DNA of 63,193 bases, counting the filler, from Rhabdomonas costata (lineage: Eukaryota): assembly GCA_019059605.1 (NCBI GenBank). It is 31 parts of 31 records of this genome, joined end to end, with 100 filler letters (N's around TTAATTAATTAA, not from the genome) between each part and the next. Parts side by side here need not be neighbours in the genome. Positions count along the whole stretch, not along the records: positions 1 to 1,947 come from JAHMHO010007117.1; 30 more parts are not named here. One strand, given 5' to 3'. This document shows, piece after piece, positions 1 through 63,193 of the stretch. Every line of letters begins with the position of its first letter. Position 1 is the first letter of the stretch. Both the position numbers and the translations under genes were made by a program. The notes beneath the pieces are model-generated. The model was not told the origin of the DNA and did not search any database. It saw only the letters and a program-made list of their open reading frames with translations.

Positions 1-507
1 GTGGCATGGTATCAGAACCACCATCTTGGTTGCCCGATCCGTGACCGTCAACACCTCGTTCACCTCCAAGCCTTTACCAGAAAACTTCCACGGACCTGGC
101 GGCATGGAAACGAAATCCATCGATATAGATTCCCATTTCCTCACTGGCACCTCCAAAACCTTGGTGTGACATTTCGGCAAATGGTGCTCCGATTTGCATC
201 TCTGGCAAACATCACAAGTACGCACGTAAGCTCGTACCTTTTTTTTGATTTTCTTGAACGTGTACGTCCGCTTGATCATGGCGGCCGTCCTGGCCACTCC
301 CCAATGACCTGCTGCAGGTGAGTCGTGGTACCTGGAAATCACCTCTTGTTCTCTCTGGATTGGTACCACAATCTTCCCTGACTCCCAAAGTCTGCCATGG
401 TGCCACTTTGTCGGATCCAAAAGCTCCGCTGTAGTCAAGTTGAAGTACCTCTTCCTCACTACTGGGTCTAACCAGTAATCTGGCCACCAATCGTCTGGCT
501 CCTCCTC
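1..507 (-). mobile_element. Ty3/gypsy integrase fragment (HHCC zinc-binding domain and start of rve core), open frame running off the contig end
   Basis: Manual translation, absent from the ORF track: 169 codons with no stop, EEEPDDWWPDYWLDP...GKIVVP...YHDSPAAGHWGVARTAAMIKRTYTF...VRAYVRTCDVCQRCK...VPVRKWESISMDFV...VLTVTDRATKMVVLIPCH. Classic gypsy H..H..CxxC followed by W.SISMDF. Confidence 0.92.
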
Positions 508-712
508 TTAGGCTACCCTCAGGGGTGCACAGAGTGGTCCATCAAAGACATCAAAGACATCACTTACTAGCAGATGGTTGCGACATTCTCAACTATGTAC
601 TGAGCAACACTGGGAAGTACTTCAGCACTCAGTATCTTAGTCAGGGCTCTCCAAACAACACAAGCACGCTGTTGATTCTCCACTCTCAAACCACTAACGC
701 TGTGGGGCCTCA
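508..712 (-). repeat. Candidate 3' LTR (~205 bp) of the MTase-bearing element
   Basis: On the minus strand it starts TGAGGC and ends GCCTAA (imperfect terminal inverted repeat; GCCTCA expected). It is immediately preceded by a G-rich tract (GGGTGTGTGGGTGAGGGG, 713-730), and its end abuts the integrase frame exactly. No second LTR copy is in the window. Confidence 0.5.
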
Positions 713-1013
713 CCCCTCACCCACACACCCATGCACTCTGTCTCACCGCTGCTCAGGATGGTTGGCTCTCTCTCTCCGCTGTGGATTTGGCGCACCACGA
801 GCGCAGTACCTGGGTCTCGCTGTGGAAGTAGCTCGAGTGGATGAACTTCCACATCCTCTTCTTTAGGCAAGTTGTTCCTTGATTCTGAAATGGAAAACAA
901 AGGTACAAAAAAAACAGGACAAAGCACCGTCTGATAACACACACTCCACTCCTCTTACCCACTTGTGGATAACCCACTCTAACCTCCTATGTGGATAATC
1001 CAATGACTACACT

Positions 1014-1460
1014 CTACACTCCATCAATCTTTTTTCCAACCACGTAGGAAAACACCGTGGCCCACCACGGCCTTGGTCGAAGATTTTCTGTGGATCCTAA
1101 ATACAATCTCCCACTTCACATCTGGCATCTGATTGTCAAATGATACCAGGGGGCTTCAACCCACTCTGGTGTCACCAAAAGCAGCCGAGATCTTTCTCGA
1201 CAGGCCTTTGCCAAAACATGTTGAATGAGGCTCCATGGATGGTTGGCATACAGACACACATATGGGCTCCATCTGTAGACAAACGCATTGCAGACCATCG
1301 CCTCCACATCCATATCGTCAACTGTAAAATACCGCGGCAGCTGATGGTGCTTTGACGACGCAAACAAATCGACACAATGAGTCACCAACAAATTTTGCAC
1401 ATTGCTATGAATATCGTAGGTTCTAACTTCACTTCCTCTTTCGGCCCAAAATCTGGACGT
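1014..1460 (-). pseudogene. DIRS-type N6-adenine DNA methyltransferase (Dam-like) domain of a retrotransposon, degenerate
   Basis: EEVKLEPTIFIAMCK/NLLVTHCVDLFASSKHHQLPRYFT...AMVCNAFVYRWSPYVCLYANHPWSLIQHVLAKACRERSRLLLVTPEWVEAPWY...RPRPWWATVFSYV. It has the DLFAS, LPRY, AF..W, YANPPW-like and P.W...PWY motifs of the DIRS MT domain. One frameshift near 1400, one internal stop at 1116, and NPPW reads NHPW. Confidence 0.85.
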
Positions 1461-1947
1461 ATAGCATTTCCAGCAATGAGGCGCAACATCACCTCTCCAT
1501 ACATATCCTCTTGGGAGTTCTCCTCATCCGTCTCATTCTGTGAATAATCATCAAAATGGACTCGCAGCGTGTCAAGCGACCCCTCTGTGTGCCCTCATTC
1601 ACCAAGCTGTACGGACCTCCTATCCGTCTTTTCTTGCAACTCTCTGAAACGCTCCTCCATGCGTTCTCCACAAGCTCTGGATTCGGGGGAAACTTCAACC
1701 GTTTGCGGCTCCACGTACCGTCTCTCTCCGTACTCTCCTTTCCACAATTCTTCTTTGGCATCGTCCTGCCATAATGCTTCTGACCCATCCGCACTTACTT
1801 CCTCAAAATCTGGCTCTGGACAACGATGGTACTGCTCCGGTTCTACCGCTACAACCTCTTTACCTTTTGAAGCTCTTCGTCATCAAACTCTTCATCTTCC
1901 GCTTCCAGATCGTATTCCTCTGGTCTGGCTGGAACCTCCAAACTCTC
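1461..1947 (-). pseudogene. Acidic linker upstream of the MTase domain (retrotransposon polyprotein remnant)
   Basis: ESLEVPARPEEYDLEAEDEEFDDEE/...VEPEQYHRCPEP...VEPQTVEVSPESRACGERM...EDMYGEV, reading into the MTase. One frameshift and one stop. Homologous to 2900-3400. Confidence 0.75.
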
Positions 1948-2047
1948 NNNNNNNNNNNNNNNNNNNNNNNNNNNNNNNNNNNNNNNNNNNNTTAATTAAT
2001 TAANNNNNNNNNNNNNNNNNNNNNNNNNNNNNNNNNNNNNNNNNNNN
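1948..2047. other. Artificial contig spacer (first of 30 identical ones)
   Basis: 44 N + TTAATTAATTAA (stops in all six frames) + 44 N, recurring about every 2.04 kb through the window. Confidence 0.99.
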
Positions 2048-2720
2048 GACGGGAGTGTTCATGCTGAGTTGGAGGTGGTAGAGAAAGAAGGCAAGCAATG
2101 GGGGCATGGAGCGACGAGAAAAGACACTAACTCCGCCCTGTTAAAAGAAAAGACCTCTTTAAGCTTAGCATGTGAGCAATCCGTTAAGATGGGAGCAGAA
2201 TGTAGTGTGGAAGCCAGTGTGACTGTAACGCCGGATAAGCCGGTGTTGCAAGAGTTGCTAGAGGTTGTGCCGACTGAAGAAGATCAGCGTGCACTAGCAA
2301 GAGCGCAAGAGCCTAAGTGGAAGACGCGCAAAAAGTTGCGTAACTAGCCTAGAAGCGAAGTTTAGAAGCTGATTAAGGAGGTAAACCAAAGCATTTGTGG
2401 CCCCCTTTGCGCAGTGTGGCCGACTCCGCCAGAGATAGGAAATTGAATAAGGAGTTTGCAATAATATTTCCAGACAAGATGACGGGGGCTTACCGACAGC
2501 GAGGAAGACTTACCATCGCACTGATTTGAAGACGGACAGTAATGTCCCATAGCAGAGGTTGTATATGATGTCTCCAGTTGAAAATGAGGAGTTAAGCAGT
2601 TGAAATGCTTGCAATATTTGGGCTTTATAGATCCAGCTACATATCAGTATGGAGCAGGATTGTTGTTTGTTACGAAGGAGAATTGTAAGTTAAGGTTGTG
2701 TGTAGATTACCTCCGTTGAA
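2048..2720 (+). mobile_element. Degenerate Ty3/gypsy pre-RT region and N-terminal reverse transcriptase
   Basis: EDQRALARAQEPKWK...SICGPLCAVWPTPPEI...QRLYMMSPVENEEL...LGFIDPATYQYGAGLLFVTKENCKLRLCVDY, with several stops and frameshifts. Colinear with 11500-11990. Confidence 0.88.
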
Positions 2721-2724
2721 TGAT

Positions 2725-3989
2725 TCGAATGTAAAAACAGTGCAACCCAATGCTTCGTCATCTGTCTCATCCAACGCATAGTACCTCGGAAGCTGGTGAT
2801 GCAAACAAATCCACACACGGCGTAACCATCAAATTATAGCACATTGCCATAAAAATGGCAGGATCCATATTTACTTCCTCCTCTGGTCCAAAGCGTGGCA
2901 GAGGAATCTGCCCATACAACGTTGGCAATACACTTTACCGTAACGATCATCTCCACATACAACAGACAACTCGTGTCTGTCCTCTGACGGCTCTTCTTCT
3001 GTATCGCTGTGCGGACTCAGGGGTCCCTATCCATCATCTCCTGTCGTGGAACTCTCACTGACTCTCGCCATTTCTTGCAAACCTGCAACCATGCGTTTAC
3101 CCCAAGCTTTCGCTTCGGGCGACACGTCCGCTGCTACCTCTGGCTCCACTTCACGCACTTCACTACTGGATGTGATACCGCTAGCTTCCCTGATACACTC
3201 TAGCCACTTATGCAATTCTGGCGACACTCCATTAATCTGCTCCACACTTGGCTCTGGTTGTTTGTTATACTGTCCCGGATCATCTGCTTCGATCTACTCA
3301 TCTTAGTATTCCTCATCTGCAAGCTCTTCATCCTCCACACTTATGTCGTAATCCAACTGTCTTGATGGAATCGGCAAACACTCTACCGCTTCTGGTTCTC
3401 CACCTTCTTCACCATCTTATGCATCCAGCTCCTCTAAAACTTCATGATTTTCCACTGAACTACCTCCGCAAAACTGTTCTCCTTCTCCAACCAAGACTGG
3501 TCTTTCAGATTCTCGACCAGCTCCAAATTCTGTACTCCGTTCCATCTCCACCTTGACCTTGTCCGTCACTTCCATAACCTTCAGCACCATCTTCGTCGCC
3601 TTCCGGTAACTACAACACTAGCGTGTGCCCTCTTGGCAAATGATGATCTGCCTTGCAACGCTGACAAATGTTACAGGTACGGACGTAAGCCTTCACCTTC
3701 TTCTTTATGTTCCTGAACATGAAAATCCTCTTCAACATGGCTGCGGTCCTTGACACTCCACAATCGTTGTACTTAGAAATGACTTCTTTCTTCTTCTTCT
3801 TGTACGGCACAACAATCTTTCCTGCATCACAAATCCGCCAATGATGCCACTTAGTTGGGTACAGCAACTCCGATGTCGTTAAATTGAAATACTTCCTCCT
3901 AGTCGCTGGATACAACCAGTAGTCAGACCACCAGTCTTCTGTATCTACGTAATCCACTCTCATTGGCGCACAAAGTGACCCACCACCCC
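2725..3989 (-). mobile_element. Degenerate Ty3/gypsy pol 3' part: integrase zinc finger, core apparently deleted, acidic linker, N-terminal half of adenine MTase domain
   Basis: 3963-3610: EDWWSDYWLYP...GKIVVP...VKAYVRTCNICQRCKADHHLPRGH. Then an acidic tract, ECLPIPSRQLDYDISVEDEELADEE...VSPEAKAWGKRM. Then ~2900-2725: PRFGPEEEVNMDPAIFMAMCYNLMVTPCVDLFAS/HHQLPRYYALDETDDEALGCTVFTF. Confidence 0.85.
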
Positions 3990-4862
3990 NNNNNNNNNNN
4001 NNNNNNNNNNNNNNNNNNNNNNNNNNNNNNNNNTTAATTAATTAANNNNNNNNNNNNNNNNNNNNNNNNNNNNNNNNNNNNNNNNNNNNGTTGGTTGGGG
4101 AGCCTGTGCTGCGGCGTGACCCAATGTTCACGCCGGCGGCACTGCCCTTGTCGGAGCCAGCTCGGGTGCGAGGGGGGCCCGAGCCCTCCGCAGACCCCAC
4201 GTTGGCGCTGCTACCCCGCAGCAAGCCAGAGGCCACAGACTGTGGCAATGGTTCATATGGAAAAGAAAGTCAGCCAACAATGCACTATCGATGCCATAGG
4301 CCCACTTCCTTCTTTCAAGTCAGACATCGTTGATCCGAGGTTAGCCTGGAACTGCACTGCACTGCACTACAATCACCACCGCAGTTGGCAAGCATTCGAA
4401 TACAGCTGCATAATCCAGCACAAGGCTTCCATAGAAATGATACCGGTGTTTCAAACCTGGTCTCGAATCGCGGCACCAAGCACAACCTTAAATGTAGGAA
4501 ACGGGTCCCCTTCGCAGGCTCTAAGCTGACGTCATAACACACCACACACACACAATCTCTCTCTTCTGATGCAAGACGCCCCCCCCCAAAAAAAAACATT
4601 GCGTCCAAAAGCTACCAGCAAAATCGCGCACTCTGCATCTGCCTAACGTGCACTGGAGACAAAGTCTGTAGGCCCCAAACTTACCTGGGGAATGCTACTT
4701 TCGAGCCACACCTTAGAACAAAAAAAAACAGAATCTTCGTCGAGGAAGAGAATGCAGCTCGGAATACTGCCTCGCCCACCGGCCTGCTACTCACGGTCAG
4801 AAAAGTGCTCGAAACCGCCAAACCCACCCTCCCGTAACTGGAAGAAAAGAAGGTCAACACAC

Positions 4863-6023
4863 CTCCGCGTGCTTCGCCTCCACCAGCACCTCATCAGAGC
4901 CGTCCGAGGAGGCCCCGTCGTCGGGGCTACCACGGAGCTGCTGCAGAAGGGCCTGCGGGATATACCCCCGCACCTTGCGCAGGCTGTGCAGGATCATCAG
5001 GCACGACTGCTGCGTGGTGGTCGGGTCCTAAACAAATCCCGGCAAGCGATGTACGAGGGAGGAACCCAGAGCTGCCCGAAATGGCTCAGCCGAGCGACCC
5101 AAACTGCATCGGCATACAGGCCCCGGAATAGAAATTGAGCAGGGTGCAAGAATACCACGTCTCCGCGATACAACCACTCGAGTAGATTTCTCGATCAAAT
5201 TTCTAGCTTGTCATGACTTTATGTGGGGGAAGACGATGGGGGGGTGGCACATGACCTTATTTGGTGGAAGGCGATGGGAGGTATTGGGCTTCATTTGGGG
5301 GAAGGCGATGAAATTGGGAGAGGGTAGCCAGGCGAGCAATGTGCGCGTCGCGAAGCGGGGAGGAGAGCGGGTTCGCGTAGCGCACGTCTCTCGGGACCCT
5401 ACGTTGGGCTCGCTCCTCTCCGCTTCCCCGTTCCCGTTTCACACCGTGGATTCAACGGATGTCGAAAGCCTTTTGAGACAGCCGACCCATCCTCTCCTTG
5501 GACCCTAGCCACCTAACTGCACTGTACTTCACTGCATTCTAAGAGTTGTCTTCATTACCCCGTCGGAGGAAGGGAAAGGCCCATGTCTTGGGTCCAATGA
5601 AGGCGAATACATACTCATGGAGCATCTGAAACGAGAAAGCAAACGCAGAAATCATTTTCCTCCCCGCTTCACGACTCGCACGGAGGGAGCCGAACGTATC
5701 GTAGCGAGGCGTGCGCACCGCTCTCTCCCACCTCACACTGCATTCCACCAAATAACGTCACAACCCCCCAATCGCCTTCCCACAAATAAAGTCATTATGA
5801 ACAATTTAGAAATTCTTAATTTTAAAACGTGTCGGCAATTCGCTGGATATCGCATACCATCCTGCACACCGCACATCAAGAAAAGGGGGTAACACCAAAC
5901 GAAAATACTACAAAAACGTGCAATTAGCAGAATTCGACTGGGCGGATGTGCCTGAATTGTCTCCAGAAAGGCTAGCTTCTCCAAGTCAAACGTCGCAATG
6001 GCCGCGCTTAGCTCCACCAACCC
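4863..6023 (-). CDS. Spliced gene fragment resembling the pre-catalytic HAMP-like segment of euglenozoan receptor-type nucleotide cyclases
   Basis: Exons 6023-5952 (VELSAAIATFDLEKLAFLETIQ) and 5027-4863 (DPTTTQQSCLMILHSLRKVRGYIPQALLQQ...) join in phase 0 through a GC-AG intron. The AIA.FDL / L...R.YIP motif is recalled from this family; no catalytic domain is in the contig. Confidence 0.45.
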
Positions 6024-9000
6024 NNNNNNNNNNNNNNNNNNNNNNNNNNNNNNNNNNNNNNNNNNNNTTAATTAATTAANNNNNNNNNNNNNNNNNNNNN
6101 NNNNNNNNNNNNNNNNNNNNNNNGGGCTTCGTCCGCTCTTTAGCCCAAGCGGTTATACCATGGGATAAGGAGAAGCACAATAAGATTCCCGCTTGGGCTA
6201 AAGAGCGGACGAAGCCCCCATTGGGCCCCTCTGAGGTCCCCAGCGCTGAGGTTGCACGATGGATGAGGAAGCTGTGCCCTGATGGTGTGGGTGCTCGCTG
6301 AAAGATCATCTTTTTTGCATTCTTCCTTTAGGCGGTCGTCCTGGAGGTGGAAATTGATAGATCCGCATGACGATTCGGGTTGCATTCGTTAAAATGTTCT
6401 TTCTTAAGGGATACAAAAAACACACCTGAAAAATGCGGAGCAGAAAATGCTGCACATCGGTTGCAAGTGGGCTGGAAACTAATTCGGGATGGATCAGGAA
6501 GCTGTGCTCTGAAGTTGCGTGTGCTCCCCAAGCCCTTCAGCCCAGGGGCTTAGGGCGGGTGGTATGCGCCGGACCGAAACATCTACTTTACTGGCGGTTG
6601 GTAGTCCCACCCCGGAAGGTGAACATTTGCATTCATGACAAATATTTTTCTGTCACGGAAACACGCATCCCTGAGAAAAGCGGAGAATTGAGGGCAATGC
6701 CCTGGAAACCCGTGCCTTTGCTGGCAGTTCTGGATTTGCGCAATGGGTCGTTTTTGAGGTGACCACGGGAGGGCTATGTGCAAGCTGAACGAAGCAGCAG
6801 ACATGAGCTGAGTGCATGAGTGCAGTAGACATACATCTATTACACAACCAGTCGGCTGTTTTCGTGCTGTGCAGCCAGCGGGAAGGCGGAGAGGCCGTGG
6901 TTCCCGCACGACGAGCGGGGCCTGCTGTCGGCGCGGCAGATCTGCGAGAGCCGAGTGAGGAAGCTGCTGTCGGACTTCTCGCCGTTCCCTACCATCAAGC
7001 CCCGAGCGGCACGTCTGGCGTACCGGAACTTCCTGAGACCCTCAGGTTGATGGGCAGATGGCCATGCCATCTGCTACGTTACTGCATACTTTCCTTTCCT
7101 TCAGGAGGAAGTGGGATGATGACTTTGTTGGTATTGTTTGGGAGCAGCTGTGGCCTGGCCCATCTGTTTTGTTCTGGTTTGGTGTGAAGAGCGTGAATAG
7201 TCCGAAGGGCCTTTTTTTTACATACCGGCCGTTACCCAGCGACAGAGAGCTGCACCACAGCTGACCAGAGACTTCAGCCCACGCTGCTCACTACACAGCC
7301 TCTACGAGCTGAAGAGGGGACTCTCACCCCCTCTCACCCTCTTACTTAAATTAGTATAATCAAGTATCCAGCTCGTGAGGGACCTTACCTCCCGCGTCAT
7401 CACACGTTTCCACATCTAAGGCGAGAAAGCATTCCCTGGTGAGCGCCAGATGCAGCCTGAAAAGCTAGAGTATAAGTGAGGACCCACCGTTGCACAAAAA
7501 AATTGATGCCGATGTGTGGTTAAGCTCCGATACGATATCGTTCAACAACCTTTTCTTGTATTTAAATCTAACACCATCACATCAAAGCTATTCGATGATG
7601 CTGGTGAGGGTGCACAGGGGTGTCTGAGGGGCGCTTCGAGGGGTACACGTGGAGCCAGGACGGGGTGCGTATCCGGATCCACAACGGCACACTGTTCTTC
7701 CGCCCCATGCCACCGGACCGCGAGATGAGCATCCTCAGCCCGCGTAGCATGCAGGCTATGTGCGAAGGTGTGCCTTCAGCCTGGTCGGTCTCATTCTCGG
7801 TGTGGTCGTGGTGTCTGTTTATGTCAGAACACTTCAGTTTTCGCAGTGCAGCGGAGCGTGGACTGGTGCCGACCTGGTACGTGGATGATGGTCTGAGCCT
7901 CGACCCAGCAGCCCGGAACTGCCACCAATAGAAGATTAGGGCGCCCGCGTTTGTATCGCTGCGCACCCTGGGATTTCACCCACTTTTGATGCATGGGTTT
8001 TGCGACAAAGCGCGAACACTTTTTACCTTCAGACAGGATTTAATTCCCGGATGTAATCCCCAACACNNNNNNNNNNNNNNNNNNNNNNNNNNNNNNNNNN
8101 NNNNNNNNNNTTAATTAATTAANNNNNNNNNNNNNNNNNNNNNNNNNNNNNNNNNNNNNNNNNNNNGTGGGGTGGGGTTCACAGCAGAGCACAAAGCGCA
8201 AGGCATCACCTTTCCAGTGGAGAACCAGGACTTCTCCCTGCTCACTGTGAGCCGTGGGAGAAGTCCTGGTTCTCCACTGGAAAGGTGATGCCTTGCGCTT
8301 TGTGTTCTGCTGTGAACCCCACCTCACTCCCACCTGGAAAAGACGCCGAGGTGATGTAAGATGTTCTCCCAAGAGGTGCAATTTATCGTACGCATACCAT
8401 GCGTATTCAGACATATATGCGTAAACCGGCCCGCAACTTTTTTAGGCAGGATGCGTCTTCATTGTGTCTGTATGTGGATGTCCGTGTGCGTTACACCACC
8501 GGCATATATCGATAAATACTTGACGCCGCGTTTTTGGCGGCTGTTCACGTTTTCGTGCTTTTCCAATGCGCACAGCGCCCTGCTGTATTTCGATCATACC
8601 ACACACGCTTCCTCGCCTTCCACGCCTTGTTCTCTCACAATACCTCAGATGCCAAAATCTCATATTTGCATGCACGTGTCCCTTGTCTTGTGTTATGTAT
8701 CCTTCTCAGTTTTCTATGTGAGGGCGGACAAATCCAAATTTTCGAGTCTCATTGTGTGTGTGAAGTATGGAGGACGATCTCTCATGGTAGAACTGGAGAC
8801 CTTCTGGATATTCTGCTCGCTCCCATTATAACACGTTGCTATAATATGGGGGTTCTCGCGACCATGATAGGCAATGTAAATTGCCTTCTGTCGATGACTC
8901 ACTTCCAAAAATTAAAAAGCCACACATATGATCATAAATAATCCGTACAGTTCATGAGTCAGTGGCGCAATGGTGGTGTGTATGGGACAGCGTTTTGTCA

Positions 9001-10206
9001 ATGAGTCACAGTACATAATTGTTGTCGAGTTCCATCGTGGTAATTTCTTTGGTAAGGTTGTTCTCACCCAACTTTGGATACCTAATCTTTTTTCTCCATT
9101 TCGATTTCTTCGCAGATGATAATACTTCTGCACAGGACTGTGTTTCTTACGTCCTCTTACCCTCTTCCTCCATCACAGTGCGTCCCCATTCAGCTGCCCC
9201 TGCACACCGAGCAAAATGGAAGATTTCGCGCAGGTGCATCCTTCTTGACGACTTCTTCTTCTCTTTCTCTATCTTCGGGAGTGTCCATTAAAACCCAAAT
9301 CTCCCAATCATTTTTGTATCCAATAACCTACCTTCGGGATAGTTTTCACGTTTAGGTGCACCCAAGATGAGATTGTAGGATTCCGGATGAGAGCCGCCCC
9401 CCCCCCAAAAAAACACGCTAGTAAGAACTACCGGATTGTTTTGTGCGTGCCTTCACCGGTTCCAGTTTCCGTTAAGTTAGGCTAAGTCAAGTGCACCCAC
9501 AAAGAGAATAAACAAATGCTTCACAGTGGCCACCTTGCTTAAAGCTGTCTTCCCACCCGAGCACAGTCTGTAGCATTCAGCATCCATTTGCCACACCCAA
9601 ATCGATCCCTGGGATCCATTTGCCACACCCAAATCGATTCCTTTTGCGCTCACTAGCCTTGGCATTTTCCAAATTACTTGTATTTTGTATTTCGTGTTTT
9701 ATCTGCACATGTACGATGGGGTGGGGCTTCAGGAGGCGAGGGGTCCGACCTGTCCACGGTGGAGGACGTTCGTTGGGGTGTCCGGGAGGAGGTCTCCAGA
9801 ACCGCAGCTGTGGAGGAGGCCGGCGAGCGGCGATTCCGTTGGAGCGCACGGCGAGCCCGGCCGTCCATGTCTCATTGAATGTTTGCATCATGTCTGTGGT
9901 TGCCTGTTGCTTTGTCTCACTGTAACCTGTCGAAGATTGGTTCCCGCGGCTCGCCATCACCTTTCCACATCCTGTGTTTGCGGATATCCATTCCCAGACA
10001 TTACCAAAAAGGATAAGATGCGAAGGATCCCTTTGTTTCTAATGGAGTCATGGCGAACCGCGGGAACCAATCTTCGACAGGTTACAGTGAGACAAAACAA
10101 CACGCANNNNNNNNNNNNNNNNNNNNNNNNNNNNNNNNNNNNNNNNNNNNTTAATTAATTAANNNNNNNNNNNNNNNNNNNNNNNNNNNNNNNNNNNNNN
10201 NNNNNN

Positions 10207-12090
10207 GGATTACGGCCTTTCTAACCTCTACAGAGAGAAATGTCAGCGGTGCCACTTCCACAATTTCCAGAGGTATGGTTAACGTAAGTGCTGTGCAGAG
10301 AAGTGAAAATTTGTTCAATACGGCGACACCGCCAACGTTAGCAGCCACAATTCCGGCGAGTTCTGTAATGTTTTCCGCACCTCCACAGCCACAAATTAAT
10401 GCGACGCGTACGCCTTCTCCAGAGAGGAGGGTGACTCCATCCAGATAAATGTTGGCGTTCAGAGGTTGATGATACACGGGAAGAGGAGGCCGAGGTTACA
10501 TATCACCTTCACCGTCTAGAAGCGGTAGATCCAGAATTCCCTCGTTTACCAGGATTGGAGATGTCTCCCCGCCTCGACCCCCAAGCCCGACTTCCACAGG
10601 GAGCAGGCAGCAGTCACCTTTTCCGAGTTCAAGTTTGGAGAACGCGAAGCCGCATGTCACTTCAAGAGTGTGCATGTATTGTGGAAGTAAGAGCCACGTT
10701 TATAGGGATTGTAAATTGGCTAAGACGGAGTTGGTTCAGAGAAGTGTGCCGAAGGGGTCAGTTGGAGAATTTCAGAAGTGTGTAGATCAGTCAAACGAGT
10801 GGGGGCAGGAGACAGGGACGCTCCCGCCACACCTAAGAGGCCCACTTCGTCCACATTCAGGACGCCAGCCAGCGCAAGTGTTGTGCAGAGAGCTCCAGGC
10901 ACATTACAGCTAAGAATATTGCAGAGACCACCAGAGCCTGTGCTCAGATTAACCAGAGTTGATCAGGTTGAGCAGCCCCGAAGCCCCAGCCCACGCAGAG
11001 TGACACCGGAGGCAGCCCGAGAGAACATTCAGAGTGCCACTCCAGAGGCAAGCGTGGAACAAGTTGAGAAGAAGGGTTCAGAGCCTCAGACCAGTTTCCA
11101 TAAGCCATAAAGTGCACGAGCGGGCTCATTGGTGGTGTTGAAGTCCGATGCAGAGCGGAGCGGTTCCTGACGGGTTCAGAAATTTCATAGGAGTAATAAG
11201 TAAGAGCCGGAATCGGTCCAGAGCAGACGAGAATTGCGGGAAATGTTGTGCGGAGAACCATTAACTAATGCGGAGTTAGGGGTTGTGTGCCACCGTCCAC
11301 TTTCAGATGTTTCCAGAGAGGTCACAAACCACCAATTGACGGTGTTGGGTGCAGAAGGATAAATCTCCTTAAGAGTAAGGGGGGGACATTCGCATAAGAT
11401 TCGGAAGTGGTCAGTGGAGCCAGAAAGTTCCACAGAATTGTGTTAGTGGAGTGTGGTGGCCGTTCCACATGGTGCGGAGTCTCTTCCAGAGTTGATTTCA
11501 GATGGCGCTATTTCCACAGTGGAGGTGGGAGAGGTCACTCCGACTAAGCAGGACCAGCGATCCATAGCTAGGGCTCAGGAGCCTGAGTGGAAGGTCAAAA
11601 GGAATTTGCGAGATTCTCCCAGGAATGAAGTTGAGAAGTTAATTAAGGAGGTGGACCACAGCATTTGTGGCCCCCCTTGTGCGGTGTTACCAACACCTCC
11701 AGAGATAGAGAAGTTAAACCAAAAATTTGCTCACATATTTCCAGCGTCAGTTTCGGGAGGTTACCCACTTCGAGGAGAACGGACCACAGGATTAATTTGA
11801 AGCCGGACAGTAAGGTACCAGCCCAGAGGCTGTACCGAGTGTCCCCGGCGGAAGATGTAGAATTGCGGAAGCAGCTGAAGAGTCTCCAGAAGCTTGGTTT
11901 TATAGAGCCAGCAACCTCGCCTTATGGCGCAGTGGTGCTGTTCGTTCCAAAGGCCAACGGTAAGTTGCGGTTGTGCGTGGATTACGTACCGTTGAATGCG
12001 ATAACTGTTACAGATGCGTACAATTTACCCCGAATTGACGAGATGATTGGTGAAAGGCGAAGTTGTTTTCCAAACTAGATTTGCATGCGG
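10207..12090 (+). mobile_element. Degenerate Ty3/gypsy retrotransposon: gag C-terminus with CCHC zinc knuckle and N-terminal reverse transcriptase
   Basis: CMYCGSKSHVYRDC (~10670-10710). RT start DHRINLKPDSKVPAQRLYRVSPAEDVELRKQLKSLQKLGFIEPATSPYGAVVLFVPKANGKLRLCVDYVPLNAITVTDAYNLPRIDEMI, then SKLDL in a shifted frame. Stops and frameshifts throughout. Confidence 0.93.
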
Positions 12091-15000
12091 GATAAATTGT
12101 ACGCATCTGTAACAGTTATCGCATTCAACGGTACGTAATCCACACACAACCNNNNNNNNNNNNNNNNNNNNNNNNNNNNNNNNNNNNNNNNNNNNTTAAT
12201 TAATTAANNNNNNNNNNNNNNNNNNNNNNNNNNNNNNNNNNNNNNNNNNNNGGGTTGTTGGAGTATAGCCTTTGTGACCAAAGTGGCCCATCGCCCGAAC
12301 TGGAGTACTCGTGAATGCACTCTCCTCGGGGCAGCGCATTTGGCTTGTGTGTCATATCGGCTGGATGTGCTAGTGCTTCAGATACCTCGTTCAGGGGATT
12401 TCAGAAAGAAAATTGAGGGACCACGCATTATAACATTTTGGTAGCGAAAGCGCCGAACCGCAAACACTGTGTCTGTGCTGGGATGGGGCCTGGGAATCCT
12501 AAACTTCCAGAGTGGAACTATAAAGTGATGGCCTTTTCCTCGGATGTCAAGCTACTGAAGGGCAAAACAGTGCTCGCGTGGTTTTAATAGGGTTATGGAG
12601 GCATCTCTCTTGCAATGACCTTCGAACTCATGTGCAGTTGTGTCAGATACATTGCCCGTATTGAACTTCTTTTGGTTTGGCTGTCGACGGCCCACCGCAC
12701 TCGTGATGGGTGGGAGAACGCCCGCAGCCTTGTTAAGGTTGTTGGATGGCTCTGTCTCTTGCGATAGCTTGTAACCTTTTGTTCAATACCGGTGGATCTG
12801 TTTAACTTGGATGTGCTGCTTTTCGGAATGCCTGTTGCCTCCTCAGAAAACTGTCCCAACCCACCGCTTGTCTACGTCTCTTGGTTTTAGCAAAGGTTTT
12901 AGCAAAAGAATCTTTTTAGTATTGGGGTTTTCATATTCTTTCGTTCCCCGTGGTGAAACGCTCTAGTTGGGGTCACCGCCAGCATGCAGCTGGTTGGCAG
13001 TGCCTTTTATGGCAGTGGAGCCAAGAGTGACGCAGCTGGATTCTACGGGGGTATGTCCCGCCCTCCTCCCTGCGGACACAAAACGGAAGGTCTTTGGTAA
13101 ATTCTGAGGTGCACATCCAAGTCCAGTAGTGAACTAGTGAGTTTATTTTATCAATACCTTGGTGATTGCCAGTGGTACTCATGCTGACCCCACCGCTCAA
13201 TTGTCATTCGGATTATGATTTTGGGCCCAAAGATTAGGGCCAGTTCAGTTGAGAATGAGTTTGATGGGATAGGGACTGCACCCGACAAACCACATCTCTG
13301 GCCGATTGCAGAACCGTACAATGCATTTCCCTACGCAGCTGCCGCTCTCACCTGAAGGTGGACGAGGAGAACACTACGGGCCGCACGCCCCCGGTGTGCA
13401 TTCCGATTCTCCGCAGCAGCTGCACAAAGCTGGAGGCTCGGGTGCCCAGCTGAATGAATCCCACCACACCCAAGGGTACCAGTGGGACCAGGGCTGGCGG
13501 CACGAACTCCAGGGTGAAGCCAATGTCCACTGCGAAAAAATGTACGGAGCCGGTGAAACTTGGAGAGCGCTGCCTTATTGCCACTGTATGCGCCAGGAGT
13601 GACACATGGCCAACGCAGTCCTGCGGTGATGCAACAGTGGGCGAAGCGGACTGAAGGACTAATGCACCAAATAGCAAAAATAATAGGAGGAGAATCCTTC
13701 CAAATACGCATTAACAGTGAAAATACAAAAATTAGCATCTTCAAAAACACTCCACGAGACCATCATCTCCCCACCACAGTCCGGCACAGCACCAAGTAAC
13801 AGCGGAGAGGGAAAAAAATGGAAGGATGGAGGCAATGAAAGAGCACACAATAGAAGAAGAGTGGCAGCTTCTTGTGGTGTTGTGACACGCATAGCACATG
13901 AATCTCGATTCCTTTGGGTGGTATACGTGACCGTTAGTTTTGGACCCTCCAGCAACGCATCGGACACTCAGCGCTGGAAAATGATACCGCAGCATTGTGC
14001 ACTGAAGGAGTGCACGCGTGTAAGCGCACTCACGTTCTCCTCTTCTCTTTGCATCTGTGCGGCTGTTGTGTGCGCCGGACTTTGAACACTGGACTTGTGT
14101 GTGTATGATTTCTTCTCCTGAAAACCATTCTTAACTCATGTGCAACGGAGCTTGAGCGGCATCCCCATTGTTGGTGCTGCTTTTTAAAGCGCGGNNNNNN
14201 NNNNNNNNNNNNNNNNNNNNNNNNNNNNNNNNNNNNNNTTAATTAATTAANNNNNNNNNNNNNNNNNNNNNNNNNNNNNNNNNNNNNNNNNNNNGGGGTT
14301 TTGTTGAGATTGATTGGAACGCAAGTTGGTCCAACAGCAATGGTGTTGCAAAAACCTTTGCACATCTGAAGAGAAAATGGGACCAAGAAGATACGAGGGC
14401 GTCGAAGAGACTGGAACACCTTACACGCAATGGAACAGCGAGGAAACCACAACCCGCCAGGTTCGGCCGGAAGCGGCTCCACCTGAACATCGAAAAAAAA
14501 AGGGTCTCCAAAAAAGTCTGCGCCCTACCGCCAGAGCAGCTGCATGAGAGCAGCATTGACATGACCACATTGCCGCGTAAGATTAGTTCAATTGAGCCAA
14601 AAACCATCTTCATTGGGATCTTTTCCGGGGTTCCGTTCTCCTGCTTCCAAGCGGGATTGCCAACTCAGAAAGTGGTTTACGATGCTTCGGCCGATGTTCT
14701 CTGCGCATTCCAGCTGTTCTTACATAACTGTTCGGTTGCTTGCCATACAGTCTGCAAGAAGGTGTGCTGGATAAACAAGCAGCCCTCATAAAGGGGTTTG
14801 GTAGTCAGCGCACTTTCCACAGCACCCGGACAATGGTCGTTTCCTCCAAGGACTTTACCCATCATAGCATAGTGGGAGTCGATTTTCGATTACCAATCGT
14901 CGATTAGTTTCCCGGCTCAACGTGCATTTGCAGGAAAATTCCGGTTTTTGATTATTGAATTCCTGCCTTCTGTTTGCCCAATTACCGCTTGCCGAAGGGC

Positions 15001-16493
15001 AATGTGGGAAAAAAGTTCAATCAATCAATACACAACCGATTACAATGACACCGTGGCACATCGGTAACCGGTCGCAACCAAAGACCAAAGACCATCAGTC
15101 CGTCACCGATAAACTCTATAAGTCGAGTATGAATCTTAGTTCTGACCCCTGACAATTGCGTGTGCAGCTCTGGAGGCTGGCAGAGGATGAAACATGAGCG
15201 CTGCTGGCGTGGCTCTCAACGGGCAGATGGCCGAGTTTCCAGCCGGGAAGCTTTAATAATAGTACAAGGCTTTTGCGGAAAAGCGCAACCCAGAAAAACT
15301 TGAACTGAGTTGAGTAGACTACTTAGCCCGAGTTCTTACCTTCTAAAGATAAAATATCGTTCAAAACGTGCAGAACTTCCTCTTAAAAACAATTTTATTT
15401 CTCAAGGTCGTTCATAGTGTTGGGAAACCGTTGGGAAACCTACCCCCCACAAAACCACAAAAGTGGAATTTGCACTCACACAAGCGGCACGCACGCACCT
15501 CCACTTCTAAGGGGCTGGGAGGGATGCTCCACTCCATCAGGCTACTGCTCTCCATCGTGTTTGGGTACCCACCGCCGTACACGGCGAAAACCATCTGAGG
15601 GAATGTTCATAAATCCTGGTGTGGTGGGTTCATAAGGGACGTTAATACACGCCAATTCACAAAAAAAATCTCTGAATCATTTTAAACCACTTGACTTGTC
15701 CCATGGTTGTTGGCTCCTTGATCCAGTATCCACATTTTTACTTTTCCGTTGATCTTGAAAAAAAAACTCTCACTCTCTACACCTTCTCCTTTACTCTGGG
15801 GGGGATGCCGAAACTGTTCACTGGACACCGGTTGGGCCCTACAATGATATAAAGCATGTTTAATCATGTTTAATTACGTTCAGTCATTTCAGTTGGTTTA
15901 AATCACGCCACCATCTCAAACCGTCTTGCGCCCGCGCGTTTTCGTCCAACTCGACTCGGCCTCACCAATCCTGTCGAATTTGTCTTACCCGCGTCTCTTT
16001 CCTTACGGCAATCCTCCGCCCGAGAAACAATTTTTGGCTGTGTTTGGTTGCTGTCCAGGAGGGGGAGGTTATCCCTTTCCCCAAAAATTTTGTCTGACAG
16101 TCTATGTGAGTGAGCCTCAATATTGCCCTTGCGGTTTTTCGATTATCAAAGAAATATTAGCAGGGAAAGGTTAGACAAAGGAGGCTAAGAAGAAGGAAGT
16201 TGTTGCAAACATCTATCCAGCACATTCCCTGCACGANNNNNNNNNNNNNNNNNNNNNNNNNNNNNNNNNNNNNNNNNNNNTTAATTAATTAANNNNNNNN
16301 NNNNNNNNNNNNNNNNNNNNNNNNNNNNNNNNNNNNGTTTGGTGTGACACGCACAGCGTTCTAGAGAGGCAGCGAGCAAGGGGGTACCAGCTCGAGAACG
16401 AAGATAAACTTTCGGAATCCGAGCCTCCCCATGCCCTTAGAGGTGACGCGCAGAGGAAAGAAAGATGCGTATGTGTGTAAGTGGTAAGTGTGA

Positions 16494-16496
<3 letters not shown>

Positions 16497-16524
<28 letters not shown>
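16497..16524. repeat. (TG)n microsatellite
   Basis: About 14 consecutive GT units. Confidence 0.9.
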
Positions 16525-16526
<2 letters not shown>

Positions 16527-18454
16527 GGGCGCATTGCGCGCTGGCTGTTGCCTGGTTGACTGGTTGCTTGGTTGTTGGTGACCAAGGTGTGTGTGTTGTG
16601 CGTGTACGTGTAACTCCTCTAAATGATGTCTCTCTAGGCAGGGGGCAAAAAAACAGTATACCTAATCCCATTTTGCTTAAAAAAAAACGACGCATATGGA
16701 GCCTGTAGTTACAGCTTTCCTTCAGCTTATGCCCTAAAAAAAACATCGCCAAATAAAGTGACCCATTCGGTCCTATAGCACTGCTAAACGTTTCGCAGTG
16801 CTAAACGCAGCATCGCCCACCCCATGGAAGTACCAATCCCATCCGCCCGCTCCAGCCGCGCGGCGGACAGGTCTTCCGAAACAAAAATAATCATGTCCCA
16901 TGTTGTCTGTCAAAGCCCAGCAACGACAATTGCAAACATTGCATACCGCAAAAACGCGGAAGCCGTTTAGAGGTACCAAGGGTGAAACCCCCCCCCCCCC
17001 GAACACAAACGTCCCTTTAGAGTTCCCAGAACTTCCACTGAAAAGTCACACCATATATTTTATTCTGAGTTTCGCGTGAAACTTATCTTTGTTGTCGGGG
17101 GGTGGAGAAACTGTTCTCCGCGGCCCAAGATCTCCTGAATAAATCTCCTTGAAGAATTGGAGGCTCGCTCCCCTCTCTAACCCTCAGTAAAAGCTTCTAT
17201 TGGAATTTCCAGGGCAAACGCGTGTCGCCCCCTAAACCCCTGCAGAATTCGATTGGTCCGATAACATTCAGAAGGCTTCGCGGTGACAAAAAGTACCGCC
17301 ACCATACCATAAAACCACCCAAACGTCCGCCACCAGAAGATGAATGGAAAGGTGCGTGGAGATGTTTGAAGGACAAAACCGGCGTTTGGACGTTGCGACG
17401 AGTACCACCCCGCCTCTCACAGACAGGCGGACAGAAGGTGTGCGCCACAGGGCCAACCTAACGCGATGGAGGCCAGCGCCAAGGCAATTGTCAGGCCCCT
17501 CCACGTTAGGAAGGGCAGGCACCGCCCCGAGGGCAGCTGCACCGCCATCACCGCGCTGATCACGGCGGCCAGAAAGGAGAGCTGAGAGAAGCTGATTGCG
17601 TAGTAATGCTCCTCAACCGTCACCTTGGAATTGTGGGAGAGAGAAAGAGAGCCAGAGAGTTGCCTGAGCAAATAACACTAAAGGTCAGAAAGCGATGTGT
17701 AACTACTTTTTCTTTCTCTCTCTTACCACTTAACCTACCCTCAAAAAAAGCACAACACTCCTCAACACAAAGCTGGACTGTCCCACCCTCGCTCATTGAC
17801 CATGGCAGCCACAGTAGTCAATTACTGGCCGTCAAGGCAGTCAACGGCTCTTCTTCGGCGGTTTGTCTTCCAGGTTCAATCAGACCGGCTTGAGATGTGT
17901 CAGTCTCAATTTCCAGTGCTGCCAACTAACGGAAACCTTCCCTATCCCCCAATGTGCAACTTGACGTTCACATCACAGTGAAGCGCTTCATTGGCTTCTT
18001 CAACGCGAACGCGTTGAGCATCAAAAAGCAATGCGCTGGGAGCGATGCAGAAACAAAGACAGATCAGATGTTTGCTGAATGCAGCTTCAATGACCAAGAG
18101 CTTCAAACCTGAGCGATTTGTCTGAGAGGGTGCCTTGAGAAACCCCTCCAATGGACACCAGCCGCCCATCGTCCTCCTGATTCTTATATTCAGGGGGATT
18201 CAAACCTGCACGATCAGTGGCCACACCACGGAGACCAGTAGGGCGGTCACCAGCACTCCAGGATGTAGGGGGCGAGCCACCACAACCCCCCNNNNNNNNN
18301 NNNNNNNNNNNNNNNNNNNNNNNNNNNNNNNNNNNTTAATTAATTAANNNNNNNNNNNNNNNNNNNNNNNNNNNNNNNNNNNNNNNNNNNNGTGGTTGTT
18401 GTGACGAACCAACCTTGTCCAACCTCACGGCTCGGCTGCCCATAATTCCCGAGG

Positions 18455-20333
18455 TTGGACAAGGTTGGTTCGTCACAACTGCGGACCAAAGTGTCAGGTT
18501 GACGGAAAGTGCAGATTTCATTGTCCCTGGCCCCTGTACGATTTTCCACACTACGAGCGGCTTCAGGTTCACCTCCCTGCTGAAGTTCAAACCATGCTTT
18601 TGGAGTGCGAACTTGCTTCTGTGGACGAGGAAACTGGCGAGATTATCTTGGATCACTCCCTTACTGGTGGACGCCACTCTCCTCCACGTGGAGTCGGCTG
18701 TTCAAATGTCAGCGAGTTCAACCCGCTCATCTTCTCAGCCATAAAGTCCCATATGAACGTTCAGGTATCTCTCTTATGCACCGGGTCTCCCACTGTTTTT
18801 TAGCGCTTTCTTTCTTTCTTTCGTTTCTTTTCTTTCTTTTCTTTCGTTCTGGCTTCTGCGTTTCGTGTACCGCCTTCTTTTTAATGCTCCCAGGTCTGCA
18901 ACGGCAGGTTCGTCCTGGCTTACTGGGTAAAGTACGCCGCTGCCGAGGAGGAAAGATTCTCCGTGTACCTCAAAAAGACTGCCGAGGACACCGTCGAGAC
19001 CACCTTGGTGGATGAGCACCGCCGAAAACGGGTCAAAGTTCAGGAGGCCCCCACCACCCCTCATAAGCATCTCATCTCCCTCCCAGAGATGATTTTGCTC
19101 TGCCTCAGGCTGCCCATCATCATCACAACCCTGGACTTCGTGCACGTCAACAGTGGGCCCATGGAGCATCGTTTCGTCTCTATAAAAGTCCCCTGGCAGC
19201 CAGGCTCGCAATGGGGTCGCCCTGTTTTCCCTACCTTGTCAAGATGTGGAGAGCAGGAACTACCTGCGCAACCCAAGTCCCGCTGCATCCCCTCCGAGAA
19301 GCCACACCGGGGCAAGCGACAACCCTTCGTCGATGGAAACAGTCCATTTTCACCGCTGACTCCATCACAGCGTATTGCCTGCGCTGCCCAGAAATGATTG
19401 ACTTCACGTTGGACGACTACTTCTGCCTAACCATTGCTCCGACCTTCCACCGCTGCTTGCAGGAAGGTGACCACACTCCCGTGGGTTGGAAGCGAAATGG
19501 GCTCTATGACCTGCGCTGCCGCAGGGTCTGCCTCAGACCCAACGCAAGATTGCAAAGAAGGCTGCTGGAATCCTTGTTTCTCCGGCTCGGGGAGCTGCAA
19601 GACTTGTCGGAGGTGTGCACCCAGCTTTCCAGACTCACGGATCCCACTTCAGCAAAAGCAGAACTGGCATCGGAATGGAAATGGATTGAAAACGTGTTTA
19701 TGCTGGATGGCAAGGAGGCCGTCGTGGTCCACCCTCGGTACTCTCCAACCACACTTTGCGCCTGGCTCACCCAGAAGGCTCTTCGGCAGGCCCCCTTTGA
19801 TGATGAAGAGGCACTTCTTCAGACCATGATGACCCTTCTGAAGCAAGGGCTACCTCCGCCAAAAGTCATTATCAAGGAGTTCGTCCATTCTGACTTACGG
19901 TATTGGCCAGTGGGGTACCACACCATGGTCAGCGAAATCAAGCTGATCTGGCTGTCACTTACGGAGAGCTCGTCTTACGACCTGGACTGGGCGCTCACCG
20001 AAGAGGACCTGGAGGACAAGCTGGCGCAGGAGTGCAATCGCCAAATGGAGCTTCGGCAGCAGCGGCACAAGAGGAATATAACGACACTTCCTCCGTGGGA
20101 AAGGGGGAAGGATCAGCCCGACAAGTCATGGCGAGAACAGGACCTTGCCCTCACCACCCTCAAAACCCACATTGCCCCTCTCATCACCCACCGCTATCGA
20201 TTTCCCTGGAAGGCCTTCCGTATATCAACCCGGTTTACATCTCAGGTCCTCCAGGTTCCGGAAAAATCCACAATTTGCTCACTCTGGCTGCCCTGGCACA
20301 CGCTAACCCAGAACCAACAGTTCCACAACCACC
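18455..20333 (+). mobile_element. Helitron-like Rep-helicase (RepHel) fragment with a spliceosomal intron and frameshifts
   Basis: HNCGPKCQVDGKCRFHCPWP...NVSEFNPLIFSAIKSHMNVQ | GT-AG intron 18765-18893 | VCNGRFVLAYWVKYAA...LISLPEMILLCLRLPIIITTLDFVHVN. This matches the Rep H.C...CRF.FP, YNP, Y..KY and ISxxE motifs. Near the contig end, EQDLAL and PVYISGPPGSGK resemble the PIF1 Q motif and Walker A. Confidence 0.78.
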
Positions 20334-20921
20334 NNNNNNNNNNNNNNNNNNNNNNNNNNNNNNNNNNNNNNNNNNNNTTAATTAATTAANNNNNNNNNNN
20401 NNNNNNNNNNNNNNNNNNNNNNNNNNNNNNNNNGGGGGTAGCACTGAGCTTTCGCTGGGGTTGGTTGGTTGTGGGAAACGGAGTGTGCGAGGCCCACAAG
20501 CCGAAAAGCCGGGTTCCGGAAACTGAGATCCCTTTCGATGTGTCTTTTACAGCATCATCCGTTTTCTATGTAAGGGTGGGACAATAATGCAGACAAGTAA
20601 AGGACATAGCCGTCTTCCAAGCAGGTATGATTCGGGACTTCGGGACTGATACCCACAGGAGGGGCTTTGCAAGTGCACTTCTTGGCGTGCTTTTTCCAAC
20701 CTTAGAGGCAACATTTGTTTCGCCACTTTCCTCTTCATAGATTCAACCTCTTCATAAATTACAATACAAACTTCCTTTGTGTCCTTTGTGTTTCGAAACC
20801 CGCTCCCATAACACCCCACAAAAACGTTGGTGCAGACGGATACGACACCAGGGCATCAAACTGCGTTGCACAATGACCTGACCCCGGGCCTCTGGTTATG
20901 AGGTTCTCTCTCTATCTCTCT

Positions 20922-20988
20922 TTCGTTCGTTCGTTCGTTCGTTCGTTCGTTCGTTCGTTCGTTCGTTCGTTCGTTCGTTCGTTCGTTC
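20922..20988. repeat. (TTCG)n microsatellite
   Basis: About 16-17 perfect TTCG units. Confidence 0.95.
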
Positions 20989-21185
20989 TTAAAACACAAC
21001 AGCTCGCTTTGGTCGCAAAGATTTCACTTTTGCTTGACAGTTTAACGCAATTAAGCCAAAGGTACTGGCACTTTCTTGGATATTTCTGGCAGACTATTCA
21101 GCTGATCGGAAAGAATTAGGAGCACGTTTTCAGAGCTTTAGGAAATCATTATTCCAAAATCAAAAAAACGCATCGCACCGCCGTC

Positions 21186-21985
21186 TCAGAACCTTTCAGC
21201 CATGATAACACGCCCCCCGGCCAAAAGCAGGCAGGCAGACAGGCAGACCAGGGTGGGTGGGGGAATCTGCGGGAACCCCACGGAGTCGATGAGGACCTGC
21301 CCCTCCCACTGCGCGCCCATCTCGTAGGAGTCGTAGAGGTCAATGCACTGGAGGTAGAAATCAGCGACCGGCCCGTCCTCGGGGTAGTTGCACTTCCAGT
21401 CGTAGTAATACTTCTTCGCCGAAGCGTGGGCCTAGAGATTGACAACCAGAACCATTGCCATTCCCTGTAGCTGGGCGGAATCTGAAGGCAGGGGGCGCAA
21501 GGCTAAACATTTGCAAGTAGCGGGCAATGTGCCGGTAGCGGGTAACAAACTTGTGTGTAAGCTCGTGAACGGAATAAAAAGAAATGTGGTGAAGAGTAGC
21601 TCGCGTCTCTTTACGCGCGTGTTACATAGGATGCCGAGTGGCAAAGAAATGCCCCGTTGCTTTCAATATCTCGAACGACAGGAACAACAATCATTTCTAT
21701 CTTTACAACAATCATTTTTGGGGATAGAAATGTGCTGAAAAAATACCGGGTAACGGGAAAAACGGTGCAAGGAAGTCCTGCGTCCAAAACTAGGCACGCC
21801 TTGGAATCTCTTGTGATGCATGACTTTTGGGTGCAGTCGCAGACCTCTGTGATTCTACAAAAGCAGGGGACACACTTGCTTAGCGAAGAGGCTGAGGCCA
21901 GTGCGGAACTCGTGCTCGCGGCGCTCTTCCCCCTTCGTCGGATCAAAGGACGGCAGAAACTCGGCCACTCGAACCGCTTTCCCGT
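21186..21985 (-). CDS. Spliced gene fragment resembling the C-terminal tail/TPR-like extension of class III nucleotide cyclases
   Basis: Exon 21985-21876 (GKAVRVAEFL...EFRTGLSLFAKQ) joins the exon starting at 21431 (AHASAKKYYYDWKCNYPEDGPVADFYLQCIDLY...QWEGQV) in phase 0 through GT-AG. The 3' end is uncertain. Confidence 0.45.
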
Positions 21986-22062
21986 CTGCACACACACGCA
22001 TCGGTGAGCACACACCAAAACCACGCAGGCCAACAAAAGACCGAATGAACTTCTGGATGGGG

Positions 22063-22120
22063 CTTAGGGTTAGGGTTAGGGCTCCACAGCCTGAGGGTTA
22101 GGGTTAGGGCTCCACAGCCT
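22063..22120 (+). repeat. Interstitial telomere-type (TTAGGG)n repeats inside a ~28-bp tandem duplication
   Basis: TTAGGGTTAGGGTTAGGGCTCCACAGCCTG followed by AGGGTTAGGGTTAGGGCTCCACAGCCTG. Confidence 0.85.
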
Positions 22121-23796
22121 GGGTCTCCAGGGTGCGGACTGTTCTCTGCAACTCACTCTGTGCAGCTAGGGACTCGCTCAGCTGTGCCTTCAGCGCAGTC
22201 GTTTCCTTTGAGGCAGGGGGGGGGGGGAAGAAGCAGGGCAGACGCGAACTCAAAATGACAGCTGGATGGGGCTTAAGCCGAAGCACAGGAAACGGCTGCG
22301 CGCTGGTCCTGCACCCCAGGCCAGTCACTTCCATTTTTAGTTCGCGTCTGCCCTGCTTCTTCCCCCCACCCCACCNNNNNNNNNNNNNNNNNNNNNNNNN
22401 NNNNNNNNNNNNNNNNNNNTTAATTAATTAANNNNNNNNNNNNNNNNNNNNNNNNNNNNNNNNNNNNNNNNNNNNGGGCAGCTCTGTAACAACAAAAGGC
22501 GAGAATAACGAGAAAAACACTCTGGAAAACAAAGCTACCTGACGATTTTTGGATTTCTTCAACACCTAACATAAAATTTGAAATCCTAGACAAAAGAAGG
22601 GACAATCACCTTTCAAACTGCCGCTTTGTAACGCGCACCACTGTCCGTCTTCTCCGCCTGCACTGCGAACGGCGAAATTTTCTCTTCAGGGTTTTGATGC
22701 GCAAGAATTTGTGCGGGGTCAAACGATGACGCTTCAAAAAAATCACTCACAGGTGTCTTCGAATTCCAAAGCCTCCCTCCATTTACATTGCTTTGGGGAA
22801 ATCCTCAACGGAGCATCCCAAACGTTCAGTGGCCCTTCTTCTCCTTTGGGGGGGGGGGTTAAAACACCATCAGCAGCTTTATCGTTGTGGCAAGACGGAG
22901 CTGGCCGCCCGTCTTGACTACCTCACCAAACTCCTGCTGGACGCTCCGGCCAGAAGCCTTCATGAGGCCCAAAGGTTCCTTTTCTCTGCCTAGTAGTTCA
23001 GTTTTCGTTGTGGTCGCTCGCTCTTCTTGCTTCTAGTATGGACCTTCAATGTGCAGAAAAGATCTCAAAGAAAAGCAAATTTCACAAGCATCCAGGGGTG
23101 CGACAACCGGCCACGGCAGCCACAAATTCTATTGTAACGTTTCCGAAGCCGATGCAACCCGTTGCAACCTGCTTTCAACATTCCAAAAATCTCCAACACC
23201 AATACAAACCATCCTGTGTTTTTGTCTGTGTCTTTCACTCCGCGCGCAGTCTCGTGGACGTCAAGAGAGCGCAGGTAAGGAAAAAAGTTTGAAAAAAAAA
23301 GGGAGAATACAGCTTTTTAAAATTTAAAAAAACAGCGGTTTTTATAATCAAATTTTAGATTCCAGCTGATAAAGCATTAAAGTGGTATGTGGCGTTGTTG
23401 TGTAATTAGGACGTCAACCGTTGCGAGTGGAACTGTAAGCTTGTTGTTTGTTGGTGTGGTTCGTGTTTGTGGAAAGGCCTGAACACCGTGATGTTCAGCA
23501 CCCGTATTTGTGCGTAAAGGGAAATGACAAGGAGTAAACATTTCAGCCAGTTCCCTTATATTCCTGAATTTGACTTCGCCAAAACATCACGGTCAATAGC
23601 ACCCATTCCCCCTCATTTTTCGAGGGGTCGTGCAAGTTGGTCCCTGCATGCTTCAAACTTGAGGTGGGCTTTTCAACAAACCAACCCCACAAAAACTGTG
23701 ATGTACGGATCTTAAACAACACGCCCACACAGAAGTGCGTGACGTGCCTGGAGAGTGCGAGACAAGGGACAAGGTGGGGATGAGGGCGAGCGCGCA

Positions 23797-24415
23797 CCTT
23801 CCCCACCCCACCCTTCCCGCTGTACACAGCGATCACAGTGTGTACATCCACAGGACGCCGCCACGTCCGCCACCAGGCCCAGCGAAGGCTGCTCGTGCCC
23901 TCCTGTCTGTGGCCCTGCAGTAATGGTGGGAACAGTGGCCACGCGGACAAGGGCCTCAGTAACCCACGGCAGGGCAGTCTGGATCTGCGTCCGGCACTTC
24001 TCCAGAACCTCGGCGTGGTGGTCACAAGCCACCGGGGGGAGATGAAGCTCCACCTGAACGCACCCACACAAAGAGCTTTCCCAGAAGCTGAAATGCGCGA
24101 CAGTTGAATTTCGGGCGAACGTGGGCGAAGTAAAAAATGAAACCAAAAATGAGCCCCACAACGCGGACGCAACGGCAGCGGAGCTATGCCAACAAAAGAA
24201 AGAGCGAAGCCCCCGTAGGGTTTTTGCAACCGGGGCTCCTGAAAAAAGTGAATTGGTAGAAGCATCAGCAAAAAGGAACACAACAAGTATCCATGACATT
24301 ACAATGACTGAAATGATGTTGCACACGAACAGTGTTCCTTTTGTCAACGCGACATCGGATGACCTGAACAACTCCACCACGGTCCGCCCGCACGGGTCCC
24401 ACATAACCCACCCCC
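23797..24415 (-). CDS. Mrp/NBP35-family (HCF101-like) Fe-S cluster carrier ATPase, N-terminal fragment
   Basis: DUF59/MIP18-like VELHLPPVACDHHAEVLEKCRTQIQTALPWVTEALVRV is followed, after a frame break, by VHTVIAVYSGKGGVGK (deviant Walker A) ending at a GT donor. I could not find the next expected exon (ST...). Confidence 0.7.
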
Positions 24416-26679
24416 NNNNNNNNNNNNNNNNNNNNNNNNNNNNNNNNNNNNNNNNNNNNTTAATTAATTAANNNNNNNNNNNNNNNNNNNNNNNNNNNNN
24501 NNNNNNNNNNNNNNNGGGTGGGCCCTTCTTTGCTGCCTTTTTTTGTGTGGGGGGGATTTGTCGCTTCCTGGAGAATTCCGGTCGGCTTATTTTTTATCGA
24601 CACCGATGAGGTTGAGCGTGGGGGATGCTGACAGAAGATTATCTTTTGAAATAAGTAGATGTCTGATGACGTAACGAACCGCCACCACCCCCTGCCGCTC
24701 TCAACCAATAAAAGCGCAAAAGCAGTCACAGTGCAAAGTGGTCATTGGGGTGATGCTTATCTATTCCGCCTTCTCGCTTCGACCCTTTTCATTTTCATTC
24801 CTTTGCTTTTACCATTGCTTTTCTTTGTGTGGAATGCCTTATCTCCCTCTCAGGAACTGTCTGCGAAGCACACTTATAGCCCGCACGTTGGAGAGGCGGG
24901 CACCACCCCGAGGCAGTCGCCTCCCGTTCTGGCGTCGTTTTCGCCCGACGCGCTTGGCCCCAGGCCCCACCACTTGCTCCGCGCCACCACCGCTGGTCTC
25001 ACCACTCCCTCCCCCTCGAGCGGGGGACCGGAGCTTTGCAGTGGCCCTCCATCCCCTGTGCCTACAACACATCCCAGGGCTGGCTAGGGGGGTTGTTCAT
25101 TGAAGGATATTGGTGTGCGTGGGGTGCCGTGGGGTGTTGTAGAACTCCTTGTACGGTGCATAGTGTGGAGGGTGCGGCTTGGGCCTTGGACTGTCGCGCG
25201 GCAGGTTTGTGGGGCAAGGGGCCCGTGTGCCGCTGGTTGAAGATGATCTCGTGTGGTGTGCCTCTCTCGCGTGCTTGCGTGTCGTCTGTGTGTTGCATGC
25301 AACGTGGTACTCTGCTCTTTCCTCCTCCCTTCTTCTCTCCCTTTTTAGCTTACCGCTGCTTGGGAAACATACGGACTTGCTCAAACATCACGTTCTCTGT
25401 CTCTATCTCGTGGTGTGAACATAAGCTCACCTTCCTCTCTGTCTCTCTCTCTCTGGCGCGTATATGCATGGGATGACTGCCCCCATGCATACACGCAGCA
25501 GGCAGGCAGCAGGTCTTTATTCGCTTGTGATCAGTCCGTGGACGTGCCGTAAACGCTCTCCGGAGTCTACGCACTTTGAGCTTCCGCAAGTTGTTTTTTG
25601 GGCGAGGGGCTGCCTGCTCGGATTGTCCATGCTGTTCTGCTTATGCGACGCAGAAGCTTACTTCCCTGTGATTTGCAGATTTTATGGGGTCGGGCATCGG
25701 GATCTCCGTAACCCTCAGCCCCTTGGGCCCCCTTGGGCCACCCCCAGATCTCGCGAAGTGGGAGGTTTCCATTCCAGCCAGAACTGCCCTGACCGCTCTG
25801 ACATTATCTTGTATTTATGGATCCGTCTTGACAACATTCCCTTTCTGTCGCGAAGAGGAGAACCTGCCACCTGGCTGTATTTCTGCCCATCTGTCTCTTC
25901 TGGTGAAACGCACTGGTGCTCAGCGAGGCTATGTGCACTTAGCATCCACTCGGGTGGACCGTGGACCGGTCCCATGAGTACTTTTTTGTGCACAGACGTT
26001 TGTAATTCTTTGTAATTTCTACTTATTTCATTTTTTCGTGAAGATGAGTACCTCTATCAGACTTGTCCACTTGCCCTACTCCTTCTTCGGTGTGCATACT
26101 GGGTTCAGCCTTTGTTTTTCTTTTTGGCTTGATGGACGCATCAAGGGAGGTTGCGGGTGATCGCCCAAGAGAGGTGCCACCATAAAACCCAAACCCAAAC
26201 CTGTGCGCTTGCCTCGCCCCATTTCGCACAGGGATGGAGGAAGTCCTGGGACCCTATTGGATTCCTTCCAGCGCTTCCCCGTATGTTCTATTTTTTTTGG
26301 GTGGATGACGCAAACCCCGACCTCGCAGATGCTGCTAGAGGGCTAGACCTTTCACCACTGAGAAAAAATATTGAATAGAAAAAAGCATAAGAATGAAACG
26401 CCAGAGCGCACGAGTTAGCCAGACGTCGCCCCCCCACAACCCAAACACACCCACCACNNNNNNNNNNNNNNNNNNNNNNNNNNNNNNNNNNNNNNNNNNN
26501 NTTAATTAATTAANNNNNNNNNNNNNNNNNNNNNNNNNNNNNNNNNNNNNNNNNNNNTCTCTGGGGCCCGGCCCAATCTTTGGATGCGACCCTTTCAATG
26601 CTAGCGGCTTGGGTGGAGTCGGGGCACTTGTCTTGATATTTGGTTGTTTGTGCGATTGGGGTTCTGGGCGTTCGTGCAG

Positions 26680-27752
26680 GAATTTGTCGTGAGGAATCGC
26701 TTCAATCGAGCGGCGATGCAAGGACAGCTTCCGGTATACCCCTTTACTGTTTTATGCTCCCCGTGCAAATTCTCCCCGTTTATCTCCGTGTAGTTTTCAG
26801 TGCATTCGAATGTTGCTAAACATCGGATGGATGCATCTTCAGTCCCAGTTAATGTGATCATCACCGCTTTTTTGCAGGGCTCGGGGCGGAGGAATAAGGA
26901 GTGCGCCCCCCTTTCCCGCTTCGCGATCGACGTCTCCGCGCAGTTCTACGACCTGCTCTGTGCCCTGCTGATGGACCAGCAGTACGATCGGGCCATCCAA
27001 TACTTCAGCAGGTTTTTTGATTTGCATCCTCCCTATTTCCATCGATGTCATGCTTAGAGATGCATCCACACGGCCTCTCCCCGCGCTTTTTGCTGGCGAT
27101 GCTCCTAAATTTGATCCAAAGAGGATTGCGGAGTGCAGAGATTTGATCTTTTTGGGTCCGGAGTGTTCTCACGCATGATCCACAGCGTGGAGGGCGATGC
27201 TGCCAGCGCAGAACTTTCGGCTGCTGAGCAGAGACGGTCTTCAATTGCAGTGACTGCTCGCCGAAGGCAGTCGCTGGCTCGCCGGAAGTCCTCGGTATGT
27301 TTCGCAGCACGCCCGCCTGTCAGCACACACGCAAACATGAGGGTGGTATCTGAAATGTGGCAAAAACGCACCATCGTGCGCACACCCTGCTCAGCGTGAA
27401 AAGAAGCAGAAACCTGCTAAGGAATTGTGGCGTTTTGTGGCGTTTAACGCCACCGGTCAACCTTTTTCATAAAAAAGAGTATCTCTTAAATGTTACTTTG
27501 TCTGCCCCCTCCGCCCAGCACACCGCCGCTTCTGCCTTCCGGTTGCTCACAGGTGTACGAGGTAAAGACGCTGGACATCAACTCCACCAAGCTTAACCAG
27601 AAGATGCTCCAGTACGGCACCCTCTCTGTGGTGCTGCAGCTTCTGCTCCACGACTACGAACAGAAGATCTTCGTGGGTGTTCCCAGGGCTTTCGTGCTTC
27701 CTGAACTCTGGGCAGACCACCAGAGCGCTGTCCGCGCGGGTCTGCTCACAAG
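26680..27752 (+). CDS. Four exons of a hypothetical protein
   Basis: GC3-rich exons with compatible GT-AG phases: EFVVRNRFNRAAMQGQLP | GSGRRNKECAPLSRFAIDVSAQFYDLL...YFS | SVEGDAASAELS...RRKSS | VYEVKTLDINSTKLNQKMLQYGTL...GLLT. Family not recognised. Confidence 0.65.
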
Positions 27753-29514
27753 GTCTGGGAACGCGTGTGCTTACGACGCGCCTCATCTCAAAAGCGAGAA
27801 TTTTGACCAAAAACCGAAACTCTGAGGAAAGATGCACTGCAAGATGAACTGTAACGCTATCAGCAAAATATAGGGAATTTACGGAAGCGAAGGTGTTTTT
27901 CTGGTGTAAAAACGGCTCCAAGTTCAAAACAAAAACAGCCAGAAGGGTATGTGGGTGAGTATAATGTTCGTTGCTAGGGTTGATCTACAGCCCCCTGTTT
28001 CTAATTGAACGTATGCCTTATGCGAACAGTGCGTGTATTTATGTGTGGTTGGGGTTGTATGGGACGTTGACCGTGTACTGACCAGATGACGCTCCATGTG
28101 TATGCGTGCTCTCTCTCTCTTGTGACCTCTGCGCATGGAGCCCATGCAAGATCACCACCCTGAATCTGTCCCATGCCTCAAGAAAGAGAGCATCAGCACT
28201 CCTTATGATGATTAGTAATCCAAGAAAGGTTGGCGTAATACAATTGCATTATGTTTTTGTGCACTTCCTGTGCACTTCCGCAGCAAGGGCACTGAGCGAA
28301 TTTCGGTCCTTTTTACGATTCCCTTTCATGGTGCGAAAATAGGTTGGCCAAGCCGTTGGAGGACACCTTCTCGGCGGAGCAGCTCTCCTCTCATCTCTCC
28401 GAAGTTGCTCTTTCTGAAAAAGGTGCGGTGCCTTGCAGAACACAGGCCAAAAAGGATTGGGGTGAGAGGGAACTGGAATGACAACACCCCCCACACCCCN
28501 NNNNNNNNNNNNNNNNNNNNNNNNNNNNNNNNNNNNNNNNNNNTTAATTAATTAANNNNNNNNNNNNNNNNNNNNNNNNNNNNNNNNNNNNNNNNNNNNG
28601 GTGTTGTTGTGAAGGAATTCAGTCTCATGTTTTTTTGTAGGGCTCAGGTTTTTCAGGCCTTTTTTTTTAATAAACGCTTGACCAGTGGTGGCGTTTTAAA
28701 CACGTGGCGTTTTAAACACCTCACTATAGGCCCTCTAGGCCACACTCCCGCATCAGCCGCCCGCACCGGACCCCACCAACGCACGGCGCTGGCCTCCGCT
28801 TGCATTGAATCCCTCCCATTTATCGGCCAACGTGCAGCAACAGGCAACCAATATAAGCCTGCGGTACTTTTGTTTATGTGTCAGGTGGGTTGGGAGCGGC
28901 TCACCTCTTACTAAAACCCGGTTTTGTACCCACACGAAATCCTCTATATAAGTTCACCCAAAACCTTCTTCCCGCACCACATACCAGCTGCGGGACTGCG
29001 GCGGGATGTCCAACGCTAGTTGACGTGGGAATCGGCGTGTTCGCTGCAGAAAAAAAATACGCAAGGCGCGAAACAAAGAAAAAAGAAAAAAGCGTGGAGA
29101 AAACGGGGCCGGGACCCGCGGCACAGCCAAAGGTGCTCGGGCAAAAGAAAAAACCAGCACCTCGCAGTGGATTTCCCTCCCACTGCAATTGCAGCCGGAA
29201 TTCCAAGGGGAAACGTGTATCGCATTTCAACATCCTTCTTGTCCAGGTGACGACTTTGGGGAACAGGTCGAGAACCACTGCTGTCACATACCATTTACAT
29301 CACCAAAGCAAACCCTTTTGGATCTTGTGCCATGGGCTGTAATGCGAGTGTGCATACATGTGAGTGTGAGTGGGTCCGGCAAAAGCACAGCATAGGAATT
29401 GAAAGCCACCAAAAAGTGACGGACATGAAGGAGAGAATGGCGAATAGATGTAAGCTGTGGGAAAAGTTAGCAATCCCCCCCCCCCCGCCCCACATGCAGA
29501 CTCAGCCCGCTCAC

Positions 29515-30386
29515 CTGTGCAGCAGTCGTTGCGGCTGCATTGGAAGCTCTGGCACGGCGTGGAGAGGGCCTTGGGGGTGTACCCCACGGGGCACGTGAAG
29601 CTGGTCGCCCCGCACGTCGGGTGCGCTGTGCGGAGGGGGGCGTAGTTGGAGGACGAAAGGAATCCAATGGGTGCCACAGAGGCCTGATGAGTAAGTTTAT
29701 GCCGTTCTCTGGTCAGAATGGAGATAACATCTATCATTGATGTGAGCATGATATGCACTCTTGACCCGTTGCGAGTGTCGTCTTATGCTGTGGATGTTAT
29801 CTTGCTTGCTGCTCGCTACAGGCCACTGAACCACGTGCACAACTCTTCTGTCTCGCTCATACACAGCCTTGGGCCAAGCACTGTATAGCGACGTTCTTGT
29901 AAACAGACACCATTTGGACCCCAACAAAATGGGAAGCGCCCTATTCAACATCACTTCGATAAACGGAATGCGTTTAATCGATACAAGGGCAGCAAAAACT
30001 CACACATATCCTCCCCATCTACCCATTCCCCCACCTCCTCGCTGCCCGTGTCCCTCCTCCCGGCCAAACGTACCCACTTCGTACGTCACCGAGCCGTACC
30101 CCGACGACAAGTACACGTAGCTCACCGGAGTCGCCGCGAGGTCGGCGTAGCTCACCACAGGGCTGCCCTGCCCCACCACAGACCCGGGGCCCACCGTGAT
30201 CACCCCCCCCGCCCAGCTCACCCAGTACGCCGTAGCCGTGGGCAGCGACCCCTCCACCACCCCACTGGCGGGGTACACGTACGCCATCGTGCCCCCAGTT
30301 GCCGAAGAGCTGATGTCGATCTGGTAGGTCTGCGACCCATTCAAAACCCAATTCGAGGCACACCCATTCTGCACATCCATGCGGAC
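29515..30386 (-). CDS. Probable extracellular protein fragment: FAMeT-like (Methyltransf_FA) beta domain followed by a Cys-rich module
   Basis: Exon 30386-30074 reads ...YWVSWAGGVITVGPGSVVGQGSPVVSYADLAATPVSYVYLSSGYGSVTYEV. Exon 29625-29515 reads HPTCGATSFTCPVGYTPKALSTPCQSFQCSRNDCCT. Phase-1 GT-AG junctions. Confidence 0.62.
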
Positions 30387-30668
30387 CTGCAGGCCAGTTG
30401 CTAAACCGTAACTGACAACGATGACCATGGTAACCAATGAAAAACGCTGGCCCAAAACCGGGTCTGCCCCACTAACCCTGAAACCCACCCCATAGCCTCC
30501 TCCTTTACGGCTGTTAGAAAATGGAAACCACACCCAACACANNNNNNNNNNNNNNNNNNNNNNNNNNNNNNNNNNNNNNNNNNNNTTAATTAATTAANNN
30601 NNNNNNNNNNNNNNNNNNNNNNNNNNNNNNNNNNNNNNNNNGGTTTTGGTTCTCCCTCTGCGTCTCAG

Positions 30669-32349
30669 GTTGTGCCCGACTTGCTGGGGAATGATCCCGC
30701 ATTCTGCAATGTTGTGCACGCGGACGGCGCGGGGACGAAGTCCGTTTTGGCGTACATCTACTGGAAGGAGACCGGAGACCTCTCCGTGTGGAAGGTGCTT
30801 GCGCAGTTTTGAGATCTTGTTGGGGGAAAATTGATGAAGGGAAAGACTCAATCCGCAATTCGGAGAATTCTGGTTAAAAACATCTCACTTTCGGTGAATA
30901 GCCGTCAAATGCAGGGGGTAATGGGCTGATCCCCCGCCCCCGAGTCACTTTTCTTCATCCATCAAACCGATTATTGAACACCTTAAAGTTCTGCAAGATT
31001 CTTCTGGGCCGTTTGCGCGCTTCTTGGCGCCCTACATCTTCGATGTTCCGGCGTTCTCCGAACGGGCAAGAATTTAGTTCCGGAATTGCGCTGCTCCTAC
31101 TGACAATGTGAAATCCCAAACAAGCAATTTCTGATTGGAGGGGGGCTCTAAAAACAATCCTGGGTGGGCAGTAACCCTCTCGCCTCTTCCGTCTTTTCTT
31201 GACTGGGCTGCGCAGGGTATCGCCCAGGACGCGGTGGTGATGAACACCGATGACCTGCTGTGCGCCGGCGTGGTGGGGAACATCCTGCTCTCCTCCACGA
31301 TCGGCCGCAACAAGCGGCTTATCCCCGCAGAGGTGCAAGAGTGTGGTGAGCGGCTAAGTTGGTGATCTTTCAGCACTGGAACCATCAGCTGTTAACGGCA
31401 GCGACAAAAAAGAGCTCACGACCACTTCATAATCCCCAATCAAAGCAATCAGGGAGCAATCCATGCTCCCACTATATTTCTTTTTCTGCTACCGTTCCAT
31501 CAACCGATTTTTTTTTGCATTTCGTATTTTTTCTGAGTACGAAAATACAACAGTCAATTCAGGTTTTCAAAAACCGATCCGCAACGCAGCGACTTCCCCC
31601 ATGTATTTAGCACGGGAACAGTACGCGGCAATGGGGCTGCTCCTGCAATGGTTCGTGGTTCGGAAACACTCCAACAGAGTTCCGGAGAGCCCGAGCGTGT
31701 CAGGGTTTGCAGCTGCGAAGGCAAAGCCATGCAGAAACACAGAGACTTCAGCAAACCGACATACTTCCAACCGGACTCCCCGAGTCAACTTGCGATCCGA
31801 TTGTTGACCGTTAACCCTTAAACGTTATTGTTAACTGCTGACCACAGGTGGTGTCTGCGATCATCCGCGGCACTGAGGAGGTTCTGGCGGAGCTCCGGCA
31901 GGCCGGACTTCCGATTTACTCTACCGGTGGAGAGACTGCTGACGGTAGAAGTTGTGGGTGAGTGGAAGGGGAAAATGAAGGGATGCACAAGGCATCTCAA
32001 TTGTGGTTATAATGGCTTTATGAAGTTCTTTTCTCTGCGGAAAATCGGGGGGATGATCAAAGTTCTGAGTTTTGAGTTACTGAAGGTGAAGACGAGGGGG
32101 AGGCCAAAAGAAAAGTTGCAAGCGGGACTAGTCTCTGCATTCTTTTCGTATTCTTGGATGCAAGCCCCCAAGCAAGAGATGTTGAGTGTGCGAAGCTGGG
32201 GCGTGACTCTTTTCTTCAGTTGGGGACTTGGTGCGTACGGTGATTGTGGACTCAACCGTGGTGGCTCGGATTCCCCGCAGCGAGGTGATCTCCGTTCAGG
32301 TCGTGCCTGGGGACGTCATCGTCGGACTCGCTTCCTTTGGCCAAGCCAC
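30669..32349 (+). CDS. purM: AIR synthase (phosphoribosylformylglycinamidine cyclo-ligase), Bacteroidetes-type, four internal exons
   Basis: Exons 30669-30794 ([42 protein letters not shown]), 31216-31332 ([18 protein letters not shown]...[11 protein letters not shown]), 31848-31944 ([11 protein letters not shown]...STGGETAD) and 32220-32349 ([14 protein letters not shown]...[15 protein letters not shown]). All junctions are GT-AG and in phase. DGxGTK, MNxDD, GGETA and PGDVIVGL are PurM motifs. Confidence 0.93.
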
Positions 32350-34806
32350 GTACGCACCTTCTTCTTTTCTCAAAGAGACGGGGGGTCGAACGGACGGGGG
32401 AGGGGAGTGTGGAGTGACCCGCAATTCAATGATAATACATGATTTGGGGTGAGGGTTCAGCTGAAGTCATGCCAGCGAGTGCTGTCAACAGGCTTGTCCA
32501 CGTGACAGCCTATTGACTGCAAAAAATAGGACAAAGGCCATGACGAAGGACACGTGACTCCTCCTCCTCCTCCAAANNNNNNNNNNNNNNNNNNNNNNNN
32601 NNNNNNNNNNNNNNNNNNNNTTAATTAATTAANNNNNNNNNNNNNNNNNNNNNNNNNNNNNNNNNNNNNNNNNNNNGGTTGTTGGGATTGTTTTCGATTG
32701 CTTTTGGTCTCTAATATACGGGAAAGAATCGACAGCATCCGAGTTGCAGCAAGGTGCAAGAGATGTTGACCGTTGCTATTAACAATGGGCTGGTCCATGG
32801 TGGGATCGTCTCCACCCGCCTTCTTTTCTCCGTTCAGTCCTGCATCACAGCTTGCAGGGCAGTGCCAGTGGAATTTTCTTTTGAACAGCTCCACAGTGTC
32901 GTTGAGGCTTCCCGATGAACAATTGCAACGATTGACACGGCAGCCATTCTGATCCACTGGAACGCCTCCCGCAGCAGCGGCTCGGCCAGGCTGGAGGTGC
33001 CGTTCCTTTTCCATATCTCTCTCATCTCGGCTTAGTCTCTTCTTCCCTCCTTTCTTACATGTTAATGTGCCATCTTTAACGCTTAAGGTCATTTGACGAC
33101 AGCAGATGTGAGATGACGTAATGCTGCGAGGCAGCTAAACAAACTCGCACGTTTGCAGGGATTGGGGACGCCGGAATCGATAGCTTACCCTCTCTTCATC
33201 TCGTCCTGAGCATACCCTTAACCTATTGTCCATGCAACGTAGAAGAACAAGTGCAGTGCCCAGCTCGTGCCAATCAGCGGTTTCCTACGGCGGGTGCTTT
33301 GCATTTCCCGAAGACGAAAAAGACTGCACACTTCAAACTATTTAAACAGGGTTATATAATGTCGTAAGGTTTCCAGGATCCTTCCAAGAAATACAGCTCT
33401 GAACATCTATCTTACAGTTGCAGACATCTGCTGCCTAACAATGAAAAATAGAGAGGTGCAATGGAAAGTGGTGCAGGTTTACCATGCTATTGTAGCTGAA
33501 GTGGCGAGAAAGGTAGTTCAGAGCTTCCTAATGGGGCCATGTTTTCTCCAGGCATGCGAGCTGGCCGTGAGGATCGTCGCGCTGGTTCGATAGAATCCTT
33601 TCCGCGTGCAATTGGCAGTGTGCCACTAGATGGCGTGGTGTACCACCATTGGAAGTGAGGTCATGTCCCGCTTCATGGTGTGTTTGTGTGTTCCTTCATA
33701 GTGTCTTGCGTGTACATTGTCCGCGATGTGCACATATTGAGCCAGCGCCAGAAATGCCACCACTCAATATCAGGAGCCTGAATTGCCAAAAAAAAATACC
33801 GGGACGGGGGGATTCTACACGCATGCAGACAGCTGCCTTTTGTGGATGTGTAAATGAGTAAGTAAATGCGAATCCCCGAGTGATTTTAATATACATATCA
33901 CAATGCGCATGAGCGCACCCCCACGATGCACACCCCTCCTCTAAAACCATCGCACCCGCTCCACCTCCTCCATCTTTTCCATTTTCGAAGTGTGTGATTG
34001 TTTTCGAGTGTCCACACGCGCAAGCATTTCAATTCATCTCTACATCTCTAATTTCGTATTTTGTCCGTCACATTCATTAGATTTGTCAGAAATCTCATGG
34101 CATTATTCACTTCCTCTCCAATCTTTGTCCATATTTTTAGTTCTAGTCCCTTATCCTTGGCTCCGACTGTTTTTTGTGAGCGCTTTCTCCCTCTCCTTCG
34201 TTCATTCTCTTCCTGTTCAGGTTCTGCTCCTCTACATTCCTTGGTGAACCTTCCCTTCACATGCCCTCTTCTCTTGCCTCTCTCCCTGTCACTTAGTGGG
34301 CTCTTGTGTTATTTTGTAGTAAAAAAGATTATCGCATTGCCTTTTTGCGTACGCTGAACAATCCATGCGCTGGATTATTTGCGACAACAACAATCACTGC
34401 TTTTTTGTTTCTTTCTTGAATGCGAATCGGTGATTGCTTGGATCGTTGGATGGTGCGGTTGAGCTAGCAACCTTGCAGGTGTGTTTTCTCCAATTATCTT
34501 CTCCTCCGCTCCATTCGCGAAGGTCCTTGGGGAAATTATCCCCAGAGTCAGCGTGCTGCTGCGGATGAGAAAATAATTGGAGAAAACACACCTGCAAGGT
34601 TGCTAGCTCAACCGCACCACNNNNNNNNNNNNNNNNNNNNNNNNNNNNNNNNNNNNNNNNNNNNTTAATTAATTAANNNNNNNNNNNNNNNNNNNNNNNN
34701 NNNNNNNNNNNNNNNNNNNNGTTGTGAAATAGGTGGTGATGGTAATGGGGAAGAAGAATGGCAAGACATAAACAAGTGAGGCGTTCATCATCTCAACGGT
34801 CCGGTA

Positions 34807-35249
34807 TGTATTGAGAGGAGGGGTGTTAAACGGTATAACGGTGTTATACAGTATGACGCCGTAATACGATATAAAGTAATACGATATAACGGCGTTTTAC
34901 GGTCATGGGGCAGGTGGTTGAAAAAATGATTTTGGGTTATTTTGTTGTTTTTCACGTTGCTCAGTATTGGTGGTAGGAACTCATTCCTTGCTGGGCTTTG
35001 GTTACCAAAAGGGATTCGATTAGCTTAGGGGTGGAAGCCCGCCCACGGCGCGGCCGGAGCGGGCAGCTGAGGCGGTGACGTTGCTGGGGGTAGATTTCAA
35101 AGCTACGTGGCGATACACGTCAAACCGAAGCATGTACACTTGTGTCTAGGTGGGCCGGGGCCCCGTTGTTTGGTTTCGTTCTATGTCGTATAATACCCCA
35201 AAACCGTAAAACGGCGTTATACCGTATAACGCCCCCCCCCCCAAATACA
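34807..35249. mobile_element. MITE-like element (~440 bp) with imperfect terminal inverted repeats
   Basis: Left end TGTATTGAGAGGAGGGGTGTTAAACGGTATAACGGTGTTATAC matches the reverse complement of the right end, TGTATTTG(G)nCGTTATACGGTATAACGCCGTTTTAC. Subterminal TATAACG/CGTTATA repeats; no ORF inside. Confidence 0.6.
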
Positions 35250-36997
35250 AAGGGACCTCATCTTAATAGACGGCCAGCAGTCCTTGATCCTTATTCTTGA
35301 CAAATGCTGGGTGAGGTATTTTCAGTTGCACATAAGTATATGTGTACATCGCAGGCGGGGACACACGGGACTGAACGGGTGGAACGCCGCGCTTGTGTTG
35401 GGTTTGTGGTGAGAGGAATTTTACACGCCCAGGAGCTTGCACTTGAGGGAGCCTCAAAGAACTTGCAGCAGGACATGAACGCCCTGCAGCACACTGCCGG
35501 TGAGTTGCGGGCACTGCGTCAGCTTTGCTCCCATCTTACACCCTCCTCCTCTGCACATACGGCTGGTCTGCCTTTGCGATTCCCGCCACCGCCTGAATCA
35601 CAGCACATCACCAGATAGGATCGCTCTTTGGCAGTGCCGCTTTGCAGCTCTGCTGCCTTTTAAACCCACCTGGGCAGACATTTGAGACACTTCGAAGAAT
35701 AAAAAAGGTTGCAGGCCAATATGAGAGGGTCGTCTTTTTCGATTTGTGTCGGTGATTTTAGTTTCTTACGATAGTAAAGCTGTGTGTTGACGGGCCCACG
35801 CGCGCTGTCGCATGCACGTCAAGGTACATCTTCGGAGCGAACGGCGTTAAGGGGTGCAGACTCCGCCGAACGTTCCACACGTGGTGCCTCCCTTCTGCGC
35901 CATCGGGTCTCGGGGGTTTTGTTGCGCGCAGCTTCCTTTTCCGAGCAGCTCCATTGTTCCTCGGGTCTCTGGGGTTGAAGTCTTATTGATGTGTGCTGCA
36001 TTGATGTGTGTGGTGATTGCCGTGAAAATTCTACATTCCACCGGAAAGAAAGAGCTCGGCAACAGCGAGTCCTTAACTATCAATAATCAATACCTCTAGG
36101 GTGGGGTGTGGCGTGAAGTGGGTGGGGGAGCTCGCATACTAAAACCAAAAACTCACGGCTGCACTGGCCCATACTCGTTTCGAACAGATCTACCTATCAT
36201 ATACCCCTCCTTGTAGGAACATCGCTGGTGCCCGTTGCCATTGACAGCCGCACCAACCAGCGCACCACTGCCTTCGCTGCAAGTTCGCCTGTGTTCACCA
36301 CCCTGAGCCTCCGAATATGTATGCAGCGGATCGACCTCCTCCTCGGCTCCTGACGGGACGGTGGCGGGAGTCGCCAGGGCATTGAGCAGGGTGCTTAACG
36401 TGGCCAGCAGGCGGGACAGCAGAGCACGCTCCATGGAGAGCGGGTCGGGAACATCGACTGAGGGGACGGGGACACGCGCCGAGGCATGCGGGGTCACGGA
36501 GGACAGCACGCCAGCCATCAGCTTTCACAACAGCAGCGGCTTCTAACAGTTACGGCCAGCGGCTCAGTTCAGTACAGAGCGCGACAACTTTACAGCAAAC
36601 CGCGAGAGAAGAAACAGCTGAGGAGGATTTGGATTAAACCCAACAATACATCCCCCCCCACNNNNNNNNNNNNNNNNNNNNNNNNNNNNNNNNNNNNNNN
36701 NNNNNTTAATTAATTAANNNNNNNNNNNNNNNNNNNNNNNNNNNNNNNNNNNNNNNNNNNNGTTTGTGGTGTGTTCCGCTGAACGGAGTGCGCTTCTCGG
36801 GGTGGCGCGGGGCGGGCGGTGTACTCGGAAGTTATTGTGTGTGATGGTTGCTTGCTCAGCCTTCAGTGCACACTTCTTTCCATCGGTAGCCCTTTTACAG
36901 GCAAAGCATCTTCATCGCTCACCTATCCTATCCTTTCCAACCGATCGCGGTGGGTGACGATGATGTGATACGTTTCTGGCGGATGGGCGGCTCACAG

Positions 36998-37971
36998 AAT
37001 TGGAGCTTGGACTTCTGGTTTGCCAGCATGTGGTGTGGTTTTTTGCGGTGGTGTTCGCGGCGACGCACTCGATGAGCTACCTCAGCCGCCACAAGTCCGT
37101 GCTGGCTTACCCCCCGTGGAGGCAAATCCCGTGGGTGGTCCTGAGCACAGCCGCGGTGATAGCCCAACTCGTGCTGTGCATCATCTGCCTCTCCATTGCA
37201 GGCGTGCCCTCGTGCGTCCATGAGTGGGTTATGTGAGGGCTCGCTGCTTTATTGTTGTGAGGAGGCTTCATCGCCTCTCTTCGGACGTGATGTACGACAT
37301 CGATGCATGTATTAATTTGTGCGGGACATGGGGTTCCAAATTGGCTGCTCAACAGTCCCGATGTGGTTTTTTTTCGAAAACCCCACTGGATTCGAAACAA
37401 TGGGGAGTGTCATATCAGCCAAAATATCTTGCACCCTTTCGATTTGGAGGTTTGGTCTGCCTCCACCATCGCCTGTTTGTTTTGCTGTGTGTTCAGCTCT
37501 CTTCCTGGACTCAATAAATTCAATTCTCCTCTGAGTTGGTAACTCTGGTTTCTCCTTGCTTGCTTTCGGTTTCCTCTCCCTCCCCATCGCTTGGCCCCTT
37601 TCTGCCGCGGAACACTTTGGTCACGGTTGAACAAATTGCTACCCTTTCGGCTCTGATTGGGTACACTGTTTTGCATGAGCACACGAGCCCCTGATTGTAT
37701 TGAGGAGCGATTCCCCTACTTTGGTTGTGCTGCGCGGTCGTCCTTATGTGTTTGTGGTTCAGCGGTTCAGCACTCCCATGGGGGCGAGCTGGTGCGGGGC
37801 TACGTGAGGGCACTTCCGCCCGAAGTCTATGCCGTGGGCTTTGGGTGGCCCTTGGTCATCGTTGGGGTGGACGAGTGGGCAAAGCGCTCCCGAACCTCGG
37901 GGTACCTTGCACTGCAGAAAAGGCTGAAGCTTCAGTTCGAGACCAGGCTGGGAGCGTACAGCCCCAAATAA
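36998..37971 (+). CDS. TMEM94: TMEM94 (P-type ATPase-like membrane protein), last two exons
   Basis: Hydrophobic exon LVCQHVVWFFAVVFAATHSMSYLSRHKSVLAYPPWRQIPWV... and terminal exon ...GWPLVIVGVDEWAKR...QKRLKLQFETRLGAYSPK-stop, matching the KLQFETKLGMxSP C-terminus of this family. Confidence 0.85.
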
Positions 37972-40900
37972 AGCCCCAAGTAAAGGAGGCCCCTCCGCTG
38001 TACAGAGCTGCTGAATGCAGCCTTGCGCGGTTGAGCATCAGCACTTGGGAGGTGGCACAGCTCACCCTGGTGGATTGGAGACTGTGCTTTGGCTAGGCAA
38101 GCTTGTGCACTCCTCGCAGGTGAGGGGAAGCATGACAGCCACTACAGCTCTACAGTTCAGGCCGTCCCCCCTGCCGTGCGAGGGAAGGAGTGCTGGCACA
38201 AGGACTTCGCCTCCGAGTTGTGCTGTGTCCGTGCGTGCGTGCGTACGCGCGCGTGAGTGTGTGCCTCCCTTTTGCCCGTGTTATCGATGTCATCTTTGCC
38301 CAGCGTTGCGGAGCACAGATGCGTGAATGGTGCTCGCCGCTGCCTTATTTTGTTGACCGAGAGGCGGGCCACCCCCGATGGGGGCAGCAGGGTCTTTCCG
38401 GCCTTCCTAGCTTGGATATCATGAATGTGATCGAGTCAAACAGCAGCAGCAGCAGCCCACCAAAGCCTCACATTCACCCAACACCAAGTCCACCAGTCAC
38501 CAATGCCGTAGTCACTAATACCAATCGCTCCCTTTCCAATCACACCATTACTACAAGCTCACCACCACACCGCCAGCCAACAATCGGGGGGTTTTCAGGT
38601 CATCCCGACATATCGTGTTTCATTAATATCGATGACTCAAGGATTTGAAGCAGGTTATATCGTAAACTGAGAACCTGTAATTTTTCGGCGAAAAAACAAC
38701 CACNNNNNNNNNNNNNNNNNNNNNNNNNNNNNNNNNNNNNNNNNNNNTTAATTAATTAANNNNNNNNNNNNNNNNNNNNNNNNNNNNNNNNNNNNNNNNN
38801 NNNAGTCAGCTGAACTTGCTGAAATGAAATGGGTGGTTTGCGTGTCCTCATGGGCCGCAGGAGTGACCCCGAGGCTTCCCACGCTGAGCAAGCCCACGGG
38901 GTACTGCGTGGCTGCGCTGCCCATGGAGCCCTCCGGCAGCGCGTGGGCTCTGCTGCTACGGCGCTGCGCGGGGTGTGAGGAGTGCCCGGCCGTGCGGCAG
39001 GCGTGTTGTGCGGCGTGTTGTGGGCTATGAAGTTCTGGTTTCACGGAAAAACTTGTCACTGACATGGATGTGTAGTGTGGTGCGGGAATGGTGAGAAATG
39101 TCGACAGGCTCCAGTCTCTTTTGAAGAAGCCGCATCTCTCCTGCATGCGGACGTATATTTTTCTGTTTCACTGAACAGGTCTTCGCAAAGCTTTTGGAGG
39201 TGCTGTGCAGCCCCGTGCTCAGCGCCGACCCCAGCACCATGGCCGCAGTGCTGCGAGTGCACCACTTTCTTTTCTCCGTGGCTGCTCCACCATGGGCTAC
39301 CACCACCACCAACAACAACAGCAGCAACAACAACACTGCCCCTGCAACTGCCTGCGTTGTGTGTACTGTCCAGGCGGCATCCTCCCCTCAAGCCTCACCT
39401 GGGCCACCTTGGTGGCCCACGGCAAGTTCTTCCCTTGGCCCTGTTCCAGCGCTCGTTGGGGAAAAGAGGCCCTCGGGACCAGGTCTGCCCCTGAATCTCA
39501 CCCCAGCCCTGTCTACCGCGCTGCTCCCAAGCTTTGTCAGTTTGCTTTGCGGTTTTGAGATCCCACAGTACAACAGTACAGTGGGACAGTGGTTTGAGAT
39601 CCCACAGTACAGAGCAATTCCATCGCTGCTTCTGCTGCATCCGTTCGGGCTGCCTTTTGTACGTGTTGCCATGCAGTTTTTAGCTCGCCCACGCAGTCGA
39701 AGAAACTGTCTCCCCACGTATGCAATGGCACTGAAGAGAGAAATGGCTTTGACCCAACAATATCGACCGAGTTTCGGCTCCCGCGCACCCTTCCATGTTG
39801 TGCTGGCCAAATGCAATGGCCAGCAGTAAGGCGGCTCAAGGCCTCAGAAGAGTCATTTCTCTTCCACCGGTCTCACTGCACGTGGTCACACGAGATGCTG
39901 CTGCAAGCAGCGACCGACCACGAGAAGAATGCCATAAAGGCAACCTTCTGTTGCGGCACTGCAAAAGGTCCTCCTTTGACGGGATTTTTTTCGAGTAGAA
40001 AGTGAAGAAGTACATCCCCTACAATCTGACCTCCTTCATCACACAACCCGATGTGCTGGCCAATTACATAGCAACGACACAGGCGACCGCATTCTGTGCA
40101 CGCTGTCTGTGATTGTGAGTTACAATACCGAGCTTTCGTGCGAGAGGAAAGCAAGTAAGTAGGTGAAATTGGCGCAGCCTTGGACGTTCAGCACACGGCA
40201 GCTATTGTTACAGACCAAGTCTCAGTGAAGGGAAAGTACAACTGGCAAGCATCGATAAACTGTTCGCACTGGTCGAGTGCTGTACGTTTGTGTCGGTCCG
40301 TTTCTTTTTATACCCCCAGCACGAGCCGTTCTTACCGAAAGTTCTGTATTGCTTCGCGTTACTGCGTCGACATCTGGGTCCAGTTTTTTTTTCAGTTGTT
40401 CCCTCTTTCTAGTTGAACCTGCGCTCGGACCAACCACCTGTTTCAGAATTGTGGGCCATCCCACTTTGCTGACTCACCTTTTCCAGTCATCATTATGGGG
40501 AACATTGACTCTGGGGAATGGGGGTCTGACACCTTGGCTTCATTTTCTTTAGCATTTTCATTTTCCTTTAACCGGAGGAAACGAAGTCACTGGCGCACAA
40601 AGTGGTGCTGAATTCTATTTTTTTCGGCCGGTCCACCATGCAGTGGAAGAAGGGCCTTCGAGGCGGTTTGGCGGACTTGTAGTGCTCTTTGTGTTGATTC
40701 GGTGGCTGTTTGCGTTTTACTGAATGAACTGAGCAGTGCTCCGATNNNNNNNNNNNNNNNNNNNNNNNNNNNNNNNNNNNNNNNNNNNNTTAATTAATTA
40801 ANNNNNNNNNNNNNNNNNNNNNNNNNNNNNNNNNNNNNNNNNNNNTGTGTTGGTGGGACAGCCGTGCAGGGTGGGGATGCCCGTAAGGACGCGGTTTTCT

Positions 40901-41258
40901 TCGTGGACACGGGGATCTCTGTGGGTGGCAACGAGCCTGCGATACAGATCGAGGTGCCGCACCACGGCTGATTTTTAACCTCTCTGAAATTTGCCCTTCT
41001 CTCCTCTCACTCCGAGCCCACACGAAACCCGCCGGAACGATGGTAGACGTCAACAGTCAACAAGCATGCGAGTTCCTGGCGAGCTGCAGCGATTTGCTCG
41101 GCAGAAAAAGAGCGCCGCTTCCGCCCTCTCCACTACGCCGTTTCCGTCATAGATCATTCACCTTTCCTCTTTTGACTTTTCCCCTTCTGTTATTCACGAC
41201 GACGATAGCGAGATGGGTGCTGGCGGTGGGTAGTGGTGGGGTTCTGGTGCTGCCACAG

Positions 41259-42380
41259 GTTCTGGACCCCAAAGGGGAGTCCGTGGCCATCGCTGAGCTG
41301 GTGGACCACGAGGACGGGACCTATACCGGGGGAGAGTTCCACCCCAACATCAAGGGGCAGTACAAGGTCTCCGTGAAAGTATGGGGAGAGCCCGTCTCGG
41401 GGAGCCCGTTCGCGCCTGTCTTTGAGGCGGCCAGCAGGGAGCGCTCATTCGCCAGCGGACCGGTGTGAGCCATTGTGGTCCCCCTCCGCCCGCCTTCGAC
41501 CTTTGTGTTCACGTGTCCCAATGGAATGCACGCTGCGACTGACAACTGTGCGCGTGCCCTACCATGATAACTCTATATTTCTATTTTCGTGATGCCTCTG
41601 TGGTGGTATGGTTGGCAGAAGCTTCTTCTCTGCTTTTTCCACATGTTGCTTCAGGGTGTCGAGGGCGGCGGCAAGGCGAGAGTGGGCCGGGTGATGGCAT
41701 TTACAATCCACTCGAGGGACCAGAGTGGAGACCCCCTCAAGGAAGGTGGGGAGCCATTCAAAGTTCTGGTGAAGGTCCGCGCTGGGCTTTTCTTGGCCGT
41801 TTCGCCCAATTCTTCTTCGACCCCTGTCTCCGAACATGCGCAATGGCACGCGTACAAAGGAAAACATTTGTGATCCACTTCTCCACTCTTTCTGATTCCC
41901 GTCCTTGCTCTCACTCTCTCATTGCCTGTACTCGACTATACAGTCTCCGAAGGGTACGGAGCCGGCCACCGTGGAGGACAACAACGATGGGACCTACACT
42001 GTGACGTATACTCCCGAGGTTGCGGGGTCCTACCAGGTGCGCAAGGATGTATGGTGGTAGTGACTGCTGCTTGAGACAGTTGTGGACATGTTCTGATGTG
42101 CCGAGGAGATGCACTACAGCTGCGGGCACCCCATCTGCTCATCTGCTGCTACGGGACAACTGACCGGTTGGTCCATGTGTCCACGGGAAGTTAGTTCAGG
42201 AGGTAGAGTGAAGGTGGACATCTCGCTGCACAGGTGGACATCTCGCTGCACGACAACCCCCTCTCGGTGTGCCCGTACAAGCTCACGATTCTGGATGATC
42301 GCGAGGCCCGACCGCGGAAGTTGAAGGATACTCGCGCGAGGCCCTCTTCCTCTCGCAGCCCCGTGCGCAAGGCCCGACGG
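41259..42380 (+). CDS. Filamin/ABP280 Ig-like repeat protein, internal exons
   Basis: Exons 41259-41462 (LVDHEDGTYTG...GQYKVSVKVWGEPVSGSPF...SFASGP), 41655-41774 (GVEGG...AFTIHSRDQSGDPLKEGGEPFKVLVK), 41944-42036 (ATVEDNNDGTYTVTYTPEVAGSYQ) and from 42234 (VDISLHDNPLSVCPYKLTI). All GT-AG, phase 0. The end of the last exon is uncertain. Confidence 0.9.
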
Positions 42381-44521
42381 GGCGACTCTTCGGGTACCCT
42401 CCCCTCCGCCCCCGGTCCTCTGCACCCGGTCCCCACACCCGTACCTCTTCTCGTCTGTTGAATGGAGTGAATTAGGGTTGTTGATGCCTCAGTGCAGAGA
42501 GTTTCCTTCGTGCGCTCTTCGTCTTTGCTGCGAATATTTTCCTGGTCCCTTGCCCTTGCACTCCAAACAGACAACCACGATTACCAATGGGAAGTAATCA
42601 TGCAAAGAAGAGTATTGCTTGACGTGTATCCATGAACTGTCCTAAACGCGCCTTCGCATCCTTGCTTGTTTTTTGTCAGTGGATGTGCTGATTTCGCGTG
42701 TCCTGCCCCACCACCGCCTCACTGTCTGTCCACACCAACAACAACCCCGGAACCACCGTCACGTGACTCCCACACACACCCAACACNNNNNNNNNNNNNN
42801 NNNNNNNNNNNNNNNNNNNNNNNNNNNNNNTTAATTAATTAANNNNNNNNNNNNNNNNNNNNNNNNNNNNNNNNNNNNNNNNNNNNGGTTGGGGCGCCTT
42901 TCGACGATGCTAATCTGTTGAGTTGTCACTTGAGTTGGCTCGGGAGGACATGTGTGCAGTAGAGTGCCCCTTGAGCTCTCTCTGGGGTTTTGGGTGCGCG
43001 TTTAGGTTGGAGTGCCGTATGTTTTGGCTGAGCTCGGCCGTCAACAGCGGCCTCCGCGGGTCTTCACCGGTGCCCTCAGCACACTCCGCACCTCCCAGGT
43101 CAGCGCTCTAACTTTTTAAGCATGATGTGCGCATGGTTGGGCATGGGATCTATCGGCCGAAAATGACATTCGTCCAGGCCCCCTTCTTGCCCCCGCCCCC
43201 GGACGATCGTCCTTTTCCGCCGACTAACTGTCCTTAAGTCGTAGGCATGCACACAAGTGGGTGTGGGCCCTTTGCCAGCAAGCTACATAGGCCCTGTTCT
43301 GCCCCACGAATGTCCATGACCTCTAGGCTGCCTGCGGTTGTCCTGTATAGTGATACGGGAGCACACCTTGTACCAATGTGTTTGAGGCGGGAATGACGCA
43401 GTGCGCGGGTAGGGGATCCCTCCGTGGCTCGATTTCCCTAGGGGAACAGTTCGAAAGCCCCTAAGCATTGCCTATCTCAAGGAAAAGTGTTTGAACAGTT
43501 AAGGGTGAAAGTTCTGGCGATCAGAACGGTTTACTGCTGACGTTTGGGAGACTTTTAGGCAGTTCTATTTGTTCTATTGGTGTGTTTTGTTGCTGTTTGT
43601 GTGGGTGTTCGACCTGTGATGGGTGTGGGCACAGCACTGGGACACTGTGGTGGAGTATCTGCAGTGGAGCGGTCCCTGGTTACGGGCCGGGTGGGAAGCG
43701 GCGGTGTTATTGCAGCAGTTGCTTTACTTGTGTGAGGTATCGCAGTCCCTTTTATCTCCACTTGTTTCGCCGCTGCCATGAAAATCAGAATTCAGCATGC
43801 ATGGAGTTGCTCCATATAATGTATTCATCCGCAGGGCGTACTTGAAGATCGATTCGACTGTAATGGGGTGATGTGGGAAGGGTGGACTCTGTTGGCTTTA
43901 CTTGGTGCCCAGTTGCCGTTCTCTGGTTCGTCGAAGGGAAAAATACTCTGTTCCTCCAGCACTCGCCGTACTACCATCCGCTGTTGCGGCTGCGCCGAAT
44001 TGTGCTGGACCGCCTGCGGCCTGCTGATATGGTGAGAGGCGTGTCCCTGAGAGTCTGTGGCTTTTGCTGCCTCGTTCTTCACTCTAAAACCCAAGCCCGT
44101 GAACTGTCCTACCGTTCTACCCTACTGGAGGGCTCCCTACAACCCTACAACCGCGCCTGCAGCCCCATGGGAGTTTTATACATGGTCGAATGCGGCATGG
44201 AAAGGCTTGGTTGGAAATGCTGGTTTTGCGCAAAAGTTGTGGCAGGGCTAAGAACAAGAATGCCAATAGATCCTACGTTTTTGGTTGGGGCTTGGAATGC
44301 CATCCATATTTCAACGCCTCCCTTCCCATTCTGGACGTAGCCGTTTAAGTGCGATTTTGAACACTTTTGTTTACATAATGTGCCATTTCAGACGGAGTGG
44401 AGCACTGCGGGTGCACGCAAACTCTGGGTGTGTGAGCCCCTCGCCCCCCTTTCGCTTTCCTGCCACATCCTACCTTTCCTCTCTCCTTACTTTCGTTCAC
44501 ACAGGATGGCACAGGCTGCAC

Positions 44522-44543
44522 AGGGTTAGGGTTAGGGTCAGGG
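44522..44543 (+). repeat. Short interstitial telomere-type repeat
   Basis: AGGGTTAGGGTTAGGGTCAGGG. Confidence 0.7.
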
Positions 44544-45192
44544 CGGCGTGGGCATATGCAGCAGTAATGTGCCAAAACACATAGGAATTCGTTTGCTCCA
44601 AATGTGTGTGCCGCTGTCTTCTGCCTGCCTCATCTTTTTTTGTGCGCGCGGTTCCATGTAGAGGACCTTTGATGCTGGATATTTGCCCTCTGATTTGGAG
44701 AATGCTGGATATTCATTAAAATGCTCAGTTAATGTGCCTCAGTTCTATTGGTGGCTGACCAGAATGTACAGTTAGATATGGAGTACATTAACTGAGCATT
44801 TTAATGAATATCCAGCACCCCACAACCNNNNNNNNNNNNNNNNNNNNNNNNNNNNNNNNNNNNNNNNNNNNTTAATTAATTAANNNNNNNNNNNNNNNNN
44901 NNNNNNNNNNNNNNNNNNNNNNNNNNNGGGGTTGTTCTGGGGACCGCAAGTTCCCCCCCATCTTTCACTCAAGTAGGGCGTGTTATCACTATTTGCCAAC
45001 GTTTGTTTTGATGTAGCGCCGTCTTCAGCATTCTTGTAAGCCGATATTTATGGGGTTTGAAGGGGCTTGCAATATGAGAATCGGATTCAGATTCAAAGTA
45101 GCATGACAGTTTCAGTTGCACAAAAAAATTCCCAAGGGAAATCACCCACGAAAAAATAGCTCTGGTCGCTTGCCTTTGCAGCGCATTCACGC

Positions 45193-46866
45193 CTGTAAAC
45201 TTTGTGCGAGGGAATCATGTTATCCGTGGAGCCCAGCATCACAGCGGTCTTCTCGGGAAGCTCATCCGCAAATAGCATGTTCTTTTGCCACCAGAAGTGC
45301 CGCTGTACAGTGTACCTGAACCCAGAAGAGCTGGTAACCTTCACTCAGGTGGCCGTACAAACAGTTTCCTTGGACCGAGCTGGAGTCAATAGTTATTATT
45401 ATTATTATTATCACGGAGCTTCCCATACACTTGTCGACACCTCATCAAGTAATACCTCATCAAGAAGCCATGTGTGTACACTCCAACGTCATGGTTGTCG
45501 GCGGGTCGTATTGCGTGTGCTCATTCTTGTGCTTCCAGATTTTGCCCGTGTTTACAGCCCGGATTTTTGGAGTTGGTCACTGATATTGTTCAAAGGGGAA
45601 AATAGGATTTATTAGATAAATTGCTTCGTTTCGCAGGAGTCCCATTGACCAAATCAGGGGTGGTGGATGGGTGCAATAAGATCAAAAAGACGAGTACGAG
45701 TAGATCAGTCCCAGCGACCACCCAAACTTCACAAATTCCGAATTCTTTGCTCAAGCACCCGAGGCTTTGAACCTGACATGAAGATCCCCACGGATCAGGG
45801 CGGATAGTGGTCCGCTCACACTATTGCGGTACAGCATGTTCGCAATCACGTCGGGCTCGAAGAGCAGCAGAGGCACGGGGTCGATGAACACCGTGCCGCC
45901 CTGCGCCAGCTCAGGCAGGGTCTTGAGGACCCAGCTGATGTAAATCGTGCCGTAGCTGTGCGCCATGAAGCAGCCCTGCGAAAACCCCGCAGAGCGGAGC
46001 ATGGTGTGCAGGCCCTCCACGGCAGCCTCGATGGTGGGCACGTTGGCTAAGCACAACACACGCACACATATGAGAGCAATGGAAACAGAAGTTGCCTCCT
46101 CCTCCATACAAGCAACTACCGAACCGGTAGAGTGCAAGCAATGGGGGAAGAACGAAGAAGAAATCATGCCACTCAAAGTCAAGAAAAAGCCCGCCCATGC
46201 TCCTCAACCTGGAACTCCTGAGGTATGGGGATGGGGTGGCCTCTAACCATTTCTTCGCATGCGCCTGCGGACAGCGCTTTCACTGCACGTCCCCGCGAGA
46301 TGGAAAACACGAAGGAAGAAATTCTCCGCTTTGCTTCCACTTTCAAAATGGCACATGGATGAGTGGGACTTATGATTTGGGCTCACCTGTTGGGTGCCAG
46401 AAATTGCTCAGGGAGAGGTTCACCTGGGGCATCTCAATGATAAACATCGGCCGCCCCGTCTCCCGCACAACCCGGCGGGTGAAGGGGAGGTACGGAAGCA
46501 TCCCTGCGGTGTGTACGGTGTGTTTGTGTATGTGTGTGTGAATAAGCGCGTTTGTGCGCGTTTACACCCCGCGCGTCCCCCCTCCCCCAAAATTTCACCA
46601 CCTTTTCAACGGTCTACAACGACTGCAAATGTTAGACCACTCTAAAAGATGAGCGAAACAAGTGATGGTTCACGGAGGTTCACGCACCTATTCCAAGACC
46701 CCCGATGAACACCACAGGCTCAGCAGAGCGTGCCGAGCGTTCCCCGTCCGCACCGTCCGCAAGGTGTGGTGCCACCTCGCCAGAGGAGCGGTACCACGCC
46801 CGCAAGGGCCCTGCCTCGCACCGCATAAATCCCATCTGCCTCAGCACCCCGTGTGCCCACACACCC
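45193..46866 (-). CDS. Alpha/beta hydrolase-fold protein, four exons
   Basis: Exons 46866-46688 (PVVFIGGLGIG), 46503-46387 (MLPYLPF...IIEMPQVNL), 46046-45773 (GCFMAHSYGTIYISW...VFIDPVPLLL) and 45315-45193 (RHFWWQKNMLF...LGSTDNMIP). Nucleophile motif AHSYG; phases consistent. Confidence 0.85.
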
Positions 46867-49448
46867 NNNNNNNNNNNNNNNNNNNNNNNNNNNNNNNNNN
46901 NNNNNNNNNNTTAATTAATTAANNNNNNNNNNNNNNNNNNNNNNNNNNNNNNNNNNNNNNNNNNNNAGGTGTCTTTGTAAGTTTACTGGCAATAATGAGA
47001 GCTGCATATTTTTTATGATTCGTGATGCCGTACAGTACTGTAACGACTGGGGTTTGGCACAAAACAAACAATCTGCAGTTTAAAAGCAACTCGAGTTGGG
47101 GAAGTTATGGAAGAACGGCACACAGAAGAGAATTTCTGAAGTGGGAAAGTGAAGAGGGCACATCGAGCCGTTTGTGGTGCCCACATTTGAGCATGAACCG
47201 ACTTAAACAGGAAGGACTATGGGGGATGGAGGAAGAGGGGAGAGTCGGAAAATGCACAAGAAAACGAGAAGATTAAGAGAGGAAATTTAACAATTGCGCG
47301 GCTGCGGAGGGCTGCGAAGATACACACAGAGGAAGGATGTCAGAAGCACCAGTCACATGGAACAAGTGACCCTGGATGGAAAATACCCCAAGGATTGAAA
47401 AGAAAAGCGTTCAAACATGGGGTCCCTTCCCCCCTCACCCCCCGATCGATATGATGTGCTTCTCTCTGACTTCACCCCGATCGTTGTCTTCCCCGTTGTT
47501 TTTGTTCGCCATCACCATTTCTATGTTGCACCAAATGACAGCACTTCAGGTCCCTTTCATTGACTGCAGCAGTTGGTTGGCGGGGGGGACTTTCAAGCAA
47601 TGTCTTGTGTTTGCCTCCCCCCACTTTGGTTTTTCTCCTTGCGCACACCTCTCCTTGTAGAGGAAACACGTGGCGTTGTTTCTTGCTTCTCTGTATCTGT
47701 GTCGTGGACCATTGGACGATGGACTTGGATTGGCGAACTTTCCACCGAGACTGTCTTATTATTTAACTAATGTAAATTTGCTTGACATGTGTTATGAGAA
47801 TTCTTATTTCTATCTTATAGATTAATCAAAAAAATGTATCAATAATCAATACAATTATACGTGTCAGTGGACTTTTTTCTCTCTCCAAGGCGGGGGTGTA
47901 CAAGCAGAGGGCATGGGATGACTGGAAGGACACCCACCCGCGTGGCTGGGGCAACAGAAAAGGGAACACGGGGTAACCCTGACCGCGAAAGCGGTTAGGC
48001 GTGGCTCCTTCCGTGAATCCGACTATCTTCCGAGACGCCTCCAAGCCTTTGCGCAGTGTGGTGGGCGAGTTCAGGTGGAACTCCATTGTATGTGAGCCGA
48101 GTGGACACTCTCTGGTGTCGGGGGCTGGAGGTCAGGTGTGCGCCGAGATTCAGTGAACCGCTGTGGTGGTGGCATTTGAGGGCACATCGCGCAAATGCAG
48201 CCGGGATTTTGTCCGCCAGTGCGGTGTGCCTTCGTGTACACGTTCAGTTCTTTGGAGCGAGGGGCGGATTGTGCTCTCTGGTTGTAATGGCTTACTTCGG
48301 TTCAGCATAAGCATCAATGATGTGTGTACAGATGATGGCATGACAGGGAAGACTCATCTCAAAATGACGCAAGGACAATTTCAAACGGCTCGGGGCAACA
48401 AGAAGTAATGGCTGCCGTGCAAGTCACCAGAAACCCTTGCTAATCTGCTTTGAGACTTCTTGAGCATTCAGTGTAAAGAAAGCGATGCAGGCAACGGGAC
48501 GTGTTTCCCTGCTCGACTTCATCCAAATCTCAAAAGCCCTGGAATCACCAATACCGCTGGAAAATAAAAAACTGCTGGGAATCACAGTCAATCGCAGCGG
48601 TGACGCAAGTTCGACCTTTTGAGCGTATGCTGAGTTCGTGCAATAGCGAAAATAATAGAATGGAATGATGTGGCGAGTGGACAGAGTTGACGGAAAGGTT
48701 TGCCTGGAATTTTTCTGGGCACATTGGTCGTTCTTGCATGCCCAAAATCAGCTCTGTTTGCTGTGTGTTTCGGGATAGAGGCTGCTGTATGGGATGGGGA
48801 GGGGGGTAAATTTTTATCACAGTTAAACTTTTAACACCTTCTAACACCAAAATTCAAACTTTTGCATGACCCTCCCTCGACTAGGACTGAAGACAAAGAG
48901 GGAGGGNNNNNNNNNNNNNNNNNNNNNNNNNNNNNNNNNNNNNNNNNNNNTTAATTAATTAANNNNNNNNNNNNNNNNNNNNNNNNNNNNNNNNNNNNNN
49001 NNNNNNTGTGGGGGTGGAGAGCTCACCCGAGCAGATCACATATCGAAAACTGGTTGATGCCACCGTACAAAAGTCCAGCTATTAGCCAGAAAAAACTTTT
49101 TCGCTTCTTTTAGGAAAGCTGGTTGCGTCATTCTGGTCAACTTATTCTTTCTTTTTCACAACGCCCTCCACGCTTTTGCATGTTTCCTCCGCAAAGATTC
49201 ATCCTTGATAAACACTTCAGAAGAAGCTGACGAAGGATGAAGTTATGGAGGTACAACAGAACCTTACAGGCATGTGCTAGTGTGGAAACGTCCAAACTCA
49301 AACATCCCAGAAAAGCAAACGTGTCCGCTCTAAATTTGCTTCCAAAGAGCCGAGATTCTCTGAACTTGAGCGATCACAAAAAAGCGCATGGATGGGCGAG
49401 CTCACGAGCAAGTCTCACAGGGAAGGGCCACAGGTCGGGGAGGAGCAC

Positions 49449-50947
49449 CGTAAGAGGCTTCCATCAGTGCCGCAAAGACCCCAACCAGCGCATTGGCGGA
49501 GAGCCAGAACAGCAGCACCAGAGAGCGGAACTTCTCAAACTCCGCCGTCCTCTCGGCCGAAACCACCTCTCCTGTCGAGGCGGCGTCGGTGGAGGGGCAT
49601 GCTGGTGCGAATGCGAGTGTTGCTCCGTTTGTCCATCCGCGCGTGATGCGTGAGAGCAGTGAGCATCCGTGCGGGGTCTGTGCCCCCCCCCCTGACTTGG
49701 AACAGTTCCTTCTTTCATCTCCGACTCTCGTTTATCTTGCCAAGGTTGCTCGCAGAACTGAAGCTGAACCCATTGTCTGTTTTCGATCGGATTGCAGATC
49801 TACTGAGTTTGTGCTGTTTTGGGGTCACTCATTTACCCTCCTGATCACCTGATCGCTGAACGCGCGCGAGGGTACCGGCGACACACAAGTACCACCATAT
49901 GCGTTTTTGGTTCCGGAAGATACTTCGGAAGGCTCCCTGCAACCCCCACAAGCAGAAGGGCTCCACCATCATAGAGCAGGGCTTGGCCAAAGGTCGAGGA
50001 GCTACGGCGAGTCCACGACCGAAGGAAGTAACCCATAAGGACAGCGGCAGAGCCACGCCCATTTCTTGCATTCCCAGCCGCTTGCTCCAAGTGCGCATGC
50101 AGCGCATGCACACAGACCCAGACAAACGCACACGTGCCTGGGGCCACCCTCATCTGATTGGTGTTGCAGAAGGCACGGAGGGGAATCAGGATGTCGTACA
50201 GGGGCTGCAGAAAGACGTAGTACGGGAGGCTCAGCACACACACCAGGCAGTCGTGGCGGGAGTGAATGAACGAGGCCACGGGGATCACCCCTGAGTCCAT
50301 ATCCGGGAGAAAAACACGTTGCAGAGTGTGAGAGCACAAAACCCTCTGTGTGGTGCCTTTGACGAGGGAGGAGTGCTGCAGTGGAAGTACACGGGAGAAG
50401 GACAAGAAAAACTTTTGAAAACGCCATGCTTCCAGTTTGTAACCAGTCCGCAGTAAAGGTGGGATAATTTGACAGGCAAAGAAAAGAAGAAATTAAAAGT
50501 GGTGCATTCCAGACCAAACCTTCGGGCACGGTCACCTGCAGCACAGTGTCCACATCCGTTGCTCGTGTCAACACACGAGAGGTGCAAACTGTGCGGTTAC
50601 TAGTTCAATACTTCTTACGGTGGAGGTAGAACGGGAAATGTCACTCTTGGCCGCACTACATCCCTCCGGAGACGCGAGCAACTTTTCGCACCAAACAATT
50701 ATCAGGCCTTTCCTCGCTGTTTTGCCCCTCCATATCATTCGCTTTTTTTTTTGTGAAAGTCACCCCTTGCATTCTTCACCAAAGCAAAACCAAGGGAAAG
50801 GAAAGGACTTTGTCAAACCCAACGCCAACCACGGCACAAAGGTATCCAGACATGCTGCAAACAAACCTGTGCAAAGCACTGTGGTGACCAGCAGGAAACT
50901 GTCGGCGCGGAGCCACAGCCAGAACAGGCTGAAACTGACCAGAGCCG
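49449..50947 (-). CDS. Chitin synthase-like (GT2) protein, C-terminal transmembrane region
   Basis: Exons 50947-50867 (ALVSFSLFWLW...VLCT), 50290-50148 (GVIPVASFIHS...SLPYYVFLQPLYDILIPLRAFCNTNQMR) and ~49601-49449 (...AEFEKFRSLVLLFWLSANALV). These parallel the fungal/oomycete ASxLH...Y...P.Y.NIL..YAFCN and F..FRS..LL.W..SN motifs. The catalytic domain is not in the contig and SWG is not intact. Confidence 0.7.
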
Positions 50948-52779
50948 NNNNNNNNNNNNNNNNNNNNNNNNNNNNNNNNNNNNNNNNNNNNTTAATTAAT
51001 TAANNNNNNNNNNNNNNNNNNNNNNNNNNNNNNNNNNNNNNNNNNNNGGGGACACCCACTAGTCACACACACACCTACGAACTGGCAGATCTATAGGACC
51101 CACAGGCCCTGTGATGGGGTACCCCCCGGTGCCCCCACAGCCTTTAATTTCAGCCCGACCTTGGTAATTATGACACGCAGCGACCCCACATCTGTGTATC
51201 TGTGTGGGGTCCCCCACAAATTCGGCCATGGGAGGAAGGCAGTTTCCTGTGAAAAGGATGGGCATATGTTTGCTTTGCTTTGCTTTGCTTTGCTGTCCAC
51301 TTCTTCTGCTTCATACGAAAAAAAAGGCTCAAACAAAACTGGTTTCCGTGGAAACGAGGTGGGAGGATGCATTCACATACAGAGCCTCGCCACTTTCCAC
51401 TTGCTTGTGCTGCACAGGGTCCGCGCAGGTCCGGCACCGGCGGCCCACAATGTACAAGTGCTGGAACTCCAGCAAAGGCCCAGCCTGTACACGGAGATGA
51501 GGAAGAGTCTCTCCGTTGAACACGAGTGGAGAAATCGGACAGTGATCTCCACCTCTGTTTCATATATTCCACAGCAACAAAAAAGGTTCCTCTGTTTCCA
51601 GGGGCAAATGGATGGCATTTAGAAACACGACAGCGCACTCACTCCGCAATACTCCCGGAAACCATTCAAATTGATGTGCTAGCGATAAGTGATGCTAAAC
51701 CGCTCTGCTTTGTGATGAAGGAAACGGACATTCCCAATAGAAGCCACGAAGACAACACACGACACATGACACATGAGTCAGCATCAAAGCAAGTACAAAC
51801 ACAAGTGGCTGGGGCAGCTACCCGCCGCTCCACTTCGTTCTTCCTCCGCTGCTTGCGGTACAGCCTGTCCTTCCTTAGCAAGTCCTTGCCTTGGTACTTA
51901 CACGAGTGCCACGTCGAAGAAGTTGCGGTCTGGTGCAGCCCGGTCCCATGGCCAGGCATTCCGCAAACAGTTCCCGAGGAGAAAAGATCAGAATAAGAAG
52001 CAACCACAGAGAGACAACTCAGCTAAACAAATTACCGCAGAAACAAAAGTGCGAGAAGAGGCATATCAAAGATATGGCGACTTACATTCAGATCCGGATG
52101 CAAATTCGCAATGATGCCTGCTTCGGTCGTTGAGAAGGTGATTTGTGGTGGGTATCCGCTAAGTGGGGCTTAAAGATGACACGGGTTTAACAGCATACTT
52201 GGGCGCACAGCACCAGAGGAAACAGTAAATCGATCAATGTCCAGTGTACAAAGTGTACAAATGTCCGGCAAAGGAGCGGAGAAGAATGGGAGGTGGAAGA
52301 ATTGAAAGAATGGAGGGTATGGAAGAGCAGAGGAAGAAAGCGCAGATGAAATAGGAGTGAGGATGCGAGAAACAACGCCACGAAACCCTGGGAGTGGGAG
52401 AAACGGGGGGCGTTTCCTGTACAAGGAGAGGTGCGCGCACGAGAGAAACCTGCAGCGTGTGTCTGGGGGTAGGCACATGGGTTGGTGGGAGGTGGGATGT
52501 GAACAGAAAACGAAGAAAAAAAGAATGGAAGCCTGTGCGTGTGCGTGCGCGCGTGCTCTGCGTGCCCGGTGGGCCCCGCGGATGAAAACTTTTATTAGCG
52601 TTTTTCGGTCCACGCAGTCGGTCAGGGAAGGGCTACACGAACGCTCCGCTTGTGAGCCACGCCCAGAGACGTAAACAAATGTGAGGAAAAGACACACAAC
52701 GGACAACACATTTCACACTACGCTTTGAGCGTTGACAGCAACACAAAAGTAGTGCAAAAACCACCACAAAACCTCCACA

Positions 52780-52988
52780 TCACTCAAGCAGTGTCTGTTC
52801 CCCGTCTAAAGCAATGCACATCTCAAAGCTCAGCGGGTTAACAAACTGCAGAACCAGAAGCCTCAGTTCCTCAGGCAAAGCTGTGGGCGCCCGAGAAGTC
52901 GTCAGCAGCAGAGAGCGTGCCCTTTCTAGAAAGGTCTTGGGATAGGTCACGTGCCTCTGGGGTTCCCACCGAATCGGTCCACCCAACC
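52780..52988 (-). CDS. C-terminal end of a hypothetical protein (W.P..H..(F/Y)P...LLL...LP.EL...IL.F tail, often seen after ankyrin or other repeat domains)
   Basis: RWEPQRHVTYPKTFLERARSLLLTTSRAPTALPEELRLLVLQFVNP...-stop. Confidence 0.45.
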
Positions 52989-53088
52989 NNNNNNNNNNNN
53001 NNNNNNNNNNNNNNNNNNNNNNNNNNNNNNNNTTAATTAATTAANNNNNNNNNNNNNNNNNNNNNNNNNNNNNNNNNNNNNNNNNNNN

Positions 53089-55029
53089 GTGGTGGGGGAA
53101 ACCGGGGAGCTGCAGTGGCTAATCACTGCAGCGGGAGGTCTCGTAGTTTCTCTGATTTCGGTATTTTGTCCGATTCTTCTCTCCTCCGGCTGGAAATGCG
53201 GCGACCCCCTCTTTCCTGTGCGGGGAATCTCGCCAATCCCTTAGCAGGGAGACCCGCAGCAACACATGTTGCCTCGAGCAGGTATGGTGACGGCACTGAA
53301 GTATCTTTCGTCACTTCGCGGTCTCAGGAACGTCTGCTGTTAGGCTCCCTTGAAGGGCGGTCCTCTTTTGTCAGCAGCAGCCAAGCCGGTCTGCGTACTT
53401 CTGCGGACCGCACTGTTGAGCCGGTCCTTGCGGAGGTCGTCTCGCAAGCATCTTTCTCGACCACGGATGCAAGGACTTCTGGTAGAATTTCGACGGCCAC
53501 AAGAAGTTTGTTACCAAGCAACGAAGTTTTGCACAGCAGAAGTCCAAACGAAAGCCCAGCGGAGTTGCGCCTTCAGGTTCTCTCGGCCTCCTCCCCGGAT
53601 CACTGTGCTGCAGGGCTACGACAGCCAAAGGCGGGTCTTGCAGAAAGTATTTCAGATACGGTGGACTCTGTGAAAGTGCGATATCGCGGGGAGGCTGGGG
53701 AACGAAATCCAATGGGACCTTCTTCGCGAGATCACACTTTGTCCAATTCCTCGATGGTGCAGAATGACCCCGAGAGGCGAACGAAAGGCCACGATCAGCA
53801 ATATGCCAAGATTCCACTCACTGTTCAAAGCCTCCACAGCACCAAGGAGAAAAACTTGACCATGAACTTCAAAATTCTGAGGTATTCTCGTGAATTACTC
53901 TTTTTTCTATACCATGCATCTGACTGCTTTTGACAGGAAATTGCAAGCCTTGACAGCCTTTTCATCTTTTCATTCCCTCAATGGTTATGCCCAGCCCTTT
54001 TATGTTGGCGCACTGCTTTTTATAGGTGGATGCTGCCTTTGCCCAACGAAGCGGATACAGAATGCTCCGGGGAGTCCTCTGAGCATGCGGAGTCCCAGGT
54101 CGCAGAGCCAGGTTTGAACCCCCCTTGGGGGTCTTTTTCCGGCATGATTTTTCGATTCGACTTGTCGCGGCGTTCGGCAGCCTAATTCACACTGAGGCAA
54201 AATGACTTCTTGCATGTGAACCTCCGAACAAAAATTTGGGATTCGCAATGCTCTCATATACGGGATCTTTGTTGTGCTAACATATGTGCACTTCAGCCGT
54301 GAAAGCGACCTCTGTTCCTATTCTTGCGTTGCCTTTTCGCGTGCTATTTCTTTACGTCCAGGCTCTGCTGCGGGACCGAACGTCGAAGTTACCGATGCCG
54401 CGTCGCTTTCAAGCATTGGCCACGACATCCGGACCCCTTTAACCACCGCCCTCACAGCCCTGCAAATTGTTCTGGAGGAGGGCTTGGCGGAGAAGGAGGA
54501 CTGCCGGGATTTGCTGCAGAAGGCATGGTCCGCCTTGCAGCATGCCCTTGTGCTGATCAACAACTTGCTCGACATGAGCAAGCTGCGCAGTGCACGGATG
54601 AGGGTAGTCCCGCAGCGGGTGAGTGCCCGCCGGCTTGCTATCGAGGTTCTTCGTATGGCCGAGGTCCAGGCAGCACAGCAGAGAACGGAGCTCCTGCTGG
54701 ACGTCACCCCCAGTGTCCCTTCCTGCGTGCTCTGTGACCGGGTGCTTCTGCAGCGGGTTCTAACGAACCTTGTCGCCAATGCCATGAAGTTCTGCCACGA
54801 CGGCAGAGTCACCATCACGGTTGACTGGAACGCTGCTCTCGCGAAACTCAACGTCACTGTGACAGACACGGGCATTGGAATGACCGAGGAGGAGCTCAGG
54901 TGTCTGTTCCAGAGGTTTTACCAGGCCGACCATGGCCGAGGTGGCACCGGATTGGGCCTCACGATCTGCCAGCAGCTGGTCTCCCAGATGGGCGGCAGCA
55001 TCACAGCCAGTAGCCCCGGCAAAGGCAAG
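53089..55029 (+). CDS. Signal-transduction histidine kinase (HisKA + HATPase_c) with Ser-rich N-terminal region, three exons, truncated by contig ends
   Basis: Exons ..53881, 54026-54111 and 54362.. splice GT-AG in phases 2 and 1. H box GHDIRTPL, LINNLLDMSKL, N box NLVANAMKF, G1 DTGIGM, F box LFQRFYQ, G2 GTGLGLTIC. Confidence 0.95.
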
Positions 55030-57605
55030 NNNNNNNNNNNNNNNNNNNNNNNNNNNNNNNNNNNNNNNNNNNNTTAATTAATTAANNNNNNNNNNNNNNN
55101 NNNNNNNNNNNNNNNNNNNNNNNNNNNNNCAACTGTACCACAAAAAACCAGCCCACGGAGAGATGGGCATGCTTCTCTCAGGAAGAAGACTGCACATTAG
55201 CCTACCTTCAAACAGCGCTGGGAGTCACCATACAGGACAGGGGCAATAAAACCCAAGAATCCTCCTGCTCTTCCCACACCTGCGGCCAGTGATGGAAGAG
55301 CAGGAGGATTCTTGGGTTTTATTGCCCCTGTCCATTTAGAAGCAGCTCCCAGAAATCTCACCTCGGCAGCGGACTTCGCTGCGAACGTTTTATAGGCTTG
55401 AAATGCTCCTGTGATGGCTTCACAGTATCGAGGACCTCAACAAACTGAAACGGAACATGGTCTCTTGCTGGGAAGCTACACAAAAAAACGAAGGCCACAT
55501 CCTGTGCTGTGGTGTTCGCTGAGCACAACGCACGCACTCAGCACTCATTAAACGTCTCAGCAAGCTGCACACCTGGCAGGAAGTCGACTGAAAATGAGCA
55601 GTGGATGTGGTCCGCTTCACAGTGACGAAAGGCATGTCGATGCTCCTGATCCATGCGTTGGACAAGCCTTTGTGTGACGCAAATGGCTCCACGTCATTCA
55701 TTCTCACAAACGCAAAGAAAACAGTCGATCTTCCAGGATCGGCAAACGGATGGAGGCGAAAACGAGCAGAAGCGATACCCTCTCCCAAGGATCCCGTAGA
55801 GCAAAGATCCGAGCAGGGGGTGTTGTGGCGCACTTGCCGCGGCCCAAGACTCCACAGACCCACAGGAACACGGCCTCTAAGAGAGTCTCCACGCCTCCTG
55901 GTTTGGGACAGATTTACATCATCGGGACAGCAACTGTACCACAAAAAACCAGCCCACGGAGAGATGGGCATGCTTCTCTCAGGAAGAAGACTGCACATTA
56001 GCCTACCTTCAAACAGCGCTGGGAGTCACCATACAGGACAGGGGCAATAAAACCCAAGAATCCTCCTGCTCTTCCCACACCTGCGGCCAGTGATGGAATT
56101 TCTTAAAGCCTCACTTAGCTTTCAGTTGCAGTCATAGTGGCAGACTGGAGCGGGAAGATCGGTGGCCCTCTTACCTTCCTGCTGCGATACCAACCTCCCC
56201 AGACATGAGGTTCTGCACGACCCAGAGGGCACCTTGGGTTGGTCACACACAGACTCATAAAAGAATGCCCCAAAGAATAACCCACCACCACCACCACCAC
56301 CCATCGCTCAGACCTGGAAGCACAACGGCGAACCTCGAGGTCGTGCCCAGCTGGGCCAGTTGATGCATTAGGGACGGGGCGCTGACCACTGCCCCTGAAG
56401 ACCCCTCCACTGCCACGCCCCTTGCGGTTTGAGGGGTGGAGACCAGGGCAGGAGGAGGAGTCACGGCCATGACCGACTCAGACCCCCCGTCTCCGCCGTG
56501 ACCTGTTGTTGGTGCACAGCAAAGATGCGATGGTAGAGAGAAACCAAACCCTCGCACACCGCATCCAAAAAAGCCCCACTTTGGTAAGAACCTTCCGCCC
56601 TGCGTCGATACCTTGCTGCCATTTTGCGGGATTTGCTGCGGGGTCCCGTTCACTTCCGGGCCTTGGTGTTTTGGGATACCGCGCTGCATTCCCCTCTTTT
56701 TGCTCCTTAATCTGCTGCACGTAAAACGCTGCACTGGTAATTTCCGGATTCCCGACCACCTTTGTGCAGACTGTGCCTACTCCAAAGGCAATGGAATCAG
56801 GACCCCCCTCCCCCTCCCCGTTGCATGTCTCCCTGTGCAGGCAAAGAATTTCCTCACCTCTCGAGCACAGACGGGTGACACAAGAGCTGCAAGACATACA
56901 TCAGTGCAGAGAACAGCATGCAGCAACAAGAAAGGGTCATGCGAGGCAAAGAACACAAGGCGGACCCTTTGCAATGGCACTGAACAGGACTCCGGCAGAG
57001 GACACCACAACCCCGAACTCCGCTGCAGCCATCTCGCGCCCGAAGGCCTCTGCTTCGGCCCCCACCCCCCNNNNNNNNNNNNNNNNNNNNNNNNNNNNNN
57101 NNNNNNNNNNNNNNTTAATTAATTAANNNNNNNNNNNNNNNNNNNNNNNNNNNNNNNNNNNNNNNNNNNNGTGGTGGTGGGGAGTCGAGATGTGGAAAGT
57201 GGTCCACAAACCACAAGTAAGAAAGTGGAATTGTGCGCGGAGCAGGGAAAGGGACGGGGAACGGGGGTAACCGCTTGCAGTGGGCTTTCGTCCACTGATA
57301 ACATCGTGATTCAGAAGAGTGTTCAACCAGGCAACAGCTTGGCAAGGGCTTTTCAGGTGGAGGCGCGAAATTAAAATCAGATCCGAAAAATGGCAACAAA
57401 GAGGAAAGGAAACATCAAACTTCATCCCAGCATCAGACCAATTTTGTGCAACTCCAAGATCCCCAAACCCGAAATATACAAACAGCAGAAACAGCGGGAT
57501 CTTGTGGTGGCCCGAAAGGTGTGAGAAACAACCGTGCCTGGGTTGCCCCGGTTCACCTCCATAATAAAAATATTTCGACTCAAATGCTGAAAAAGAGGAG
57601 TAGAC

Positions 57606-59111
57606 CTTCTGCCGCTTGCTCATGTAGCGATCAACCACTTGAGCTGCCACGACTCCCCCAACGATGTACGACAAGGTGGAGGCGAATGACATCAGCCCCA
57701 CGAAGGTGTCGCTAAAGTGGGTGTGTGGGGTCTGCGACATGATCAGGTCCCACAGCGAGGTCCACGCCACAAACCCACCGCTACTCCAGGCGTAGGTGTA
57801 GCACAGCAGCCGGAACGACGAGTGGCGGGCAAGCCGCCGGATATCCAGCTGTGCGCGACAAGCATCCACACTGACATCGATAAACACCCTTCACAGTGGT
57901 TTGGGTTTAAAGGTTGTCACTGTTACCTGATCTGACTGGCACCGAAATCAGCCCGAAACGATGGACATGTTCACAAATATATACACACAGCCCAATATAT
58001 ACGCACACCGACGGTGAAGCTCAAAGCACATTCAGTAATGCCTTTTCCCCCTATTTTCGTCACAATTACATGTACTCCACCAGAAAAATAACTGAAGTCA
58101 CCGAGAGAGAATTTAAAAAGGCGTATTTGGAATCTTTTCTGACGAGCAAAACGCCGGCCATGCCACCATCTGAGCGAGAGCACAGCAGGAGGAGCGGAAG
58201 CCGGGAGCCGGGACACCTTCGCCTCGGTCATCGGGGTCACCGAGACCTTGGAGTGGTGCGACGAAGCTCGGTCGCAGGCCATCTGCACTATCGAGTCGTC
58301 ATCCACCGCGGCCGTGATTGCGGTCGCCGCCGCGGAGGGAGGGGTGGGGGGGCGCACTGGGAACCACATCACGGACAGCATGGCAACCACTGCCAAGAAA
58401 AGTTGCCCGAAGAACCACGAGGAGAACCCGAAGGTCTTCACCACAGCGGGACCTCGAGGCGAAAGGATCGAAGTGAACCTCATCATTAATCGCAATCGGA
58501 AGGCCACACAATTGATTGAGCTCCTCGTTTAACATAGTCAGATGAACCGTTAATGATCAATTAGAGAACAAAAAGTAGCCGCACCAGCAAACGGCACACG
58601 AGCAGGATATCCATAGCGCATTCCAGAAGACTGGCACCAATTACGTCCAAAGAACCTCTCAAAGACCATGCAGTAGGGACACATTTCTGTTTCCAGCGCT
58701 TTCTTTTTACCACCCTCAGACTTGTGTTGATTTTTCACCGCCTTCTATATGGGCTTTTTATTTCGCATATCTCACCCATTACCCTCCCGCTTTGAGGTTA
58801 GTGGTTTCATCGTCATTCCAATGAACGAACGTGGGCAAACTCTGAAGCTTCAAAAAAACGCCCATGAAATCAGCATCGAGCAGGAAAAAAAGCGAGAGAC
58901 TTCCTGTTATTGGCAAACCTCCCCCCTCACTTCATCCCCAATTCCGCCCCAATTCTGCTTGCCCGTGAAAGCAAAAAGGGTGGGGTACCCAAGAGGTACG
59001 CCAGGGCGTTGCCCAGGTTGTTCGACAGCACCCCCACTGCCGTGGCCCGGGTGGACTCGGAGTGAGGGAACCAAATCGCGGAGAGCAGCGACGGCGGCGC
59101 CACCACCCCCC
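57606..59111 (-). CDS. MFS transporter of the SLC49 (FLVCR/DIRC2-like) family, internal exons
   Basis: PPSLLSAIWFPHSESTRATAVGVLSNNLGNALAYLL; VMWFPVRPPTPPSAAA; LARHSSFRLLCYTYAWSSGGFVAWTSLWD...GGVVAAQVVDRY. The WFP..E...AT and FP..PPTPPS motifs are typical of SLC49. Confidence 0.85.
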
Positions 59112-60070
59112 NNNNNNNNNNNNNNNNNNNNNNNNNNNNNNNNNNNNNNNNNNNNTTAATTAATTAANNNNNNNNNNNNNNNNNNNNNNNNNNNNNNNNN
59201 NNNNNNNNNNNTGTTGGGAACCGTCTGTGGCTGCCTTTGCCTTGCGTTGGTCGCTATTAGCGGTGTTAAGGACGGCAAGGAAACCGAAGACGCGGAAAAG
59301 CAGGTTCAACAAAACTCGAACGAAGACGGGGGGAAAACTTTTGGAAGGGGGAAAACAGGCCAGAGATATCGAAGCTCTGCGGATGAAAAGCATTTCTCCC
59401 CGTTAGGGCCGTTAGGTGGTCGGAGAAGCACACCTCCGTCCGAGCAGGGGGCGAGGCTAACGGCACTGGAAAGGGAGGTATCACGAGGGAGGATATGAGA
59501 AGTTGTTACGTGACAACAGCTATAAAAGGGATCTTTTGAGTAGTTTTGAATCAAAACAGGTGCCCCGAAGGGCGGAGGCCTGGTCGGAAAGACGGCATAT
59601 GATGATGAGGGCATCACTGTGTGTTGGCATGAAGTGTTCTCCAGGTGAGGGCAGAGGCGTTGGTGCTGCAAAGTGGCATTTTCAGAGGTGGAACTCTGCG
59701 ATGTGCCGGTTCATGGGTACCTGCAACAATTTTTGCGCGAACAGTTGCAAACTGAGCCCACCGTTGTTTTCTCAAATTTAATCCATCGGAAGGCATCCGC
59801 GTTCCAGCAAACGAGAAGCCACCTTCGGGCATTCCACCAATTTCCGTCGTTAATATCTCCAGCACTGGTGAACTGGAACCTCACCATCACAGCCAAACTA
59901 CGAGAAACAGTACACAGGATGCACAAGCATTTCGATCCTGACATGCACAAAGACACAAACTCAAACAAACGCCCGCCCAGCGAGCACCGGCATGGCGGCA
60001 GAAAGACGCGAATGGAATGGACAGGAAAAAGACGCCACAGGAGAAGGTACAGTGCCGGCATTAGAGCACA

Positions 60071-60494
60071 TTAGGCGGGGGCGTCGTCTGCAGATCCGAC
60101 CTGGGCCAGCTTCGCCTTCAGCTCTGCGACCTGGGCGCGGAGCTCTTCGTTCTCTTTCTTGAGTTGCTCGAAGTCTGAATGGAAACAATAGAACAAGATA
60201 CTCTGTGTCAGTTTTCTGCCAGTGCAACGATAAATCAGGTTTGGTTTACGGACTCTTGGGCATTCTTTCACAGAATCACAAGTTCTTGACAATTGTCGAA
60301 AGCATCTACCCAGATAAAACACCACCAAAACGCGGAAACACAGCGCCACAACCACTCTGAGAATGCCCGCCGAGAGCCTTCTTGATGAACTCCACCGGCT
60401 TGTCGGGCCGCTCCGGCTCTTCGTACAAAGTCACAAGCACTTTTGTAAGGGCATCAATAACACTGCTCTTCTCCAGGTACTTTCTGAACTCCTC
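60071..60494 (-). CDS. MYCBP: c-Myc-binding protein (AMY-1) homologue, last two exons
   Basis: Exon 60494-60353 (EEFRKYLEKSSVIDALTKVLVTLYEEPERPDKPVEFIKKALGG) and exon 60174-60071 (DFEQLKKENEELRAQVAELKAKLAQ...stop), joined GT-AG in phase 1. First exon not identified. Confidence 0.92.
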
Positions 60495-63193
60495 CTGAAT
60501 TTCAAAAACCCAAAGAGATCGGGAAAGCACCGGCCAAAGCACAATGATAATTCTCGGTGCCTCCCCTGACGTAATCAATCCCAGCACCAGCACCTCGTGT
60601 TCCCTCTTGAGGTTGAGACTCTATATGAGATTGATTCTCCTGTGTCCCTCGTTGTGTTTGTGTATTTGTTCTGAGAATGACATGGATTCAGTCCGAGTGT
60701 ACAGCCTCCCGAAACGGTTTTGAGGGGCCCACTGCACATAGAAAGGACCCGGGCGTGCTTCGGCTTTTCCCTGAGACCATTTTATATTTCATTTTAAAGC
60801 AAGACGGCGGAACAAACTCCGTCCAAGGAGCTGCGCCGTTTGCTCTGCCAGGTACTACCCCGTTTTCTCCATGGCCATCGGCCTTCGCGCCGCCTCCTTT
60901 TGACCGATGCACCCGCAGTCAACCTCTCTAAAATAATCCCCCATTCCAGAACTGACGCAACTGACGACGACCCGTCTTTTAGCATATCCATTTTCAGGCG
61001 GCACACCCTGTTTCTTAGCCGCAGAATTGTTAAAAGAATAACGGACATTTACAACCTCCGGGCAATTGCTGGGCAATTTTGAGCAACTTTTTATTGGCCT
61101 ATTGGTTGGTCCTGTGGCGACCCTACAAACCTGCAAACCTTCAACCACAACCNNNNNNNNNNNNNNNNNNNNNNNNNNNNNNNNNNNNNNNNNNNNTTAA
61201 TTAATTAANNNNNNNNNNNNNNNNNNNNNNNNNNNNNNNNNNNNNNNNNNNNTTGTGTTTGTATATATATGTATCGCCACCAGGACCTTTGGGGGCGATA
61301 CATATATATACAGACACATACATATATATACAGAGATCACAAGTACACGGAAGAGCAAAGAATCGGGACACCCAACGCAGGTTAGGTGTCCCGATTCTTT
61401 GCTGCTATTTTGCTTTTTCTTCGGTGGTGCGAAAACCGTCTGAGAAATAGAAATCTGCCTCTCAAGGAGGAAGGGAACCCTTCGACACTGAAAACTGTGT
61501 TCGAGATCAATTCCAGCGTAACCTGACAACCCGTGTCCCGCTGGGCCTTCCAAATGTGCAGAGGTACTTTAAGGTGAAAATCTAGGCTGCGCGCACCGCG
61601 CTCCTTGCCCCTGTGTTTCAGAGTGTCTTGATAATGTAAGGAGGCCAACGTGAAGCAACCCCGCAAAACCTGTTTGTCCAAATCAAACAAAGCAGTCGGC
61701 GGCTAATAAGGAGCAACGGACAAGGTGCACTGTTTCAGCAAAAAAAAACACCAACATTTACCTTGCCGAGTTCCTCGCCCAGGAGGGTCCACAGAAGCCA
61801 CATCGACTCTGTCGGGTCCGCGGCAAGCGCGAGATCCAGCACGGCCTGCGTGCAGTGCCACCCAAGCAGCAGCAAAAACACCACGTTGCGACTCGCAACC
61901 ACCGTGCCGCCGTCGCAGAAGGGCACGGGCCGGAACAGGAAGTGGTACTCCGCCAGAGCCCACCTGGGAATCATCATGGGAAAACCAAAACACGAGATGG
62001 AGCACTCCATCCCCCACTTGAAGTGAACGCGACACCGTTCTTCTTGCGTTGGAGGTGTTCCCCCTACCAGATGTTTCCGGTTAAATCGATGCGTTTTCCT
62101 TCATTTTTGCGCAGGGTCACGCAACGGAAGCAAAGCACTGACATTGGGCATAGACCCGGTGCAGTGTATGTTTCCGTTCCTGCGAGTCTGGGTGTTGTGG
62201 TTGGCGGAATTATTTATTGCTAACCTGTGTCCACTGCGGTTGGGATGCCAAGAGCACGGGAGGGAGGGCAAATAAATCCGAACTGGGTCTGCTTCAACGC
62301 GGGAGGTTTTGAATAGGATCGAGAAATTACAAAAATAGCGAGCTGAACCAGCACCTTTCTAAAACGACCAGGGTCAATGTCCAGCGACGGAGTCCTCCAC
62401 ACAGAACGGCGGCACGAAAACAAAAAAGAGTGAGGCACAAAGGAAGGGGGGGGGGCTTCGTTGGAGATGCGCACGTGCAGGCATGATAAGGCACGAAAAG
62501 GAGCTTGGTAGGGGATGAGGGACAGGATCCAAAACTCCTGGCGGCACTGGGATTGGGGCACATCAGGTGAGGGAAGGCGGGAGGTGGGTGGTCTGGGATA
62601 AGCCACAGCGCGCACCCAGCGAGCATAGAGCGCAGCAGGGCCTCCAGCAGGAGATGCCACGGCAGCAGGCACAGGGACTCCAGGGGGCACACCGGGACGC
62701 GCAGCCATTGTGCAGTGGACCCCATTCGGGGGTCGACGGCACAACGAAACGACGCGGGAAAAATAAACACCCACGCGACACACTTGGGAATACTTGTGAG
62801 GTATACAGATATAAAACACAAAACACACAGAAGTCACACCACACCTGAGAACCGAAAGGATGAAAGCGGACGAAATAAGCCAAGCCTTTTTCTTATTTTA
62901 AGGCCTAAGCCTTATTATTATATCATAACGGTAAAGAACTGATTAGTTCTACTGCCTGCTCGGACTCATATCAGTTCTTCAAACGGATGATGAGACATAT
63001 GCAGGAGATGTGCTGCTCTCTCCCGTCGGTTTGACGCACCCCTCTATGTTCTGCAAAACTCTGGAGCCCTTTCATTCCGCTGTACCGTATTCCCTTCACT
63101 GTGTACACTGGTGAACTTCACTGCATAGCTAATGTCCCAGACGCATTCCGTATGGGCACAACCAATCTGGTTAAACCATGAGCCAACACCCCC

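Follow-up and report, generated by a model that had tools for sequence, protein, structure and literature searches.

Chromoviruses are Ty3/gypsy elements with a C-terminal chromodomain, and the methyltransferase (MT) domain of DIRS1-like tyrosine-recombinase retrotransposons was reportedly described by Goodwin and Poulter. The closest described systems are the DAM-LTRs, Ty3/gypsy elements with DIRS-derived DAM domains, which were presented by Fernandez-Moreno et al. in May 2026 (bioRxiv 10.64898/2026.05.21.726589). The accessible portion of this preprint distinguishes five DAM-LTR lineages (Chlorophyta chromovirus-like, Chloro-Ochrophyta, Ichthyosporea, Pyropia, and Euglena), records no rise in 6mA upon DAM expression in Dam-deficient E. 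coli, and advances a model in which an MT carried as the integrase tail could methylate the new copy or the target (10.64898/2026.05.21.726589). It was the sole description of a gypsy and Dam combination retrieved by the literature searches; the architecture considered here, which an earlier note on this DNA had taken to be undescribed, is therefore already on record there. Captures of cytosine methyltransferases by retrotransposons have also been described, namely Gypsy-DNMT3 and SymbioLINE/DIRS-DNMT (PMC5890265). Judging from the accessible part of that article, these elements share with the present locus the capture of a DNA methyltransferase into a retrotransposon pol, whereas their enzymes are C5-cytosine rather than Dam-like adenine methyltransferases and the captures are independent.

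The window, i.e., the whole stretch of DNA that was analyzed (63,193 nucleotides with filler, from the Rhabdomonas costata assembly GCA_019059605.1), is a chain of 31 separate contigs of ~1.94 kb with spacers (N/TTAATTAATTAA) between them. Because the 31 contigs are unlinked, linkage is valid solely for features inside one contig, and the earlier argument from gypsy-type neighbors is therefore void across the contig joins. Contig 1 comprises positions 1-1947 and contig 2 positions 2048-3989. Positions 508-1947 very probably represent a degraded pol 3' end from a Ty3/gypsy-type LTR retrotransposon belonging to the DAM-LTRs. Judged from its relatives, the family resembles the DAM-LTRs in a Ty3/gypsy-type pol with integrase, a DIRS-derived Dam-like MT, and an NPPW-type motif, and it differs from them in that the window copy is dead and fragmentary.

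The DIRS/Dam-type MT domain forms the C-terminal end of pol on the minus strand (1014-1510), where the earlier note had placed it, as determined with phmmer, motif alignment, and tblastn with the relative P0153. The minus-strand ORF 1116-1523 translates as ...CVDLFASSKHHQLPRYF...NAFVYRW...LYANHPWSLIQHVLAK...LLLVTPEWVEAPWY, and in a phmmer search of 1.84 billion representatives 1215 proteins passed E<=1e-3, 58 of them also E<=1e-10, with a best value of 1.1e-26. The homology is thus far above chance level. An in-frame TGA at 1116-1118 interrupts the domain, and the conserved C-terminus (..LRPRPWWATVFSYVVG..) continues in the same frame to a TAG at 1014-1016; this pol stop coincides with the ends of P0068 and P0155, and P0153 and P0158 terminate within 6-15 residues of it. 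Comparison with contig 2 additionally exposed a frameshift near 1391-1400. At 1233-1244, NHPW replaces the NPPW motif, so that the window MT departs from the catalytic N-P-P-(W/F/Y) pattern; among 137 aligned relatives, the motif count gave NPPW in 82, NPPF in 14, and NHPW in 3. The window copy is dead, carrying two frameshifts, two in-frame TGA stops (one of each in the linker described below), and a substituted catalytic motif; the lesions reported earlier were all found, and those in the linker add to them.

The Pfam Dam profile is a weak detector of this MT clade. The peptide of ORF 1116-1523 found no match in Pfam (E<=1) or NCBIfam (E<=10), so the Pfam match to Dam that had been anticipated for it was not obtained directly; its relatives P0061 and P0093, by contrast, pass the PF05869 cut-off with 36.9 and 36.0 bits, respectively. 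Since the window peptide lacks a profile match of its own, its membership in the Dam-like MT family of transposable elements is assigned via transitive homology. PF05869 was matched at E<=0.01 by 13 of 30 clade members (best 3.1e-06) and had no match in P0068, P0153, P0158, or P0165. In the ESM Atlas, the MT fell with unnamed eukaryotic clusters at 0.88-0.90, one of which carries PF05869 on 10% of its members and serves as a lead only. A profile built from the 30 clade members gave a single, uninformative match among PDB sequences, a weak one to a DUF4827 protein (E 7e-4). The AlphaFold (AF2) model of the MT reached a pLDDT of 74.1, with core blocks mostly at 85-93 and with alternating strands and helices. 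A Foldseek search of this model against the PDB yielded no matches at E<=1e-3; the weak matches of best probability were to the adenine methyltransferases PCIF1 (0.82, TM 0.47) and Erm, with TM values of 0.43-0.48.

Upstream of the MT on the minus strand, an acidic linker (1523-1947) reads into the domain, as assessed from its ORFs, its composition, and a weak homology to contig 2 (34% over 73 aa with the contig 2 linker). Its three ORF pieces hold 14, 25, and 15 acidic residues (D+E) against 4, 16, and 6 basic ones (K+R), in agreement with the acidic character attributed to it earlier, and the frame is broken by a frameshift at about 1850-1880 and by an in-frame TGA at 1595-1597. The position of the linker corresponds to that of the acidic linker of P0153 (252 aa, D+E 72). 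The linker ORFs scanned with Pfam (1595-1879 in contig 1 and 3027-3293 in contig 2) held no family above threshold and hence no RNase H, which agrees with the previous statement that the sequence upstream of the MT is not RNase H. No integrase stands upstream of the linker in contig 1 because the contig ends at position 1947.

Downstream of the pol stop, 467 nt (547-1013, considered on the minus strand) hold no assignable coding sequence according to homology, repeat, and copy searches. About 280 nt directly after the stop are without an ORF, close to the 300 nt of non-coding sequence first proposed. Two purine runs (854-864, 766-777) are present, and a G/T-rich run (718-731) may correspond to the previously noted G-rich tract; the candidate LTR said to accompany it found no such backing, as contig 1 showed no LTR-type direct or inverted repeat (at 1.9 kb it is too short for both LTRs) and 547-1013 has no further copy within the window. 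The segment has no homology to the integrase-bearing relatives, and no LTR, primer binding site (PBS), or target-site duplication could be demonstrated. It may nevertheless hold a 3' UTR, a polypurine tract (PPT), and an LTR. As a separate observation, an intron-like signal is present in the contig 1 spacer.

Beyond this segment, a 5'-truncated integrase of the same family occupies 1-546, again on the minus strand (PF17921 at 6.1e-19 for ORF 1-507, and identity to P0153); the earlier note had left this ORF out of account. The H2C2 zinc finger maps to about 190-366 and the start of the rve core to about 1-144. Past an in-frame TAA (508-510), no further stop interrupts the frame between 507 and the contig end. 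Similarity to the relatives sets in abruptly at a GPLCAP motif near 546, and the integrase is 66% identical to residues 40-215 of P0153 and 60% identical to the contig 2 integrase. A truncated integrase downstream of the MT, on the same strand and 467 nt past the pol stop, indicates either abutting copies or an assembly chimera. It is best read as a second copy, i.e., a nested insertion in the same orientation abutting the first, and in such an arrangement a short 3' UTR and LTR would occupy 547-1013. Alternatively, the junction could reflect chimeric joining within a short-read contig.

Contig 2 contains a second decayed copy. An integrase H2C2 zinc finger that ends before the rve core is found on the minus strand at 3604-3981 (PF17921 at 1.9e-09, tblastn and tblastx matches to the contig 1 integrase, and similarity to P0153 residues 42-170). 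It is followed on the same strand by a linker (about 2937-3383) and the N-terminal part of the MT (2727-2931), together 2727-3383, which were recognized by tblastx, MT relatives, and ORFs. The MT start reads ...CVDLFAS / HHQLPRYY... and is truncated after about 65 residues; the linker-MT region as a whole has collinear tblastx matches with positions 1947-1275 of contig 1 as well as matches to many MT relatives, and it contains an internal frameshift. The order on one strand is thus integrase H2C2, linker, and MT start, and neither an rve core nor an SH3 separates the zinc finger from the linker. In the opposite orientation (plus strand, 2252-2722) and adjoining the truncated MT lies a gypsy-type pol fragment with the protease/RT junction and the start of RT, identified by tblastn of P0068, P0155, and P0158 and by 69% nucleotide identity to contig 6; the RT start of contig 6 is itself 59% identical to that of the MT-bearing P0155, with contig 6 being unlinked to the MT contigs. 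The missing rve and SH3 and the RT inverted against the MT indicate that both local copies are rearranged or mis-assembled. No tyrosine recombinase was detected among the scanned ORFs of these two short contigs, whose whole length is assigned to other parts.

The domain order of an undisturbed element is provided by the relatives. P0153, which ranks first among the database matches of the contig 1 integrase and is also the row closest to the MT of that contig (61% over 98 columns), encodes H2C2, rve, SH3, an acidic linker, and the MT in one ORF, and tblastn aligned its residues 702-869 to 1510-1020 with 59% identity over 130 aa. P0068, P0155/P0165, and P0158 extend this order to RT-RNaseH-H2C2-rve-SH3-linker-MT; RVT_1 together with RT_RNaseH/RT_RNaseH_2 was found in P0068, P0165, and P0158, and an aspartyl protease precedes RT in the same ORF of P0165 and P0158. 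The integrase is complete upstream of the MT in P0153, P0119, P0068, P0155/P0165, and P0158, and among 152 relatives an integrase or SH3 was recorded upstream of the MT in six (P0006, P0016, P0068, P0119, P0151, and P0152). Linkers in the environmental relatives measure roughly 125-285 aa and are markedly acidic in P0153 and L001. The latter, a 1168-nt metagenome contig and the single locus recovered with a 6-row MT alignment, shows the order of an apparent integrase SH3 tail, an acidic linker, and the MT, with nothing beyond the MT ORF; Pfam finds no family in this ORF, so the SH3 tail rests on reading by eye. In the P0158 cluster (n=34), full-length ORFs (1442-1443 aa) make up 8 of the 15 listed members, and each of these 8 has NPPW.

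A stand-alone tandem unit of ~3 kb consisting of integrase, linker, and MT was also considered and rejected. The idea was prompted by the 3084-nt contig that P0153 occupies in full and by the seemingly circular permutation of contig 1. It was abandoned because P0155 and P0158 hold the same module inside a full pol and because the start of P0163, a longer form, resembles the end of an RNase H (AADA..R, by eye; blastp gave no alignment).

The MT phylogeny that had been proposed as a check agrees with an integrase-linked origin. In a quick 138-row tree, the window MT fell inside a 58-row set (SH-aLRT 90), counted among the 137 best-covered of the top matches, which includes each of the 6 integrase-linked rows and excludes the 28 RT/RNaseH-linked rows entirely. 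A careful tree built from 74 selected rows separated 10 integrase-linked from 12 RT/RNaseH-linked rows at 99/97 and placed the window MT on the integrase-linked side, within a 15-row clade (97/85) that also holds P0153 and L001, and outside the DIRS-linked MT clade. Combined with contig 2, P0153, and the other relatives, these trees support the proposal of the earlier note that an integrase-type LTR family carries the MT in the slot of the chromodomain.

The MT domain family has traditionally been associated with DIRS elements, and DIRS-type RT/RNaseH lies just upstream of the MT in 28 of the 152 relatives, so the window MT might be taken for a fragment derived from a genuine DIRS (tyrosine-recombinase) element that lies beside unrelated gypsy debris. 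Adjacency within contigs 1 and 2 is weak evidence on this point because both are rearranged. Such a fragment is nonetheless extremely improbable given that the window MT groups with all the integrase-linked MTs and with no RT/RNaseH-linked ones, that the nearest relative joins integrase, SH3, linker, and MT in one ORF, that the upstream sequence is an acidic linker like those of P0153, L001, and P0006 rather than RNase H, and that the order is seen twice in the window. The DIRS RT/RH probes that matched the 28 relatives gave, among the integrase-linked ones, a weak RT match in P0068 as their sole match. The order in contig 1 could alternatively be taken at face value as true gene order, with the MT between RT/RNaseH and integrase in one pol; linker, MT, and integrase do share one strand within 1.95 kb, and the accessible part of the preprint describes a Chloro-Ochrophyta DAM-LTR clade in which DAM is flanked by RT and integrase. 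This gene order is very improbable here, as the frame stops where the pol of the relatives ends and the next 467 nt are without ORF or homology, while the integrase homology starts at GPLCAP without the RNaseH-end motif that is present upstream of the integrase in P0155, P0158, and P0160 (and in a weak version, by eye, in P0163). Furthermore, an integrase downstream of the MT was seen in 0 of 152 relatives, and P0153 and contig 2 have the integrase first.

A further alternative concerns function rather than order, namely that the MT is real but no longer an enzyme and serves as a DNA- or chromatin-binding integrase tail that guides insertion in the manner of a chromodomain. The MT does occupy the chromodomain slot, with no Pfam chromodomain matched in the four relatives scanned (P0068, P0153, P0165, and P0158), and FPPF replaces NPPW/F in 16 of 137 relatives. 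The E. coli result of the preprint, within its accessible portion, points the same way, as does its statement that eukaryotic DAMs are without the CD-1 and TR-1 of bacterial Dam. Against this, NPPW or NPPF is kept in 96 of the 137 relatives and in every full-length member of the P0158 cluster noted above, and the same portion of the preprint reports that 6mA is higher on DAM-LTR insertions than on other LTR elements. A purely targeting role is therefore considered unlikely.

On the preferred reading, a Ty3/gypsy-type pol of the DAM-LTR kind, the pol of intact relatives consists of protease, RT, RNase H, and integrase (H2C2, rve, SH3), followed by a long acidic linker, a Dam-like MT of ~150 aa, and the stop, with the MT descending from the DIRS MT lineage. 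Presumably made as an integrase tail, the MT would therefore travel with the cDNA/integration complex and could methylate adenines in the new copy or in the target; a host bearing 6mA would then take the insertion for permissive chromatin. The window copy cannot play the proposed role, given its lesions and its substituted catalytic motif. The fusion of an adenine methyltransferase to a retroviral-type integrase suggests an element that places epigenetic marks on its own fresh copies or on their targets, an idea of epigenetic self-marking that has already been published, that other groups are testing, and to which the window adds little.

Set against the known systems, the homologous MT (DLFAS...QLPRY...DAF..W...NPPW...P.W..PW) is shared with DIRS elements. 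DIRS elements have the MT immediately after RNase H and use a tyrosine recombinase, whereas here integrase-SH3 and a long acidic linker (about 250 aa in P0153) precede the MT, which belongs to a separate MT clade. The likeness to chromoviruses lies in an accessory 'epigenetic' module on the integrase C-terminus, which is methyltransferase-like here and not a reader of histone marks. Within the accessible portion of the preprint, the ichthyosporean DAM-LTRs offer a further likeness, the relatives here being without a chromodomain and otherwise in conventional gypsy order. That the window family and its environmental relatives constitute a DAM-LTR lineage beyond the five of the preprint, or come from a host group unlisted there, is a tentative suggestion on the doubtful side.

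The presence of two dead, rearranged fragments and no full copy indicates that the genome once hosted such a family. The MT clade is common in environmental eukaryote assemblies, as seen in its 58 rows and in the cluster of 34 near-identical members that includes intact 1442-aa ORFs. Most clade members score poorly against the Pfam Dam profile, so that an HMM screen run at 1e-5 would recover too few of them; this weak detection and the abundance of the clade matter for surveys of element spread. Elsewhere in the window, an Rfam scan of its whole length gave 0 matches, and contig 27 bears a histidine-kinase ORF.

The 63,193-base window is composed of 31 contigs of 1934-1955 nt each and is not one continuous genome stretch; the joins (1948-2047, then every ~2.04 kb) consist of 44 N, TTAATTAATTAA and another 44 N. 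Adjacency across joins is therefore biologically meaningless, physical linkage exists only inside a single contig, and the argument from gypsy neighbours made in an earlier note on this DNA is void. The Dam-like methyltransferase (MT) reported there for the minus strand of contig 1 (1-1947) was confirmed: an ORF at 1116-1523 (-) reads ...LLVTHCVDLFASSKHHQLPRYFTVDDMDVEAMVCNAFVYRWSPYVCLYANHPWSLIQHVLAKACRERSRLLLVTPEWVEAPWYHLTIRCQM*, and phmmer, run against 1.84 billion representatives, matched the MT peptide to 1215 proteins at E<=1e-3, 58 of them at E<=1e-10 (best 1.1e-26). The 137 domain-covering matches yield the consensus ..DLFAS..hhQLPrY.S...D..A..DAF...W......YANPPW.LI.rVL.K......lLV.P.W..aPWy, and judged by its sequence the contig 1 domain corresponds to the DIRS MT domain. 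The Pfam check suggested for the peptide gave a divided result, with no match of its own in Pfam or NCBIfam but with two relatives, P0061 (36.9 bits) and P0093 (36.0 bits), above the cut-off of PF05869 Dam (28.1); this family was also matched at E<=0.01 by 13 of 30 members of the window MT's own clade. An AlphaFold model built from a 30-row alignment reached a mean pLDDT of 74.1, with core blocks mostly at 85-93. Foldseek found nothing in the PDB at E<=1e-3, and its highest-probability matches were the adenine methyltransferases PCIF1 and Erm (TM 0.43-0.48); the predicted fold is thus weak evidence, yet points in the same direction as the sequence.

Across the 152 relatives examined, DIRS-type RT/RNase H lies close upstream of the MT in 28 and integrase parts lie upstream in six, with an integrase downstream in none. 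The order is RVT_1-RT_RNaseH-H2C2-rve-SH3-MT in the single 1124-aa protein P0068, rve-SH3-MT in P0119, and SH3-linker-MT in P0006/P0151 and P0016/P0152. The best match of the contig 1 integrase ORF (1-507) is P0153 (875 aa, 66% identity), in which H2C2-rve-SH3 is followed by a 252-aa linker containing 72 D+E and then by an MT sharing 59% identity with that of contig 1. The proteins P0155/P0165 and P0158 extend this order to RT-RNaseH-H2C2-rve-SH3-linker-MT, with an aspartyl protease at the front of P0165 and P0158 in a Pfam scan; none of the proteins scanned had a Pfam match to a chromodomain. The sole locus from a metagenome scan, L001, has an apparent integrase SH3 tail (by eye), an acidic linker and an MT, and no Pfam family was found in its ORF.

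The second contig (2048-3989) carries another copy related to that of contig 1, and its minus strand keeps the order of the relatives: an integrase H2C2 zinc finger at 3604-3981 (-) (PF17921, 1.9e-09), a linker, and the MT start at 2727-2931 (-). About 0.9 kb, corresponding to the rve core and SH3, is absent between zinc finger and linker, and after ~65 residues the MT is cut short by an inverted piece of the protease/RT junction.

A quick tree with 138 MT domains put the window MT inside a 58-row set (SH-aLRT 90) together with all six integrase-linked rows; the 28 RT/RNaseH-linked rows all fell outside it. A more careful tree, built from 74 selected rows (the 58-row set plus P0153, P0155, P0158, L001 and 12 of those 28 RT/RNaseH-linked rows), separated 10 integrase-linked from 12 RT/RNaseH-linked rows at 99/97 and placed the window MT, P0153 and L001 in one 15-row clade (97/85). 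The core inference of an MT at the end of an integrase-type (gypsy) pol therefore stands, based on the relatives' domain order, the MT trees, P0153 and the order in contig 2. That the MT is instead a DIRS fragment is disfavoured, as it groups with integrase-linked MTs and its nearest relative, P0153, is integrase-linker-MT.

The lesions listed previously for contig 1 were all observed. Comparison with contig 2 places a frameshift in the MT near 1391-1400; a TGA lies in frame at 1116-1118, beyond which the conserved MT C-terminus resumes without a frame change up to the stop at 1014-1016; and the motif at 1233-1244 reads NHPW, which is found in 3 of 137 relatives (NPPW in 82, FPPF in 16, NPPF in 14). 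With one further frameshift and one further in-frame TGA in the acidic linker (1523-1947), the contig 1 copy is inert, decayed and fragmentary.

The stop of the MT frame coincides with the position where the relatives' pol ends. No ORF, homology or repeats were found in the 467 nt that follow (547-1013). The proposed LTR and polypurine tract are unconfirmed there; what the region offers is two runs of purines (854-864 and 766-777) and, at 718-731, a run of G/T. By eye, this spacer also contains a ~75-nt intron-like signal (GTAAGA ... poly-T ... TTTCAG, ~884-957, -). Because an integrase of the MT-bearing family begins on the same strand after the MT stop, the order in contig 1 is MT then integrase, the opposite of every relative. 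This integrase starts abruptly at a GPLCAP motif near 546, and the RNase H end motif that lies upstream of the integrase in P0155, P0158 and P0160 is absent before it; the start of P0163, another relative, shows a weak RNase H end motif by eye that blastp left unaligned. This arrangement is most simply read as two abutting copies: one would have landed, in matching orientation, directly upstream of the other's integrase, and the 3' UTR and short LTR of the incoming copy would then occupy 547-1013. About equally likely, the short-read contig contains a chimeric join. Right where the integrase is joined, at ~545-565, GATGTCTTT occurs twice as a short tandem duplication.

The idea that this architecture is undescribed has been overtaken by a preprint of May 2026, the single source found for gypsy-plus-Dam elements. 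Fernandez-Moreno et al. (bioRxiv 10.64898/2026.05.21.726589) coin the name DAM-LTRs, list five lineages, conclude that the domain was captured from DIRS four times or more, and state that to their knowledge no earlier report describes it in LTR elements other than DIRS. The integrase-MT architecture is thus a known kind, since 2026 only, and the window copy is a decayed, fragmentary member of it. For many members of the window MT clade the Pfam Dam model gives a weak score or none, and the preprint's screen used hmmsearch at 1e-5, which makes under-sampling of this clade there conceivable, if rather doubtful.

The domain order is established in intact relatives, and at least one related family (P0158) appears recently active with its MT intact. 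The P0158 cluster, defined at >=90% identity, has 34 members, of which 15 were listed; eight of these have full-length ORFs (1442-1443 aa) on different contigs of 6-11 kb, all eight retaining NPPW, and the share of variable columns is similar in MT (2.6%) and integrase (2.1%). This cluster looks like a recently active DAM-LTR of an environmental eukaryote. The MT would be made as the C-terminal tail of integrase and pass with it into the particle and the integration complex, where it would methylate adenines in the cDNA or target, a model proposed in the same preprint. According to its authors, the DAM-LTRs of two ichthyosporeans carry more 6mA and are more strongly transcribed. Their activity assay of DAM domains in E. 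coli was negative, and they find that eukaryotic DAMs are missing bacterial Dam's CD-1 and TR-1 parts; these last two results leave room for a non-catalytic targeting role, which we consider unlikely.

Elsewhere in the window, contig 6 (10207-12151, +) contains a gypsy-type gag/pol piece, with an ORF at 10473-10913 (+) that has a CCHC-like zinc knuckle by eye and no Pfam match, and a protease/RT junction and RT start at ~11519-12092 (+) whose identity with P0155, a complete pol ending in MT, is 59% over 128 aa; though unlinked, the piece may represent the 5' portion of such an element. A 422-aa open frame in which Pfam detects no family at E<=0.001 covers most of contig 10 (19067-20332, +). 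An ORF on contig 21 (40887-41468, +) has a filamin/ABP280 repeat (PF00630, 4.2e-09) and is presumably a host gene fragment. A 270-aa open frame on contig 27 (54220-55029, +) encodes a histidine kinase (HisKA 2.8e-10, HATPase_c 9.8e-27), whose closest matches among Atlas clusters are bacterial or unrecorded, making it either a host gene or part of a bacterial contaminant contig.

Follow-up and report, generated by a model that had tools for sequence, protein, structure and literature searches.

The window, by which we mean the whole stretch of 63,193 nucleotides from Rhabdomonas costata (GCA_019059605.1) that was analysed, consists of 31 contigs of 1934-1955 bp with spacers (N/TTAATTAATTAA) between them, and the first two, contig 1 (1-1947) and contig 2 (2048-3989), each carry a dead, decayed copy of related retrotransposon sequence (copy 1 and copy 2, respectively). 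Read along its minus strand, contig 2 presents an integrase N-terminal region (3981-3604), then an acidic linker (3603-2935) and then the first half of a methyltransferase-like domain (2934-2727), the order given in an earlier note on this DNA, and each of the three is homologous to a piece of contig 1 in both protein and nucleotide alignments. The peptide pairs that the note had matched between the contigs were recovered: ECLPIPSRQLDYDISVEDEE with ESLEVPARPEEYDLEAEDEE at 52% over 25 aa, VSPE..W/C G.RM at 77.5% over 40 nt, and FGPxEEV...VDLFAS at 48% over 31 aa and then 85% over 13 aa, with methyltransferase homology extending to 2727 (HHQLPRYY..., 52% over 25 aa). The remaining 29 contigs yielded no further copy (tblastn, E<=0.01). 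Contigs 1 and 2 are not colinear, because the integrase piece of contig 1 lies downstream of its methyltransferase, after about 470 bases. No LTR, gag or primer-binding site was demonstrable in these 1.9-kb contigs, which hold no element end, and a scan of the window found neither an Rfam family at gathering score nor a tRNA. When 79 of the 142 open reading frames of at least 110 aa were scanned, only a filamin repeat and a histidine kinase were matched.

The integrase region of copy 2 (3604..3981, minus strand) comprises a conserved GSLCAP..DWW.DYWL lead-in and a degenerate H2C2 finger; positions 3960-3613 match Pfam Integrase_H2C2 (PF17921; E 1.6e-9, 38.2 bits where the cut-off is 25.5), and the region is 53.8% identical to residues 42-170 of the relative P0151 (E 7e-40). 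It is interrupted by an in-frame stop (3612-3610), and both His ligands of the finger have gone, through an H to N substitution and an 18-nt deletion covering the His pair, so that the CxxC half (3675-3664) alone is left. The contig 1 piece (1..543, minus strand) has the lead-in DGPLCAPLRV with one stop, an intact H2C2 finger (CxxC 216-205) and the opening residues of the rve core, where it is cut off by the contig end at base 1; it is 65.7% identical to P0151 residues 41-215 (E 3e-81). That the two belong to the same integrase family, as had been proposed, is borne out by the match of 507-1 to PF17921 (E 6.1e-19) and by direct comparison of the two pieces, which share 60% of residues over 117-120 aa (E 5e-45 and 2e-46) and 68.3% of bases over 338 nt.

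The linker of copy 2 (2935..3603, minus strand) is an acidic, low-complexity stretch of about 223 codons, with 20-42% D+E in its open pieces and stops at 3419-3417 and 3305-3303; that of copy 1 (1598..1947, minus strand) is likewise acidic (27-44% D+E) and runs off the contig end at 1947. Two islands of the copy 2 linker, 3383-3309 and 3293-3069, align with contig 1 (52% over 25 aa and 34% over 73 aa), and the larger part of the linker is unalignable between the copies. Against the post-SH3 linkers of the relatives P0151 and P0160, only one of eight comparisons scored above all 300 shuffles, and in one more the score was equalled or passed in 7 of the 300; for the most part, what the linker shares with that of full-length relatives does not rise above composition.

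The methyltransferase-like (DAM) domain of copy 2 is an N-terminal half (2727..2934, minus strand) that retains the N-terminal helix, DLFAS (2811-2797) and HHQLPRYY, carries a frameshift near 2800 and ends at 2727, before the NPPW motif. It is 57.8% identical to P0151 residues 709-753 (E 2.6e-13) and also matches P0001, P0004 and P0006. In copy 1 the domain (1017..1594, minus strand) forms the C-terminal end of pol. It has a frameshift near 1395, is interrupted by an in-frame TGA (1118-1116) and closes with the natural stop at 1016-1014; DLFAS lies at 1370-1356, and NHPW at 1244-1233 takes the place of the NPPW of relatives. Across the in-frame stop it is 59.2% identical to P0151 residues 740-869 (E 7e-49), and the terminus of the frame, ...FSYVVGKKIDGV-stop, falls at the same place as the end of the DAM domain in relatives. 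An intact N/D-P-P-aromatic motif is found in neither copy, copy 1 having NHPW and copy 2 ending upstream; with the frameshift and in-frame stop of copy 1 and the truncation of copy 2 before the motif, neither could be active.

The earlier note had held that the methyltransferase is visibly better conserved than the linker and had read this as past purifying selection. The first statement is only partly borne out: in the ungapped alignable blocks, 39 of 69 residues are identical in the methyltransferase and 22 of 51 in the linker, and pN was 0.25 and 0.33, respectively, which is not a significant difference (Fisher p 0.19). As to the second, pN was far below pS in the integrase (0.19/0.82, ratio 0.23, p 3e-21), the methyltransferase (0.25/0.74, ratio 0.34, p 2e-9) and the linker (0.33/0.62, ratio 0.53, p 0.005), although dS between copy 1 and copy 2 is saturated and these figures therefore give no reliable dN/dS value. 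The pattern suggests that the copies diverged mostly under purifying selection and then decayed.

The methyltransferase and linker pieces of the window matched no Pfam family at E<=1, and for this reason the Dam label rests on relatives, membership being transitive. A phmmer search with the methyltransferase core (1400-1119) in a space of 1.84 billion representatives returned 1272 matches at E<=1e-3 (best 3e-27), 63 of them at E<=1e-10. Among the best 150 of the 1272, PF05869 (Dam) was found in 53 (best E 1.3e-11), PF12237 (PCIF1) in 6 (best E 2.4e-9), RVT_1 in 17, RT_RNaseH in 11 and SH3_Tf2-1 in 5, which places the window domain in the DAM family by way of its relatives. A word-index search for longer proteins with the methyltransferase gave a single match, P0038, and a profile of alignment A3 run against PDB sequences gave one weak match, to DUF4827 (E 0.0034), which we regard as uninformative. 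The AlphaFold model of P0001, the closest relative, was of high quality (pLDDT 91.8, pTM 0.87), and its 16 Foldseek matches in the PDB at E<=1e-3 were all KsgA/Dim1-type adenosine dimethyltransferases (KsgA, E 3.7e-5) or PCIF1/CAPAM, with query-normalised TM-scores of 0.45-0.62; PCIF1/CAPAM had the highest (0.56-0.62, at 15-16% identity) and is thus the best structural neighbour of the predicted fold by that measure. PCIF1/CAPAM is a cellular, WW-domain-bearing enzyme, roughly 700 aa long, with capped mRNA as its substrate, whereas the domain described here is a module of about 150 aa that ends a retrotransposon pol. Judged by the Pfam matches of its relatives and the P0001 model, the window domain is a DIRS-type 'Dam/PCIF1-like' adenine-N6 methyltransferase-like domain. 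Across the wider family, 99 of 142 domains have NPP[WFY] and 126 of 142 have DxFA; the 43 domains without NPP[WFY] include 13 with FPPF, which lack the Asn.

A search with the contig 1 integrase piece for longer proteins gave 10 matches, and an HMM built from alignment A3 detected a C-terminal DAM domain in four of them, P0151, P0153, P0156 and P0160; the other six are fragments of 299-591 aa that end upstream of the DAM position. P0151 (875 aa, 66% identical to the contig 1 integrase piece) encodes in one open frame H2C2 (97-155), rve (198-273), SH3_Tf2-1, the GPY/F module (399-461), an acidic linker and DAM (718-867), so that the span from rve core through GPY/F and linker to methyltransferase, which the earlier note had wished to see in contigs or long reads, does exist within a single protein. 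P0153 (1763 aa) adds protease, reverse transcriptase (RT) and RNase H upstream, and SH3 followed by DAM recurs in 5 of the best 150 DAM matches (P0078, P0006, P0017, P0032 and P0043); in these five, as in P0151, P0153, P0156 and P0160, DAM is the last domain. In the window, Ty3/gypsy DDE integrase and RT accompany the DAM domain as H2C2 in both contigs, the start of rve in contig 1 and an RT fragment in contig 2, and evidence for the complete fusion of integrase, RT and DAM comes from the relatives P0151, P0153, P0156 and P0078 only. Pfam scans of P0151, P0153, P0156, P0160 and P0078 (E<=0.01 or 0.001) found no chromodomain and gave no ground for placing these relatives among the chromoviruses; the window itself is without the integrase C-terminus.

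Since DIRS elements, which use a tyrosine recombinase, are the classical carriers of this domain (PMC4738411; bioRxiv 10.64898/2026.05.21.726589), the methyltransferase might have come from such an element and lie beside gypsy integrase fragments through nested insertion. RVT_1 occurs in 17 of the best 150 matches, DAM follows RT/RNase H directly, with no integrase between, in 19 matches, and in contig 1 the methyltransferase lies upstream of the integrase with 470 bases between them. In a tree of 143 DAM domains, the window's included, the window domain nevertheless falls within a supported (starred) set of 62 rows that holds all 8 integrase-linked domains and none of the 19 RT/RNase H-linked ones, and a single branch with an SH-aLRT of 96 parts the two groups, leaving the window with the former. 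Its nearest relative by tree path is P0151, which is also the closest relative of the window integrase and joins integrase and DAM in one open frame; the same neighbours are kept in two diverged copies; and no tyrosine recombinase was found in the 90 pieces scanned (11 plus the 79 of 142 open reading frames of at least 110 aa). Nested insertion of a DIRS element is, to judge from the relatives' fusions and the tree, already contradicted, and we regard it as highly improbable. The DIRS1 group (RT-RNase H-MT plus tyrosine recombinase) shares the methyltransferase-like domain family and differs in the remainder: here the enzyme is a DDE integrase with H2C2 and SH3/GPY-F, and the domain is preceded by an acidic linker and, in relatives, by the integrase, rather than following RNase H.

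The order integrase, linker, methyltransferase is, on the evidence of these related sequences, native to the family. The proposal that the methyltransferase belongs stably to a diversified gypsy family, and does not lie beside it by chance, is upheld, mainly by the one-frame fusions in relatives and by the DAM tree, and the finding that would have undone it, that no other copy joins integrase to linker and methyltransferase, was not made: independent relatives carry this join, and because they do, the conclusion holds whatever the junction at ~3600 proves to be.

At that junction (3600..3606, minus strand) the rve core and SH3/GPY-F are missing. Alignment with contig 1 and P0151 stops at 3604, the linker frame beyond is one base off the integrase frame, and about 975 bp, corresponding approximately to residues 171-495 of P0151 (rve core and SH3), are absent from contig 2. 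As the earlier note had cautioned for the integrase core, the abutment of finger and linker in contig 2 does not show the arrangement native to the family. Beyond it the integrase frame remains open over some 30 acidic and Gly-rich codons, and the stretch just beyond the join gave no match above shuffles. In contig 1 the last base common to contig 2 is followed by GTGAGG, a donor-like hexamer, and the contig 2 copy could in principle have arisen by reverse transcription of a subgenomic RNA that the element had spliced, perhaps also from a lineage or host outside the five described for this class; we think this improbable, but if it were true, the linker-DAM module would be expressed apart from the integrase by splicing in this lineage.

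A second irregular join lies at 2722-2727, where the cut end of the copy 2 DAM domain meets, tail to tail, a protease-RT interdomain region and RT N-terminus (up to C.DY..LN) of a related gypsy element on the plus strand (2273..2722). This fragment, which contains frameshifts and stops, is 32% identical to P0153 residues 406-553 (E 5e-14), also matches P0078 and is 69.3% identical over 479 nt to 11522-11998 in contig 6. The contig 6 sequence (11522..12151, plus strand) is a third fragment of the same superfamily, spanning the same protease-RT interdomain and RT N-terminus (45.5% identity to P0078 residues 42-142, E 1e-21), and it ends in a fold-back palindrome with arms at 11969-12035 and 12085-12151 (67 nt, 96% complementary). 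Self-palindromes lying within 10 nt of a contig end were found in 8 of the 31 contigs, contig 6 among them, so that fold-back chimeras are common in these data. The joins at ~3604 and 2722-2727 may accordingly be artefacts of amplification or assembly and not genomic, in which event contig 2 alone would be uninformative on architecture; contig 2 carries parts of the same superfamily in opposite orientation, as inverted amplification chimeras do, and several unexpected joins occur inside the 3.9 kb of contigs 1 and 2. There are, however, no inverted repeats within contigs 1 and 2 themselves, the sequence on both sides of each join is heavily decayed, which an old genomic rearrangement fits equally well, and retrotransposon graveyards commonly hold internal deletions as well as nested or inverted fragments. 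We allow the artefact a considerable probability, short of even.

Contig 1 has its own irregularity in the segment (544..1016, minus strand) that separates its pol stop from its integrase piece and that contains no open reading frame, has no second copy elsewhere in the window (blastn, self-match only) and gave nothing of use with Pfam. Several colinear tblastn matches suggested that 545-1016 might be a degraded RNase H, which would have put DAM right next to RNase H-integrase, but they were weak (E 0.4-17), and we rejected this reading as unsupported: in frameshift-aware local alignment, with windows from other contigs as the null, one RNase H query scored 34 against a null mean of 34.0 (54 of 120 null windows as high) and a second scored 33 against 32.9 (49 of 120 as high), these being two of the four queries prepared. 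A weak match resembling an RT N-terminus in 544..1016 (P0078 residues 57-129, E 0.01) was supported by neither the contig 6 RT fragment nor P0153 and was set aside. The position of the contig 1 integrase after the methyltransferase is unexplained by a simple model of the element.

An element class of this kind, 'DAM-LTR', is already described (Fernandez-Moreno et al., May 2026, bioRxiv 10.64898/2026.05.21.726589). According to the text of that preprint, Ty3/gypsy elements captured DAM domains from DIRS at least four times, and five lineages are named: Chlorophyta chromovirus-like, Chloro-Ochrophyta, Ichthyosporea, Pyropia and Euglena. Taking identity and architecture jointly, we are confident that 2725-3989 (minus strand) is a dead, rearranged pol fragment of a Ty3/gypsy DAM-LTR element. 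In intact members pol runs from protease, RT and RNase H through integrase (H2C2, rve, SH3/GPY-F) to a disordered, acidic linker some 220 aa long, and it closes with the adenine-N6 methyltransferase-like DAM domain of about 150 aa, of the type that was first recognised in DIRS elements. As far as the preprint text goes, the described elements share with ours the Ty3/gypsy-type pol (RT, RNase H, DDE integrase), the DIRS-derived DAM and an N-P-P-aromatic pocket kept at the family level, and the ichthyosporean lineage has no chromodomain, as is the case here by Pfam (P0151, P0153, P0156). The Chloro-Ochrophyta elements are reported to carry DAM between RT and integrase, whereas here DAM comes last, after SH3 and a long acidic linker, an order on which the preprint text is silent; and the copies in the window are dead fragments.

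In intact elements the domain would be made as the tail of Gag-Pol and would travel with the integrase. On a mechanism modelled on the same preprint, it would then add methyl groups to adenines in the DNA of its own element and leave insertions with 6mA, a mark of active chromatin in hosts with AMT1 according to that source (bioRxiv 10.64898/2026.05.21.726589). We advance this DNA-6mA mechanism tentatively, at somewhat less than an even chance. According to the preprint text, DAM-LTR insertions in two ichthyosporeans are enriched in 6mA and more highly expressed; it also reports that eukaryotic DAMs expressed in dam-deficient E. coli produced no rise in 6mA. The latter result agrees with the alternative that the domain is not a DNA 6mA writer and instead acts on RNA, in a PCIF1-like manner on a cap-adjacent or internal adenosine of the element's own transcript, or serves as a noncatalytic binder of template RNA or a mimic of PCIF1 at RNA polymerase II. 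Iyer et al. 2016 (PMC4738411) place the DIRS methyltransferase in the PCIF1 clade, regard the DIRS copies as probably inactive and propose binding of the template transcript or PCIF1 mimicry. The best structural neighbours in the Foldseek search, KsgA and PCIF1/CAPAM, are RNA and not DNA adenine methyltransferases, although this search cannot part DNA from RNA substrates, because no Dam-type DNA methyltransferase was among the 50 matches listed; PF12237 is present in 6 of the best 150 relatives; and NPP[WFY] is missing from the 43 domains noted above, with FPPF in 13. Yet PF05869 matches far more of the relatives (53 of the best 150), the integrase-linked clade keeps NPPW in 7 of 8 domains and DxFA in all 8, which argues for catalysis, and the 6mA enrichment of DAM-LTR insertions speaks for DNA. 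We consider an RNA-directed or noncatalytic role rather unlikely.

The addition of a DNA-modifying domain to a retrotransposon coding region has a parallel in Gypsy-DNMT3 and SymbioLINE-DNMT (de Mendoza et al. 2018, PMC5890265, as cited in the preprint), which differ in enzyme family (C5-cytosine) and in mark. The value of the present material is confirmatory: two diverged, decayed copies, a clear architecture in relatives and a caution on rearranged or chimeric contigs. A retrotransposon that brings an adenine methyltransferase with it could mark itself as the host marks its chromatin, and such self-marking would bear on the adaptation of mobile elements to host epigenomes.

The window comprises 31 contigs of 1934 to 1955 bp each, separated by N/TTAATTAATTAA spacers, and represents several loci rather than one. 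On the minus strand of contig 2 (2048-3989), here compared with contig 1 (1-1947), the three-part order proposed in an earlier note was found: an integrase N-terminal region (3981-3604), homologous to relatives over its whole span and containing a Pfam Integrase_H2C2 match at 3960-3613 (E 1.6e-9), is followed by an acidic low-complexity linker (3603-2935; about 223 codons, with D+E at 20-42% in the open pieces) and by the first half of a methyltransferase (MT)-like domain (2934-2727). All three parts have a counterpart in contig 1, and every peptide pair quoted in that note is present in the two contigs. Between the contigs, the integrases share 60% of their residues across 117-120 aa (E values of 5e-45 and 2e-46), and identity is 52% (25 aa) and 34% (73 aa) in two linker islands and 48% (31 aa), 85% (13 aa) and 52% (25 aa) in three MT blocks; no further copy was found in the remaining 29 contigs of the window. 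Two short islands within the fast-evolving linker (1696-1657 in contig 1 and 3128-3089 in contig 2), reading (V/I)P.RP.E.Y..(V/A)ED and (V/I)(S/T)P(E/Q)..W...R(M/I), occur in both copies and, by eye, in the database relatives P0151 and P0160; a cleavage site and a docking motif are both possibilities. The other Pfam matches among the 79 ORFs scanned were limited to a histidine kinase in contig 27 (54220-55029, plus strand; HisKA E 2.8e-10, HATPase_c E 9.8e-27) and a filamin repeat in contig 21 (40887-41465, plus strand; E 4.2e-9).

The MT pieces of the window matched no Pfam family at E<=1. A phmmer search with 1400-1119 through a database of 1.84 billion representatives, scanned in full, returned 1272 proteins at E<=1e-3, the top match having an E value of 3e-27 and 60% identity. 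Pfam Dam (PF05869) was present in 53 of the 150 best of these matches (lowest E 1.3e-11), RVT_1 in 17, RT_RNaseH in 11, PF12237 (PCIF1) in 6 and the integrase-associated SH3_Tf2-1 in 5. The domain, here termed DAM, is the one that has long been called "MT" in DIRS retrotransposons; Iyer et al. 2016 (PMC4738411) place it in the PCIF1 clade and call the DIRS copies probably inactive, and a 2026 preprint assigns it a prokaryotic Dam origin (bioRxiv 10.64898/2026.05.21.726589). The closest complete relative, P0001, has a confident predicted structure (pLDDT 91.8), and the PDB neighbors of this model are Rossmann-class adenine-N6 methyltransferases, with KsgA/Dim1 giving the lowest E value (3.7e-5) and PCIF1/CAPAM the top TMq (0.56-0.62). 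Among the 150 best DAM matches, 126 of 142 domains keep DxFA and 99 keep NPP[WFY]. FPPF replaces NPP-aromatic in 13 of the 142 (e.g., P0079, P0115, and P0063), removing the catalytic Asn; for this subset only, the sequences agree with what Iyer et al. say of inactive DIRS copies. One 391-aa protein, P0138, carries a LINE-type endonuclease (Exo_endo_phos, E 8.3e-8) upstream of DAM, which suggests a non-LTR context for the domain as well.

The claim that the methyltransferase is an integral part of a gypsy family was borne out by independent proteins in which integrase and DAM share one frame, and the tree agrees. When the contig 1 integrase piece was used as a query for longer proteins, 10 were found; four have a C-terminal DAM, and the remaining six, fragments of 299-591 aa, end before the DAM position. 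The closest relative of both the window integrase (66% identity) and the window DAM (59%) is P0151, an 875-aa protein with a single open frame and the same lead-in as in the window (GPLCAPLRV..DWW.DYWL). Its H2C2 finger (97-155), rve core (198-273), SH3/GPY-F domain (399-461), acidic linker and DAM (718-867) provide, in one open frame, the complete span from rve core through GPY/F and linker to MT. The 1763-aa P0153 runs from protease through RT, RNase H, integrase, SH3 and linker to DAM; P0156 and P0078 are similar, and SH3 is followed by DAM in P0006, P0017, P0032 and P0043. DAM is the final domain in all these relatives, and the contig 1 frame stops at the homologous point. In a maximum-likelihood tree of 143 DAM domains, obtained by a quick search with SH-aLRT as the sole support measure, one branch (SH-aLRT 96) splits 8 integrase-linked from 19 RT/RNase H-linked domains; the window DAM lies on the integrase-linked side, and P0151 is nearest by tree path. 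A methyltransferase-fold domain forms the tail of pol, behind the integrase and a disordered acidic linker.

The integrase core is, as the earlier note had it, missing between zinc finger and linker in contig 2. Compared with P0151, the contig lacks approximately residues 171-495, that is, the rve core and SH3 (about 975 bp), with the join at 3604, past which the linker frame is offset by one base from that of the integrase. About 77 codons separate this join from the P.RP..Y island, versus about 87 in P0151, which places the right-hand breakpoint close to the border of SH3 and linker; this placement is approximate, as the low-complexity sequence gives no firm alignment. At 2722-2727 the cut-off DAM abuts, in tail-to-tail orientation, a protease-RT fragment of a related element on the plus strand (similar to P0153 aa 406-553, E 5e-14), of which contig 6 holds a 69%-identical relative. 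Past the DAM stop (1016-1014) of contig 1 come some 470 unassigned bases (544-1016) and then the integrase piece, so that integrase lies downstream of DAM; one copy nested in another, or further rearrangement, is a possible origin of this order. The intervening 544-1016 contains no ORF and no repeat of sequence elsewhere in the window, and a degraded RNase H was not detectable there above the null. By eye only, a purine-rich stretch and then TG are seen at about 962-935 (minus strand), and these may mark a polypurine tract and the start of an LTR.

Self-palindromes lie no more than 10 nt from a contig end in 8 of the 31 contigs (4, 5, 6, 10, 11, 17, 22, and 31), as fold-back stretches of 65-213 nt (e.g., 8167-8327, 9901-10106, 11969-12151, and 34451-34619); contig 5 has one at each end, and contigs 1 and 2 have none. 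These look like a systematic sequencing or assembly artifact and warn against trusting odd joins in this data set, and the joins in contigs 1 and 2 may be either genomic or artifactual; the main conclusion is unaffected because it is based on independent open reading frames. The sequence also allows, without showing it, an origin of copy 2, the contig 2 fragment, from spliced RNA: the splice-donor-like hexamer GTGAGG stands in contig 1 (139-147, minus strand, opposite 3604-3606) right after the last codon common with contig 2. GTRAG occurs eight times along this strand of 1947 nt, giving a chance of about 2% within +/-2 nt for what is a post hoc observation.

Both copies are pseudogenes. The finger of copy 2 has lost both histidines, through an H-to-N change and an 18-nt deletion, and the copy carries stops at 3612-3610, 3419-3417 and 3305-3303, a frameshift near 2800 and a DAM cut off at 2727, ahead of the catalytic motif. 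Copy 1, in contig 1, is interrupted by a stop within the lead-in of its integrase, by a frameshift near 1395 and by an in-frame TGA at 1118-1116, and it reads NHPW (1233-1244) where relatives have NPPW. NHPW also occurs among the 142 domains in P0007, P0127 and P0040 (YANHPW twice and YINHPW once), which may be more decayed copies or reflect a mutational hot spot at the site. Nei-Gojobori counts over ungapped blocks of copy 1 versus copy 2 showed nonsynonymous change to be significantly rarer than synonymous change in the integrase (pN 0.19, pS 0.82; Fisher p 3e-21), MT (pN 0.25, pS 0.74; p 2e-9) and linker (pN 0.33, pS 0.62; p 0.005); numerical dN/dS values are unreliable because synonymous sites are saturated, but the direction is clear in all parts, and the copies diverged mostly under the past purifying selection that had been proposed, MT included. 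Better conservation of MT than of linker is supported in part: against the alignable islands of the linker the difference is not significant (p 0.19), but most of the linker is unalignable.

DAM would be made as the pol tail, would travel with the integrase and may modify the element's adenines. The preprint proposes that DAM writes 6mA on element DNA, exploiting a host chromatin whose active genes are marked by 6mA, and reports DAM-LTR insertions in two ichthyosporeans to be 6mA enriched and more highly expressed; it found no activity of DAM in E. coli (bioRxiv 10.64898/2026.05.21.726589). We hold a role as a DNA 6mA writer to be plausible, if tentatively so. An RNA substrate, or a noncatalytic role, would fit PCIF1 and KsgA as structural neighbors of the P0001 model and the account of Iyer et al. 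2016 (PMC4738411); we consider it somewhat less likely. Ty3/gypsy elements with DAM ("DAM-LTRs") were described, in five lineages, in May 2026 in what the preprint claims as their first identification (bioRxiv 10.64898/2026.05.21.726589), and our literature search on this theme found no earlier report of them. The window copies are new, decayed members of this already described type. In their diversified gypsy lineage the pol-tail DAM has been kept under purifying selection, and its pocket is conserved at the level of the family.
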